A stretch of DNA of 28,524 bases from Vacuolonema iberomarrocanum LEGE 07170. GTDB taxonomy: Bacteria > Cyanobacteriota > Cyanobacteriia > Elainellales > Elainellaceae. This document shows, piece by piece, positions 1 through 28,524 of this stretch. The position numbers were made by a program, and so were the translations under genes. The stretch is from NCBI RefSeq assembly GCF_015207365.1, contig NZ_JADEXA010000076.1, forward strand, positions 1-28,524. The letters run 5' to 3'. The first letter of the stretch is position 1, and each line of letters begins with the position of its first letter. The notes beneath the pieces are model-generated. The model was not told the DNA's origin. It worked only from the letters and a program-made list of their open reading frames with translations, and did no database searches.

Positions 1-1
1 T

Positions 2-1210
2 ATCCCGCCCGCCCATTACCAACTCGCCCAACTTCCCGAATACCTCAATTTGCGGCAAGACCTCGATCGCGTCAAAAAAATAGGCAATCCCTTCTTCGAT
101 TTACATGAAGGCACTTGTCGCGACACCAGCCGCATTGATGGCAGATCCGTTATCAATTATTCCGGCTACAACTACGTCGGGATGTCTGGCGATCCAGTGG
201 TATCGCGAGCGGCAATGGAGGCGATCGCCCGCTATGGCACCTCTGTATCTGCCAGCCGAGTGGTATCAGGCGATCGCCCCATCCACCGAGAACTGGAGCG
301 AGAAATTGCCACCTTCCTGGGTACCGAAGACTGCATTGTTTACATTGGCGGACATTCCACCAACGTCACCACCATTGGACATTTGCTGGGTGCCAAGGAT
401 CTAATCCTCTGCGATGCCCTCAGCCACAATAGCGTCCGCGAAGGTTGCAACCTTTCTGGGGCAACGGTGATGGAATTCCCCCACAACGATTGGCAAGCTC
501 TAGAAGCGTTGCTGAAAGACTATCGCAGCCAGTTTGAGAAGGTGCTAATCACCGTCGAAGGCGTCTACAGCACCGATGGTGATATTCCTCCCCTCCCCGA
601 AATCGTCGCCCTCAAGCAGCAATACAAAGCGCTGCTGATAGTCGACGAAGCCCATTCCATTGGCGTGCTGGGTGCAACCGGGCGCGGCATCGGCGAACAT
701 TTTGGCATCCCGGCTCAGGCTGTAGATTTGTGGATGGGCACCTTGAGCAAGTCCTTTGCTAGTTGCGGTGGCTACATCACGGGCTGCAAAGAAATCGTGG
801 AATATCTGAAATACACCGCCCCTGGCTTTGTGTTCAGCGTTGGCATGTCTCCCGCCAATGCTGGAGCCGCACTAGCCTCCCTGAGACTCTTGCAAGCGGA
901 ACCCCAGCGAGTTGCGCAGTTGCAGGTGCGATCGCAATTCTTCCTGCAACTGGCCAAACAGCGGGGGCTGAACACTGGGATGAGCGAGGGTACCCCCGTC
1001 ATCCCCATCATCGTGGGCGAACCCCAACGCGCCGTCATTCTCGCCCATCGCCTTCTGGAACGGGGCATCAATGCCCGCCCGATGATCTACCCCTCCGTCC
1101 CCTTCAACGCCTCTCGGTTGCGCTTCTTCCTCACCAGCCTGCACAGCGAAAGCCAAATCAGCCAAACGATCGCGGCGATCGCTGAAGAGCTGCAACAAAT
1201 GGAGCGTTAA
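2..1210 (+). CDS. alpha-oxoamine synthase family PLP-dependent acyltransferase (8-amino-7-oxononanoate synthase / serine palmitoyltransferase-like); 5' end outside window
   Basis: ORF track 50..1210. Its listed start is TTG and the frame stays open back to nt 2 (..YQLAQLPEYLNLRQDL..), so the N-terminus, or further N-terminal domains, lies upstream of the window. Family motifs in the translation: YNYVGMS, GGHSTN, VDEAHSIG and the PLP-lysine box GTLSKSFASCGGY. Confidence 0.85.
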   Translation: MPPAHYQLAQLPEYLNLRQDLDRVKKIGNPFFDLHEGTCRDTSRIDGRSVINYSGYNYVGMSGDPVVSRAAMEAIARYGTSVSASRVVSGDRPIHRELEREIATFLGTEDCIVYIGGHSTNVTTIGHLLGAKDLILCDALSHNSVREGCNLSGATVMEFPHNDWQALEALLKDYRSQFEKVLITVEGVYSTDGDIPPLPEIVALKQQYKALLIVDEAHSIGVLGATGRGIGEHFGIPAQAVDLWMGTLSKSFASCGGYITGCKEIVEYLKYTAPGFVFSVGMSPANAGAALASLRLLQAEPQRVAQLQVRSQFFLQLAKQRGLNTGMSEGTPVIPIIVGEPQRAVILAHRLLERGINARPMIYPSVPFNASRLRFFLTSLHSESQISQTIAAIAEELQQMER

Positions 1211-1355
1211 ACCCCTTCCATTAAGGAGTATGGGCAGGATGTTTGAAGCTTGTCTATTGATGTTCGAGCTTACATGCTCTTGTTGCAGCAATCCTTGGCT
1301 AGAGGGAAGGTAACCACCTCAGAATCAATGGTTTTCATAGGCGGTCAGATAGAAG

Positions 1356-2051
1356 ATGCAACTCATAATGTTTGATATCGATGGCACGCTCACAGAATCA
1401 AACGACCTCGATAACCAAGCATTTTTGCAAGCATTATCTGAGTTATGGGATTTCTCAGATGTATCCGATGATTGGCGATCGTACAGCCATGTAACAGACG
1501 CCTGCATTTTCAGAGAAGTGTTCCTGCAAAAATTGGGGCGCCCTCCTTCTGCACTTGAAATAGATGACTTTCAAAAACATTTTCTGAAGCTGCTGACTGA
1601 AGGTGCCAAAGTAAATGGTGGGATTAAACCCATATCGGGAGCACTTACGCTATTGTCTGGGCTCATTCAATCTTCCAATCACGCTGTCGCTTATGCCGGA
1701 GGATCTTGGACAGCACCTGCACGCTTCAAACTGCAGTCTGCACACTTTCCTACGCAAACTATTCCATATGCCTTTTCTGATGATGATGAATCCCGTGAAG
1801 GGATTATGGCGATCGCATTAGCTAGAGCTGAAAGATATTACGATCAGCCCTTCAGAAACGTGGTTTATGTAGGGGATGGAATTTGGGACATCCATTCAGC
1901 TCGAAAATCAGGCTATGCATTCATTGGTATTGCATCGGGTACCCAAGCGGATGTGCTATTTGCAGAGGGAGCTACCCATATTTTTCCAAACTATGAGGAT
2001 TCTGAGAGGTTTCTTGCAGCCTTGGCAATAACTGTCAATCCCAACCGTTGA
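1356..2051 (+). CDS. HAD-superfamily hydrolase (phosphatase-like)
   Basis: N-terminal MFDIDGTLTES (DxDGT motif I) and C-terminal VYVGDGIWDI (GDxxxD motif). ATG at 1356; alternative ATG at 1368. Confidence 0.8.
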   Translation: MQLIMFDIDGTLTESNDLDNQAFLQALSELWDFSDVSDDWRSYSHVTDACIFREVFLQKLGRPPSALEIDDFQKHFLKLLTEGAKVNGGIKPISGALTLLSGLIQSSNHAVAYAGGSWTAPARFKLQSAHFPTQTIPYAFSDDDESREGIMAIALARAERYYDQPFRNVVYVGDGIWDIHSARKSGYAFIGIASGTQADVLFAEGATHIFPNYEDSERFLAALAITVNPNR

Positions 2052-2110
2052 AGCGTTTCCTGTTAGAGGATAGAGATAATGACAGGCGGTACAGTCATAT
2101 TTGTGATGTG

Positions 2111-2617
2111 ATGCTATCTGGAACGATGAACTGCACCATTCGATCGCTCACACCAGACGATGAAGCGTTTCTCTGGGAAATGCTGTACCAGGCATTGCAT
2201 GTTCCTGAAGGGCATCCGGCTCTGCCGCGTGAAATTGTTCAACATCCTGAGCTGGCACGCTATGTCCAGGATTGGGGACGTGAAGGCGATTGTGGTTTTC
2301 TGGCCAAAGATGCAACGACCGATCAACCCATCGGTGCCCTATGGTTGCGCTCATTGATTGGCACGAACAAAGGGTATGGCTATGTGGATGACGAAACGGT
2401 TGAGCTGAGCATTTCCCTACTCCCAGACTATCGGGGGCAAGGTATTGGCACTCAGCTCCTCACTCACTTGTTTGCATCGGAGTGCGGGCGATCGCCCATC
2501 TCACTCAGCGTGTCAGCAGACAATCCAGCCATGCATCTCTATGAGCGTTTTGGATTTGAGGTTGTCAGCCGAAGCGACGATTCACTCACGATGAAACGAC
2601 GCCAACAGCTTGCTTGA
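2111..2617 (+). CDS. GNAT family N-acetyltransferase
   Basis: Acetyl-CoA motif YRGQGIGTQLL, then LYERFGFEV. The ORF-track start at 2048 is a TTG overlapping the HAD stop (TTGA). ATGs at 2111 and 2126 (MNCTIRSLTPDDEAF..) look like more typical GNAT N-termini, so the start is uncertain. Confidence 0.75.
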   Translation: MLSGTMNCTIRSLTPDDEAFLWEMLYQALHVPEGHPALPREIVQHPELARYVQDWGREGDCGFLAKDATTDQPIGALWLRSLIGTNKGYGYVDDETVELSISLLPDYRGQGIGTQLLTHLFASECGRSPISLSVSADNPAMHLYERFGFEVVSRSDDSLTMKRRQQLA

Positions 2618-2650
2618 AAGGTTGATGTCTCATGCGTAGAAGCCGGGAGA

Positions 2651-3160
2651 TTACGCGGCACTCAAGCTGGCAAAAATATCCTGCACAATGCGCTGGGCTT
2701 TTTCATCCAGGCGATTCCAGTCCACATCCCCCGCTTCATCAAGCAAGCTGGTATCGACCTCAACGGCCACATTTTCTCCCTGGCTGAGCAGTGGATGATA
2801 GTTTTTGAAGCAAATTTGATAGCATACCTGCCATAAGTCCACCGTGACAGCGTTGCTGCCCTCTTTTTCTAGGCACAGGAAATAGCCCGGCATCGGTTGG
2901 GGCAAACTTGAAAGCGCTTCTTCCAGGCCGTTTGCTTCTTCAGGGGCAGCGGTTTTTAGTTGCGCTTGTAGCGTTTCGATGCGCTCCCGCAGTTCTCCCG
3001 GAATCTCCTCTGGCCAAACTACCTCCTCCTGGTAGCTTCCTTCCCAGGGCGATCGCTCCAGTTCCTTACGAATATTGTCAATCAATCGAATGAAGACGGG
3101 CTGCATCAAGATTTCTGCCTGTCTCCATGCGGTGGGATCGGAAATTTGGGGGCGAGCCAT
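2651..3160 (-). CDS. hypothetical protein (acidic, soluble; family not recognised)
   Basis: Clean 169-aa ORF with an ATG start preceded by AAGGAAG. Codon composition is host-like. No motif I can name. Confidence 0.6.
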   Translation of the reverse strand: MARPQISDPTAWRQAEILMQPVFIRLIDNIRKELERSPWEGSYQEEVVWPEEIPGELRERIETLQAQLKTAAPEEANGLEEALSSLPQPMPGYFLCLEKEGSNAVTVDLWQVCYQICFKNYHPLLSQGENVAVEVDTSLLDEAGDVDWNRLDEKAQRIVQDIFASLSAA

Positions 3161-3334
3161 AGCTTCCTTTCATCATCTGCGACACAGCATCCTCCTAATG
3201 TCTATCATCTCCACCTTGCCGGTTGAAACGCAGCTCGCGATTTGACACCAAAGTTAATCCCAGTCGCTCGTCTGAAAAAAGGGAATGATTTTGGTTTTGG
3301 GTTATGCAGACAGCATCCGCACAACCCAAACTCA

Positions 3335-3802
3335 CTATGGGCAGGTGGTTCCAACAATAGTCGGCGGCACGCCCGAAGTATCTTTGCATAGAATCGATTC
3401 GGTTGTGCCCCTGGCAAGCCAAACGCGACCACTGTAGGCCGCGATGCTACTCATGACTGGCGTTGCTGTGGTCTGCACACCCAAACCACTAGGTTCTGGG
3501 ACCGATGCATAGTTGTAAAAATCGGTATTCGCTCGAACGCTAATTTCCAGATCTGCAAGATCCGCAAAGATCAAATATTCCATGTGATACGCTTGCTGCG
3601 CTCGATTGATCGCTCCAATATAGGTTTCGGCTTCCGTTTGACGCGCCTTATTGGCTTGCCTGAGGAAAGAAGGCAGCGCCATGGCTGACAAAATTCCGAT
3701 CACAAAAAGGACAACCAGCAATTCGATGAGCGTAAACCCTTTTTGCGATGCCATCTGGCGACGGGAGGAAAGCAGAAAAGCCAGGTGAAGTTTGGAAAAC
3801 AT
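3335..3802 (-). CDS. type IV pilin-like protein (prepilin with N-terminal methylation/cleavage motif)
   Basis: Class III signal sequence ..QKG/FTLIELLVVLFVIGILSAMALPSF.. (G-FTLIELL with Glu5) and a C-terminal Cys pair region. The ORF track extends to 3889. ATGs at 3802 (22-aa leader) or 3754 (6-aa leader) fit a prepilin better. Confidence 0.8.
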   Translation of the reverse strand: MFSKLHLAFLLSSRRQMASQKGFTLIELLVVLFVIGILSAMALPSFLRQANKARQTEAETYIGAINRAQQAYHMEYLIFADLADLEISVRANTDFYNYASVPEPSGLGVQTTATPVMSSIAAYSGRVWLARGTTESILCKDTSGVPPTIVGTTCP

Positions 3803-3807
3803 GGTGA

Positions 3808-3816
3808 GGGGGGGGG
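3808..3816 (-). repeat. homopolymeric C9 tract (G9 on + strand) 5 nt upstream of the pilin ATG at 3802
   Basis: Read directly: ..catggtga-ggggggggg-aagacg.. on the + strand. Confidence 0.9.
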
Positions 3817-4030
3817 AAGACGTATAGACGGTTGCATCTAATTCCGTCTTCCGGATATTTCTTTTTTGACCGGATTTCTCCTGGTACAATCACCGAATTC
3901 CGCAGAATCTTCAAATTTAGTCGCGAGGAGAGAGAAATATTTAAAGTTCTGGTGAAGTCGCTTTACAGCTTGAAATCCTTCTGCAACTGCTCCAGAGTCT
4001 ACGTAACCTTGTGGGTTGCACAATCCAAGG

Positions 4031-4081
4031 ATGATTTTTTCTGAGCAGGGGCGTACCACGCATCTGCTCAGAAAAAATCAT
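4031..4081. repeat. perfect 18-bp inverted repeat (ATGATTTTTTCTGAGCAG / CTGCTCAGAAAAAATCAT) with 15-nt loop
   Basis: Read directly. Lies in the divergent pilin / malic-enzyme intergenic region. Confidence 0.85.
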
Positions 4082-4125
4082 TTCCTCAATCAGCAATGCC
4101 TAAACTTGCGTCATCCTGAGTGGTT

Positions 4126-4164
4126 TTGTTGATGGTGTGACCATGTCGCGGCCACACCATCAAC
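4126..4164. repeat. 13-bp inverted repeat (TGTTGATGGTGTG / CACACCATCAACA) with 13-nt loop
   Basis: Read directly, 45 nt downstream of the previous hairpin. Confidence 0.8.
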
Positions 4165-4357
4165 AGAATTCAGTTCGTCAGATTACATTTGCAATAGGGC
4201 GGCATGGGTAGTGTGGGAAAGAGATTGAACGGTAAGATTGGAAATCTGTGCAAATTTTCAGCAAAGAGGGTAATAGTCGACCTGCGATCGCCCGTCCCAG
4301 CTCAACCATTGCCCCAATCCTAGCTATAAACCCTACATCCACAAGTCGAGACAATTT

Positions 4358-5749
4358 ATGGTGAATCTGACCCCAAACCCCAGCTTCAGCCTGACCGTAC
4401 GGGTACAACTATCCAACCGGGTCGGAACGCTGGGCATTCTTACGCAGGCCATTGGCATGGCGGGGGGAAACATTGGTCAGATTGATGTGGTGGAGCAGAA
4501 TCGCAAAACCCTGGTGCGGGACCTGACCATCGACGCTTCCAGCACGGAGCAAGCCGAGACCATCGTACAAGCGATCAAAACGGTACAAGATGTGCGGGTG
4601 TTGAGCGTGTCCGATCGCACCTTCGATTTGCATCGGGGTGGCAAGATTCGTGTGCAGAGCAAAATTCCCTTGCGCCATCAGGATGACCTGGCCATGGCTT
4701 ACACTCCCGGTGTCGCGCGGATCTGTCGGGCGATCGCCGAAGATCCCAACAAAGTTCATACCCTGACGATGAAAAGCAACACTGTGGCGATCGTCACCGA
4801 TGGCAGTGCCGTACTGGGGTTGGGCAACTTAGGGCCGGCTGGGGCACTACCTGTGATGGAAGGAAAAGCCATGCTCTTTCGGGAGTTTGCCGATATCAAT
4901 GCCTTTCCTATTTGCCTCGACACCCAAGACACCGAGGCCATTGTGAAAACGGTGAAAAATCTGGCTCCGGTATTTGGCGGCGTCAACCTGGAAGACATTA
5001 GTGCTCCCCGATGCTTTGAAATCGAGCGCCGATTGCAACAGGAGTTGCAAATTCCCATTTTTCACGATGACCAGCATGGTACGGCAGTGGTATCCTTGGC
5101 CGCCTTGCTAAACGCACTGCGGTTAGTGAAAAAGTCGATGGATACGGTGCGGATTGTCATCAACGGTGCCGGAGCTGCCGGGGTGGCGATCGCCCGTCTC
5201 CTCCGCAAAGCTGGAGCGACCCAAATCCTGATGTGTGACTCGCGGGGCATCATCAGCCGCGATCGCACCAACCTGACCTTCGAGAAGCAGGAGTTTGCCA
5301 TCGAAGAGAGCGGTAGCCTTGCCGATGCCATGCAGAATAGTGATGTGTTTCTGGGCGTTAGCGTTCCCGATGTCGTAACGGTAGAGATGGTGAAATCAAT
5401 GGCAGACGCTCCCATCGTGTTTGCGATGGCCAATCCTATCCCCGAGATCCAACCCGAGCTGATCTGCGATTGCGTGGCGGTAATGGCGACAGGCCGCAGC
5501 GACTATGCCAACCAAATCAACAACGTGCTGGCCTTTCCCGGCATTTTCCGGGGCGCACTGGACTGCCGCGCGACCAACATGACGACCAAGATGTATCTGG
5601 AAGCCGCTGGGGCGATCGCCTCCCTCGTCAAGTCCACCGAACTCGATGCTGAGCACATCATTCCCTCGGTTTTTGACCCTCGTGTTGTGCCCGCCGTTTC
5701 CGCTGCGGTGCAATATGCAGCTCGCCAAGATGGCGTCGCTGAATGTTAA
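4358..5749 (+). CDS. me: NAD(P)-dependent malic enzyme with N-terminal ACT domain
   Basis: ACT-like N-terminus (LTVRVQLSNRVGTLGILTQAIGMAGGNIGQIDVV), then malic-enzyme motifs AYTPGV, VTDGSAVLGLGNLG, FGGVNLEDI, FHDDQHGTA, INGAGAAG, FAMANPIPE, NNVLAFPGIFRGAL. The 463-aa length matches the cyanobacterial short malic enzyme. Confidence 0.95.
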   Translation: MVNLTPNPSFSLTVRVQLSNRVGTLGILTQAIGMAGGNIGQIDVVEQNRKTLVRDLTIDASSTEQAETIVQAIKTVQDVRVLSVSDRTFDLHRGGKIRVQSKIPLRHQDDLAMAYTPGVARICRAIAEDPNKVHTLTMKSNTVAIVTDGSAVLGLGNLGPAGALPVMEGKAMLFREFADINAFPICLDTQDTEAIVKTVKNLAPVFGGVNLEDISAPRCFEIERRLQQELQIPIFHDDQHGTAVVSLAALLNALRLVKKSMDTVRIVINGAGAAGVAIARLLRKAGATQILMCDSRGIISRDRTNLTFEKQEFAIEESGSLADAMQNSDVFLGVSVPDVVTVEMVKSMADAPIVFAMANPIPEIQPELICDCVAVMATGRSDYANQINNVLAFPGIFRGALDCRATNMTTKMYLEAAGAIASLVKSTELDAEHIIPSVFDPRVVPAVSAAVQYAARQDGVAEC

Positions 5750-5776
5750 TCCCAATTCTATGCAAGCCAAAATCAC

Positions 5777-5821
5777 ATCATTGTTTAAAATCTTTGCGGC
5801 GCAAGGGTTTTAAACAATGAT
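5777..5821 (+). terminator. 45-nt palindromic stem-loop between convergent genes (member of a repeat family, see 28273..28321)
   Basis: ATCATTGTTTAAAATCTTTGC-GGC-GCAAGGGTTTTAAACAATGAT. It is fully paired on the + strand if two G-U pairs are allowed. It starts 28 nt after the malic enzyme stop. Confidence 0.55.
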
Positions 5822-5863
5822 TTGGAATGGGTTCTTGGCGAATTGATATAAGTCGGTTGTTGG

Positions 5864-6121
5864 TCAGGGTTGCTGCTCTTCGTCCGGCAAGCGATCTTCC
5901 TCCTGTCGCTGCACATATAGACTGGTGCCCGGAATCCGCCCTGACCAATAGAGATAGAGGAAGTAAACACTTGCCCCGACCTGAATGGGCAAAAGTATTC
6001 CCAAACTCTTCCACAAAAAATTCACATCCAGCGTATGAAAAGCATGGGTGTACAGCGCACTGCCACCAATGATCAAAAGCGCCAGCATCACCCGTCTGGG
6101 TTTACGAAGAAAAGAAGCCAC
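5864..6121 (-). CDS. small two-helix membrane protein, hypothetical
   Basis: 85-aa ORF with two hydrophobic stretches (VMLALLIIGGSALY, ILLPIQVGASVYFLYLYW) and an acidic tail. The start at 6121 is GTG; an in-frame ATG is at 6088. Confidence 0.45.
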   Translation of the reverse strand: MASFLRKPRRVMLALLIIGGSALYTHAFHTLDVNFLWKSLGILLPIQVGASVYFLYLYWSGRIPGTSLYVQRQEEDRLPDEEQQP

Positions 6122-6153
6122 AGAACCTCACCAGAACGGCCTACGTTATCTCT

Positions 6154-6264
6154 CTGAGTACAGGACAAAAACCAGATAATTCTTGATTTTGGGTGGCACG
6201 GGTATTGCCTGCGCCACCCAAAATCAAGAATTTTAGCAAGGTTTTATTTTTGTCCTGTACTTAG
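6154..6264. mobile_element. 111-bp MITE-like element with 18-bp terminal inverted repeats and 9-bp target-site duplication
   Basis: TIRs are CTGAGTACAGGACAAAAA (6154-6171) and TTTTTGTCCTGTACTTAG (6247-6264), matching at 17/18 positions. The direct repeat GTTATCTCT flanks the element at 6145-6153 and 6265-6273. An internal perfect 20-bp inverted repeat is AATTCTTGATTTTGGGTGGC (6178-6197) / GCCACCCAAAATCAAGAATT (6213-6232). Confidence 0.65.
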
Positions 6265-6734
6265 GTTATCTCTATTGCATGAACTCAACTAGGGTTTAAG
6301 GCGATCGAGCGACTATACGCAACAAACGCAGCAGCAATAGCAACAAGAAACTAATTGTAAATATTCATATTAATTTTTATATCTTTTATCTTGACTATTT
6401 AGTAATTATCTTGAGTCTCTTGGTCTAAGATTTGACGCCTATTAAATAATTAAGATTCCGTTGTAGGGCAAAGGCTTAAATGATTAGATCAAGTAAACCC
6501 AAGAGCGCTCGCTTGTCTAGGTCTCCTTATGTCATTGATTTTGCATAAATTTCAGTTGACATAACGAAAAAAGGGTGCAAGCCGAAAGATTTTTTTTAGA
6601 TTCTTTAGACATCATTTCTGATTACAATACCCTGTGCTACGATCAGTCCAGATTTAGTTTCGGTTGTGTAATTCGTTTTTCAGAAACGTCTCTCCGAACT
6701 TAACTCTCTACAATATGTTTTCGGAGAATCTCTA

Positions 6735-7040
6735 ATGTCGATTTACGTTGGCAACTTGTCCTACAGTGTCACACAAGATGACCTGACCGAGACGTTTGCC
6801 GAATATGGTACGGTCAAGCGTGTGCAACTTCCCACCGATCGCGAAACCGGTCGGATGCGTGGTTTTGCCTTTGTCGAAATGGCAACGGAAGAAGAGGAAA
6901 CAGCGGCGATTGACGCGCTCGATGGAGCAGAGTGGATGGGACGTGACCTCAAGGTCAACAAAGCCCGCCCTCGTGAAGATCGACGTTCCTCTGGCGGCGG
7001 TGGTTGGCAGGGTAGAGGAGGTTCTTCTCGGCGGTTCTAA
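6735..7040 (+). CDS. rbp: RRM-type RNA-binding protein with Gly-rich C-terminus (cyanobacterial Rbp class)
   Basis: RNP2 IYVGNL and RNP1 RGFAFVEM, with a C-terminal SSGGGGWQGRGGSS tail. ATG is preceded by GGAGA. Confidence 0.95.
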   Translation: MSIYVGNLSYSVTQDDLTETFAEYGTVKRVQLPTDRETGRMRGFAFVEMATEEEETAAIDALDGAEWMGRDLKVNKARPREDRRSSGGGGWQGRGGSSRRF

Positions 7041-7158
7041 GGCAATCCACACTCGGCTCTAGCCGAGCACGTTTATAGTCAAAGGGGGCGAACATTTCTT
7101 CTCAGTAAGTGATTTTCGCCTCACCTCTTCGATCAATTCAAATATATAAGGAGACAAC

Positions 7159-7347
7159 ATGGCTCAAGTCATTCCTGGTGAAGGTGAAGGAATTGAGTCA
7201 ACGTTGCGCCGCTTTAAGCGAGAAGTTTCTAAGGCGGGGATTTTTCCTGACATGAGAAAAAATCGCCATTTTGAGACTCCCATTGAAAAGCGTAAGCGTA
7301 AGGCGATCGCTAAGCAAAAGCAGCGCAAAAGAAGGTTTCGCAACTAG
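7159..7347 (+). CDS. rpsU: 30S ribosomal protein S21
   Basis: 62-aa basic protein: ..[33 protein letters not shown]... AAGGAG lies 6 nt upstream of the ATG. The rbp-rpsU linkage is a known cyanobacterial arrangement. Confidence 0.95.
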
Positions 7348-7349
7348 TG

Positions 7350-7378
7350 AAGTGCTTGGCTAATTCAGCCAAGCACTT
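7350..7378 (+). terminator. stem-loop directly after the rpsU stop
   Basis: AAGTGCTTGGCT-aattc-AGCCAAGCACTT, a 12-bp perfect stem. The following tract is only weakly T-rich. Confidence 0.55.
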
Positions 7379-7564
7379 TAGCATTCAGGCGATTTCTAAA
7401 GGCATCCCAAAGCATCACAAGTCGGAACATCGTAGTTCAACTATGTGTTATCTCCACCGTTTTGGAGACGCCTAAGGATATCGTCTTTGATTCTTGTAAA
7501 ACTTGCTTGACCGTAAATCGCTTCCCATTTCTCCCTCCAACCCATTACTCCTACCTAAAACCTG

Positions 7565-7864
7565 ATGAATACCAAAGAGCTTTGTAGCCGTTATGCAGCC
7601 GGTCAAAGGGATTTTAGAAACCTGAATCTGATTGCAGCAAACTTGAGAAACCTCAATCTAAGTGGTGCAAACTTCAGTGGATCTAACTTGACCAAAGCGA
7701 ATCTCACCCGAACCAATCTAAGCCGTGCTAATTTGACTGGGGCTGTATTAGCAGGAGCAAATCTGACCGAAACAAACTTGCTTCAAGCTAATCTAACCAA
7801 CGCAGATTTGAGCGAAACGAATCTGGCCGATGCTCGTACTAAAGGTGTTCGGCAAGCAGGTTAG
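7565..7864 (+). CDS. pentapeptide repeat protein
   Basis: Continuous A(D/N)LxX repeats: NLSGANFSGSNLTKANLTRTNLSRANLTGAVLAGANLTETNLLQANLTNADLSETNL. Confidence 0.85.
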   Translation: MNTKELCSRYAAGQRDFRNLNLIAANLRNLNLSGANFSGSNLTKANLTRTNLSRANLTGAVLAGANLTETNLLQANLTNADLSETNLADARTKGVRQAG

Positions 7865-7873
7865 TTAGGCTGA

Positions 7874-8353
7874 CTACAAATCAAAGCGATAGCGGATGGC
7901 TCCTGTTACCGGATCGTTTGTCGTCTCCACGTACCCCAAGCGCTCCGCTTCATAGAGCAATTCCCGTAACTGCGCTGCGTCTAACTCTGTAGAAAGTGCC
8001 GCCTGCGCAGGTGAAAGAATCCCTCCATATTCATGAGCAGCCCGAAGTAATTTCTGCATGGGGCTGCTCTCTTGTGTTGGGCGTGGAGCTTCTACAACTC
8101 GAGACTGAGCAATCACTGGCATGATCACAGGGTTCATGCCGCCTTGTAACCGCAAAAGCTCCTGATTCCGCTGATCAACCATTCCAGGAATTAAGAATAG
8201 GTCAATGAGCTGCCCAAAGCCCACAATACCAAACGTAAAAAGATAAATAACCCCGCTCAGAATTCGTCCAGTGTACAGCCGATGAATGCCACAAACTCCA
8301 AAGATACTTAAAGCCCAAAGGAGATAAGCCGTCGGATAATTGACTCTCTGCAT
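7874..8353 (-). CDS. TM2 domain-containing membrane protein
   Basis: TM2-like hairpin: YLLWALSIFGVCGIHRLYTGRILSGVIYLFTFGIVGFGQLIDLFLIP. The ORF-track start at 8365 is GTG; the first ATG is at 8353. Confidence 0.75.
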   Translation of the reverse strand: MQRVNYPTAYLLWALSIFGVCGIHRLYTGRILSGVIYLFTFGIVGFGQLIDLFLIPGMVDQRNQELLRLQGGMNPVIMPVIAQSRVVEAPRPTQESSPMQKLLRAAHEYGGILSPAQAALSTELDAAQLRELLYEAERLGYVETTNDPVTGAIRYRFDL

Positions 8354-8504
8354 GTTAAATTGCACCGTTAAACGTAAATTCTATCCTATTCAATTTATTC
8401 AACATTTGGGCGATATTTGAGCAGAGAATTACAATTTTTCAATTTGTAAATATCTCGCTAGGCCGTACAGCAAGGGGCTTTTATATTCACCCAGCTGACC
8501 TAGC

Positions 8505-8589
8505 CTATAGCGATCTCAAATGATATGTGAAATCGGATGTGAAAGGTGGGCACAGCCCACCTTTCACATCCGATTTCGGATTGCTATAG
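8505..8589. repeat. 85-bp nested palindromic element with a 23-bp perfect stem
   Basis: GAAATCGGATGTGAAAGGTGGGC (8529-8551) - aca - GCCCACCTTTCACATCCGATTTC (8555-8577). Outer arms are CTATAGCGATC (8505-8515) and GATTGCTATAG (8579-8589), matching at 10/11 positions. Confidence 0.8.
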
Positions 8590-8640
8590 AAGGATATAAA
8601 CAATCTGCATAGAGCCCTAAAAGACGACAATAGCAGGAAC

Positions 8641-8669
8641 AAAAAAAGGTTGGTAGAGATCTACCAACC
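8641..8669 (-). terminator. rho-independent terminator for the 8718..9374 gene
   Basis: GGTTGGTAG-agat-CTACCAACC (8648-8669), followed on the minus strand by T7 (A7 at 8641-8647 on +). It lies 49 nt past the stop. Confidence 0.65.
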
Positions 8670-8717
8670 TCACAGAAACAGGTAAAAGCTTCTGCTTAGA
8701 TGCACAGAGCTATCTAG

Positions 8718-9374
8718 TTAGATGCCAGCTCTATCCGATGCAGGCAATCCGACAATATCGTCGAACGCAGCAGCCAATGCACAGCTTGATAGTGGAATCG
8801 TGAATAGTAAACCAACACCTAGCAGTAGAGCCCCACCTACATTGATCAGAGCTAGCAAAATAAGAAAGATGAAAAAGGAAAACCAGTTGCGTGAAATGAT
8901 CTTACGACTGGACTCCATCGCTTCCCAAAAGTCAAAATTCCGTCCGACGACAAATGCTACTGAAAAGCTGTAGGCAACAGCTAGAAAAATACCTGGAATG
9001 ATCAGCAAAATCAATCCGAGTAATACAAAAATTCCAACCAGTAGACTTGTGAGAAAAATAGGTAAAAAACTATTAAACCCACGGAAGAAGTCGCCAAACT
9101 CTGTGGATTGTCGCTTGATAATTTTGAATGCAACGATTAAGAAGCCTGCCGATAAAGCTGGGCTGATGACATTTACAACAGCATTCACCAACGGCAACAA
9201 GCGCTCGGGCATAACAGCGGGAATGAAGGAGAACAGCAACAGGATGACAGTAAAGCCAATAAACCCACCGAGGTTTTGCTGCATGATCTCCCAGCCCCGC
9301 TGGATATATTCCCCAATTTTGACTTCATAGCCTTGCTGTAGAATTGAATCTACGCTTTTTTCACCGGAATACAT
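8718..9374 (-). CDS. multi-pass integral membrane protein, hypothetical
   Basis: 218 aa with about 5-6 hydrophobic segments. ATG is preceded by GGAG. Family not recognised with confidence. Confidence 0.7.
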   Translation of the reverse strand: MYSGEKSVDSILQQGYEVKIGEYIQRGWEIMQQNLGGFIGFTVILLLFSFIPAVMPERLLPLVNAVVNVISPALSAGFLIVAFKIIKRQSTEFGDFFRGFNSFLPIFLTSLLVGIFVLLGLILLIIPGIFLAVAYSFSVAFVVGRNFDFWEAMESSRKIISRNWFSFFIFLILLALINVGGALLLGVGLLFTIPLSSCALAAAFDDIVGLPASDRAGI

Positions 9375-9536
9375 ACGAAGAGGTTGCTCCTAAAACGCCA
9401 GAGAGATTTTTCAGGTAAAGTTTTGCACCTTTAACACTGGTCGATCGTACAAGACGTGATTCCAGAATTCATGAATCGGTAACAATCTCTAAAGAAAATT
9501 TTCGATGCTTCGCACAGAAAACTCTTGATACTTAAC

Positions 9537-10502
9537 TTAATATTGATAGGTTTTATTGAGACGGCTAACTAGGTATTCTCCAGCAAGAATTGGAGCATAA
9601 AGCGGTGGGTTTTGAGCATCCTGGCAACTGGGTAAACAGGCGATTTCGGTATCGGGATTGGCATCGCAGAAGAACACCACTGTATGGCGCGATCGCCCTG
9701 CACTGGTTCCCGGCGGAAAACAAACCCGATGAACTGTGGAACGATAATGGTGGTTGGTCCAGCGTTCCATCAAGTCACCCAAATTGACAAGCAGGGTTCC
9801 AGGTATGGGCGGTGCGGCCATCCACTCTCCACTGAGGGTTTGCACCTCTAGCCCACCGCTATTGTCTTGGGCAAGGAGGGTGATGGTGCCATAGTCGGTA
9901 TGTTCTCCCGCACGAATCTGGTTTACATCCAGCACGTTGGGTAGTGGCGGATAGTGCAGGAAACGGAGGGTGAACGGTTGCTGATCATGGCGTTGCACGA
10001 AGAAGTCTTCTGGAAGGTCGAGGGCGATCGCCAATCCCCGAAACACGCGATTCGCCACAGCAGAAAAGGCTGAAAATCCTGCCAGTACTGTCTCTCGGAA
10101 CTGGGGAAGCGCCTCCGGGTAGGCATTCTTGGGAGCGTCTGGTTCATCCCGCTCACAACCAAGGTTGTAGGTTTCTTTATAGTCGGTGGGGCGATCGGGG
10201 TTCAGCTTCTCTCGTCCCAGTTGCCCATAGCCCCGGTTGCTACGAGCCGTCGTCCAGGCACTCGCTTGCTTTTGCTCTAGGGGCAAGTCAAAGAAAGCAC
10301 GGCATTGCTCGAAGAGGGCATCGAGTTGGGTTTGCGACAAGCCATGTCCCCGCAGGTAGAAGAACCCAGTGTAGCGTGAGGCATTATCGATTTGCTGGGC
10401 GATCGCCCGTCGTGCTGTGGCATCTCGGTCAAAATCACTCAAGTCAATAATCGGTAGAGCGGGTTGAGCAATTGGTTCTTCGACAATAGTGGGTAGATGC
10501 AT
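9537..10502 (-). CDS. 2-oxoglutarate/Fe(II)-dependent oxygenase (isopenicillin N synthase-like family)
   Basis: HxD...H facial triad (GEHTDYGTITLL, STVHRV) and RHTVVFF. The N-terminal non-haem dioxygenase region is IDLSDF....A..I..A....GFFYL..HG. Confidence 0.9.
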   Translation of the reverse strand: MHLPTIVEEPIAQPALPIIDLSDFDRDATARRAIAQQIDNASRYTGFFYLRGHGLSQTQLDALFEQCRAFFDLPLEQKQASAWTTARSNRGYGQLGREKLNPDRPTDYKETYNLGCERDEPDAPKNAYPEALPQFRETVLAGFSAFSAVANRVFRGLAIALDLPEDFFVQRHDQQPFTLRFLHYPPLPNVLDVNQIRAGEHTDYGTITLLAQDNSGGLEVQTLSGEWMAAPPIPGTLLVNLGDLMERWTNHHYRSTVHRVCFPPGTSAGRSRHTVVFFCDANPDTEIACLPSCQDAQNPPLYAPILAGEYLVSRLNKTYQY

Positions 10503-10707
10503 GACGTTCTTATGGCTCCGTCGTTACGGACTTCTTGATACTTTAGGTCGCTTGATACTCTATTGAAAGATGCTCACTAAAAAGTGTGATGTATTGTGAT
10601 GTACGGTCGGGTATAAGTCTTAGCGTCGCTCTACGATCGCGTAATTTGCCCTCAGCCGATATTTGCTCGTAATCCGTAAATTTGCCCGTAAGCAGAAGGA
10701 GACCAAC

Positions 10708-11481
10708 ATGGATGTGATTCCCGCTATCGATTTACTAGATGGCCGCTGTGTGCGGTTGTATCAGGGCGATTACGAGCAATCGCAAGTCTTCAACGATGAC
10801 CCGGTGGCGGTGGCACGGCAATGGGCAGAGCAAGGTGCGACGCGGCTGCATTTGGTGGATCTGGATGGGGCGAAGGCCGGACATCCCGTAAACCAGGCTG
10901 TGATTCGGGAGATTGTACAAGCCGTAGATGTGCCTGTGGAAGTGGGCGGAGGATTGCGCGATCGCGACTCGGTCGCGGAGCTGCTGAGCTTGGGTGTGCG
11001 CTGGGCCATCCTCGGCACCGTAGCTGTAGAACAACCGCAACTAGTCGAAGCACTATGTCAGGAGTTTCCCAGTCAGATCATCGTCGGCATCGATGCCCGT
11101 AATGGTAAAGTGGCCACCCGAGGCTGGCTGGAAACCTCGGAGGTAGAGGCCGTAACGCTAGCACAGCAAATGCAAGGGTTTGGAGCTGCGGCCATCATCT
11201 ACACCGACATTCATCGCGATGGTACTTTGCAAGGGCCAAACCAGGACGCCCTACGAGAATTGGTGGGCGCGCTGTCGATTCCTGTCATCGCATCGGGCGG
11301 CGTCAGCTCCACCCGCGACCTGTTCAAGCTCCTGGTGTTGGAACCGCAGGGCGTCACAGGGGTCATCATCGGCAAAGCGCTTTATACGGGAGATTTAACC
11401 ATCAAAGACGCGACACGGGCAGTGGGGCAGGGCCGCTGGCAAGATATCCCCCCCGACTTTGGTTCTTCTGTTATCGCTTGA
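10708..11481 (+). CDS. hisA: 1-(5-phosphoribosyl)-5-[(5-phosphoribosylamino)methylideneamino]imidazole-4-carboxamide isomerase
   Basis: [50 protein letters not shown] lies 6 nt upstream of the ATG at 10708. The ORF-track start at 10663 is TTG. Confidence 0.95.
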
Positions 11482-11574
11482 TGCGTCAAATCTGCGACTT
11501 CTCCTAACAACTGCAGTAGAGAGAATTGTCAGCCTCCAATAATTCGTAAGTTAGTTTTGTGTGGACGGAAAGAG

Positions 11575-11955
11575 ATGACTGAGGAAAGGGTCGGAGGAAT
11601 TATTTTTGGTGGGGCGATCGCCACCGACGATTTTCACACCCGCGACATCAATTCAGCCGTGGGGGTTGGGCTATTCGCGTCGCGCCACTTCAACCCAGGC
11701 GAAGACATTTATCCCTTTGACTACTGGTCACGTGACCTCATGCCCATGCATGTCACCAACCATTCCTGTGATGCCAACGGCGTCTTCAACGAAGCAGGAA
11801 TGCTCGTAGCCGTGCGAGATATTGAACCAGGCGAAGAAATCACTTTCAACTATTTGAAAACCCGCATCCCAGCTTCGCCTTGGAATTTCAAATGCCAGTG
11901 CGGAGCGGCAAACTGTGTCGGTTGGGTCGATGCTCGTTCGGAAAGCGAAAAATAA
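11575..11955 (+). CDS. SET domain protein (putative lysine methyltransferase) with post-SET Cys cluster
   Basis: NHSCDANG, EEITFNY and CQCGAANCVGW. The ORF-track start at 11557 is TTG; the first ATG is at 11575. Confidence 0.85.
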   Translation: MTEERVGGIIFGGAIATDDFHTRDINSAVGVGLFASRHFNPGEDIYPFDYWSRDLMPMHVTNHSCDANGVFNEAGMLVAVRDIEPGEEITFNYLKTRIPASPWNFKCQCGAANCVGWVDARSESEK

Positions 11956-11960
11956 TCCAT

Positions 11961-13214
11961 TCACGTAAACGAGCCCCCCGGTAGCATACTCCGCAAGCGC
12001 ACCGCCTCTTCTCGCCAGCCTCGCACCAACATATCCGTTTCGGGATTTTCCCCGGCTATGCGAACCCGATGCTTGCGAAACGCCAGCTCGTTTTGTGCCC
12101 ACAGTAGATCTCTGGCAATGCGCCGCTGCCCCCGACCAATCTGACGATTTTTGAAGGGGCGATCGCTCCGAATAGCTTCATATTCCTCTGTTGTAACCGC
12201 TCCGCCCACTTCCTCCAGCAGTTCTTCGCGGATGACACGCCGCTCCCATATCCCACTGCGCCAGAGCAGAAAGAGAATCAACACAAAGAAAGGTAGGAAA
12301 AGAATCAGATCAAACAGGCTCTTTTGTATCCAAACGGTCAGGAAACCCACTTGCGGGGGCGGCAACGATTCCTCGCTGGGGGCAATGCCCTGAGCACTGG
12401 CCGCAAGGGCAAACAGCAACCCCAAGCTGTTATTAAGGGCATGCGCCAGAACGGCCAACAGCCAACCGAAAACCGGGGCAACAAGCCGCACCCAGCCGCG
12501 AGCCGTTTGCAAGGCCAGCCCAAAAAATGCACCCAGGAGGCCGCTATAGAGGGTATGCCCCGCCATGCCAAGGAGAGAAAAGCGAGCACCAAACTGCAAC
12601 CCCCAGGGCGCGATGCCAAACTCGGCGTAGCTGGAGGCGACATAATGGGCCGACTCTAGCCAGTTGAAGCCAATCCCAACCAGCGCGCCATAGATGAAGC
12701 CATCGCGCATATTGTCGAACTCGGCATTGAAGAAGATAAGCAACGCCAGAATGCCCAGCCCCTTTATGGTTTCTTCCACCAGTGGCCCTGCGATCGGTGC
12801 GCCAATCAGGAAAGCGGCGTCGGGGCCAAGGGTGTCTTGTACCAATGGATTTTGGGTCACCCAGCCGCCAATTTCGGTCAGGATATAGGTGTTGATGGGG
12901 GCCGACAACCCCGTAGCGATGACGCCGCCCCAAAGCAGAGCTGTAGCGATCGCCCAAACGGATTCTCGCTCCCGCCGATCGAGATACCACAAAATCGAGA
13001 TGGGCACGACGGAGAGCACAGCGGCGATCGCCAGCGCCATCACAAACACCCAAGCCGCATCTGGGCGAAAGCGGGTTAGCAGACCCACTAACTGCACAAA
13101 AGCAAAGGCAAAAATGCCCAGCAGCACGCTAATGATGATCAGGGCAGAGCGACGGCGGCGCAACGGAGAACCAGCCATCAGTCGGGTAACAGGCGTAATC
13201 GCAGAGTGGGTCAT
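11961..13214 (-). CDS. PrsW-family intramembrane metalloprotease
   Basis: Multi-pass membrane protein with the PrsW signatures EETIKG (EExxxK) and HALNN (HxxxN). Its stop lies 5 nt from the convergent SET gene stop. Confidence 0.8.
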   Translation of the reverse strand: MTHSAITPVTRLMAGSPLRRRRSALIIISVLLGIFAFAFVQLVGLLTRFRPDAAWVFVMALAIAAVLSVVPISILWYLDRRERESVWAIATALLWGGVIATGLSAPINTYILTEIGGWVTQNPLVQDTLGPDAAFLIGAPIAGPLVEETIKGLGILALLIFFNAEFDNMRDGFIYGALVGIGFNWLESAHYVASSYAEFGIAPWGLQFGARFSLLGMAGHTLYSGLLGAFFGLALQTARGWVRLVAPVFGWLLAVLAHALNNSLGLLFALAASAQGIAPSEESLPPPQVGFLTVWIQKSLFDLILFLPFFVLILFLLWRSGIWERRVIREELLEEVGGAVTTEEYEAIRSDRPFKNRQIGRGQRRIARDLLWAQNELAFRKHRVRIAGENPETDMLVRGWREEAVRLRSMLPGGSFT

Positions 13215-13547
13215 GGCAGAGGCGATCGCAGGGCTAAATCACACGGTATTTCCTGCGAACGTCAGCATTTTCGGCGATCGCACCGATTCAGGCAAGTTCC
13301 CAAAGGGAGGATTGTGTTTGGAGGTGTTCGTTCGTAGGCTGGGCATGCCCAACGCTCTCAATCTCTGCAACGCTTCAGAGGCTCAGAGCTGCGACTTCTT
13401 GACCTCTCGCAAAAGATAGTGTGCTTCGCTTGGGAAAGAAGTCGCAGATCTTTCTCAAGCGAAGACCCCGATTTTTGGCTGTCGGTGAGATAGAACAGAG
13501 AAATAATCATCACTCCCCAGTTTTTGTCCGCTTTGGAGGCTGTGTTT

Positions 13548-14033
13548 ATGAGCGACCTGATTGACATTGAGAAATCTATTACTCGTTTGAAGCGTCAGCT
13601 ATCGGACAAAAGAAACACTCTGGTAACTATCGCACCAGAAGAGAAAGAACGGATTCGACAGCAAATCGAAGATCTACACGAAGAGATTCAGAGATTTGAG
13701 CAGGAAAAATGGGAGATTTTAGCAGAGCAGTCAGAATCCCTGGATTTTCCTGAGCCGGAAGCCGAAACAGCGGTGGTCGAAATTGTGGAAGCGGTCGCCC
13801 AACTTGAGACACAGCCTGTCGCATATCCCGAGGAAGTGATGCAAATCCTGTGGGAAATCCGCGACAAGCTCAACGAACCGGGGCCGACCGCTGCCGGAAA
13901 GCTCAAAGGCATTCTATCCAGCTTTCCACCGTTTGTCGGCATCACGTATGAAGCTGAACTGGATACCGAGAACTTTGCCCGCCAATACTTTCCGACGTTT
14001 ACAAAACTGATTAAGGGGGCGGCAAAAAAGTAA
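13548..14033 (+). CDS. hypothetical 161-aa protein: charged coiled-coil N-half, hydrophobic/aromatic Lys-tailed C-end; candidate partner of the downstream STAND NTPase
   Basis: ATG at 13548 is preceded by GGAGG (13535-13539). The ORF-track start at 13524 is TTG. The stop is 14 nt before the NB-ARC gene ATG on the same strand. No family recognised. Confidence 0.6.
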   Translation: MSDLIDIEKSITRLKRQLSDKRNTLVTIAPEEKERIRQQIEDLHEEIQRFEQEKWEILAEQSESLDFPEPEAETAVVEIVEAVAQLETQPVAYPEEVMQILWEIRDKLNEPGPTAAGKLKGILSSFPPFVGITYEAELDTENFARQYFPTFTKLIKGAAKK

Positions 14034-14047
14034 ATGCCCCTGGTTCG

Positions 14048-17000
14048 ATGGGGTCGGAACAGGGGCTGAACTATGGGCTGAATGCACTGGGAACGACGCT
14101 GTTTGTTGGACGGCGATCGGAGCTGGATGTCTTGCATCAGAAGCTGATAGGGAGCGGGGGCGATACTCAACAGGTTGCCATTGCTGCCGCAGCGGGGATG
14201 GGTGGCGTTGGCAAAACGGCCTTGGCACGCGCTTATGTGCGAGAACAGGCAACGGGCTATCCCGGTGGCATTTGGTGGCTTCGGGTGCGCGAGGTAGATC
14301 TGGTGTCAGAAATTTTGGCGGCGGCAGCATTTTTTGGCTGGGAGGTGCCCGACTTACCCATTGATGACCCAGAGCGAAAGCAAGTTCAGCAAGTGGCCTG
14401 GTGCTGGCAGCAGTGGCAAGATGCTGCACCGGGAAATCGATTGCTGGTGCTGGATGATGTACCGGACTACAGCACAATACAACCCTTCTTGCCGGGAGAT
14501 GCTTCCTTTCGGGTGTTGCTGACCTCAAGAAGGAGATTCAGTCAACCTGTAGATCAAATAGATCTGAGAGTAATGAAGCGAGCAGAAGCATTCCGCACCT
14601 TCCGTCGATATGTGAATGATGATGAGCGAATTCGAGTAGACGTAATAACGGCAAAAGCTATTCTGAACTGGCTAGGCTATTTACCACTGGGTATCGAGCT
14701 AATAGGAAAATATCTAGAGGCTCGCCCCAGTGTATCACTAGTAATTCTGTGGCAACGACTCCAAGAAAAGCGTTTGGATGCAAAAGCTCTGAAGGAGCTA
14801 CCTGAGGAACAGGCTTACGAATATGATATTCGGGCGGCTTTGGAACTTAGTTGGCAAGAGCTTTCGCCTTTGGCGCAACAGGTAGCAGGACTTCTCTCCA
14901 TCTTTGCTCTAGCACCAATTCAACAAGACTGGATCCTGTATGCCCTTAAGGATTTTAGACAGCCTCTAAACAAGGCATTCGCCAAATTAGTCTCAACGTT
15001 CAATCCTTTTCGGAAGCGAGGTACTCCTAATCTCATACTTAATATCACTTTAGAAGAGTTGGAAAATGTCCTGGACAAGGAACTAGTACAAGGTTCAATG
15101 GTGCAACGCTTGGAACCAGGTCGCTATCAATTGCATCAACTGGTGCAAGAATTCTTAGCGGATCACCTAAAAACTAAACTAGCTATCCACACCAAGGTCT
15201 TGCAACTAGGTGTTGTAAATGCTGTGGCTCAACAAGCTAAAATCATCCCTTCCTCCCCCACTTTAGCTGACTTGACTTATCTGCAAGATTTTATTCCACA
15301 CGCCACTACCATTGCCCACAAACTTATCCATTTATCACCCAATAATGCTGGATGGTTATTGACAAGTTTAGCAGCATTATCACAGCTACAAAACCGTTGG
15401 GACGAGGCTGAACACTGGCACAAGAAGTGGCTTAGCATGGCTGAGTTTCGTTTTGGCTCTAGTCATCCCGAAGTAGCTAATAGCTTAGATAATTTAGCTC
15501 TTTTTTATCAGACAGTAGGACGCTACGATGAAGCAGAATCCCTATATAAAAGAGCTCTTAATATCTACCAGAAATATTTAAGATCCAATAGTTCGGACAT
15601 TACTAGCAAACTTAATAATCTAGCATTACTTTACAACAACCTAGCATTACTTTATTGGAGGATGGAGCGATATGATGAGGCAGAATTCCTTTATCATGAA
15701 TCACTCGCTCTTAGGGAGGGTCAGATAGAAATAGATCATGACAATATTATTACTACCTTTAGTAATCTAGCAGTTCTTTACCGAGCAATGAAACGCTACG
15801 AAGAGTCAGAAAAACTGTGTAAAGAAGTGCTACTAGAAAGAGAACAACATCTTGGATCTGATCATCCCGCGGTTGCCACTAGTTTAAATAATCTAGCATT
15901 GTTATACGAAAAGATGGAGCGCTATGAGGAGGCTGAATCATTATACAAGCGAGCTTTCACTATTCAGAATCATCATATGGGGGATGATCATCCTGAAACT
16001 GCCAATATTCTATATAATTTAGCAAACCTTTATTACGAAATGAAGCACTATGAGAAGGCGGAGCAACTGTTTTGTCAAGTACTTCAAATTTATGAAACTC
16101 AATTTGGTGACGCTTATCCCCTGGTTGAAGAGTTATTATCGCCATTAATACTAGCTTGCTTAGAAAATCAGCAATATGATAGTGCTGAAGCTTTCTTATT
16201 AAAATTGATCCAGCTTAGAAGCGATAAATTAGGTAACAGTCATTCTGAAACATTAGCTACTCGTAGGTCTTTAGCAGCCTTGTACCGCTCAGTCAAGCGT
16301 TACAGGGAATCTGAAGCCTTATATTTAGATTTACTTCAGATTTACAATATTCAACTTGATGCTGATCCTTTCAACGCTGCGACGATCCTCAATGATTTGT
16401 CTGAGCTCTACATAGTGATGGAACGCTATTCTGAAGCAGAACATCTCTTAAAAAAACTGCTTCAGATTCGAGAGAGTCAATTAGGTAACGAGCATCTTGA
16501 TATAGCTGATTGTCTTAATAAGTTAGGTTATCTGTATACTTTGATTGGATATTATGAAGAAGCAGAGTCCTTGTATCTAAGAGTACTTCAGATTAGAAAT
16601 GCCTCTCTGGGAAGTACTCATCAGCTTACTGCTGACAGCTCGAATGACCTGGCATATCTTTATAAATCAATGGGACGTTATTCTGAAGCAGAGTTTTTGT
16701 ATCAGGAGGCGCTTAGGGTTTCAGAAAGCAATTTTGGGGCTGATAGTCTCGAAATTATTCTAAATTTGAATAACTTAGCAATGCTTTTGGAATCGATGGA
16801 ACGATATGAGAAAGCAAAAACACTAACTGAAAGAATACTTTATATTCAAACATTGCACTTGAGTGGTGATCACTCTGAGACTATAGATACTCTCTTTGAT
16901 TTGGCAAGCCTTCACAAATCAATGCAGCAATATAATGAAGCAGAATCATTGCTGCTGCAAGCTGTTCAGCTCTTAGAGAAAAATCTGGATTTTAGTCACC

Positions 17001-17260
17001 CTGATTTTGTCACAGCTCTAAACAATTTGGCGGTGTTATATGAATTAACGCAACGTTACGAAGAATCTGAAAAATTTTATTTACGTGCTCTCGATATTGA
17101 TTTGACTAGTTCACCTCAAGATTGTCCTAACACTAACTCTATCCATGAAAGGTTGAGTCGGATGATACAGACTGCACTAGAAGCAGGGGAAGCAGAACAA
17201 TTGTCTGATAATTCGACCACTCAGGAAGTGTTGCGGCAGCTAAGAGAGCATTCAGATTAA
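14048..17260 (+). CDS. STAND NTPase: NB-ARC domain with about 14 kinesin-light-chain-type TPR repeats and no N-terminal effector domain
   Basis: FVGRRSEL, Walker A AAGMGGVGKTALA (about aa 50), Walker B RLLVLDDV, LLTSRRR, and GLPL-like GYLPLGIELIG. These are followed by 42-aa repeats with recurring xRY(D/E/S)EAExLY ... LNNLA(L/V)LY. Confidence 0.9.
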   Translation: MGSEQGLNYGLNALGTTLFVGRRSELDVLHQKLIGSGGDTQQVAIAAAAGMGGVGKTALARAYVREQATGYPGGIWWLRVREVDLVSEILAAAAFFGWEVPDLPIDDPERKQVQQVAWCWQQWQDAAPGNRLLVLDDVPDYSTIQPFLPGDASFRVLLTSRRRFSQPVDQIDLRVMKRAEAFRTFRRYVNDDERIRVDVITAKAILNWLGYLPLGIELIGKYLEARPSVSLVILWQRLQEKRLDAKALKELPEEQAYEYDIRAALELSWQELSPLAQQVAGLLSIFALAPIQQDWILYALKDFRQPLNKAFAKLVSTFNPFRKRGTPNLILNITLEELENVLDKELVQGSMVQRLEPGRYQLHQLVQEFLADHLKTKLAIHTKVLQLGVVNAVAQQAKIIPSSPTLADLTYLQDFIPHATTIAHKLIHLSPNNAGWLLTSLAALSQLQNRWDEAEHWHKKWLSMAEFRFGSSHPEVANSLDNLALFYQTVGRYDEAESLYKRALNIYQKYLRSNSSDITSKLNNLALLYNNLALLYWRMERYDEAEFLYHESLALREGQIEIDHDNIITTFSNLAVLYRAMKRYEESEKLCKEVLLEREQHLGSDHPAVATSLNNLALLYEKMERYEEAESLYKRAFTIQNHHMGDDHPETANILYNLANLYYEMKHYEKAEQLFCQVLQIYETQFGDAYPLVEELLSPLILACLENQQYDSAEAFLLKLIQLRSDKLGNSHSETLATRRSLAALYRSVKRYRESEALYLDLLQIYNIQLDADPFNAATILNDLSELYIVMERYSEAEHLLKKLLQIRESQLGNEHLDIADCLNKLGYLYTLIGYYEEAESLYLRVLQIRNASLGSTHQLTADSSNDLAYLYKSMGRYSEAEFLYQEALRVSESNFGADSLEIILNLNNLAMLLESMERYEKAKTLTERILYIQTLHLSGDHSETIDTLFDLASLHKSMQQYNEAESLLLQAVQLLEKNLDFSHPDFVTALNNLAVLYELTQRYEESEKFYLRALDIDLTSSPQDCPNTNSIHERLSRMIQTALEAGEAEQLSDNSTTQEVLRQLREHSD
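15614..15655 (+). repeat. in-frame tandem 21-nt duplication inside a TPR unit (NNLALLY-NNLALLY)
   Basis: AATAATCTAGCATTACTTTAC / AACAACCTAGCATTACTTTAT, read directly. Confidence 0.85.
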
Positions 17261-17530
17261 ATGAGATTTTTCAGATGGAATGAGCAGATAGAGGTTTGTG
17301 AGCATGAAATGAGAAGCATTTGAGCAGAAAAGCTGGATAGGGAAGTGAATATACCCCTGCAAGAGTAAGGTTGTTATCCAATCAATGCTTGCTCGCCCTA
17401 CGGTTCAAGATGATTTGTATGTTACGGCGGATCTTCTTGCAGATTTCGTAGGTGTGGGCACTTTTGATCGTCTGGTGCGGGCGATCGACTTGGGCGAATG
17501 GTGCCTGCGAATGAATTGTGAGCTGGTGTG

Positions 17531-18175
17531 AGCCAATCTGTTGAAATGGGTTGATGCCTCAGGGCACCTACCCGCCCGCGAATGAATGGCGGGCTAATGG
17601 GAGGAAACCCATTGAAATGGGTTCAGCCCCAGACACCAATGCGGGCAGAGAACCCAGTCCACGACAGTGGACTTAATGCGGTAGCCCGCCATTCATTCGC
17701 GGGCGATTCCCACGGATGACAGCGGGCGAATAGGAGCAAAGCCATTGAAATAGGTCGATTGTTCGAGGCACACCCCCGCCCGCGAATGAAATTGCGGGCT
17801 AATGGGAGAAAACCCATTTCAATGGGTTCATGCTGCAAACACCAATGCTGTCAGAAGCCCAGTCCACGACAGTGGACTTGATGCGGTAGCCCGCCATTGA
17901 TTCGCGGGCGATTCTCACGGATGGCGGCGGGCTAGTGTGAGCAAAGCCATTGAAATAGGTCGATTGTTCGAGGCACACCCCCGCCCGCGAATGAAATTGC
18001 GGGCTAATGGGAGAAAACCCATTGAAATGGGTTCATGCTGCAAACACCAACGCTGGCAGAGACCCAGTCCACGGCAGTGGACTTAATGCGGTAGCCCGCC
18101 ATTCATTCGCGGGCGATCTCGACGGATGGTAGCAGGCGATGGAAGCAAATCCATTAAAACGGGTTCATCCCAGCA
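17531..18175. repeat. tandem array (about 3.1 copies, period 204-205 bp) of REPIN-like units, each with two inverted REP hairpins and two further hairpins
   Basis: Forward REP GCCCGCGAATGAA(T/ATT)GGCGGGCTA at 17574, 17778 and 17983. Inverted REP (G)TAGCCCGCCATT(C/G)ATTCGCGGGC at 17682, 17887 and 18092. Inter-REP hairpins include AACCCAT-tgaa-ATGGGTT (17606-17623) and AGTCCAC-gaca-GTGGACT (17656-17673). The flanking copies are degenerate. Confidence 0.8.
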
Positions 18176-18191
18176 AGCATTCATCGGTCGA

Positions 18192-18656
18192 TTAATGGGG
18201 TTTACGCGGAATGTTGAAGAATTGAGGTTCCAGCCCACGAATTAGGGTTTGGGTGTCATGGTGGTGTTTTTGGTTTTCCACATAGGCGATCGCATCTGGC
18301 AATTGTTTCCGGCCTAATGAGAACACCCCATATTCTCGTTGCCATGCGAAGGTTTGGTCTGGGAAGGTTTTATTCAGATGGCGGGAGCTGCTGCCTTTGA
18401 TGCGTTTGACGAATTGAGCGATCGCCAGTTTGGGCGGAATGGACACAATCAGGTGAACATGATCCTCAATCCCCCCAATTGCATGAAACCAACAATCCAA
18501 GGATTTCGCTTTGGCCTGCATGTATTGGTAGAGTTCAGGGCGGATGGGGTCGGTGATTAGGGGAGTGCGATCGCCCGTCGCCCACACCAGATGATAGTAG
18601 GTCTGCCAAGTTGACATTACGCGTGCTTCCTGTGGTTCTTTCTGCAAGATGCCCAT
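18192..18656 (-). CDS. IS200/IS605-family Y1 (HUH) transposase, RAYT-like (REP-associated tyrosine transposase)
   Basis: YHLVWATGDRTP, HUH motif in DHVHLIVS, Tyr region WQREYGVFS, and YVENQKHHH. No tnpB partner. The 3' end sits 17 nt from the REP array. Alternative ATG at 18617. Confidence 0.85.
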   Translation of the reverse strand: MGILQKEPQEARVMSTWQTYYHLVWATGDRTPLITDPIRPELYQYMQAKAKSLDCWFHAIGGIEDHVHLIVSIPPKLAIAQFVKRIKGSSSRHLNKTFPDQTFAWQREYGVFSLGRKQLPDAIAYVENQKHHHDTQTLIRGLEPQFFNIPRKPH

Positions 18657-18681
18657 GTTTCAGCCCTAGCCGAACCCTAAA

Positions 18682-19734
18682 TCACGCTTCGGATTTTTTC
18701 ACGCCCAGCCCCGGTTTCTCGGTGGGGAGCAGCCGCCCCTGCTGCATCGTTGCGCCGTGGAAGGGATCGTCGGTGAGGTTGAGGTGACTATCAAGATCGA
18801 GGTGGGTAGCGAAGGCTCCCAGGTGGGCGGCGGCTGTGTTGGCAAGGGCGCTGTCGGAGTAGCAGCCAAACATGATTTGGAGGCCATGGGTTTGGGCGGT
18901 GTGAATCATCCGCAGGGCTTCGCTGAGGCCGCCGGATTTCATTAGCTTGATGTTGATGCCATCCACTCGCTCGGCCAGCTTAGGAATATCTTGGCGATCG
19001 AAGCAGCTTTCGTCGGCAAACAGCGGCAGGGGCGACTCCTGGCGTAAGCGGGGGAGGGCGTCTTCCCAGCCGACGGGGAGGGGTTGCTCCAGGTAGGTGA
19101 CACCGCGATCGCCCAACCAATGGCTCATGGCGATCGCTCCCTCCAAATCCCAGCCGCCGTTGGCATCCACACTCACCTTTGCTCCCGCCGGTACTTTTTC
19201 TTGTACGGCTAAGAACATGGCCTGATCCGCCTCCAGCCCTGCGGGACTGCCCAGCTTAATCTTTACGGCTTGCACATCCGGCACTGTCGCTAGCCAGTCC
19301 ACTAGCCGCTGTTGTGCCGCATCGGGGGTATTGATGCCAATAGTGACTGAGGTGGGAACCGTGCGATCGCGCTCCAACCCCCACAGCTTCCACAAGGGGA
19401 GTCCCGCGCGTTTGCCCAGCCAGTCGTGCAGCGCCAGATCCAGTGCAGTGCGAGCAGCGGATAGGAGGTTGTGGCTGTCCATCAGCGCTTCGATCGCCTG
19501 ACGGTCGAAGGGCGTGTAGCCATCGAGGTTCGGCAAAAAGGTTTGGAGCGCTTGGGCGATCGCCTCCGTTGTCTGAGGCGTTCCGCGCACAGAAAAGGGT
19601 GAGGCTTCCCCCCACCCTGTGATGCCATCATGGTCAAGCACGAGCCATAGATTCGTTGTTTCGGCAGTAGTTCCCCGGCTGATGGTTAGAGGAACGCGCT
19701 TGTGAACCGTAAACGGGTGCAGATGAATTTGCAT
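18682..19734 (-). CDS. dipeptide epimerase (L-Ala-D/L-Glu epimerase type), enolase superfamily
   Basis: KIKLG (KxK), DANGGW, LEQPL, ADES and KLMKSGG motifs of the muconate-lactonizing/dipeptide epimerase subgroup. Confidence 0.88.
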   Translation of the reverse strand: MQIHLHPFTVHKRVPLTISRGTTAETTNLWLVLDHDGITGWGEASPFSVRGTPQTTEAIAQALQTFLPNLDGYTPFDRQAIEALMDSHNLLSAARTALDLALHDWLGKRAGLPLWKLWGLERDRTVPTSVTIGINTPDAAQQRLVDWLATVPDVQAVKIKLGSPAGLEADQAMFLAVQEKVPAGAKVSVDANGGWDLEGAIAMSHWLGDRGVTYLEQPLPVGWEDALPRLRQESPLPLFADESCFDRQDIPKLAERVDGINIKLMKSGGLSEALRMIHTAQTHGLQIMFGCYSDSALANTAAAHLGAFATHLDLDSHLNLTDDPFHGATMQQGRLLPTEKPGLGVKKSEA

Positions 19735-19764
19735 AGCGTGCTGGATGGATGCGTGCTCCTGCCA

Positions 19765-20052
19765 TCATAGGGCGATCGCGCCGTTCGGCGGTGGCGTTCC
19801 CGGACATTTTGTGGGCAGCTCTACAGAGCGCTCTGCCCCTGTCCATTCATAAATCTCCAGCATGGCAGCACTACAGGAGGTACACCCAGAGCACTTTTCA
19901 ACGACGGGTAATGCCCGCACGCGTCCTTTACGAATGAGCCGCTGCAACATCGAACGCAGGTGATCGGCATCCGTATGGAAATGGGTAGCCAAGTCTGCCA
20001 GGGATGCCTGGTGGTTTTTGGCAAGGTACGTTTGAAGGTCGGTGAGAATCAT
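19765..20052 (-). CDS. feoC: FeoC-like winged-helix protein
   Basis: MILTDLQTYLAKNHQASLADLATHFHTDADHLRSMLQRLIRKGRV plus a Cys cluster CSGCTSC. Located at the distal end of the feo operon. The ORF track extends to 20085; the ATG at 20052 fits FeoC length. Confidence 0.75.
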   Translation of the reverse strand: MILTDLQTYLAKNHQASLADLATHFHTDADHLRSMLQRLIRKGRVRALPVVEKCSGCTSCSAAMLEIYEWTGAERSVELPTKCPGTPPPNGAIAL

Positions 20053-20064
20053 GAGCTTAAGAAA

Positions 20065-20088
20065 CACAAAGGCACAAAGATACAAAGG
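20065..20088. repeat. left 24-bp inverted repeat CACAAAGGCACAAAGATACAAAGG, i.e. (YACAAAGR)x3
   Basis: Read directly. It matches the reverse complement of 20553-20576 at 23/24 positions. Confidence 0.9.
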
Positions 20089-20102
20089 AATGAGGAGAAG
20101 AA

Positions 20103-20489
20103 TTAGAGGGCGATGCGTTTGATGCCATCTCTGATTAAGGGGGTATTGAAATTAATGAGCAGCCCAAGCCGATGTTGGGAGAGCTTGAGATAGGTCATGA
20201 GTTGAGCGGTGTGAATGGGGAGAAGTTCCGCTACGGCTTTAAGTTCAACAATGACGCAGCGGTTGACCAATAAATCGAGTCGGAACCCTGCATCAAGTTG
20301 GACATTTTCATAAATCACTGGCAAAGCCAGCTGACGATCGACGGTTAAGCCTCTTTTTGTCAGCTCGTATTCCAGGCATGTTTCGTAGACGCTCTCCAGA
20401 AGTCCTGCACCCAAGACGGAATGAACCTTGAATGCCGCATCAACAATTTCTTTTGCAACCTGATTTGTTGTGTTGTCGATGGGTTTCAT
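20103..20489 (-). CDS. GxxExxY family protein (PD-(D/E)xK nuclease-like superfamily)
   Basis: Signature GLLESVY, then ..DLLVNRCVIVELKAV.. (D..ExK-like) and ..YLKLSQHRLGLLINFN... ATG at 20489 is preceded by AGGGAG. The ORF-track extension to 20666 reads through the repeat and the feoB 3' end. Confidence 0.85.
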   Translation of the reverse strand: MKPIDNTTNQVAKEIVDAAFKVHSVLGAGLLESVYETCLEYELTKRGLTVDRQLALPVIYENVQLDAGFRLDLLVNRCVIVELKAVAELLPIHTAQLMTYLKLSQHRLGLLINFNTPLIRDGIKRIAL

Positions 20490-20552
20490 CGCAGCTCCCT
20501 GTTGTTGAAACCGCAAATACCCAGAGGCACAAAGCCAGCAACGGGAATATTC

Positions 20553-20576
20553 CCTTTGTGTCTTTGTGCCTTTGTG
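20553..20576. repeat. right 24-bp inverted repeat CCTTTGTGTCTTTGTGCCTTTGTG
   Basis: Read directly. Partner of 20065-20088. Confidence 0.9.
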
Positions 20577-20587
20577 GTGAGTTTTCC

Positions 20588-22972
20588 CTATTGTGGGAGG
20601 GCGCGTCTCCAGCTCCGCAGGAGGAGAAGCGTGGCACCGAGGGCGATCGCCAAACCGATGATCCAACCCATTGAGGTCGTTGGGTGTTGGCTAAAGGTTG
20701 CGCCTTGGTAGAACAGGACGGCACCCCAGTACGCGAGGCCCGTTGTCCACAGCCCAACAAAGGTCGTCCATCCGGCGTTGGTTTCGCGGAAGACGGCACC
20801 CATAGCAGCGACGCAAGGGAAGTACAACAGCACGAACAGCAGGTAGGCAAAGGCTCCGGCCTGTCCGTCGAAGCGGGTTGCCATGGCTCCAAAGGTTCCT
20901 TGGGCCACTTCTTGCTCCTCAGCAGCGGTTTCGATGTCGCTCACATCGCCCACGTTGAGGCCGAGGGGGTCGAGCAGCACGGCAGGCACTTCTGCCAGGT
21001 TGGCCGGAATCGTGGAGACAGCTTCGCCAAGGCCACCCCAGAAGCTGAAGTCACTTTCGTCTTCGGGTTCAATCCCTGCGGCGATCGCATCCTCTTCAGC
21101 CAATGCGCCGTAAAGGGAATCCAGGGTGCCAACCACCGCTTCTTTGGCAAAGACGCCCGTGAAGATACCAACGGTGGCGGGCCAGTTATCTTGCTGGATG
21201 CCCATAGGCGCGAAGGCGGGCGTGATGGTGCGGCTAATGGAACTGAGTACCGAGTTGTCACTATCATCGTTGCCAAAGGAGCCATCGGTGCCAATGGAAC
21301 TCAGCAGGCTGAGGATCATGACCATAATCACAATCACTTTACCGGCGCGCAGGACAAAGGCTTTCAGCCGATCCCAGGTGCGGAGCAACACGCCCTTGGC
21401 GGTAGGGATGTGATAGGGGGGCAGCTCCATGATGAAGGGAGAAATTTCCCCTTGCAGCAGGGTTTGCTTCATCACAAAGCCGGTGAAGATGGCGGCGGCA
21501 ATGCCCAACAGGTAGAGGCCGAAGACGACATTCTGTCCCGACAGGGGGAAGAAGGCCGCGGCAAACAGGGCATAGACCGGGAGCCGCGCCCCACAGGACA
21601 TGAAGGGATTCATCAAGATGGTGAGCAGGCGATCGCGCCGACTCTCCAACGTCCGTGTCGCCATGATGGCAGGCACGTTGCAGCCAAAGCCAATTAGCAT
21701 CGGCACAAAGGACTTACCCGGCAATCCCACCCAGCGCATGAACCGATCCATAACAAAGGCGGCACGCGCCATGTAACCCGAGTCTTCCAGCACCGCAACG
21801 AAGAGGAACAGGAAAGCAATCACGGGAATGAACGTGGCCACGGTTTGAATACCGCCACCCACGCCGTTTGCGATCAAGACTACCAACCATTCGGGGGTTC
21901 CAATGCCGCCCAGGGTATGGCTGACGGCATCTACAAAGATGGTTCCGGCGGCGATGTCAAAGAAGTCGATGAAGGCTCCTCCCACATTGATCGTGAAAAG
22001 GAACAATAGATACATGCAGAACAGGAAGATGGGAACACCCAGCCACCGATTGAGCACGATGCGATCGATGCGATCGGAGGTGGTGATGCCAACCTCTCCC
22101 TGACGATGGGCGGCGGTTTGCACCAGATTGCAAATCCAGCCATAGCGACTGTCGGCGATCAAAATATCCACATCTTCGTGGCGCAGTTGATGAATGCGAT
22201 GCCGCTGTTCGGTTAGGGCACGAACCAACTCTGGGCCACTGCCATTGGGAGCGGCGGTGTCGTCTTGCTCCAGCAGCCGTAGTGCCGTCCAGCGCGAATC
22301 AACGGGGCTGAGGGGCAACTGGGTGGTGATGAGCGGTTGCAGCGTGGCGATCGCCTCTTCCACCACAGGCGGGTAGGCCACATAGGCATGGGTAATAATG
22401 GGGCGATCAAGGCTGGTGGCGATCGCTGACTTCAACGTATCAATGCCCTGGTTGCGTGAGGCCACAATGGGAATCACCGGACATTGCAGCTTCTCAGACA
22501 GCGCACTCACATCAATGTCGATGCGCCGATCTTCCGCCATGTCCACCATATTCAGCGCAACGATCATTGGCAGACGCATTTCCATCAGCTGCGTCGTCAA
22601 ATAGAGGTTACGCTCCAGGTTGGCCGCGTCCACAATATTAACCACTAGATCGGATTCACCCGAGGCAAGATAGGTGCGGGCGATGGTTTCATCCAGCCCT
22701 GTATCAGCATCTTCTGCATCCAGGGCATAAACCCCCGGCAAGTCCACAACCGTCAGATCCCAATGATGGTAGCGATAGCGTCCTTCCTTACGATCGACCG
22801 TTACACCGGGCCAGTTCCCCACTTGTTGGTGGGCACCCGTTAGGTCATTGAACAACGTCGTTTTGCCGCAGTTTGGGTTCCCGACCAGACAGAGGGTGCG
22901 CTGTTCTTGGCCAGAGCCAGAAGGGTCATTCGACCACGCCGCATCGCCGCGACGAGAAATTTCTTTCACCAT
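20588..22972 (-). CDS. feoB: ferrous iron transporter FeoB (N-terminal GTPase plus polytopic membrane domain)
   Basis: G1 GNPNCGKTTLFNDLTG, G3 DLPG and G4 NMVD, followed by a long hydrophobic permease region. 794 aa. Confidence 0.97.
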   Translation of the reverse strand: MVKEISRRGDAAWSNDPSGSGQEQRTLCLVGNPNCGKTTLFNDLTGAHQQVGNWPGVTVDRKEGRYRYHHWDLTVVDLPGVYALDAEDADTGLDETIARTYLASGESDLVVNIVDAANLERNLYLTTQLMEMRLPMIVALNMVDMAEDRRIDIDVSALSEKLQCPVIPIVASRNQGIDTLKSAIATSLDRPIITHAYVAYPPVVEEAIATLQPLITTQLPLSPVDSRWTALRLLEQDDTAAPNGSGPELVRALTEQRHRIHQLRHEDVDILIADSRYGWICNLVQTAAHRQGEVGITTSDRIDRIVLNRWLGVPIFLFCMYLLFLFTINVGGAFIDFFDIAAGTIFVDAVSHTLGGIGTPEWLVVLIANGVGGGIQTVATFIPVIAFLFLFVAVLEDSGYMARAAFVMDRFMRWVGLPGKSFVPMLIGFGCNVPAIMATRTLESRRDRLLTILMNPFMSCGARLPVYALFAAAFFPLSGQNVVFGLYLLGIAAAIFTGFVMKQTLLQGEISPFIMELPPYHIPTAKGVLLRTWDRLKAFVLRAGKVIVIMVMILSLLSSIGTDGSFGNDDSDNSVLSSISRTITPAFAPMGIQQDNWPATVGIFTGVFAKEAVVGTLDSLYGALAEEDAIAAGIEPEDESDFSFWGGLGEAVSTIPANLAEVPAVLLDPLGLNVGDVSDIETAAEEQEVAQGTFGAMATRFDGQAGAFAYLLFVLLYFPCVAAMGAVFRETNAGWTTFVGLWTTGLAYWGAVLFYQGATFSQHPTTSMGWIIGLAIALGATLLLLRSWRRALPQ

Positions 22973-22989
22973 GATGACTTAACCTCACA

Positions 22990-23253
22990 CTAGACAGTTT
23001 GGGGGTCAGTTTTTGATTCGGCGTGCTCAATTTTCAGGGCATCGGCTTCGGCTTTCCGCAGGGTTAGATCAAACCCCCGCACATGCAGTTCTACGGGGTC
23101 ACCCATGGGTGCGAGGCGCAACACTGTAAACTCTGTTCCAGGGGTTAAACCCATCGCCAAGAGTTGGCGCTTATAGTGTTGGGCACTTTCAGCAAAGCCT
23201 GTGATGCGTCCCCGGCTACCTACAGCCAAGTCGCGCAAACGTAAATTGCTCAT
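22990..23253 (-). CDS. feoA: FeoA family protein
   Basis: 87-aa SH3-like FeoA pattern: LRDLAVGSRGRITGF...LLAMGLTPGTEFTVLRLAPMGDPVELHVRGFDLTLRKAEA. Located 17 nt upstream of feoB. Confidence 0.9.
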   Translation of the reverse strand: MSNLRLRDLAVGSRGRITGFAESAQHYKRQLLAMGLTPGTEFTVLRLAPMGDPVELHVRGFDLTLRKAEADALKIEHAESKTDPQTV

Positions 23254-23343
23254 ATCGAAATGTCCTTCTCCAGGTATACGGTGCTGGATACGTCCTAACT
23301 AATGATTGAAAACGTGAAACCCCAACGGTTTGGGCAGATGGGA

Positions 23344-23769
23344 CTAAGGCGATTGATAGAGGGTGACACGAACCTTGTGCGCCATCCCCGCGCCGAGCCC
23401 CAAACGGCTATCTTGAATCGCCAACACAACCGAACCACTGTCGGTGCGACTGATCACTCTTACAACGGCTCCCGCAAAGATGCCCATACTGGTCAATCGA
23501 TGGGTAAATCTCTGGCCTCCCGAAAAGCCAACAATTTCAACCATTTCGCCGATCGCCACCATCGATAATGGAAACGTGGTTCCAGCCCCTCTATCAGCAG
23601 AGGCTGGAGCCGCCTCAGCGGAGTGTTCCAGGGCAGACGAAATCGGAGCAGGTTTGTGCTCTAGCTGATCCTGCTGTTGTTCTGACGGCGCATCGCTTTC
23701 CTCACTAATGAAGGTAAACCCCCAACCAGCGGGTGCAGCCCTGCGTTTGTGGCGATGTCGAAATGGCAT
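23344..23769 (-). CDS. FeoA-domain protein with about 65-aa basic/acidic N-terminal extension
   Basis: C-terminal LSMVAIGEMVEIVGFSGGQRFTHRLTSMGIFAGAVVRVISRTDSGSVVLAIQDSRLGLGAGMAHKVRV matches FeoA. The ORF-track start at 23793 is TTG; the first ATG is at 23769. Confidence 0.8.
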   Translation of the reverse strand: MPFRHRHKRRAAPAGWGFTFISEESDAPSEQQQDQLEHKPAPISSALEHSAEAAPASADRGAGTTFPLSMVAIGEMVEIVGFSGGQRFTHRLTSMGIFAGAVVRVISRTDSGSVVLAIQDSRLGLGAGMAHKVRVTLYQSP

Positions 23770-24447
23770 AGGAAAACCTTGAAAGACAGGCAAAAGACAG
23801 CGGCAAGAAAAGAATACGGCGCCATGATAAACCTGGGACGCTGCAAACCCATGACCACCCTGTCGGCCATGTGCTGAGATACAGCGACCATGGAAGGGGG
23901 ACTAAGGCGATTTGCAAGCGAAAAGGCATAGAGCGATCGCAGCTTGATCGCTCCACCTGGTTTATTCATAGCGACAACCCAAAATGGATACGGCTAACCA
24001 CAATCCATTTCAAAAGCTGGATGGCAACGCAGATAACAGTTTGGGCAAATGATCAGTTTTATAGCCTGCAAATTTTAGGTGATAATTTCAGGCCGAAAAG
24101 ACAAGCTAAATTCAAGTCACACTGTCCGATTGGCAAGAAAGATAGCATTGATCTCGGGATCTTATTGATAATCTTTCTGGGCTTAGAATAACATTCCTGC
24201 GAATAGTTCGCGAGAAACTTTATGCGGGTTTAATGAATGAAAATCCCTCTTTAAAAGGGGTTCAGAGGATTACTTAAATTCGTTAAGTTCTAAAAACTTG
24301 CGTAACTCTTTTCAAGAGGACAGTTCCAAAAACTTTCTAAATGCAAGTTGGTCTCAAGAAAGAAAGAGAAATCTCTATCCATTGACAATGGGAGAGGCTG
24401 AGTCATTAGCCCAAGGCCTTGTATCAAATCTGGTTAGACCACCATAA

Positions 24448-24509
24448 AACCCAAATCAACTATCGCTTGCACCCACTACAGTGCAGCGGGCGCAAACGAT
24501 AGTTGGGTT
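24448..24509 (-). terminator. imperfect long hairpin about 60 nt downstream of the ycf66-like stop
   Basis: AACCCAA..AACTATCGCTTGCACCCACT / GCAGCGGGCGCAAACGATAGTTGGGTT, followed on the minus strand by TTTAT. It contains several mismatches and a bulge. Confidence 0.35.
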
Positions 24510-24571
24510 CTTCAACCGGGTTTGATATTAGTAGAGGTTTTGGCATGGGGCGATCGCCTCAATCGGCCACC

Positions 24572-26644
24572 TCAATCAGCCCAGTTGCTGTCCTCGTCAT
24601 CCCAGTCATCCCAGGGACTCTTCGACGGGGCATCCGGCTGCTTCCGTGCCGGGGGTTGGAGGGGAAGTTCTCGGCGGGGTGACTCAATGGCGATCGCCTT
24701 CACATCCACCACCACCTGATCTTCGGGAGAAAGGGAGCGATTGGCCGCCGCAACAATTTCATCAATCGTTGGCTCATCCGGCTCAATGGTGGGTTGGATA
24801 GCGGGTTGCTGAATGGCCGTTGCCTCCGTAGGCGGATCCTCCCAGCTACTGTCCCACTCGTCTGACCGGAAGGGAGCCGTTACATTTTCTGGGATTTGTT
24901 GCGGCGTTTGAATCAGAGGGCGCGGTGCATCCTTGGGTTCTTCCCAGTCCTCATCCCAAGGAGTTTCCTGGGACTCCTGGTCAGCAGCTTCAGCATCGCT
25001 GGGAATGTCCGATTCAGTCGCCGACTCAGCGGGCATCGGTACATCTTCCCAGTTATCCACTGCGCTATCGGTCATCTCATCTAATGGCTGGGAGACAGGA
25101 GCTTGTGGCGCGCTATCTGCAACATTTTCATCCACCCAATTGGTTTCAGACTCTGGCTCAGTTCCAGGTTCCGGCAAGGATTCCTCTGCCCTGTCGTCTA
25201 GGATTTTATCGGTAAGCTCTGCATCAGCCGATACGGTTGATTGTGCATTCTCGGATTCATCCCAGGTAGATGTAGGTGCGGGTTCATCCTCATCAGCGCC
25301 AAAGGGCGCTTCGGTTGAAGGTTCAGGTTCAGGGGTCGCCGCATCATCTGCAACGTCATCGGCCCAGCCATCTGCCCAGTTTTGATCCCAGTCCTCTTCC
25401 TCATGTTGTTCAGCGACCGGCGTTTGTGCAGAAATGGATTCAGAGGTAGCAGCAACCCGTCCGTTTTGTGAGGGGAGTTCGGAGGAGGGGGCGATCGCCT
25501 CATCCTCAACCACCGTCTCATCCCCAACGCCTATCTCATCGCCAGCCACTTGCTGCTCAGCAACTGTATGCACCTCCTCAACCGGAGATACCGTTTCGGG
25601 GATTGGCGCTTCTATCGGTGATACGTCTGTCAGATCCGTCGGAGTAACGCTCGGCGATGCTTCGGCTATTTCGGTAGACGTTTCTTCAGCAGGTACGTCT
25701 CCCGTCAAAAGCTGTTCTGGCTCCTCCACCCTGTTAGCCGTTTCTGTCATGGATTCATCCGCAGCTTCAGTAGGCGTTTCCTCTATTGCTTCACCAGCAA
25801 ATTCCTTCGTTGCTTCTGGGGTCGTTTCTGGTTGGGATGCCACAGAAGACGCAACTGGAGACTCTGCGGGAGATGCTGAATGGGGTGGCGGAGTTGTCGC
25901 TTCTGTTGGTGTAGTAGGTGCAACTGGGGCTTTCGCCACAGGCTTCGTTTTCGTACGCTTCGCCGGTTTTGGAGTTGCTTGCTTCGGCTGTTCTGCGTCC
26001 TCATTCGTGGGTTGCTCTGTAGATGTCGCCACGCTCGCTTCCGCCACTTTTTCGGCTGGCCCAGATGATTCCTGCGTTTGGGCGGCTTCTTCCGTTGCTG
26101 TGGCTTTTGCTTGAGCGGCTGCTTTTGCTTTTTCGGCTTTCTTGCGCTCTGCCGGAGTTAGGGGTCTTTCTCCCTGCTCTGCTGATTTGCCGCTTGCCTT
26201 CTTCGTTGGCTTCTGAGCAGGTTTCTGGGCGGCTTCTTCCGATGGCGCTGACCGCAAGCGTTCCCGTAGCGGGGCTGGCAGCGGCAACCGCTCCAACTGT
26301 CCAGATACCTGCGTTCCCCACTGGCTCACCTTGAGGAACATCACCTCACCTGCCGATTTACCCGAATCGGACACCCAGGTTTGCTGGTCATAGGGAGTCA
26401 ACTGCCGCCGCATCACCAGGGTTTGCCAACCCAGCCAGCCTAGCAGGATGACGCTGGCCGTTTGCCCCAGCAGCACACCGCCTGTGATGCGTCCGGCCTG
26501 CACCCACAGCACGAGTGCATAGAAAAAGATGATGCCACTCCAAATGAAATCGTTTTTCCGATGAACCTCAGGGAAAAAGAACGCTGATATATAAAGGACG
26601 AATCCGGCGAATCCAACGAAAACAGCAAGAACTTGGGCTAGCAT
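24572..26644 (-). CDS. Ycf66-like membrane protein with an N-terminal ~80-aa two-helix domain and a ~600-aa disordered acidic, P/E/T/A-rich, Trp-punctuated tail
   Basis: The N-terminus MLAQVLAVFVGFAGFVLYISAFFFPEVHRKNDFIWSGIIFFYALVLWVQAGRITGGVLLGQ resembles the Ycf66 N-terminal domain (from memory, not searched). The rest is low complexity. ATG at 26644. Confidence 0.75.
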   Translation of the reverse strand: MLAQVLAVFVGFAGFVLYISAFFFPEVHRKNDFIWSGIIFFYALVLWVQAGRITGGVLLGQTASVILLGWLGWQTLVMRRQLTPYDQQTWVSDSGKSAGEVMFLKVSQWGTQVSGQLERLPLPAPLRERLRSAPSEEAAQKPAQKPTKKASGKSAEQGERPLTPAERKKAEKAKAAAQAKATATEEAAQTQESSGPAEKVAEASVATSTEQPTNEDAEQPKQATPKPAKRTKTKPVAKAPVAPTTPTEATTPPPHSASPAESPVASSVASQPETTPEATKEFAGEAIEETPTEAADESMTETANRVEEPEQLLTGDVPAEETSTEIAEASPSVTPTDLTDVSPIEAPIPETVSPVEEVHTVAEQQVAGDEIGVGDETVVEDEAIAPSSELPSQNGRVAATSESISAQTPVAEQHEEEDWDQNWADGWADDVADDAATPEPEPSTEAPFGADEDEPAPTSTWDESENAQSTVSADAELTDKILDDRAEESLPEPGTEPESETNWVDENVADSAPQAPVSQPLDEMTDSAVDNWEDVPMPAESATESDIPSDAEAADQESQETPWDEDWEEPKDAPRPLIQTPQQIPENVTAPFRSDEWDSSWEDPPTEATAIQQPAIQPTIEPDEPTIDEIVAAANRSLSPEDQVVVDVKAIAIESPRRELPLQPPARKQPDAPSKSPWDDWDDEDSNWAD

Positions 26645-26846
26645 CTAGTTCCTCCCTATGAGGACGATACTCCCATTTTGCTTGAGATTCTGCCGATTCA
26701 TCAGAGAATTCTCAAATCGCCCGGAGATCGGGGTTAGCAGAGCTGTTCCAACAGAATCGGTCGAATCGGCAATCGGAGTGCTACTATCCTTAGCGAGTTC
26801 TGTTTTCATCATAGATAAGACTCCTTCTTTTTCTACAGACGCCCCT

Positions 26847-28241
26847 ATGAATGCCTCTATGAACGCAGCGTGGCAAAAACTGACCCTGAGAAACGGTGCG
26901 CCCCAGTCCTGGATTCTTTCTAGCTATCTGCATCGATTGGTCGGGCTGCTGGCGAGCTGGCAACAGGGCAGTTTGCTGATGCGGTGGAGCGAAGGATTAG
27001 CGACAACGGTAGCTGCGATTCTCTTTTTCCTTGCGCCCTTTGTCTCCACGACGCTGATTGGCATTTTGATGATGGCCTGTGGTGCCTTCTGGGTGCTGCT
27101 AACCCTGTCTGATGAGGGCAGACCCGGCATCACACCGATGCACTTGGCCGTGTTTGTGTACTTGGCGATCGCCGTCCTGGCAACAGCGCTCTCTCCTGTA
27201 AAAATAGCGGCGCTCGATGGCTTGATTATCCTGACGCTGAACATCGTCGTGTTCTTGTTGCTGGCACGGGTGTTGCGATCGCCCACCCTCCGCTCTACCC
27301 TGATCACCGTTTACCTAATGACGACGGCGATCGTCAGCACCATGGGAATGCGACAGTGGTTCTTTGGAGCCGATGCCCTCGCCACCTGGGTGGATGTGGA
27401 TTCCAACCTAGCGGGAACAACGCGGGTGTATAGCAGCCTGGGCAACCCCAACCTGCTGGCAGGCTACCTGATTGCCGCCTGCATGCTAAGTGCTGCCGCC
27501 GTTTTTGCCTGGAAACGCTGGCTACCCAAAGCCCTGGCAGTTGTCCTGGTCTTGCTCAACTCCGCTTGTCTGGTGCTGACCTTCAGCCGGGGGGGTTGGA
27601 TTGGTTATGTCGGGGGTGGGTTCGTCTTTTTGTTGCTGCTAGTTCACTGGTTTAGCAAATACTTGCCACGCCTTTGGCGCAGACTGGCCATTCCCTTTGT
27701 GTTGGGCGTTTCCGCCGCCTTTGTCGTAGCGGCGGTGGTCGCGGTCGATCCCCTGCGCGATCGCGTCCTCAGCATCTTTGCCGGACGGGAAGACAGCAGC
27801 AACAACTTTCGACTCAATGTTTGGGCAGCGGTACGCGAAATGATTGCGGCTCACCCTATCCTTGGCATTGGCCCCGGCAACGAAGCCTTCAATCAAATCT
27901 ATCCCCGCTTCCAGCGCACGGGTTTCACGGCTCTCAGCGCCTATTCCGTTATCCTGGAAGTTCTTGTAGAAACAGGCATCATCGGCTTCATGGCCTTCCT
28001 ATGGCTGCTCACCATCACCCTCTCTCTGGGCTGGCGACGGATTCAGGAAATGCGGCAAGCGGGCGATCGCGAAGGCTTCTGGCTGCTGGGCGCACTGGCT
28101 AGCATGATGGGAATGCTGACCCACGGACTGGTGGATACGGTGTGGTATCGCCCCCAAATCAGTACTCTCTGGTGGCTGATGCTGGCGATCGTTGCCAGTT
28201 ACTATCTGTTCCCAAGCCGTTCCGAACGCGACAGTCAATAG
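26847..28241 (+). CDS. ictB: IctB-family protein (O-antigen-ligase-like polytopic membrane protein, formerly called a putative bicarbonate transporter)
   Basis: The N-terminus ..WQKLTLRNGAPQSWILSSYLHRLVGLLASWQQGSLLMRWSE.. matches my recollection of Synechococcus IctB. A Wzy_C-like segment LTFSRGGWIG is present. The ORF track starts at 26658, but ATGs at 26847 or 26859 give the expected N-terminus. Confidence 0.8.
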   Translation: MNASMNAAWQKLTLRNGAPQSWILSSYLHRLVGLLASWQQGSLLMRWSEGLATTVAAILFFLAPFVSTTLIGILMMACGAFWVLLTLSDEGRPGITPMHLAVFVYLAIAVLATALSPVKIAALDGLIILTLNIVVFLLLARVLRSPTLRSTLITVYLMTTAIVSTMGMRQWFFGADALATWVDVDSNLAGTTRVYSSLGNPNLLAGYLIAACMLSAAAVFAWKRWLPKALAVVLVLLNSACLVLTFSRGGWIGYVGGGFVFLLLLVHWFSKYLPRLWRRLAIPFVLGVSAAFVVAAVVAVDPLRDRVLSIFAGREDSSNNFRLNVWAAVREMIAAHPILGIGPGNEAFNQIYPRFQRTGFTALSAYSVILEVLVETGIIGFMAFLWLLTITLSLGWRRIQEMRQAGDREGFWLLGALASMMGMLTHGLVDTVWYRPQISTLWWLMLAIVASYYLFPSRSERDSQ

Positions 28242-28272
28242 GATTTATACCAATTCTCCAAGAACCCACTAC

Positions 28273-28321
28273 AGCTCATTGTTTGAGACCCTCGCGCTGC
28301 GAGGGTCTCAAACAATGAGCT
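28273..28321 (+). terminator. perfect 23-bp stem-loop 32 nt after the ictB stop, same family as 5777..5821
   Basis: AGCTCATTGTTTGAGACCCTCGC-gct-GCGAGGGTCTCAAACAATGAGCT, followed by GGTTTTGGTTTTC. Confidence 0.65.
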
Positions 28322-28407
28322 GGTTTTGGTTTTCATAGAATTATAGCGGTGTGCAACCGCATTAAGCACAGCAACGGTTGTGTGGGGCGCGCCGCGCCCG
28401 TATTTGT

Positions 28408-28524
28408 TTAGCGGGAATCGTCTGGGGAGAGAGGGGGTAAGGTCATGGCCTCAGCCACCCAATCAATAAAGGAAACACCTTGCTGCTGAGCGGTGGCGGC
28501 CAAGGAGGTCAAAATCTCCCAGGT
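28408..28524 (-). CDS. 3' end of an unidentified gene running into the window from the right edge
   Basis: The minus-strand frame is open from the window edge: TWEILTSLAATAQQQGVSFIDWVAEAMTLPPLSPDDSR*, with stop TAA at 28408-28410. Only 38 codons are visible. Confidence 0.35.
   Translation of the reverse strand, partial: TWEILTSLAATAQQQGVSFIDWVAEAMTLPPLSPDDSR

What the first reader, a model, noticed from the sequence alone, without database searches (positions are those of the whole stretch)
13282..18285. About 5 kb HIP1-free island with an abrupt composition switch inside the STAND gene (near 14.52 kb)
GCGATCGC recurs every few hundred bp in most of the window (for example 12946-12953, 13222-13229, 13274-13281, then 18286-18293). 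I find no copy between 13282 and 18285. Inside this island the first ~480 nt of the STAND ORF (P-loop to LLTSRRR) are GC-rich with G/C-ending codons. This stretch even supports a 204-aa spurious antisense ORF (13914..14528), as GC-rich DNA does. From about 14525 to about 17380 the sequence becomes visibly AT-rich with A/T-ending codons (TTA, CTA, AAT, TAT, GAA). By eye this is around 40% GC against the mid-50s elsewhere; I did not compute it. The junction falls inside the NB-ARC fold, so the ORF looks like an in-frame chimera of a resident-looking NTPase head and an imported body with the TPR sensor. A recent transfer partly overwritten by gene conversion is the alternative. Sensor swapping of this kind would be a way to diversify specificity in NLR-like genes.
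Basis: seen in the sequence. Interest (0 to 1): 0.65.

Follow-up and report, generated by a model that had tools for sequence, protein, structure and literature searches.

The report
Old mosaic NLR-like gene in cyanobacterium
A cyanobacterial immune-receptor-like gene really does switch abruptly from host-like to AT-rich DNA partway through. The switch is old and shared with a sister species, not recent, and the same locus carries unreported frameshift signals that may fuse the small upstream gene to the receptor.

Summary
No GCGATCGC occurs in 13282-18285, although there are 44 copies elsewhere in the window. The NB-ARC-TPR ORF (14048-17260) has a sharp third-codon-position GC (GC3) step at codon 159 (nt 14524), from 0.585 to 0.335. 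Amino-acid content does not explain it: the expected GC3 is 0.60.

The "island" is composite:
- a small partner gene plus the receptor gene;
- a 2.9-kb AT-rich block (14527-17425);
- a REP array beside an IS200/RAYT-like transposase.

This gene family is demonstrably mosaic:
- A cassette junction lies at about 14066.
- Paralogues in another genome break at the same LLTSR motif.
- A mirror-image GC-rich copy sits in an AT-rich genome.

However, the head and the adjacent body share the same closest relatives. Against a syntenic orthologue (MAG J06638_22), both have the synonymous divergence of the flanking housekeeping genes. Any chimerism therefore predates that species split. No donor was found.

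A more novel point came up in passing. The small gene ends in A_AAA_AAG-stop followed by a hairpin, and the receptor lies in the -1 frame. All 6 related loci examined show this. Sister loci with a Bell-like small gene instead have a single in-frame TAG/TGA-C stop (18 of 18). This suggests recoding-coupled effector-receptor fusions.

The parts
13385..13453 (+). About 70-nt hairpin element upstream of the small gene. It marks the left edge of the variable cassette region.
   Evidence: It is also present in L006, and in 3-4 tandem copies in L051 and L053. The 17-bp stem shows G-C to U-A covariation. RNA fold -31.1 kcal/mol, z = -2.3.
13548..14033 (+). Small partner gene ("W_up"): 161 aa, all-helical, no Pfam family.
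   Evidence: 77 cyanobacterial homologues were found, and those examined sit directly upstream of NB-ARC-TPR genes. AF2 mean pLDDT is 82.5, a helical model with no significant PDB fold match. The domain also occurs naturally fused to the N-terminus of STAND NTPases. GC3 is 0.52, which is host-like.
14024..14030 (+). A_AAA_AAG heptamer, in phase with the small gene and immediately before its TAA stop. Candidate -1 frameshift site.
   Evidence: The same heptamer, in phase and followed by a stop, occurs in 6 of 6 loci of this family (window, L064, L051, L055, L062, L058). 61 of 77 homologues end in KK-stop.
14036..14066 (+). Hairpin starting 5 nt after the heptamer (GCCCCTG ... CAGGGGC). The ATG at 14048 lies in its loop.
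   Evidence: Hairpins start 3-6 nt after the heptamer in 5 of 6 loci, with different sequences. The RNAalifold consensus has 14 pairs, 4 of them with compensatory changes.
14060..14069 (+). Demonstrable recombination junction between a W_up-type cassette and a Q-type (Bell-partnered) STAND gene.
   Evidence: Similarity to L051 runs from 13383 to 14047 at the DNA level and to about 14066 in the -1-frame peptide. Similarity to L006 starts at 14069. The TARA contig L064 (94% identical) has the same junction.
14048..17260 (+). NB-ARC-TPR STAND (NLR-like) ORF, 1070 aa.
   Evidence: Pfam: NB-ARC 42.2 bits (cut-off 23.5); TPR_12 E = 1e-99; TPR_10 E = 7e-93. More than 590 cyanobacterial homologues.
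14048..14524 (+). Host-like 5' part (P-loop to the LLTSR motif): GC 0.577, GC3 0.585.
   Evidence: One-mismatch HIP1 (GCGATCGG) at 14113.
14527..17425 (+). AT-rich block covering codons 160-1070 plus about 165 nt of 3' flank: 39.8% GC, GC3 0.335, no CGATCG.
   Evidence: Dinucleotide signature delta* is 172 against the rest of the window; other windows give 49 +/- 13.
17571..18159 (.). REP-like array: 2.9 copies of a 205-nt unit containing inverted GCCCGCGAATGAATGGCGGGC hairpins.
   Evidence: TRF score 938, 88% matches. Inverted repeats. The four copies of the 21-mer occur only here. A related REP lies next to the homologous transposase in L051.
18192..18656 (-). IS200/RAYT-like Y1 transposase gene. 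It carries 3 HIP1 sites and has host-like composition.
   Evidence: Pfam Y1_Tnp E = 6.6e-30. NCBIfam IS200 89.7 bits (cut-off 55). The REP-associated tyrosine transposase model scores 29.7 bits, below its cut-off of 80.

Best explanation
The 5-kb HIP1-free stretch is a composite accessory locus with two parts.
1. A two-gene NLR-like module: a small helical partner gene followed by an NB-ARC-TPR receptor.
2. A REP array that belongs to the neighbouring Y1 transposase.

The receptor gene is an old recombinant.
- Its first 159 codons are host-adapted.
- Everything from the conserved sensor-1 motif (LLTSR) to about 165 nt past the stop codon carries the signature of long residence in a lower-GC, HIP1-poor genome.
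- Shown: the join sits in one of the most conserved stretches of the NTPase, where diverged alleles can still recombine, and paralogues in another genome also break there.
- Shown: the mosaic was already present before this organism split from MAG J06638_22 and has been inherited vertically since.
- Inferred: the AT-rich part was imported. No donor was found.

Later, the 5' cassette (small gene, start of the receptor) was exchanged again at about 14066, which gave the present pairing.

Inferred function: the module acts as an NLR-like sensor. The TPR array senses a ligand, the NB-ARC domain oligomerises, and the small helical protein is the coupled output.
For: - The step and block are real, sharp, and located in synonymous sites.
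- They are not a TPR or amino-acid effect: expected GC3 is 0.60.
- Homologues L001-3, and L051 at the equivalent locus of a related organism, have GC3 of about 0.6 with HIP1 inside the gene.
- Delta* is 172 for the block, against 46-127 for homologue tails measured against their own loci, and 49 +/- 13 for other windows.
- There is no CGATCG in 2.9 kb.
- The family moves between genomes. In L005 the gene has GC3 0.71 and 5 HIP1 sites, in a 47-49% GC locus with 1 HIP1 in 20 kb.
- The family recombines. There is a three-way mosaic among the window, L006 and L051. Paralogues L001 and L002 are 95-100% identical through the head, then drop to 42% at the residues equivalent to about 171-190.
- Age: synonymous-codon identity to L006 is 0.65 (head) and 0.62 (residues 201-297), against 0.63-0.70 for the flanking genes. 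L006 shows a weaker drop, 0.61 to 0.46.
- Relative divergence of the C-terminal part is inflated. Identity to P0001 is 0.39 for residues 401-470, where P0004 to P0001 is 0.61. In the head the order is reversed, 0.75 against 0.67.
Against: - There is no phylogenetic incongruence between residues 1-160 and 161-297.
- No donor or close relative of the AT-rich part was found in 5.8 billion proteins or in the genome and metagenome scans.
- The AT-rich state has persisted in two lineages with little visible amelioration. A locally maintained bias would also produce this.
- The GC3 drop in L006 alone is not significant: 60 of 500 permutations reach it.
- Paralogues from the source genome were not available.
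- The TPR arrays of homologues also give somewhat raised delta* values.
Confidence: 0.55

Rival explanations
1. The reverse direction. The whole receptor gene arrived AT-rich, and its first 480 nt were later overwritten by gene conversion from a host-adapted paralogue or allele. The conversion tract ended at the LLTSR motif.
For: - In a related genome, two paralogues 100 kb apart share a 95-100% identical tract that runs from the stop-codon linker through the head and ends at the equivalent of residues about 160-170.
- The 5' end of the window's gene has certainly been exchanged at least once, at the junction near 14066.
Against: - No paralogue with a near-identical head was recovered. The best head match is 80%.
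- The head diverges from L006 exactly as the flanking genes do, so any conversion is also older than the species split.
- The data cannot distinguish this from the main explanation.
Confidence: 0.2
2. No transfer took place. The body and the TPR sensor drift to AT in place, through AT-biased mutation under weak codon selection in a rarely expressed and rapidly evolving sensor. The conserved NTPase head stays at the genomic norm.
For: - Protein relationships are congruent.
- No donor was found.
- The low GC3 persists in both the window and L006.
- Other short ORFs in the window also fall below host GC3.
Against: - A step fits better than a gradient.
- Residues 201-297 are as conserved as the head (0.84 and 0.83 identity to L006) yet are AT-rich.
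- Homologues with equally variable TPRs have GC3 of about 0.6 and carry HIP1.
- Delta* of 172 exceeds every control.
Confidence: 0.15
3. Assembly artefact. Reads from two organisms' homologous genes were joined at the conserved motif.
For: - The step lies in a highly conserved motif.
- The related contig L006 breaks off at residue 297.
Against: - The independent assembly L006/L004 runs continuously across the equivalent of 14524 with the same protein.
- An artefact would need a second switch back to host DNA in non-homologous sequence near 17425.
- The REP array and transposase downstream are syntenic with L051.
Confidence: 0.05

Closest known systems
Cyanobacterial Bell/BASS-NLR gene pairs (Dyrka et al., bioRxiv 10.1101/2020.01.06.895854; Bab/Agp, bioRxiv 10.1101/2024.11.07.622273)
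   Same: A small helical-protein gene lies directly upstream of an NB-ARC-TPR receptor and is probably co-transcribed with it. The receptor's closest homologues (L001-3, L006-L023) do have a Bell-like small gene with a Q/N/G-rich C-terminal motif.
   Different: - The window's small gene is an unrelated family.
- I saw no motif shared between its C-terminus and the receptor's N-terminus.
- In the Bell-like relatives the receptor side also lacks the motif. The two ORFs are instead separated by a single in-frame TAG/TGA-C stop.
- Neither paper mentions readthrough or frameshifting.
HIP1-poor, codon-atypical xenologous genes and islands in cyanobacteria (Delaye et al. 2011, PMC3025956; Elhai et al. 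2012, PMC3497702)
   Same: HIP1 scarcity combined with unusual codon usage is an established signal of foreign origin. The AT-rich block meets both criteria.
   Different: - The boundary lies inside an ORF rather than between genes.
- The locus is shared and syntenic with a sister species, so the event is not recent.
- There is no tRNA, integrase or flanking direct repeat.
dnaX and IS3 OrfA/OrfAB -1 programmed frameshifting at A_AAA_AAG (Atkins et al. 2016, PMC5009743)
   Same: The heptamer is identical and in phase, a hairpin follows after 5 nt, and the downstream ORF is in the -1 frame. This would yield a short product plus a fusion.
   Different: The host gene is an NLR-like defence or signalling module. 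The heptamer abuts the 0-frame stop codon. Nothing has been tested experimentally.
REP/RAYT (REPIN) systems
   Same: A single Y1 transposase gene is flanked by an array of inverted palindromic repeats.
   Different: The protein scores as IS200 and falls below the RAYT model cut-off. REP copies elsewhere in the genome could not be counted.
Mosaic plant and fungal NLR genes shaped by gene conversion and domain swaps (own knowledge, not tested here)
   Same: Patchwork identity among paralogues, and exchange of N-terminal or sensor modules.
   Different: This is a bacterial operon. The compositional contrast reveals one boundary, but a sensor swap as such is not demonstrated.

Membership tests
STAND NB-ARC-TPR (NLR-like) NTPase | NB-ARC domain above the Pfam gathering score, with P-loop, Walker B, sensor-1 and GLPL motifs | tested here: met
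   PF00931 42.2 bits against a cut-off of 23.5, residues 26-269. GMGGVGKT, LLVLDDV, RVLLTSR and GYLPLGIE are all visible in the translation and the alignment.
STAND NB-ARC-TPR (NLR-like) NTPase | C-terminal repeat sensor | tested here: met
   TPR_12 E = 1.2e-99 (9 stretches); TPR_10 E = 6.8e-93 (10 stretches).
Bell/BASS-NLR amyloid signalling pair | Adjacent gene encoding a Bell-domain effector | tested here: not met
   The window's small protein has no similarity to the Bell-like small proteins of L001-L006 (BLASTP E > 5) and no Pfam hit.
Bell/BASS-NLR amyloid signalling pair | Short amyloid motif shared by the effector C-terminus and the receptor N-terminus | tested here: not met
   By inspection, no shared motif links ...FPTFTKLIKGAAKK to MGSEQGLNYGLNALGTTLF. 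In the Microcystis relatives a shared motif does exist, but on the small-protein side it lies only in the -1 frame.
Recently acquired genomic island | Atypical composition and HIP1 scarcity | tested here: met
   This applies to 14527-17425 only.
Recently acquired genomic island | Absent from the same locus in close relatives | tested here: not met
   L006 has the orthologous receptor downstream of PrsW, at housekeeping-level synonymous divergence. L064 is 94% identical across the 5' part.
Recently acquired genomic island | Integration hallmarks (tRNA, integrase, flanking direct repeats) | tested here: not met
   No tRNA. No flanking direct repeats. The only mobility gene is a host-like Y1 transposase with its own REP array.
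Recombinant (chimeric) gene | Different closest relatives or trees on the two sides of the breakpoint | tested here: inconclusive
   Residues 1-160 and 161-297 are congruent. Residues 298-470 are relatively more divergent, and residues 298-1070 have no close relative. Formal breakpoint tests need full-length orthologues, which were not available.
-1 programmed ribosomal frameshift cassette | X_XXY_YYZ heptamer in the 0 frame, a 5-8 nt spacer, a downstream structure and an open -1 ORF | tested here: met
   A_AAA_AAG at 14024-14030, a hairpin at 14036-14066, and a -1 frame that is open into the receptor.
-1 programmed ribosomal frameshift cassette | A frameshift product actually made | not testable with these tools
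   Only indirect evidence is available: natural in-frame fusions (P0197, P0383, P0448) and the Microcystis motif located in the -1 frame.
REP/RAYT | Y1 transposase flanked by REP palindromes, and a protein matching the RAYT model | tested here: inconclusive
   The REP array is adjacent. The RAYT model scores 29.7 bits, below its cut-off of 80, while the IS200 model scores 89.7 bits, above its cut-off of 55.

The most novel reading that the evidence does not exclude
In this clade of cyanobacterial NLR-like loci, the small effector or adaptor gene and the receptor may be coupled by programmed recoding rather than by two separate proteins that share a motif.
- W_up-type loci, including this window: a -1 frameshift at A_AAA_AAG-stop plus a hairpin.
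- Bell-type sister loci: readthrough of a single in-frame TAG/TGA-C stop.

One mRNA would then yield abundant free small protein and a little small-protein-receptor fusion. The fusion could nucleate or recruit the free copies on activation, in the same way that phage G/GT or IS3 OrfA/OrfAB set a fixed product ratio. The window's locus is a hybrid of the two types, joined about 30 nt past the recoding site.
Probability: 0.45. Interest if true: 0.8.

Novelty: new variant of a known kind. Interest (0 to 1): 0.55.

Why it matters
Taken alone, the composition step is a clean but unsurprising example of a mosaic accessory gene. It shows that NLR-like genes in cyanobacteria are assembled from pieces with different genomic histories. 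It also shows that the conserved NTPase motifs act as recurrent recombination joints, and that such a mosaic can persist across a speciation.

The recoding signals would matter more if they prove real. They would provide a new, directly testable mechanism for how bacterial NLR-like receptors are physically linked to their effectors. They would also mean that gene callers systematically mis-annotate the N-termini of this large family: many are called from the GTG inside the FVGR motif.

Tried and rejected
- Exact-protein look-ups of the receptor and of a flanking gene found nothing on record, so the source genome and its paralogues could not be examined.
- A genome-contig scan with the single protein found no relatives. 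The alignment-based scan found L006 and 16 other cyanobacterial loci, but no copy from the source genome.
- A metagenome scan with the AT-rich part returned only one distant hit at 33% identity.
- A search with residues 298-1070 returned only generic TPR and CHAT proteins at 32-44% identity, so no donor was identified.
- Rfam gave no hit in the window, and there are no tRNAs.
- I tested whether 17261-18191 holds a remnant of a displaced GC-rich TPR tail. BLASTX found nothing; the region is a REP array.
- Promoter and terminator scans were at shuffle level.
- The fold search with the W_up model found no match at E <= 0.001, so no fold-based function can be assigned.
- The idea that the mosaic block at residues 161-200 marks a breakpoint in the window was rejected. 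There the window resembles P0001 and P0004 (about 70%), as it does in the rest of the gene. L006 and P0003 carry the odd allele.
- PADLOC and NCBIfam gave nothing specific for either small protein.

Full report
**1. Checking the observation**

GCGATCGC (HIP1) occurs 44 times in the 28.5-kb window, where shuffles predict 0.72. None lies between 13282 and 18285. At the outside density of 1.87 per kb, a 5-kb gap has Poisson P = 8.6e-5, and the next largest gaps are 2.4 and 1.7 kb.

The ORF 14048-17260 encodes a 1070-aa protein with an NB-ARC domain and about 14 TPR_10/12 units. GC3 in 50-codon windows is 0.56-0.62 up to codon 150. It is about 0.36-0.42 up to codon 475, and 0.24-0.38 in the TPRs.

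Maximum-likelihood change-point analysis gives one step at codon 159, nt 14524 (support codons 148-167). GC3 drops from 0.585 to 0.335. The step model is preferred over a gradient or a constant, and no permutation out of 500 reaches the statistic. On raw GC the AT-rich block runs from 14527 to 17425 and is 39.8% GC, against 55-57% on both sides.

**2. The step is not an amino-acid or TPR effect**

- I encoded the same residues with the codon table of the ten long HIP1-bearing ORFs of the window. This predicts GC3 0.62 for codons 1-159 (observed 0.585, z = -1.1). It predicts 0.60 for codons 160-1070 (observed 0.335, z = -17).
- The composition-normalised dinucleotide signature of the block differs from the rest of the window by delta* = 172. 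Other windows of equal size give 49 +/- 13 (maximum 72). The small gene plus head give 42. The tails of homologous genes, measured against their own loci, give 46-127.
- The CGATCG core is absent from the block. It is present once in the head, as GCGATCGG at 14113, where orthologues carry a perfect HIP1.
- Homologous genes in related HIP1-rich genomes (L001-L003, and L051 at the equivalent locus of a related organism) have GC3 of about 0.6 along their whole length. They carry HIP1 sites inside the TPRs and show no step.

**3. The island is composite**

- 13548-14033 is a 161-aa helical protein gene with no Pfam family.
- 14048-17260 is the receptor gene.
- 17571-18159 holds 2.9 copies of a 205-nt unit built from inverted GCCCGCGAATGAATGGCGGGC hairpins.
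- This array lies directly beside an IS200/RAYT-like Y1 transposase gene on the minus strand, 18192-18656, which itself carries 3 HIP1 sites.

About 0.7 kb of the HIP1-free stretch is therefore a GC-rich REP array with its own dynamics. A remnant of a displaced GC-rich TPR tail was looked for in this region and not found.

**4. Relatives and synteny**

The source genome is not in the searchable collections. Three related organisms were found.

- *L006 (MAG Cyanobacteria bacterium J06638_22; the Logan contig L004 is identical to part of it).* It is syntenic on the left, with hisA-like and PrsW genes at 84-87% nucleotide identity. It then carries a different, Bell-like small gene, followed by the orthologous receptor. 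The receptor matches window 14069-14935 at 77%, up to residue 297, where the contig ends.
- *L064 (a 749-nt TARA contig).* It is 94% identical to 13400-14150 and has the same gene pairing.
- *L051 (a 90-kb ENA contig).* It shares the window's first genes (80-84%). It also shares the small gene (76%, with similarity ending at 14047), the REP sequence and the transposase (78%). Between them it has an unrelated NB-ARC-TPR gene with GC3 0.62 and HIP1 sites.

In the receptor's reading frame, the window follows L051 up to "...KKVNAPGS.G..QG" and follows L006 from "LNYGLNALGTTLFVGRR" onward. This places a recombination junction at about 14060-14069. A 70-nt hairpin element at 13385-13453 is common to all three organisms. 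It is tandemly repeated in L051 and marks the left edge of the variable region.

**5. Age and congruence**

Residues 1-160 and residues 161-470 have the same five best relatives. The comparison with L006 is summarised below.

| Region compared with L006 | Amino-acid identity | Same-residue same-codon identity |
|---|---|---|
| Receptor residues 20-160 (head) | 0.83 | 0.64-0.65 |
| Receptor residues 201-297 | 0.84 | 0.62 |
| Flanking PrsW | | 0.63 |
| Flanking hisA-like gene | | 0.67 |
| Neighbouring 132-aa gene (11557-11955) | | 0.70 |

L006 also falls from GC3 0.61 in the head to 0.46 over residues 201-297, and both sequences are at 0.40 over residues 251-300. With only 262 codons, the L006 step is not significant on its own.

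Both sides of the step were therefore already joined in the common ancestor of the two organisms. "Recent transfer" is not supported.

The divergent block at residues 161-200 (0.35 identity to L006) is a replacement in the L006 lineage, not in the window. In that block the window matches P0001 and P0004 at about 70%, as it does elsewhere in the gene.

Beyond residue 298 the window becomes disproportionately divergent. Over residues 401-470 it is 0.39 identical to P0001, whereas P0004 to P0001 is 0.61. It also carries a 30-aa insertion. No close relative of residues 298-1070 exists in any collection searched.

**6. The family is mosaic and mobile**

- Two paralogues 100 kb apart in one JGI genome (L001 and L002) show a patchwork of identity. 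It is 98-100% in the first half of the small gene and 33-47% in its second half. It is 95-100% from the linker through the head, and 42% at the equivalent of residues about 171-190. It then rises to about 90-98% and decays through the TPRs. The LLTSR region is thus a recurrent tract boundary.
- L005 is the mirror image of the window. Its receptor has GC3 0.71 and 5 HIP1 sites, and sits in a 47-49% GC locus that has one HIP1 in 20 kb.

These observations make recombination with an allele from a compositionally different genome the most economical reading of the step. The direction cannot be resolved: either the tail was imported or the head was overwritten. In-place drift is not excluded.

**7. 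Recoding signals, noticed while mapping the junction**

*W_up-type loci.* The small gene ends ...GCA AAA AAG TAA. The heptamer A_AAA_AAG (14024-14030) is in phase, and the receptor ORF is in the -1 frame and open from that point. A hairpin begins 5 nt downstream.

- The heptamer in phase, followed by a stop, occurs in all six loci of this small-gene family that I could read (window, L064, L051, L055, L062, Microcystis L058-61).
- The receptor follows in the -1 frame in five of the six.
- A hairpin starts 3-6 nt after the heptamer in five of the six, with different sequences and some compensatory changes.
- 61 of 77 homologues end in KK-stop.
- L051 has no canonical start codon before the GTG inside FVGR.
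- A natural in-frame fusion, P0197, reads ...ALKK|VVGIAPRRIPSNLGSRGIRADSFVGRE. This parallels the predicted L051 product ...AAAKK|VTAPGS..PNNLGKRGISREKFVGRE.
- Full-length natural fusions of this domain to STAND NTPases exist: P0383 (nSTAND1) and P0448 (AAA_16 plus TPR).
- In Microcystis a RelB/ParE pair separates the two genes. There the -1 frame adds 32 residues to the small protein, containing INISQSGIGNTQNNIFNL. This matches the receptor's N-terminus, INIEQDGNDNNQNNTFNL. It is a paired motif of the kind described by Dyrka et al., but on the small-protein side it can be reached only by frameshifting.

*Bell-type sister loci.* In 18 of 18 loci the small ORF and the receptor ORF are in the same frame, separated by one stop codon.

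- The stop is TAG in 10 loci and TGA in 8; it is never TAA.
- The next base is always C. The background for long ORFs in the same loci is 19 of 99.
- The linker that follows is 25 codons long in 16 of 18 loci and is conserved.
- In 16 of 18 loci the linker has no canonical start codon.
- One locus, L010, has no stop at all and is a natural fusion.

The two papers on bacterial amyloid signalling that I read do not mention readthrough or frameshifting, and three literature searches found no report. That A_AAA_AAG is the dnaX shift site comes from PMC5009743. That a C after the stop is the weakest termination context in E. coli is from my own knowledge. None of this is experimentally tested.

**8. 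Likely mechanism**

- Shown: domain architecture, operon-like adjacency, the mosaic structure, and the composition.
- Inferred: the module is an NLR-like sensor, in which the TPR array binds a ligand and the NB-ARC domain switches and oligomerises. Its output is the small helical protein, either recruited or fused through the frameshift.
- Note: the window's pairing lacks any amyloid-like motif. This hybrid may therefore signal only through the fusion, or through its own ATG at 14048. That ATG is kept in L064, is GTG in L055, and is absent in L051.

**9. Verdict**

It is wrong on recency, and a sensor swap is unproven. Using HIP1 scarcity together with codon usage to detect foreign genes is established practice (PMC3025956), so the island itself is a known kind of feature. 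The recoding-coupled gene pair is the part that deserves follow-up.

Noticed in passing
window 14024-14066; L051 10480-10525; L055 2042-2090; L062 4489-4537; L058 4492-4600: The small gene ends in A_AAA_AAG followed by a stop and then a hairpin, and the NB-ARC-TPR ORF lies in the -1 frame. All 6 loci examined show this. In Microcystis the -1 frame encodes a motif (INISQSGIGNTQNNIFNL) that matches the receptor's N-terminus.
   Followed up: partly
L001-L003, L006-L009, L011-L014, L016-L021, L023 (for example L001 9920-10000): A Bell-like small ORF and the receptor ORF are in the same frame, separated by a single TAG or TGA that is always followed by C. A conserved 25-codon linker follows, usually without a start codon. 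L010 is a stop-free fusion. Gene callers start these receptors at the GTG inside FVGR.
   Followed up: partly
window 13385-13453; L006 3664-3735; L051 9651-9920; L053 1213-1560: A conserved hairpin element of about 70 nt (17-bp stem with G-C to U-A covariation) lies upstream of the small gene. It is single-copy here and tandemly repeated 3-4 times in a related organism. There is no Rfam match.
   Followed up: partly
window 17571-18159 and 18192-18656 (-): A REP-like array (2.9 copies of a 205-nt unit) lies next to a Y1 transposase. The transposase scores as IS200 and falls below the RAYT model cut-off. The same pairing occurs in L051.
   Followed up: partly
L005 10001-12436: Mirror case: the homologous receptor gene has GC3 0.71 and 5 HIP1 sites spaced at multiples of 126 nt. 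It sits in a 47-49% GC locus that has only one other HIP1 in 20 kb.
   Followed up: partly
window 14960-15060 (residues about 306-337): A 30-aa insertion relative to all homologues begins just after the point where similarity to the L006 contig ends (residue 297). L006 reads ...WILERV-stop and the contig stops 59 nt later.
   Followed up: no
window 5750-9500 and 1356-2051: There are other low-GC, HIP1-poor stretches (GC down to 0.35). The ORFs with GC3 well below the host norm include a HAD hydrolase (z = -7.3), a TM2-domain protein and a 218-aa ORF. The 2OG-Fe(II) oxygenase gene at 9537-10502 is absent from the syntenic L006.
   Followed up: no
L058-L061 4658-5125; L001/L003 11861-12303; L062 3411-3889 and 7055-7497: Toxin-antitoxin pairs (RelB/ParE, HicA/HicB) repeatedly sit inside or immediately next to these small-gene and receptor modules.
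   Followed up: no
P0324, P0445 (no window coordinates): The W_up domain also occurs at the C-terminus of an SNF2 helicase and of a Roc-COR GTPase with LRRs. This suggests it is a portable adaptor or effector-associated domain.
   Followed up: no

Follow-up and report, generated by a model that had tools for sequence, protein, structure and literature searches.

The 28,524-nucleotide stretch of DNA analysed here (the window) carries on its forward strand a small open reading frame followed by a large one. The small frame (ORF1; 13548–14033) encodes 161 aa counted from its ATG, and direct reading of the sequence locates a Shine–Dalgarno-like GGAGG of its own, as had been proposed, at 13535–13539, 8 nt 5′ of that codon. 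A TTG at 13524 is an alternative start that would give 169 aa; the family alignment favours the ATG. The large ORF (14048–17260) encodes a 1070-aa NB-ARC/TPR STAND protein, and a 14-nt gap separates the ORF1 stop from its ATG. These coordinates agree with the original prediction of a 161-aa ORF ending 14 nt 5′ of a 1070-aa STAND ORF on the same strand. No promoter-like or terminator-like site was found between the two.

The NB-ARC NTPase domain of the large ORF spans 14123–14854 (STAND residues 26–269; PF00931, E = 7.4e-11, 42.2 bits against a Pfam gathering cut-off of 23.5), with the P-loop GMGGVGKT at 14195–14218 (residues 50–57). Every core motif named in the original prediction (GMGGVGKT, LLVLDDV, LLTSRRR and GYLPLGIELIG) is present in the translation. 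A low-GC array of kinesin-light-chain-type TPR units, matched by Pfam (12 stretches of TPR_10 and 9 of TPR_12) and NF040586, occupies 15473–17230. The Walker A and B motifs, the profile match and the C-terminal repeats place the protein among STAND NTPases of the AP-ATPase (NB-ARC) clade with a TPR sensor, the array being the presumed sensor. The match to NF040586, the TPR protein of the FxSxx-COOH system, reached 294.8 bits, below the cut-off of 300, with a score driven by the TPR array, and the radical-SAM gene expected of such a system is not among the neighbours. PADLOC (PADLOC-DB v2) returned no system match; the sole hit was to a generic TPR model (E = 1.6e-15), and neither Avs nor NLR models matched.

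The ORF1 protein had been described as unassignable, from quoted sequences that proved correct, and it indeed belongs to no Pfam, NCBIfam, PADLOC or PHROG family above threshold. Its AF2 model (pLDDT 83.9) is all-helical, with seven helices, and comparison with the PDB and a viral structure library gave no structural or sequence match. Likeness to a CC, CARD or Death domain was likewise found in neither sequence nor fold. EAD9 (PF19962) scored 13.6 bits against the protein, under the cut-off of 25, and weak EAD9 matches occur in 10 of 24 family members, the best with an E value of 5e-4. The family has 315 representatives at E < 1e-3, and its 77 clusters at 90% identity are cyanobacterial in every case for which the source names an organism.

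The 3′ end of ORF1 reads GCA AAA AAG TAA. It contains a slippery heptamer of the dnaX/IS3 type, A_AAA_AAG (14024–14030), phased with the ORF as GC[A AAA AAG], and the 0-frame stop TAA (14031–14033) is immediately 3′ of it. The −1 frame is closed 5′ of the heptamer by a TAA at 14012–14014, three codons upstream; from the heptamer onwards (KKVNAPGSMGSEQGL...), it runs uninterrupted as far as the STAND stop (14024–17260, 1078 codons). The original prediction overlooked both the terminal heptamer of the small ORF and this open frame. Passage from ORF1 into the −1 frame would give a product of 159 + 1078 = 1237 aa, with VNAPGSMGSEQGLNYGLNALGTTLFVGR as the predicted trans-frame peptide. After a 5-nt spacer, a stimulatory hairpin is predicted at 14036–14066 (−21.4 kcal/mol, z = −2.96), in which the outer stem pairs GCCCCUG (14036–14042) with CAGGGGC (14060–14066) and the inner stem pairs 14044–14049 with 14053–14058. 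A Shine–Dalgarno-like stimulator is absent at the canonical 10–14 nt 5′ of the heptamer, AAGGGGG (14013–14019) being only 4 nt away. Such a 5′ stimulator is not a feature of every known frameshift cassette. The window holds 7 copies of the heptamer against 6.6 expected, hence no enrichment of the motif by itself. tRNA-Lys(CUU), where present, would reduce slippage on AAG.

The arrangement was then compared across 81 cyanobacterial loci, scored for an in-frame A_AAA_AAG or A_AAA_AAA near the stop together with a −1 ORF no shorter than 150 aa. Both were found in 62 of the 81, drawn from Nostocales, Oscillatoriales, Chroococcales, Leptolyngbya-like and Pseudanabaena-like genomes. Heptamer and stop are separated by 0–4 codons, save for one locus with 13; in 50 of the 62, the distance is 0 or 1 codon. 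In 62/62 loci, the codon 5′ of the Lys pair has A at its third position (GCA, CTA, TTA, ATA, GTA, CCA or AAA), and the amino acid that it specifies varies among Ala, Leu, Ile, Val, Pro and Lys; the Lys codons themselves are AAA-AAG in all 49 AAG-type loci. The proposed linkage of the small ORF to STAND genes is real and conserved, a large same-strand ORF lying directly 3′ in 62/81 loci: 33 are of NB-ARC type, 12 of nSTAND4 type, 6 of NACHT type and 11 others, and the downstream modules include NB-ARC, NACHT, nSTAND4, TM-TPR, WD40 and VMAP. The phased heptamer, the open −1 ORF, the predicted 3′ structure and conservation beyond protein need are together the features of a dnaX/IS3-type cassette.

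Conservation of gene order is also what would be expected of two separate, co-transcribed genes, the arrangement that gene callers annotate. On that account, the STAND protein would start at ATG 14048, 14 nt past the stop and perhaps reached by termination–reinitiation, and the 161-aa protein would act in trans as an effector or adaptor. We regard this as unlikely, because most homologues have no start codon ahead of the conserved STAND N-terminal motifs. Of 31 NB-ARC-type loci, 29 have their first ATG past the conserved FxGR motif, and in 24 neither ATG, GTG nor TTG precedes that motif. For most loci of nSTAND4 type, the first ATG is far past the P-loop (typically codons 132–275 versus ~89 for the P-loop). 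The ‘intergenic’ 104 nt of the Microcoleus loci encode a conserved −1 frame peptide (...FYQLYDIPSELGSKNFVGRDEE), the last 20 codons of which differ only by synonymous third-position changes. Among the NB-ARC-type loci, only the window and one other carry an ATG between slip site and FxGR; independent initiation is therefore possible in the window, where it could operate alongside frameshifting. That ATG, however, is hidden within the predicted hairpin, has no Shine–Dalgarno motif and is missing from the closest relative of the window, which encodes no Met from slip site to P-loop. Separate genes would also leave unexplained the heptamer itself, the constraint on the preceding third position and two further observations. 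First, the stand-alone small ORFs of three loci (L058, L059 and L066) end in GCG AAA AGG or GCG AAA AAG, and they have neither the heptamer nor a downstream STAND gene. Second, one extra A creates in-frame fusions (L001 with A10 versus L002 with A9; L045 and L050 with A7).

The region 3′ of the heptamer was assessed by folding energy in 28 non-redundant loci. The 40-nt window right after the heptamer has a mean of −10.3 kcal/mol, compared with about −6 at other offsets from −160 to +240, and the dip is limited to that position (paired Wilcoxon p = 2.4e-4; mean shuffle z = −1.87, p = 7e-7). In close relatives of the window, the stem is kept with changed bases. RNAalifold found no consensus structure across the loci, the hairpins being unlike in sequence and offset from one another; support for a 3′ structure is statistical rather than classical covariation.

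The same fusion might instead arise by RNA polymerase slippage on the A-run, or by a change of run length in the DNA (phase variation). In-frame variants with A10 or A7 fit such an origin, as do the A9 runs of nSTAND4-linked Nostocales loci, which mostly lack a strong hairpin; in Thermus dnaX, runs of nine A support transcriptional slippage (PMC3711429). In the window and 48 other loci, however, a run of just A6 precedes the G, a short stretch for a polymerase to slip on, and the exact X_XXY_YYZ phasing, adjacent stop and position-specific 3′ hairpin are traits of ribosomal frameshifting. We therefore consider this explanation decidedly improbable. Homopolymer runs are also prone to indels, and truncated relics occur in the family (L011, L033, L042 and L068), as might be expected if a former fusion of N-domain and STAND had been split by decay or by a sequencing or assembly error. 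Yet 62 independent assemblies spanning many genera break frame at one and the same codon, neither ORF is disrupted and purifying selection acts on the region past the break, which makes this reading very improbable.

On these comparative grounds (the heptamer, the open −1 frame, the hairpin, their conservation, the scarcity of independent starts and the natural in-frame fusions), ORF1 and the STAND ORF are probably a single gene, in which a programmed −1 ribosomal frameshift, itself conserved, links the two frames. Two statements of the original prediction consequently need revision. That the two frames are separately translated genes is probably wrong, given the in-frame heptamer, the hairpin, the open −1 frame and the lack of a STAND start codon in most homologues; and the STAND protein is probably not effector-less, since these features, taken together, indicate the small ORF as its N-terminal domain, reached via −1 frameshifting.

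Under the frameshift reading, ribosomes would initiate at ATG 13548, and the majority would stop at TAA 14031 to release the non-shifted product, a free 161-aa helical protein. A fraction would slip back by one nucleotide on A_AAA_AAG (14024–14030), aided by the hairpin 5 nt 3′ and probably also by the adjacent stop, and would continue in the −1 frame to produce a 1237-aa protein consisting of the helical N-domain, a short linker, NB-ARC and the TPR array. The TPR array may then sense a ligand, and oligomerisation of NB-ARC may bring the N-domains into clusters. The free short form, carrying the same domain, might co-assemble with the long form or buffer it, as in OrfA/OrfAB of IS3-family elements, at a short-to-long ratio that would be set by frameshift efficiency.

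Domain partners elsewhere in the family bear on what the small domain does. In more distant members, the domain is genuinely fused in frame to the N-terminus of nSTAND1, AAA_16-TPR, TIR and TM-TPR proteins, the fused TIR-like sequence having been read by eye. The domain also occurs as the C-terminal part of TIR/SEFIR, TRADD-N, SNF2, Roc-COR and NACHT proteins and is linked to VMAP. The suspected association of the small ORF with conflict systems is thereby borne out, its partners including TIR/SEFIR, TRADD-N, NACHT, Roc-COR and VMAP. This distribution follows the principle of effector-associated domains (EADs), small non-enzymatic domains at the termini of core components and effectors (Kaur 2020). 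Of the two roles suggested for the small ORF, effector or adaptor, we favour adaptor because of these domain partners. The domain architecture leads us to infer a non-enzymatic role for the N-domain in cyanobacterial conflict systems, either as an adaptor or as a module for oligomerisation, in the architectural place of Aravind’s effector-associated domains. No second copy of the domain was found in the 28.5-kb window by tblastn; a single gene would fill that role through its two products, short and long.

The placement of a small gene directly 5′ of an NLR-like one whose N-terminus is short also resembles the amyloid-signalling pairs of the BASS/Bell or HET-S/NWD2 type, a layout reportedly described by Dyrka and colleagues in 2020, in which a small effector and an NLR have a short prion-forming motif in common. 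Local alignment of the small protein with the STAND N-terminus gave nothing at E ≤ 100. Many homologous STAND proteins have no space for such a motif before the P-loop, and we consider this interpretation extremely improbable.

The original prediction placed the pair in a compositionally foreign island, which holds for the TPR half alone (GC 0.37–0.40, ~15000–17000); the small ORF and the NB-ARC part have a GC content of ~0.52, like the flanks. The mobile-DNA relics that it noted nearby are present, as an IS200-like Y1 transposase on the reverse strand (18192–18656) adjoining a palindromic repeat array with a 205-nt period (~17500–18170). The remaining neighbours are housekeeping genes (HisA, SET, PrsW, an MR/MLE-family enzyme and FeoB/FeoC); with these and no PADLOC system match, the case for a defence-island setting is weak.

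Programmed frameshifting is rare in bacterial chromosomal genes outside mobile elements. Known chromosomal, non-mobile cases include dnaX, copA and csoS2 (PMC5009743). We found no earlier report in the literature searched of frameshifting in STAND or NLR-like immune genes, and recoding of this sort would be new for bacterial NLR-like immune sensors. If the frameshift reading is true, cyanobacterial ‘effector-less’ STAND, TPR, WD40 and VMAP genes are mis-annotated as a class, their N-terminal domain lying in an upstream ‘hypothetical’ ORF. The production of sensor-fused and free adaptor copies from one gene would be a new answer to effector/adaptor coupling in multicellular bacteria, and one slip cassette ahead of at least six unrelated downstream modules would offer a natural system for modular recoding, as well as a simple, testable frameshift signal for cyanobacterial ribosomes. 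A more speculative and rather unlikely extension is that the frameshift is itself an arming or regulatory step. Infection or stress would alter tRNA-Lys availability or elongation and thereby the adaptor:fusion ratio, and the short form would polymerise with the activated long form via the shared helical domain, as an ASC/CARD-like, one-gene prokaryotic ‘inflammasome’. On this view, cyanobacteria would attach the N-module with its slip cassette, as a portable ‘recoding adaptor’, to interchangeable sensors (NB-ARC, NACHT, nSTAND4, TM-TPR, WD40 and VMAP).

Among known systems, OrfA/OrfAB of the IS3 family (IS911 and IS150) is similar in its A_AAA_AAG-type heptamer with 3′ structure, in a short 0-frame product that ends just past the slip site and a long trans-frame fusion, and in a common N-terminal part, including a coiled coil, with the short form modulating the long (see also PMC5009743). 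Here, by contrast, the downstream module is a STAND NTPase or other sensor rather than a transposase, the window locus lacks inverted repeats and has housekeeping genes for neighbours, and the downstream module is swapped between loci whereas the N-module and slip cassette are constant. Escherichia coli dnaX (tau/gamma) has the identical A_AAA_AAG, a hairpin ~5–6 nt 3′ and two products with a common N-terminus at a set ratio (PMC3711429). In dnaX, however, the shifted product is the short one, whereas here it would be the long one, and an SD-like element 10 nt 5′ contributes in dnaX, with none at that spacing here. In EAD-coupled STAND/VMAP/TRADD-N conflict systems of multicellular bacteria (PMC7159879 and PMC8195603), small non-enzymatic helical domains likewise lie at the termini of STAND, VMAP, TIR and TRADD-N proteins of filamentous cyanobacteria, and TRADD-N genes adjoin AP-ATPase-TPR genes (Kaur et al. 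2021, PMC8195603). The small domain here matches no described EAD above threshold, and the interacting domain copies, which come from two genes in those systems, would come from one recoded gene; frameshifting is mentioned in neither Kaur et al. 2020 (PMC7159879) nor Kaur et al. 2021 (PMC8195603). Finally, the predicted trans-frame product has the N-terminal helical domain, NB-ARC and C-terminal repeats of plant CNLs and of the bacterial NLR-like proteins Avs and bNACHT. It differs from them in having no CC/CARD/Death or PADLOC Avs match, in its TPR-array sensor and in an N-domain that would be attached via recoding.

The window, from the filamentous cyanobacterium Vacuolonema iberomarrocanum (order given as Oculatellales), carries on its + strand the two open reading frames (ORFs) of the original prediction: a small ORF (ORF1; 13548–14033, 161 aa) and, beginning 14 nt beyond it, the STAND ORF (14048–17260, 1070 aa). 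A Pfam search of the STAND protein returned the expected NB-ARC domain (residues 26–269) and a long TPR_10/TPR_12 array, the latter accounting for a score slightly below cut-off with the NCBIfam FxSxx_TPR model. Because the P-loop GMGGVGKT begins at residue 50, the STAND protein as annotated lacks an N-terminal domain. ORF1 had been described as unassignable, and it had no family match in Pfam, NCBIfam, PADLOC or PHROGs, in which the only candidates were sub-threshold coiled-coil noise such as SMC, Rad50 and SbcC. PADLOC held no system model for either protein.

To find relatives of ORF1, 5.8 billion proteins were searched, yielding 77 clusters of 160–170 aa that were cyanobacterial in every case where the source names an organism. 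ORF1 is thus a real conserved gene family. Its N-terminal half is variable and coiled-coil, and its C-terminal half is strongly conserved, with the consensus AAAKLKGxISxFPPFVxxxYEAELDTExxxRxYFPTF. An AF2 model of ORF1 contains seven helices (pLDDT 83.9, pTM 0.70), and the most conserved motif lies in its sole low-confidence loop. The model had no Foldseek match at E < 0.1 in the PDB or in BFVD, a viral structure library, and an ORF1 profile found nothing under E 0.03 among PDB sequences. The N-terminal half gave weak, sub-threshold matches to the effector-associated domain (EAD) family EAD9 of Pfam in 10 of 24 members; a link to EAD9 is suggestive, and the identity was not adopted. EACC1, which forms the constant part of a two-gene system, is mainly actinobacterial and defined by a transmembrane helix, and was rejected because the ORF1 protein is soluble and all-helical. 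When 1.84 billion representatives were searched exhaustively with a profile, 315 relatives of the ORF1 domain were recovered.

Translation of the ORF1/STAND junctions in three frames suggested a different relationship between the two ORFs. ORF1 ends ...GCA AAA AAG TAA, which places the heptamer A_AAA_AAG (14024–14030, +) exactly in the 0 frame, directly before the stop codon (14031–14033, +). The −1 frame, closed upstream by a TAA at 14012–14014 (+), runs from the heptamer directly into the downstream protein; it stays open for 1078 codons, giving a fusion protein of 1237 aa with the predicted trans-frame junction peptide VNAPGSMGSEQGLNYGLNALGTTLFVGR. A hairpin at 14036–14066 (+; −21.4 kcal/mol, z −2.96) lies 5 nt past the stop-side end of the heptamer, and the annotated STAND ATG (14048) falls within it. 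No promoter or terminator was found between ORF1 and STAND, and no frameshift element or other RNA family was matched in Rfam. By itself, the heptamer is no commoner in the window than chance would give (7 copies versus 6.6 expected), and it is the comparison between sequences, not heptamer frequency, that carries the case.

Of 81 cyanobacterial loci encoding ORF1 relatives, 62 combine an in-frame heptamer, A_AAA_AAG in 49 and A_AAA_AAA in 13, with a −1 ORF of 150 aa or more after it; the stop codon comes 0–4 codons after the heptamer (13 codons in L055). Whether it specifies Ala, Leu, Ile, Val, Pro or Lys, the codon preceding the Lys pair has A as its last base in all 62, and in AAG-type loci the Lys codons are invariably AAA-AAG. 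Where the small ORF stands alone and no STAND follows (L058, L059 and L066), the heptamer has been lost (GCG AAA AGG or GCG AAA AAG), and in a few loci a relic heptamer persists after STAND deletion. Elsewhere, one extra A produces an in-frame fusion with the predicted junction, as in L001 (A10) compared with L002 (A9), and in L045 and L050 (A7). A complete cassette was also present in a genome bin (L047) that bears the label Candidatus Sericytochromatia, non-photosynthetic sisters of the cyanobacteria; this may point to misbinning or to a broader distribution.

For the window alone, independent translation of two genes is possible, as there is an ATG at 14048. In NB-ARC-type loci, however, the first STAND-frame ATG follows the conserved motif FxGR in 29 of 31 cases, and 24 of the 31 have no ATG, GTG or TTG before this motif; in nSTAND4 loci, the first ATG is mostly far past the P-loop. 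Proteins of both types without early starts cannot arise intact from independent initiation. Moreover, the closest relative of the window (ORF1 82% identical) shares the cassette and lacks any Met from the slip site to the P-loop, so the window ATG looks incidental. Microcoleus and Microcystis likewise have no alternative start. In Microcoleus (13 loci), the 104-nt ‘intergenic’ gap carries a conserved −1-frame peptide, including VLDLER... and ...NFVGR, whose last 20 codons differ at synonymous third positions only. A pseudogene or sequencing error is excluded, because the frame break recurs and purifying selection continues past it. Judged from these sequences, the −1 continuation is obligatory in most homologues.

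RNA structure after the heptamer was profiled in 28 non-redundant AAG loci over 40-nt segments at offsets from −160 to +240. Mean folding energy directly after the heptamer was −10.3 kcal/mol, compared with about −6 at the remaining offsets, and the dip was confined to this position (paired Wilcoxon p 2.4e-4). The same 40-nt segment had a mean shuffle z of −1.87 (p 7e-7), and its comparison with control segments of the downstream ORFs gave p 0.001. These positional statistics were used in place of an RNAalifold consensus, which was not found in 15 hairpin regions, their stems being offset from one another. Stem sequence varies between lineages; near relatives of the window replace the outermost G–C pair with U–A. 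The 5′ arms share a CCYCYGAU-like string in many loci (L016, L019, L032, L037, L047, L055, L075, L078, L085 and the window, 14036–14042), and the 3′ arms of those hairpins are GGAGG-like. No claim is made for a Shine–Dalgarno-like stimulator, the spacing being non-canonical. In the −1 frame, the arms encode recurring (P/S)SDP or APGS peptides, and linker peptide and RNA structure appear to constrain each other.

In a subfamily linked to nSTAND4-type NTPases (L002–L009, L020–L022, L029, L054 and L069; Nostoc, Anabaena, Stigonema and others), the site 3–4 codons before the stop is an A9 run (A_AAA_AAA), not A_AAA_AAG, and a strong 3′ hairpin is mostly absent. Instead of ribosomal slippage, this subfamily may use slippage during transcription or changes in run length. 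Transcriptional slippage is plausible for these Nostocales A9 loci and unlikely for the A6G heptamer.

The original prediction called for a test of whether homologues of the small ORF are linked to STAND genes elsewhere. In most of the 80 loci retrieved for linkage analysis, a large same-strand ORF does directly follow, although its type differs: NB-ARC/AAA_16 with TPR (33 loci), nSTAND4/nSTAND3-type NTPase (12), NACHT (6), a transmembrane (TM) segment followed by TPR_1 repeats (4) or others (7), including WD40 (L049) and the vWA-MoxR-associated protein VMAP (L077 and L079). The ORF1 domain also occurs at the C terminus of TIR/SEFIR, TRADD-N, SNF2-helicase, STAS-LRR-Roc-COR and NACHT proteins, and as a true in-frame N terminus of nSTAND1, AAA_16-TPR and TM-TPR proteins; two more fusions, to TIR-like and periplasmic-binding-like sequences, were read by eye from the proteins. 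One TRADD-N fusion (P0087, 406 aa, ending ...LAKKS; L081 6001–7221, on a contig shared with L033) is encoded next to a CyanoTRADDas_TM gene. Its gene keeps the relic heptamer of L033 (GCAAAAAAGTCCTAG), with a −1 ORF that halts after 10 codons; a deletion appears to have removed the STAND and left the slip site behind. Several genomes have two or more small-domain paralogues (L014/L078, L010/L063, L064/L067 and L069/L072), a multiplicity resembling the multi-copy pattern reported for EADs; in at least one case, that of L014 (NB-ARC-TPR) and L078 (TM-TPR), the downstream partners within one genome differ.

A defence-island setting, suggested earlier, was not supported, as the neighbours are housekeeping genes. 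Within a 205-nt-period array at 17500–18170, a 41-nt unit that contains a palindrome occurs seven times; the array directly adjoins an IS200-like Y1 transposase gene (18192–18656, −), a REP/RAYT-like layout. In the closest relative locus (L082), a Y1_Tnp gene also lies just downstream of STAND (8307–8732, −); the neighbourhood is thus conserved. About 2 kb at 5776–7874 has a reduced GC content of 0.43–0.46 and no ORF of at least 110 aa on either strand. GC content falls to 0.37–0.40 at 15000–17000, limited to the TPR array, and is about 0.52 in ORF1 and the NB-ARC part, as in the flanks; the sensor half may have a history distinct from the N-terminal half, such as module exchange, or this may be an effect of repeat composition.

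Sequence and comparison, all of it computational, together describe one transcription unit in which an adjacent stop and a 3′ hairpin accompany a canonical slip site, and we consider recoding of ORF1/STAND by −1 frameshifting quite probable. The majority of ribosomes would stop, freeing a 161-aa helical protein, and some would shift to produce N-domain–NB-ARC–TPR. On the model of EADs, Death domains and IS3 OrfA/OrfAB, the common N-domain could allow the free short form to co-assemble with STAND, or to hold it back, once the TPR array senses ligand and NB-ARC oligomerises. A BASS/amyloid-motif pair was rejected, because the ORF1 protein and STAND share no motif. An adaptor function of the ORF1 domain is considerably less certain than the frameshift.

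We found no report of this recoding in the literature searched, including the GeneTack survey (PMC3711429) and a 2016 recoding review (PMC5009743). Both −1 frameshifting as a mechanism and the protein classes are known already; as far as we can judge, what is new is their combination, a portable N-module and slip cassette before interchangeable NLR-like sensors. Kaur et al. (PMC7159879, PMC8195603), who make no mention of frameshifting, noted TRADD-N genes adjacent to AP-ATPase-TPR genes, and the ORF1 domain is found in the same protein company as their EAD adaptor domains. The window heptamer, A_AAA_AAG, is the same classical −1 slippery sequence as that of E. coli dnaX and IS3-family elements.

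Follow-up and report, generated by a model that had tools for sequence, protein, structure and literature searches.

The window analysed here is a stretch of 28,524 nucleotides from a contig of the cyanobacterium Vacuolonema iberomarrocanum LEGE 07170. It carries a gene for a Y1 transposase, tnpA, beside a tandem array of a roughly 205-bp unit (Table 1), as a sequence-only reading of this DNA had described. Indeed, TRF reports a 205-bp period at 17571-18159 (2.9 copies, 88% matches), weaker repeat similarity reaches ~17503-18175, and the open reading frame matches the Pfam family Y1_Tnp at 6.6e-30. The array was originally placed 17 nt from the gene, whereas we measure about 26 nt from the tnpA stop codon to the last recognisable repeat element (18148-18165). 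No tnpB-sized open reading frame lies near tnpA, in agreement with that reading, and the contrast it drew between gene and array in HIP1 content also holds: tnpA has three sites, whereas the array has none and the whole interval 13282-18285 is free of them. The array sits between convergent genes.

The longer open reading frame of tnpA spans 18192-18656 on the minus strand, and the annotated start is M14 (18617). A start at 18656 was considered and discarded, since the additional 13 residues diverge in a close relative. Specifically, 4 of these 13 residues are changed in L218, whose protein is otherwise at least 90% identical over the body of the sequence.

Table 1. Coordinates of tnpA and of the repeat elements downstream of it. 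Strands refer to the module form of each REP.
Feature	Coordinates	Strand	Basis
tnpA, 141-aa HUH/Y1 enzyme; motifs DHVH, WQ, YVENQKHHH	18192..18617	-	Pfam Y1_Tnp, NCBIfam IS200
Whole repeat region: three 204-205-bp periods and a terminal partial module	17503..18175		TRF, repeat families D1-D5
Partial module B0, between tnpA stop and doublet 1: degenerate hairpin AATCCATTAAAACGGGTT (18148-18165) and half REP GCCTGC (minus strand)	18127..18167		Repeat family D1; homologous segment in L024 and L218
Doublet 1 (nearest tnpA), REP hairpin; minus strand: GCCCGC-GAATGAATG-GCGGGC-TA	18092..18114	-	
Doublet 1, second hairpin AGTCCAC-N4-GTGGACT	18066..18083		Covariation in alignment A2
Doublet 1, second hairpin AACCCAT-TGAA-ATGGGTT	18016..18033		
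Doublet 1, inverted partner REP with 10-nt loop, GCCCGC-GAATGAAATT-GCGGGC-TA	17983..18006	+	
Partial module B1, linker of doublets 1 and 2: GCGGGCTA and degenerate hairpin 17944-17961	17923..17963		
Doublet 2, REP hairpin	17887..17909	-	
Doublet 2, AGTCCAC hairpin	17861..17878		
Doublet 2, AACCCAT hairpin, loop flipped to TTCA	17811..17828		
Doublet 2, inverted partner REP with 10-nt loop	17778..17801	+	
Partial module B2, linker of doublets 2 and 3	17718..17758		
Doublet 3, REP hairpin	17682..17704	-	
Doublet 3, AGTCCAC hairpin	17656..17673		
Doublet 3, AACCCAT hairpin	17606..17623		
Doublet 3, inverted partner REP	17574..17596	+	24/24 complementary to 17682-17705
Terminal module B3: complete but degenerate REP GCCTGCGAATGAATTGTGAGCT (17503-17524) and degenerate hairpin 17535-17552	17503..17554		Inverted pairs I4/I5, family D1

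A search of the entire 28.5-kb window with the 23-nt REP sequence TAGCCCGCCATTCATTCGCGGGC, allowing at most one mismatch, yields four matches that all fall within the array, and 100 shuffled sequences yield none. By the strand of this search sequence, the matches are at 17574-17596 (minus) and at 17682-17704, 17887-17909 and 18092-18114 (plus). Two more REPs, which are forward copies with a 10-nt loop, occupy 17778-17801 and 17983-18006, and no REP motif was found outside the array within the window. The description of two REPs of 23-24 nt in inverted orientation, about 85 nt apart, proves accurate: the arms at 17573-17596 and 17682-17705 are complementary at 24 of 24 positions and have 85 nt between them. 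Likewise, every unit contains both of the 7-bp hairpins reported to lie between the REPs, namely AACCCATTGAAATGGGTT and AGTCCAC-N4-GTGGACT. Each 205-bp period amounts to about 1.5 doublets, in that it includes a third, partial module made of a degenerate AACCCAT-type hairpin and half a REP.

At the far end of the array, the degenerate module B3 is probably a remnant of the original module 3´ of tnpA; for comparison, the tnpA gene of Egbenema L205 is followed by exactly one hairpin and an inverted REP. The reading that best suits the 205-bp array is that of three doublets gathered in a local, BIME-like cluster. Growth by local tandem duplication appears most likely, because the units in the window are closer to each other (84-88% identity) than to those of the nearest relative, J06638_22 (77-80%).

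The recurring element of the array is a bipartite module that consists, in order, of a REP hairpin, the dinucleotide TA, about 8 nt and a second, roughly 7-bp hairpin. The REP hairpin has a 6-bp GCCCGC stem and a 9-nt loop, GAATNAATK. When the 206-nt unit is folded as single-stranded DNA, the two REPs are predicted to pair with each other while the two inner hairpins branch off (predicted energies of -44.5 and -47 kcal/mol; z-scores of -4.1 and -4.5), which agrees with the REPIN architecture that had been proposed for it. The second hairpin covaries. In alignment A2, double changes affect 7 of its 7 base pairs, and the 133 double-change cells compare with 52.9 ± 11.2 after shuffling, such that none of 500 shuffles reaches the observed value.

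Short tags adjoin the stems. At the array itself, the plus-strand REP copies carry a 5´ GTAG and the forward copies a 5´ TTAG on the opposite strand, exactly as first described. The comparison with the GTAG tag of enterobacteria does not extend to the family, however, whose tag across 123 modules is NTAG: TTAG accounts for 65 (53%), GTAG for 30 (24%), ATAG for 15 and CTAG for 11, with the TA preset by the search pattern. The spacer between the inner hairpins ranges from about 20 to 115 nt depending on the locus, and conservation is limited to the terminal modules.

Modules of this kind could instead be mainly structural elements of host RNA or DNA, such as mRNA 3´-end stabilisers, attenuators or small RNAs, whose adjacency to tnpA is accidental; the array would then encode structured transcripts in tandem. 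The structural constraint on the hairpins and their extragenic placement are both consistent with such a role, as is a location between convergent genes, given that REPs elsewhere are known to act on mRNA (PMC3733652). Nevertheless, we regard this explanation as very unlikely. Rfam gives no match at its gathering thresholds, and its matches at E values up to 10 are at chance level. No promoter-like or terminator-like sites were found in the array, the inner spacer varies widely among loci, and the terminal modules alone are conserved. These same observations tell against the suggestion in the sequence-only reading that the array might encode tandem small RNAs. Moreover, the doublets are two-fold symmetric, and an adjacency to tnpA that recurs over 59-100% protein identity is hard to call an accident.

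Judged by its sequence, the window protein is not a RAYT, although it had been called RAYT-type. It passes the NCBIfam model transpos_IS200 (89.7 bits, cutoff 55) and fails REP_Tyr_transpos (29.7 bits, cutoff 80). Its matches in the PDB are exclusively classical IS200/IS605 TnpAs (2f4f, 2a6m and 2xm3), and the E. coli RAYT is absent among the PDB matches at E values up to 1. Residues H53, H55, W92, Q93, Y112 and H120 are invariant in alignment A1, with Q116 and H119 nearly so, and the tyrosine motif of the window protein reads Y---Q--HH, whereas that of RAYTs is Y---NP (PMC6006769).

Compared with the published description, the protein fits TnpAY1 subclass 1.2, a low-copy group recorded as ‘REP: no’ in the one article that describes it (Quentin, Siguier, Chandler and Fichant 2018, BMC Genomics 19:475; PMC6006769), by its motifs, length, low copy number and cyanobacterial host. 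Specifically, the two share DH[IV]H, WQ and Y---Q--HH motifs, a length of about 140-150 aa (published value ~148), low copy number and occurrence in Cyanobacteria, and both are near IS200 yet not IS-like in behaviour. They differ in that the subclass has been published as REP-less, whereas here modules lie beside the gene in every cyanobacterial locus examined.

Indeed, the bipartite module adjoins tnpA in all 12 loci compared, which comprise the window and its homologues, and this association recurs over 59-100% protein identity. Inverted modules flank the gene on both sides in eight of these loci (L001, L009, L207, L205, L078, L206, L208 and L217). The remaining four are one-sided, with the modules located downstream of tnpA in the window, L024/L218 and L040, and upstream in L216. 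The window and its closest relative have modules only downstream, and no upstream module was found at the window tnpA. In homologues at about 60% identity the stems are altered and the GAAT-N-AAT core is kept. The matches listed from a metagenome scan with the TnpA alignment are for the most part distant relatives (35-62% identity) in samples that are not cyanobacterial, and none of the 26 best-scoring loci from this mostly distant set has a GCCCGC-type REP beside the gene. NB-ARC/TPR (STAND) genes recurrently have modules at their 3´ end, and gene-end segments are duplicated in L001 and L009.

Three complete genomes of relatives each encode the exact protein at a single place, and the 90% protein cluster includes one contig from the source assembly, which is a draft. 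Several near-identical tnpA copies per genome were not found in these three complete genomes or in the 90% cluster, as would be anticipated from the earlier view of the gene as a single-copy one rather than an IS. Strains whose nucleotide identity is about 91% retain the upstream neighbour of tnpA. Relative to L214, tnpA shows 10 nucleotide changes in 240 nt, all of them at third codon positions and none altering an amino acid, and relative to L024 it shows 16 changes in 144 nt with two amino-acid changes. By these substitution patterns, tnpA is under purifying selection. The gene is truncated in one related strain, Logan SRR8163613, and is therefore dispensable in at least one lineage, and L040 contains two tandem tnpA paralogues.

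Truncation in one relative and tandem paralogues in another might be expected of a decaying, purely selfish IS200-type insertion sequence. On this account, a gene with two flanking modules would be an autonomous IS, now or until recently, the doublets would be MITE- or PATE-like derivatives that retain both ends and no gene, and the window copy would be a remnant without its left end. Both the match to the IS200 equivalog model and the nearest PDB structures point the same way, the doublet corresponds to the two flanks of the gene minus the gene itself (L205 and L001), and the 53-nt flanks of L217, which are 98% complementary, look recent. We nonetheless judge this account unlikely. The ends of IS200/IS605 elements are two different, non-inverted subterminal hairpins recognised on one strand, with no terminal inverted repeats, whereas a single bipartite module, in inverted copies, makes up the flanks of tnpA. 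The occurrence of the exact protein only once in each of three complete genomes and on one source-assembly contig in its 90% cluster, the retention of the upstream neighbour at about 91% nucleotide identity and the almost exclusively synonymous changes also run counter to it, as does the low copy number published for the subclass, with a mean of 1.7 (PMC6006769).

Gene-less doublets are scattered through the extragenic DNA of many cyanobacterial genomes. The REP motif is found in the genomes of relatives and is not confined to this locus. A scan of a genome collection with the 23-nt REP pattern recovers at least 115 blocks, counts that describe relatives of the source strain: at least 35 blocks belong to one Elainellaceae genome, at least 18 to Oculatellaceae Prado106 and at least 9 to a Prochloron chromosome. 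In the close relative J06638_22, the pattern is present on at least four contigs. Among the matches listed, tnpA is present in 3 of 115 blocks. Just 9% of the modules fall within long open frames, compared with a background of 74% (p ~2e-53).

In Elainellaceae and Prado106, doublets are embedded in longer MITEs that show both terminal inverted repeats and target duplications. DDE transposases, and not the Y1 enzyme, may therefore be responsible for a large part of the copy number in these genomes. The Elainellaceae copies carry CAGCAATTCTCA as their terminal inverted repeat, with target duplications of 9-10 bp, and the Prado106 copies belong to two MITE types whose terminal repeats are CTGAGATCTTGCACC (with TTAA-like flanks) and GGTGGCGAATTC. 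These elements would also be compatible with a stronger claim, in which MITEs mobilised by DDE transposases carry the doublets as passengers or as their cores, the Y1 enzyme has no role in their spread and the array arose from recombination alone. We give this claim little credence, because the same doublet core is present inside unrelated terminal repeats. Insertion into palindromes is a better fit, and such insertion has been reported for Anabaena REP dimers (PMC3733652). Furthermore, solitary doublets exist without such terminal repeats (L093 and L001 3134-3280), and the modules beside tnpA would be left unaccounted for.

The arrangement resembles the RAYT (TnpA-REP) systems of E. coli and Pseudomonas, whose enzymes, REPs, BIMEs and REPINs were reportedly characterised by Nunvar in 2010, Bertels and Rainey in 2011 and Ton-Hoang in 2012. 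In common are a single-copy Y1 gene between inverted palindromes (a REPtron) at eight of the 12 loci compared here, the window being one-sided, as well as scattered extragenic gene-less inverted doublets, BIME-like tandem clusters with linkers, and a short tag at the stem. In contrast, the enzyme here is of class 1 (Y---Q--HH) whereas RAYTs are of class 2 (Y---NP), the tag is NTAG rather than GTAG, and each REP, with its 6-bp stem and 9-nt conserved loop, has beside it another hairpin that covaries. The initial reading of the 154-aa open reading frame as the partner of the array is thus partly supported, as RAYT-like behaviour with a non-RAYT enzyme. We call the behaviour RAYT-like because the gene is single-copy, keeps the same upstream neighbour and is under purifying selection, because modules adjoin it in 12 of 12 loci, and because the doublets are scattered and extragenic, with compensatory changes in the second hairpin.

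Other known systems overlap with this one in part. Members of the IS200/IS605 family and their small derivatives (PATEs, and the Nezha MITE of cyanobacteria) encode a homologous protein and have gene-less elements that equal both ends of the gene-bearing one, and by analogy a hairpin-based single-strand mechanism would be expected here as well. Unlike them, the present system has a single-copy gene whose position is kept, inverted module flanks and no tnpB. TIRYT genes (TIRtrons; Di Nocera et al. 2013; PMC3733652) are Y1 genes between long inverted repeats, comparable to L217. That article also describes Anabaena REP dimers inside longer palindromes, as the doublets here lie inside MITEs, and REP clusters that are tandemly reiterated with flanking DNA. 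However, the transposases of TIRYT and of the GTAG-12, GTAG-15 and GTAG-16 families are RAYT-like (class 2). The REP sequence itself had no match in the papers searched, nor in the supplements of Di Nocera et al. 2013. Cyanobacterial RAYT subclasses and REP families have already been described (PMC3733652; PMC6006769; PMC5581495), and therefore a cyanobacterial RAYT/REPIN pair, which the sequence-only reading had thought worth describing, is as such not new.

We propose that this locus combines a domesticated, single-copy Y1 enzyme of subclass 1.2 with REPIN-like doublets of bipartite modules as its putative substrates, an explanation to which we assign a probability of about 0.6. The tnpA product would be a domesticated HUH/Y1 single-strand DNA endonuclease/transferase from an IS200-related lineage, an activity predicted from its sequence, and the bipartite modules would be its probable substrates. 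Two inverted modules would make up a doublet of about 130 nt, REPIN-like in layout, whose single strand could fold into one long hairpin bearing a pair of side branches. In the presumed ancestral layout, which is REPtron-like, one module stood on each side of the gene. Gene-less doublets occur throughout the intergenic DNA of many cyanobacteria. At the window locus, the downstream side alone is left, and it would have grown to three doublets with partial-module linkers. We infer that the enzyme binds the single-stranded REP hairpin, cleaves beside it at or near the conserved TA/NTAG, and moves or maintains the doublets.

A broader hypothesis, which we offer tentatively, is that subclass 1.2 enzymes partner a REPIN-like system of independent origin, one that was born inside the IS200 clade in cyanobacteria and that uses a two-hairpin module. 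Its doublets would preferentially insert into palindromic MITEs, at the apex where the DNA is single-stranded, and would then hitch-hike on DDE transposition. More speculatively, the placement of modules at the 3´ ends of NB-ARC/TPR (STAND) genes may reflect enzyme-mediated rearrangement of those genes.

The REPIN/RAYT partnership is the best example of a transposase that no longer copies itself and has turned to the upkeep of a short-repeat population. To our knowledge, the known cases all involve class 2 enzymes. If a class 1 lineage performs the task of a RAYT with a two-hairpin substrate, then Y1 transposases would have been domesticated in this manner at least twice. The ‘orphan’ subclass 1.2 would also gain a candidate substrate that is testable with oligonucleotides. 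Finally, the proposed system would explain a widespread and nearly invariant 23-nt repeat of filamentous and symbiotic cyanobacteria, one that is relevant to assembly, genotyping and genome-stability work on these organisms.

The contig, 28,524 bp from the filamentous cyanobacterium Vacuolonema iberomarrocanum LEGE 07170 (Oculatellaceae), carries one strong tandem array, which fainter sub-element copies widen into a larger repeat region. Four copies of the REP sequence TAGCCCGCCATTCATTCGCGGGC, each with one mismatch or fewer, are present in the window, all of them within the array and none expected by chance, and two more REP copies in the array have a 10-nt loop. Forward and inverted REPs are complementary at 24 of 24 positions and separated by 85 nt, and two 7-bp hairpins, AGTCCAC-N4-GTGGACT and AACCCAT-TGAA-ATGGGTT, lie between them. 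A REP, the dinucleotide TA, about 8 nt and a second hairpin constitute a module, and two inverted modules form a REPIN-like doublet. The sequence-only reading had described this array correctly though slightly incompletely, having missed a partial third module in each 205-bp period that consists of a degenerate AACCCAT-type hairpin and a half REP (repeat family D1). In the direction of tnpA, the adjoining Y1 transposase gene, the order is stop codon, B0, doublet 1, B1, doublet 2, B2, doublet 3 and B3, where B0 through B3 are partial or terminal modules. B3, a degenerate but complete hairpin plus REP, looks like the original 3′-side module of tnpA when compared with Egbenema. In the predicted single-stranded DNA fold of a window unit the two REPs pair and the two inner hairpins branch off, with energies of -44.5 and -47 kcal/mol (z-scores -4.1 and -4.5).

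Coordinates of features in the window and in compared loci
Feature	Sequence	Positions	Strand	Detail
Tandem array	window	17571-18159		period 205, 2.9 copies, 88% matches (Tandem Repeats Finder, window)
Repeat region including fainter copies	window	about 17503-18175		repeat search
ORF adjoining array	window	18192-18656	-	Y1_Tnp protein (Pfam 6.6e-30)
tnpA, GenBank annotation	window	18192-18617	-	141-aa form, start 18617
HIP1-free stretch	window	13282-18285		5 kb
NB-ARC + TPR (STAND) gene	window	14048-17260	+	1070 aa
Other short tandem repeat	window	7616-7674		30-nt period, 2 copies, 82% matches; unrelated to array
Truncated tnpA	L214/L215 (SRR8163613, ERR15843843)	1581-1850		89 aa; corresponds to window 18415-18656
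Bracketing direct repeat	L001	4790-4870, 5738-5795		~60 nt
Bracketing direct repeat	L009	4815-4875, 5755-5820		~60 nt
Half-REPs 3′ of tnpA	L078 (Rivularia)	2655-2700		three in tandem, then one complete REP

The 13-residue upstream extension of the ORF shows little conservation in the nearest relative. The protein exceeds the cutoff of the NCBI IS200 equivalog model (89.7 bits versus 55) and falls below that of the REP-associated tyrosine transposase model (29.7 bits versus 80). Its PDB matches are exclusively classical IS200/IS605 TnpAs (2f4f, 6e-11; IS608 2a6m, 1e-9; ISDra2 2xm3, 4e-8), and the E. coli RAYT is not among them at E values up to 1. In an alignment with 27 homologues, the HUH histidines H53 and H55 are invariant, as are W92, Q93, Y112 and H120, while Q116 and H119 are almost so, and the C terminus carries a LEP motif in which E130 is invariant. 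The motifs DHVH, WQ and YVENQKHHH agree with TnpAY1 subclass 1.2 (Quentin et al., 2018), which has Y---Q--HH, a length of ~148 aa, a distribution in Cyanobacteria and Bacteroidetes and a mean copy number of 1.7, and which was published as REP-less; RAYTs proper are TnpAY1 class 2, with Y---NP (PMC6006769). Because of its IS200 model score, PDB matches and subclass 1.2 motifs, the protein is not a RAYT by sequence. The earlier label "RAYT-type" is not supported for this class 1 protein, which fails the REP_Tyr model and is without Y---NP.

A decaying IS200 with MITE derivatives accounts for the anatomy of the locus, but leaves unexplained the single copy, conserved position, purifying selection and inverted flanks. 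The 90%-identity cluster of the protein comprises one source-assembly contig, one partial copy (MAG J06638_22) and one Logan contig, and homologues occupy a single place in all three closed genomes (Egbenema, 7.5 Mb; Leptolyngbya 7M, 7.0 Mb; L. iicbica, 5.8 Mb), which bears out the earlier proposal of a single conserved gene rather than a multicopy IS. The upstream neighbour, an MR_MLE enolase-family gene, is kept in a strain at 91% nucleotide identity, and all 10 substitutions between the two tnpA genes in 240 nt fall at third codon positions and leave the encoded residues unchanged. Over 144 nt the J06638_22 gene differs at 16 positions and its product at two residues. Judged from these sequences, the pattern is that of a host-maintained gene, not of a multicopy IS.

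The window contains 44 copies of HIP1 (GCGATCGC), three of them in tnpA and none in the array. In the 91%-identity strain (L214/L215) tnpA breaks off exactly at a HIP1 site in the LAIA codons, beyond which unrelated DNA and an FG-GAP/Calx-beta gene replace the array and the TPR gene; this is a rearrangement breakpoint at HIP1. The HIP1-free stretch, in a window averaging 1.5 sites per kb, includes the NB-ARC + TPR gene (42% GC versus 50-55% in the flanks) and looks horizontally acquired. In L001 and Egbenema L205, too, an NB-ARC/TPR gene runs convergent to the tnpA-REP locus (808 aa in L001; 612 aa in L205, 43% identical over 658 aa), whereas L009 and L207 have fragments of TPR genes close to tnpA. 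The direct repeat that brackets the whole tnpA-REP module in L001 and L009 consists of the 3′-terminal coding sequence of the TPR gene (...QAEQLSDHPTTQAVLQQLR). The window TPR protein terminates in a homologous peptide, and a second copy of this gene-end repeat was not found upstream of tnpA in the window.

The module architecture adjoins tnpA in all 12 loci examined (homologues 59-100% identical). Egbenema (69%) has the simplest layout, in which a REP plus AGTCCAC hairpin precedes tnpA and an AACCCAT hairpin plus inverted REP follows it. Four loci (L001, L009, L207 and L078) carry modules on both sides plus additional gene-less doublets or modules, and L040 has two tnpA paralogues in tandem followed by reiterated modules. 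In J06638_22 (L024/L218), where the protein is 96% identical to that of the window across the 47 residues compared at the C terminus, two tandem units follow the gene on its downstream side, at the same position as the three in the window. An upstream module was not found at tnpA in the window or its nearest relatives. Because the flank architecture across loci matches, the gene-less doublet is exactly the two flanks of tnpA minus tnpA. Homologues about 60% identical have changed first-hairpin stems (GCCGC-GATTGAAAT-GCGGC in Leptolyngbya 7M, GGAATAGAATTCC in L. iicbica and CAGGGAATAGAATTCCCTG in Nostoc) and keep the GAAT-N-AAT core and the second hairpin, and Stenomitos has 53-nt arms, 98% complementary, with GGAATGAATTCC inside.

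The pattern GCCCGCNAATNAATNGCGGGCTA, searched in one genome per species, yielded at least 115 blocks, and nearly all matches listed are cyanobacterial. Blocks or contigs number at least 35 in an Elainellaceae MAG, at least 18 in Prado106 of the source's family Oculatellaceae, at least nine in the Prochloron chromosome, and at least four each in J06638_22 and Leptolyngbya AN02str. A tnpA homologue is present in only 3 of 115 blocks among the matches listed, and such a ratio of few genes to many repeats is that expected of a RAYT-like system. The modules are strongly extragenic (9% in long open frames versus 74% background; p about 2e-53). Non-cyanobacterial matches to the 23-nt REP pattern, few among those listed and mostly one perfect palindrome each, come from Flavobacteriia isolates (L011, L109, L119), a Bacteroides MAG (L063) and Anaerolineales MAGs (L014, L084); they may be related elements, contigs binned wrongly, or terminator-like hairpins arising by chance.

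Across 123 aligned modules the REP stem and loop are almost invariant, partly owing to the search pattern. The second hairpin, which was not included in that pattern, has double, compensatory changes at all seven pairs (133 double-change cells versus 52.9 +/- 11.2 shuffled; none of 500 shuffles reached that number), and this signal collapses once the partners are slid. The spacer between the inner hairpins ranges from about 20 to 115 nt across loci, a spread easier to reconcile with mobile DNA recognised by its ends than with a conserved RNA gene. The alternative offered earlier, a tandem small-RNA locus, finds no support from Rfam, from promoter and terminator scans of the array or from this conservation pattern.

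The Elainellaceae MAG has the doublet at the centre of a MITE (L015, L017, L031, L037) whose terminal repeat is CAGCAATTCTCA and whose target duplications measure 9-10 bp. Prado106 has two different MITEs built around it (L018, L100, L116, L042, L083), one about 330 bp long with terminal repeat CTGAGATCTTGCACC and TTAA-like flanks, the other with terminal repeat GGTGGCGAATTC. At least three different MITEs share this core, and part of the copy number in these two genomes probably derives from DDE transposases. A pure DDE-MITE origin of the doublets, however, fails to explain the modules adjoining tnpA. The differing terminal repeats around one core suggest instead that the doublet entered palindromes, as reported for REP dimers in Anabaena (PMC3733652), and such entry would plausibly suit an enzyme requiring single-stranded DNA.

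Units in the window are 84-88% identical to one another and 77-80% identical to the two J06638_22 units, so that expansion or homogenisation took place independently in each lineage, and this points to growth by local tandem duplication. REP dimers repeated in tandem correspond to the BIME-type clusters of E. coli. Reiteration together with flanking DNA is a known trait of REP clusters (PMC3733652). The window, L024 and L040 each have half-REPs directly adjoining complete REPs, and the REP 5′ half GCCCGCGAATGA is the unit repeated in Rivularia. These junctions hint at, and do not prove, breakage and joining within or beside the REP, and the triple half-REP may be a footprint of repeated events inside the REP loop.

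What stands of the RAYT/REPIN reading is a REPtron-like locus with REPIN/BIME-type repeats, here with a subclass 1.2 enzyme in place of a RAYT. We put at roughly 0.6 the probability that this putative tnpA enzyme acts on the bipartite modules. Cyanobacterial RAYTs and REPs were known before (PMC3733652, PMC5581495, PMC6006769), and the repeat sequence itself was not found in the literature searched for it. The new point concerns a subclass that the literature describes as lacking REPs: its genes are consistently found with a bipartite hairpin repeat, one that occurs widely in cyanobacteria.

Follow-up and report, generated by a model that had tools for sequence, protein, structure and literature searches.

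A GxxExxY gene nested in a tandem-repeat palindrome between feoB and feoC: a proposed and apparently new kind of selfish cassette

STRR repeats date from about 1990. They are short tandem repeats that occur in inverted form and make hairpins in the intergenic regions of operons, for example hupS-hupL, and their function is not known (PMC2670836). In the ORF-bearing IVSs of 23S rRNA, a small ORF encoding a four-helix bundle (PF05635) lies between complementary arms. To our knowledge, the origin of these IVSs is unexplained. In REP/RAYT systems, or REPtrons, one gene is placed between two inverted copies of a palindrome that is otherwise dispersed without a gene, and there is typically one RAYT per repeat class. 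Correia (CREE) and ERIC elements are short, MITE-like inverted-repeat (IR) elements at gene junctions, and they are processed in mRNA. Among homing endonucleases, I-Ssp6803I provides a PD-(D/E)xK precedent. GxxExxY genes, which are the subject of this report, form large paralogous families. The GxxExxY / PDDEXK_3 family is an orphan family without known function (PMC3424549).

In the 28.5-kb window (the whole stretch of DNA that was analysed), the feoB-feoC spacer (20053-20587, 535 bp) is filled by a 128-aa GxxExxY gene, as the original prediction had stated and as gene calls and profiles now confirm (Table 1). The gene is enclosed by an inverted repeat with 24-nt arms that are 96% complementary (23/24) and separated by 464 nt. 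The predicted make-up of each arm, three tandem YACAAAGR octamers, was found as described, and so was the close fit of the unit to its neighbours, with 11 nt left between one arm and the stop codon of feoB, and 12 nt between the other and the ATG of feoC. The double octamer YACAAAGRYACAAAGR occurs in the window at the two arm sites only, giving 4 overlapping matches compared to 0.00 expected in 100 shuffles. No sigma-70-like promoter was found within the unit, and no integrase was found among the window ORFs near it. A RAYT-like Y1 gene and a REP-like array lie 1.5 kb off in the same window.

Table 1. Positions of the feoB-feoC unit and its neighbours in the window
Feature	Position	Strand	Description
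feoB (upstream host gene)	20588-22972	-	FeoB_N 8.5e-65; stop codon 11 nt from arm
Whole unit, palindrome arms and nested gene	20065..20576	-	
feoB-proximal arm	20553..20576		coding (-) strand: CACAAAGG CACAAAGA CACAAAGG, three tandem octamers
Degenerate partner arm in 5' leader	20510..20534		alternative local hairpin with feoB-proximal arm
Small predicted hairpin	20491..20514	-	holds GGAG Shine-Dalgarno-like sequence just 5' of ATG; prediction only
GxxExxY / PDDEXK_3 gene, 128 aa	20103..20489	-	profile matches
feoC-proximal arm	20065..20088		coding strand: CCTTTGTA TCTTTGTG CCTTTGTG; one mismatch to the other arm
feoC (downstream host gene)	19765-20052	-	FeoC 3.7e-20; ATG 12 nt from arm

Two of the described systems are especially close to this locus. 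Gene-less hairpins of the same octamers, discussed below, resemble STRRs as inverted short tandem repeats in operon intergenic regions. However, STRRs have 7-bp units and belong to heterocystous and filamentous cyanobacteria, while the units here are 8 nt long (8-10 nt elsewhere) and extend to at least 12 phyla and an archaeon. Moreover, the palindrome here encloses a protein-coding gene, and the literature searched contains no account of STRRs around GxxExxY genes. Like an ORF-bearing 23S rRNA IVS, the unit combines a small ORF, complementary arms and a long predicted stem in a transcribed unit. It differs in lying at the mRNA operon junction feoB-feoC instead of in a 23S rRNA helix, with no rRNA match, and its cargo is a PD-(D/E)xK protein instead of a four-helix bundle. 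This analogy, which the original prediction had drawn, proved apt: 23S_rRNA_IVP genes (PF05635) in the fetched loci also lie in tandem-repeat palindromes, with IR brackets of tandem 7-8-mers that are clear in 4 of 7 cases and weak in 2 others.

The 128-aa ORF matches PF13366 (PDDEXK_3) at 1.7e-43, with 148.1 bits (cut-off 22), and TIGR04256 (GxxExxY) at 6.6e-45, with 152.2 bits (cut-off 35). Both matches are full-length and above the curated cut-offs, which places the protein in the GxxExxY / PDDEXK_3 family, a family of about 20,000 clusters at 50% identity (E<=1e-3). The signature residues G29/E32/Y35 and the catalytic-type D72, E82 and K84 are all present, and 79-80 of 80 proteins share E32, D72, E82 and K84. 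The AF2 model of the protein features an alpha-beta core with a pLDDT of 93.8. A fold search of this model with Foldseek returned weak and generic PD-(D/E)xK matches (Cas4 SSO0001, lambda exonuclease and splicing endonuclease; TM<=0.54), and I-Ssp6803I was absent among the top hits. By fold, neither a Holliday-junction resolvase nor a homing enzyme stands out. The PDB gave no match by sequence, and no solved structure or biochemistry for the family was found in the literature or the PDB. The encoded protein is predicted to be a minimal PD-(D/E)xK putative nuclease. In addition, fused two-domain GxxExxY forms exist, as would suit an enzyme that works as a dimer.

The gene-in-palindrome arrangement is family-wide. 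As expected from the original prediction, other GxxExxY genes are likewise bracketed: flanking tandem-repeat IRs occur at 51 of the 80 relative loci sampled, compared to 19 of the 628 other, neighbouring ORFs that served as a control (about 3%). The bracketed relatives span at least 12 phyla, including Cyanobacteria, Verrucomicrobia, Planctomycetes, Proteobacteria, Acidobacteria, Bacteroidota, Desulfuromonadales, Chloroflexi, Hydrogenedentes and Bipolaricaulota, plus one Methanocellaceae archaeon. In their arms, an 8-10-nt unit with the core C-R-C-N-R-A-G/T is repeated 3-4 times in tandem. The co-orientation of the cassette with its host operon extends to the relatives, in which 27 genes are co-oriented with both neighbours (++) and 1 is anti-oriented (--). 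A minority geometry, in which the gene lies between hairpins instead of inside one, is seen at four loci (L007, L030, L044 and L210). About 20 syntenic Chryseobacterium orthologues are without any IR and retain the active site, which means that the protein can persist without arms at its own locus. This persistence hints at a host-level or trans-acting role.

Such brackets could in principle arise by coincidence, if palindromes grown by slippage at operon junctions trapped or bordered any small inserted gene, and if GxxExxY proteins served some other purpose, such as defence or repair, with no functional tie to the arms. Other genes do lie between such hairpins, such as a HepT-like gene at one locus (L136), host genes can be flanked by the arms of neighbouring cassettes, and the geometry is variable. 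The association between motif and protein is also weak. Across phyla, proteins of the same repeat class are 54.8% identical compared to 52.4% otherwise, a difference that was reached in 0/2000 permutations and is thus significant, but it amounts to only 2.3 identity points and is therefore given little weight; tight co-evolution of protein clade and repeat class was rejected. Against coincidence stand the enrichment itself (55-64% of GxxExxY genes compared to 3%) and the occurrence of the same core motif with the GxxExxY family in at least 12 phyla. Furthermore, 23S_rRNA_IVP genes in the same genomes have different repeat motifs (L018, L035 and L054), and cassette replacement, described below, exchanges the arms along with the gene. 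Coincidence is very unlikely.

The same octamer palindromes are far commoner as short gene-less hairpins at operon junctions. Among metagenome stretches with octamer repeats, a GxxExxY gene is present in only 3 of 120, and short hairpins account for 76 of 84 partnered arms. Gene-less hairpins lie at co-directional junctions in 15 of 22 cases, and the loops of many are terminator-like, with T residues after an inner GC hairpin. It had been considered at the outset that the repeats might turn out to be a common dispersed repeat unrelated to the gene. This holds in one half, in that (YACAAAGR)3 is common and mostly found without the gene.

The abundance of gene-less copies brings REP/RAYT systems to mind. 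The octamer hairpins could be useful to the host as terminators or mRNA stabilisers, and the GxxExxY protein could maintain or disperse them from a gene that lies between two inverted copies and is domesticated instead of selfish. Gene-less hairpins that far outnumber filled ones, terminator-like loops, and vertically inherited, IR-less Chryseobacterium orthologues with an active site all agree with such a system. So does the inverted-repeat flanking geometry, which mirrors that of REPtrons: one gene lies between two inverted copies of an otherwise dispersed, gene-less palindrome, and tandem hairpin arrays adjoin it. However, where RAYTs are typically limited to one per repeat class, the GxxExxY family is rich in paralogues and comprises about 20,000 clusters at 50% identity, and the arms here are themselves tandem arrays. 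The cassettes are polymorphic and are replaced at fixed sites, which gives them a selfish rather than a housekeeping look. In addition, the PDDEXK_3 protein has a PD-(D/E)xK fold and is not an HUH (Y1_Tnp) enzyme, so a different chemistry would be required. On balance, a domesticated system of this kind is unlikely.

The feoB-feoC junction is polymorphic among relatives, being filled, arms-only or absent. It is filled in the window and in two relatives (L001 and L002), while the syntenic relative L208 carries an arms-only hairpin at the same junction, with no gene. In the closest relative, L207, the right arm is present with a different filler upstream and the left arm lies off the contig; its homology (91% nt) begins about 2 nt before the inner edge of the feoC-proximal arm (window position 20090). 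No octamer hairpin was found at the junction in L209, L214 or L215, the last of which has an unrelated hairpin only. Because these outgroups are without an octamer hairpin, they show that the hairpin at feoB-feoC is, by this comparison, the derived state. The original prediction of a precise insertion into an operon junction stands in part. The empty-site alleles that it called for exist, but the arms without a gene in L208 mean that this was not a clean insertion of gene and IR into a naked junction. The three alleles may reflect entry of the gene into an empty hairpin or its loss from a filled one, since both fit.

Several observations point to horizontal exchange of the cassettes. The nearest homologous proteins (77-81% identity) are encoded at unrelated loci with the same kind of arms, and the cassette phylogeny is incongruent with that of the flanks, both of which support the earlier reading of the unit as a mobile cassette. 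Cassette replacement with breakpoints in the arms is seen between two near-identical Prosthecobacter genomes (L005 and L008), in which the flanks are 97% identical and the cassette proteins 71%. Both boundaries of the divergence fall inside the arms, the arms switch along with the gene, and the two loci share a relic of an older cassette downstream. These events resemble the exchange of integron cassettes in form: promoterless single ORFs in sense orientation are swapped at imperfect palindromes, and the crossovers fall in an outer core that is conserved (compare GAACCGC...GCGGTTC in L005/L008). Unlike in integrons, no integrase, attI or array platform is present here, and the ORF has a palindrome half on each side instead of one attC at its 3' end.

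The exchange also differs from transposition. Terminal inverted repeats are present, as in transposons and MITEs, and like Correia and ERIC elements the units are short IR elements that lie at gene junctions and are predicted to fold in mRNA. The contrast between abundant gene-less and rarer filled copies recalls that between MITEs and autonomous elements. However, the arms are tandem arrays, and there is no transposase (DDE, HUH or similar), the sole ORF being the 128-aa PD-(D/E)xK gene. Target-site duplications are lacking as well: no direct repeat flanks the cassette in 28 of 46 cases, and the rest have repeats of 1-2 nt, which is at chance level, except for one poly-A run. A classical transposon or MITE was therefore rejected. 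Nearly all sampled genomes are represented by one locus each, so intragenomic spread between dispersed sites is not directly observed. The exception is a contig with a tandem gene pair (L210), whose two copies are a tandem duplication with the minority geometry. A search of the plasmid collection for paralogues within one replicon gave 8 records, none of them close relatives.

Taken with these exchanges, the reading that we favour, at a probability of roughly 0.5, is that the unit is a promoterless, horizontally exchanged GxxExxY cassette that is nested in a tandem-repeat palindrome and probably acts on that palindrome through its putative nuclease. As a dimer or higher oligomer, the protein would recognise the repeat palindrome and would cut or resolve copies that have no gene. 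Repair from a filled copy, with the shared arms as homology, would then install the gene by the logic of a free-standing homing endonuclease; alternatively, exchange could proceed through the arms independently of the nuclease. Spread of the gene among dispersed hairpins may in this way have produced the large paralogous families, and read-through transcription of the host operon, in this case feoAB, would express the gene. Homing endonuclease genes are similar in that a small putative nuclease gene lies between host genes and splits a palindromic site, with presence or absence at a fixed site, a flank-incongruent phylogeny and relics of older copies. They differ in their target, which here would be a dispersed repeat palindrome and not a unique conserved gene sequence. 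The homing-like model leaves the tandem nature of the arms unaccounted for.

A wider proposal is possible, and we hold it tentatively. Both GxxExxY genes and the four-helix-bundle genes of the 23S_rRNA_IVP family would be carried by an unrecognised class of mobile elements. In Bacteria and some Archaea, these would be cassettes that settle in tandem-repeat palindromes, either at the junctions of operons or, as IVSs, within rRNA helices. Such elements would spread by gene conversion, initiated by a nuclease or mediated by the arms, with no transposase and no target-site duplication. If true, this would explain where STRR-type repeats, ORF-bearing rRNA IVSs and two very large orphan families come from. 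No description of the gene-in-palindrome arrangement was found in a literature search, incomplete in coverage, on GxxExxY, PDDEXK_3, octamer, IVS protein and STRR. The arrangement points to a selfish cassette of a kind apparently not described before. The physical linkage of the GxxExxY family, STRR hairpins and ORF-bearing 23S IVSs provides a testable hypothesis for each. If the favoured reading is true, the cassettes are a new example of selfish genes that persist inside transcription units. The linkage also bears on annotation: cassettes of this kind split operons such as feoABC without obvious inactivation.

The palindrome may also matter in RNA. In the predicted RNA fold of the 551-nt spacer, the long-range arm stem is part of both the MFE and the centroid structure (z = -2.7), and an element that works at the RNA level alone, like an IVS, would have the arms pair in the feoAB-GxxExxY-feoC transcript. 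RNase III cutting or some other insulation would then let the host tolerate the insert and would give the ORF its own mRNA, with a protein role unrelated to the repeats. The strong co-orientation with host operons, the lack of a detectable internal promoter and the analogous brackets of 23S_rRNA_IVP genes fit this idea, as does the mRNA processing established for Correia and ERIC elements. In a single case, the arms-only hairpin of L208, 23 of 24 positions pair as sense RNA (with 5 G:U pairs) compared to 18 of 24 as DNA. STRR hairpins have also been proposed as transcript stabilisers (PMC2670836). However, mismatches between cassette arms show no sense-strand G:U bias, with 37 sense and 30 antisense G:U-compatible transitions next to 103 transversions, and neither do gene-less hairpins, 8 of which have all transitions in one direction compared to 15 that are mixed; G:U wobble bias was thus rejected as a sign of an RNA stem. 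Rfam has no family for the spacer (E<=5) or for 12 related loci (gathering score). Moreover, RNA pairing alone does not account for one motif core across phyla, nor for breakpoints in the arms at cassette replacement. An element of this purely RNA-level kind is fairly unlikely.

Under the favoured reading of a nuclease cassette, pairing of the arms in RNA may be an additional property. The degenerate partner arm in the 5' leader, whose pairing with the feoB-proximal arm was missed in the original prediction, forms with it a local hairpin with a predicted fold of -41 kcal/mol (z = -5.8). The same layout, with a degenerate partner arm in the 5' leader, recurs in two verrucomicrobial cassettes (L010 and L052).

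The GxxExxY gene between feoB and feoC matches PF13366 PDDEXK_3 (1.7e-43) and TIGR04256 GxxExxY (6.6e-45) as a full-length family member. Each of the arms that bracket it consists of three YACAAAGR octamers in tandem, and gaps of 11 and 12 nt separate the arms from the adjacent genes. Double octamers are absent from the rest of the 28.5-kb window and occur zero times in shuffled sequence. Re-examination bore out all that the original prediction had stated about the genes, spacer, ORF, arms, octamers and gene distances. The predicted fold of the entire spacer is dominated by a long-range stem between the two arms, with which a strong predicted leader hairpin (-41 kcal/mol, z = -5.8), made of the feoB-proximal arm and a degenerate local partner, competes. 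No sigma-70-like promoter was found inside the unit.

Positions of features in the window and of bracketed PF05635 units in loci fetched from other genomes (L-handles)
Feature	Sequence	Position	Strand	Remarks
feoA	window	22990-23253	minus	
feoB	window	20588-22972	minus	
FeoC-like gene	window	19765-20052	minus	
GxxExxY ORF, 128 aa	window	20103-20489	minus	sole ORF of the 535-bp feoB-feoC spacer
Inverted-repeat arms, 24 nt	window	20065-20088 and 20553-20576		23/24 complementary; bracket the GxxExxY ORF
Degenerate local partner of feoB-proximal arm	window	20510-20534		leader of GxxExxY gene
REP-like palindrome array and Y1 gene	window	17385-18656		~205-nt period
CGCCCGCGAATGAATGGCGGGCTA	window	17573; inverted copies 17682, 17887, 18092		REP-like array
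AACCCATTGAAATGGGTT	window	17606, 17811, 18016		REP-like array
IS200-like Y1 transposase gene	window	18192-18656	minus	PF01797 6.6e-30; REP_Tyr_transpos match sub-threshold
1070-aa ORF	window	14048-17260		N-terminal P-loop motif GMGGVGKT and long TPR-like repeats, by eye
Bracketed PF05635 unit	L018	11075-11520		
Bracketed PF05635 unit	L035	2560-3096		
Bracketed PF05635 unit	L054	10400-10883		
Bracketed PF05635 unit	L127	560-1110		

An inverted repeat scoring >=13 and lying <=200 nt from the ORF flanks the GxxExxY gene in 51 of 80 relative loci, which were drawn by scanning a single genome for each species. The identical test scores 19 of 628 other ORFs of these loci, mostly cassette-adjacent host genes or 23S_rRNA_IVP genes, and shuffled flanks gave top scores of 8-14 in an initial ±150-nt scan. 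The original prediction had proposed checking whether other GxxExxY paralogues are bracketed likewise, and they are, on a scale far above expectation. Arms in relatives comprise 3-4 tandem units of 8-10 nt with related cores (CACAAAG, CACCAAG, CGCAAAG, CGCCAAG, CACAGAG, CACGGAG, AACGGAG, CACAGAT, CACGGAT), and their outer end is frequently TT(G/C)AAC(C) or TTCAC(C). The hosts include Cyanobacteria, Verrucomicrobia, Planctomycetes, Alpha-, Beta- and Gammaproteobacteria, Acidobacteria, Desulfuromonadales, Bacteroidota, Chloroflexi, Hydrogenedentes, Bipolaricaulota and one Methanocellaceae archaeon. Cassettes usually lie stop-to-start between two host genes, in the same orientation as both neighbours (n=27) and opposite to both once (n=1). 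The main exception to bracketing is a set of about 20 syntenic Chryseobacterium orthologues, from which the repeat is absent, and in a minority geometry the gene lies between hairpins instead of inside one. At locus L210 (850-2370), a block of left arm, ~170-nt filler, right arm and GxxExxY gene is tandemly duplicated, and its two near-identical genes both lie between hairpins, not inside one. A Bacteroides cassette (L050, 5942-5990) has about four tandem 11-mers (TGGAGACTGAT) in its 5′ leader, in the stretch that separates the left arm from the start codon; they are a second repeat type within the cassette.

A second family, the 23S rRNA-intervening sequence protein PF05635, is represented by seven ORFs in the fetched DNA, of which inverted tandem 7-8-mers bracket four clearly and two weakly. 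Its arm motifs (GGAGACA, CGTAATT, AATTTGAA, CGGTATG) are distinct from GxxExxY arms, and in L018, L035 and L054 a PF05635 unit and a GxxExxY cassette with CAC-type arms occur in one genome. The parallel with ORF-bearing rRNA intervening sequences (IVSs) that was drawn from the window is therefore apt, and the likeness exceeds mere shape. Pure hitch-hiking of the gene with the repeats is contradicted both by the enrichment of bracketing and by these family-specific motifs, and it is very unlikely.

Octamer arms are not exclusive to the GxxExxY gene. A search of metagenome contigs for exact matches to (YACAAAGR)3 gave at least 120 stretches, and a GxxExxY ORF is present in 3 of 120 among the matches listed. 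Among these same listed matches, 76 of 84 partnered arms (<=5 mismatches) fold into short hairpins (loops 4-100 nt), 73 of the 84 have the order CACAAAG...CTTTGTG, and 15 of 22 hairpins with callable neighbours occupy co-directional junctions with tight spacing. Many gene-less hairpins contain an inner GC-rich stem, AAAGGCCGC...GCGGCCTTT, and arrays of them directly adjoin filled cassettes in cyanobacterial relatives (L202-L206). STRR sequences are short tandem repeats of unknown function whose hairpins lie in the spacers of operons, hupS-hupL being one example (PMC2670836). The gene-less hairpins fit this description, although their unit is an octamer and they are far more widespread than heterocystous cyanobacteria. 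At another fetched locus (L136, 4110-4990), a HepT-like (PF01934) toxin-type gene is flanked by two complete octamer hairpins, so other small selfish-type genes may associate with these repeats. The window also holds several long, near-perfect intergenic hairpins (8529-8577, 6178-6232, 4031-4081 and 28252-28342; arms 23-44 nt, loops 3-5 nt), which share no sequence relationship with the octamer arms.

The feoB-feoC junction is filled in the window, L001 and L002, which represent one species. The closest other genome, L207, has 91% nucleotide identity across feoC, a racemase-like gene and the Y1 transposase, and carries the feoC-proximal arm at the equivalent place, 12 nt ahead of the ATG. Homology with the window starts ~2 nt before the inner edge of this arm (window position 20090); upstream of the arm (L207 1-146), unrelated filler with CCCCCTTAAAAAGGGGG palindromes, inside which the contig ends, takes the place of the GxxExxY gene. 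In L208 (FeoC 70%, FeoB 85% identity; downstream gene shared with the window), the 93-nt spacer is made up of an arms-only hairpin (11-nt loop; predicted folding energy -47 kcal/mol). Where FeoB/FeoC identity is 65-72%, no octamer hairpin is found at the junctions of L209 (12-nt spacer) and L214 (overlapping genes), and L215 has a simple hairpin unrelated to octamers. These states indicate that the octamer palindrome is a derived insertion of this small clade, and only one lineage has the GxxExxY gene inside it. Either entry of the gene into an empty palindrome or loss from a filled one fits the junction data. A domesticated, REP/RAYT-like system would fit the surplus of hairpins that lack a gene, as well as the Chryseobacterium orthologues; it does not fit this polymorphism, and is quite unlikely.

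The proteins most similar to that of the window (77-81% identity; Prochlorotrichaceae, Limnoraphis, Planktothrix) lie in neighbourhoods wholly unlike the window's, all with CAC-N-AAG arms. In a pair of Prosthecobacter debontii genomes, L005 and L008, flanking proteins are 97% identical and cassette proteins only 71%; the L005 cassette protein is nearer (85%) to its counterpart in a Luteolibacter with flanks of about 70-76% identity. Near-identity of the two nucleotide sequences stops a few bases inside the left arm, after GGAACCGC, and picks up again in the right arm, in its outer portion (GCGGTTC). Bacteroides species have a like pattern (flanks 77-90%, cassettes 61-66% identity), with differing unit variants. 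Thus, cassettes are exchanged for others at fixed sites, and the breakpoints fall within the arms; target-site duplications were looked for at the cassettes and none were found, and the unit has no transposase. Older cassettes degrade where they sit. L005 (6440-6540) and L008 (6450-6560) share, downstream of their intact cassette, the footprint of an earlier one, composed of the 3′-terminal ~40 nt of a GxxExxY gene and a second right arm, to which L005 adds a second copy of the beginning of the downstream host gene. An IVS-like role of the arms at the RNA level agrees with the co-orientation of cassettes, the predicted arm-arm stem and five G:U pairs in the L208 hairpin, yet it leaves cassette replacement unexplained, draws no support from mismatch statistics and is unlikely as the main account.

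The AlphaFold model of the GxxExxY protein has a confident alpha-beta fold (pLDDT 93.8). Foldseek against the PDB returned only weak, generic PD-(D/E)xK neighbours (E>=4e-3, TM<=0.54), namely Cas4 SSO0001, lambda exonuclease and tRNA-splicing endonuclease, and a sequence search of the PDB with the window protein gave no match. Of 80 sequences, among them the Chryseobacterium set, 79-80 have E32, D72, E82 and K84 unchanged, so the active site is under purifying selection. The family comprises 19,978 clusters (50% identity, E<=1e-3). Among its members, proteins of ~270-295 aa (P0272-P0283) contain two tandem GxxExxY domains; they resemble fused pseudo-dimers, and are consistent with a dimeric enzyme that acts on a symmetric substrate.

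The gene-in-palindrome unit is family-wide, sense-oriented in operons and polymorphic at feoB-feoC. It is read here, with a probability of about 0.5, as an exchanged nuclease cassette that lives in, and acts on, repeat palindromes; the descriptive part, taken alone, is highly probable. The nuclease may recognise the repeat palindrome, with short gene-less hairpins as its substrates, while filled copies may be protected because the gene parts the two half-sites by ~460 bp. Repair off a filled copy, with the shared arms as homology, would copy the gene in. This is the logic of homing endonucleases, except that the target would be a dispersed repeat. Such a mechanism, if true, would explain the paralogous families, relics and breakpoints, and it is put forward tentatively, at somewhat less than even odds. 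The overall reading has against it the small association between repeat class and protein, the conserved orthologues without inverted repeats and the genes that lie between hairpins. It and its rivals are not mutually exclusive, and arm pairing in RNA may be the reason that the operon tolerates the insert. That GxxExxY units form a distinct class of mobile element is rather doubtful. STRR hairpins, ORF-bearing IVSs, REPtrons and free-standing homing endonucleases have already been described. Within an incomplete coverage of the literature, no account was found in which GxxExxY or PF05635 genes nest systematically inside palindromes of tandem repeats, and none of the turnover of these genes.

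Elsewhere in the window, the REP-like array lies immediately upstream of the Y1 transposase gene, and the two together look like a RAYT/REPtron; in L207, the corresponding position holds a truncated Y1_Tnp. The 1070-aa ORF looks, on reading by eye, like a candidate of the STAND/NB-ARC-TPR type.
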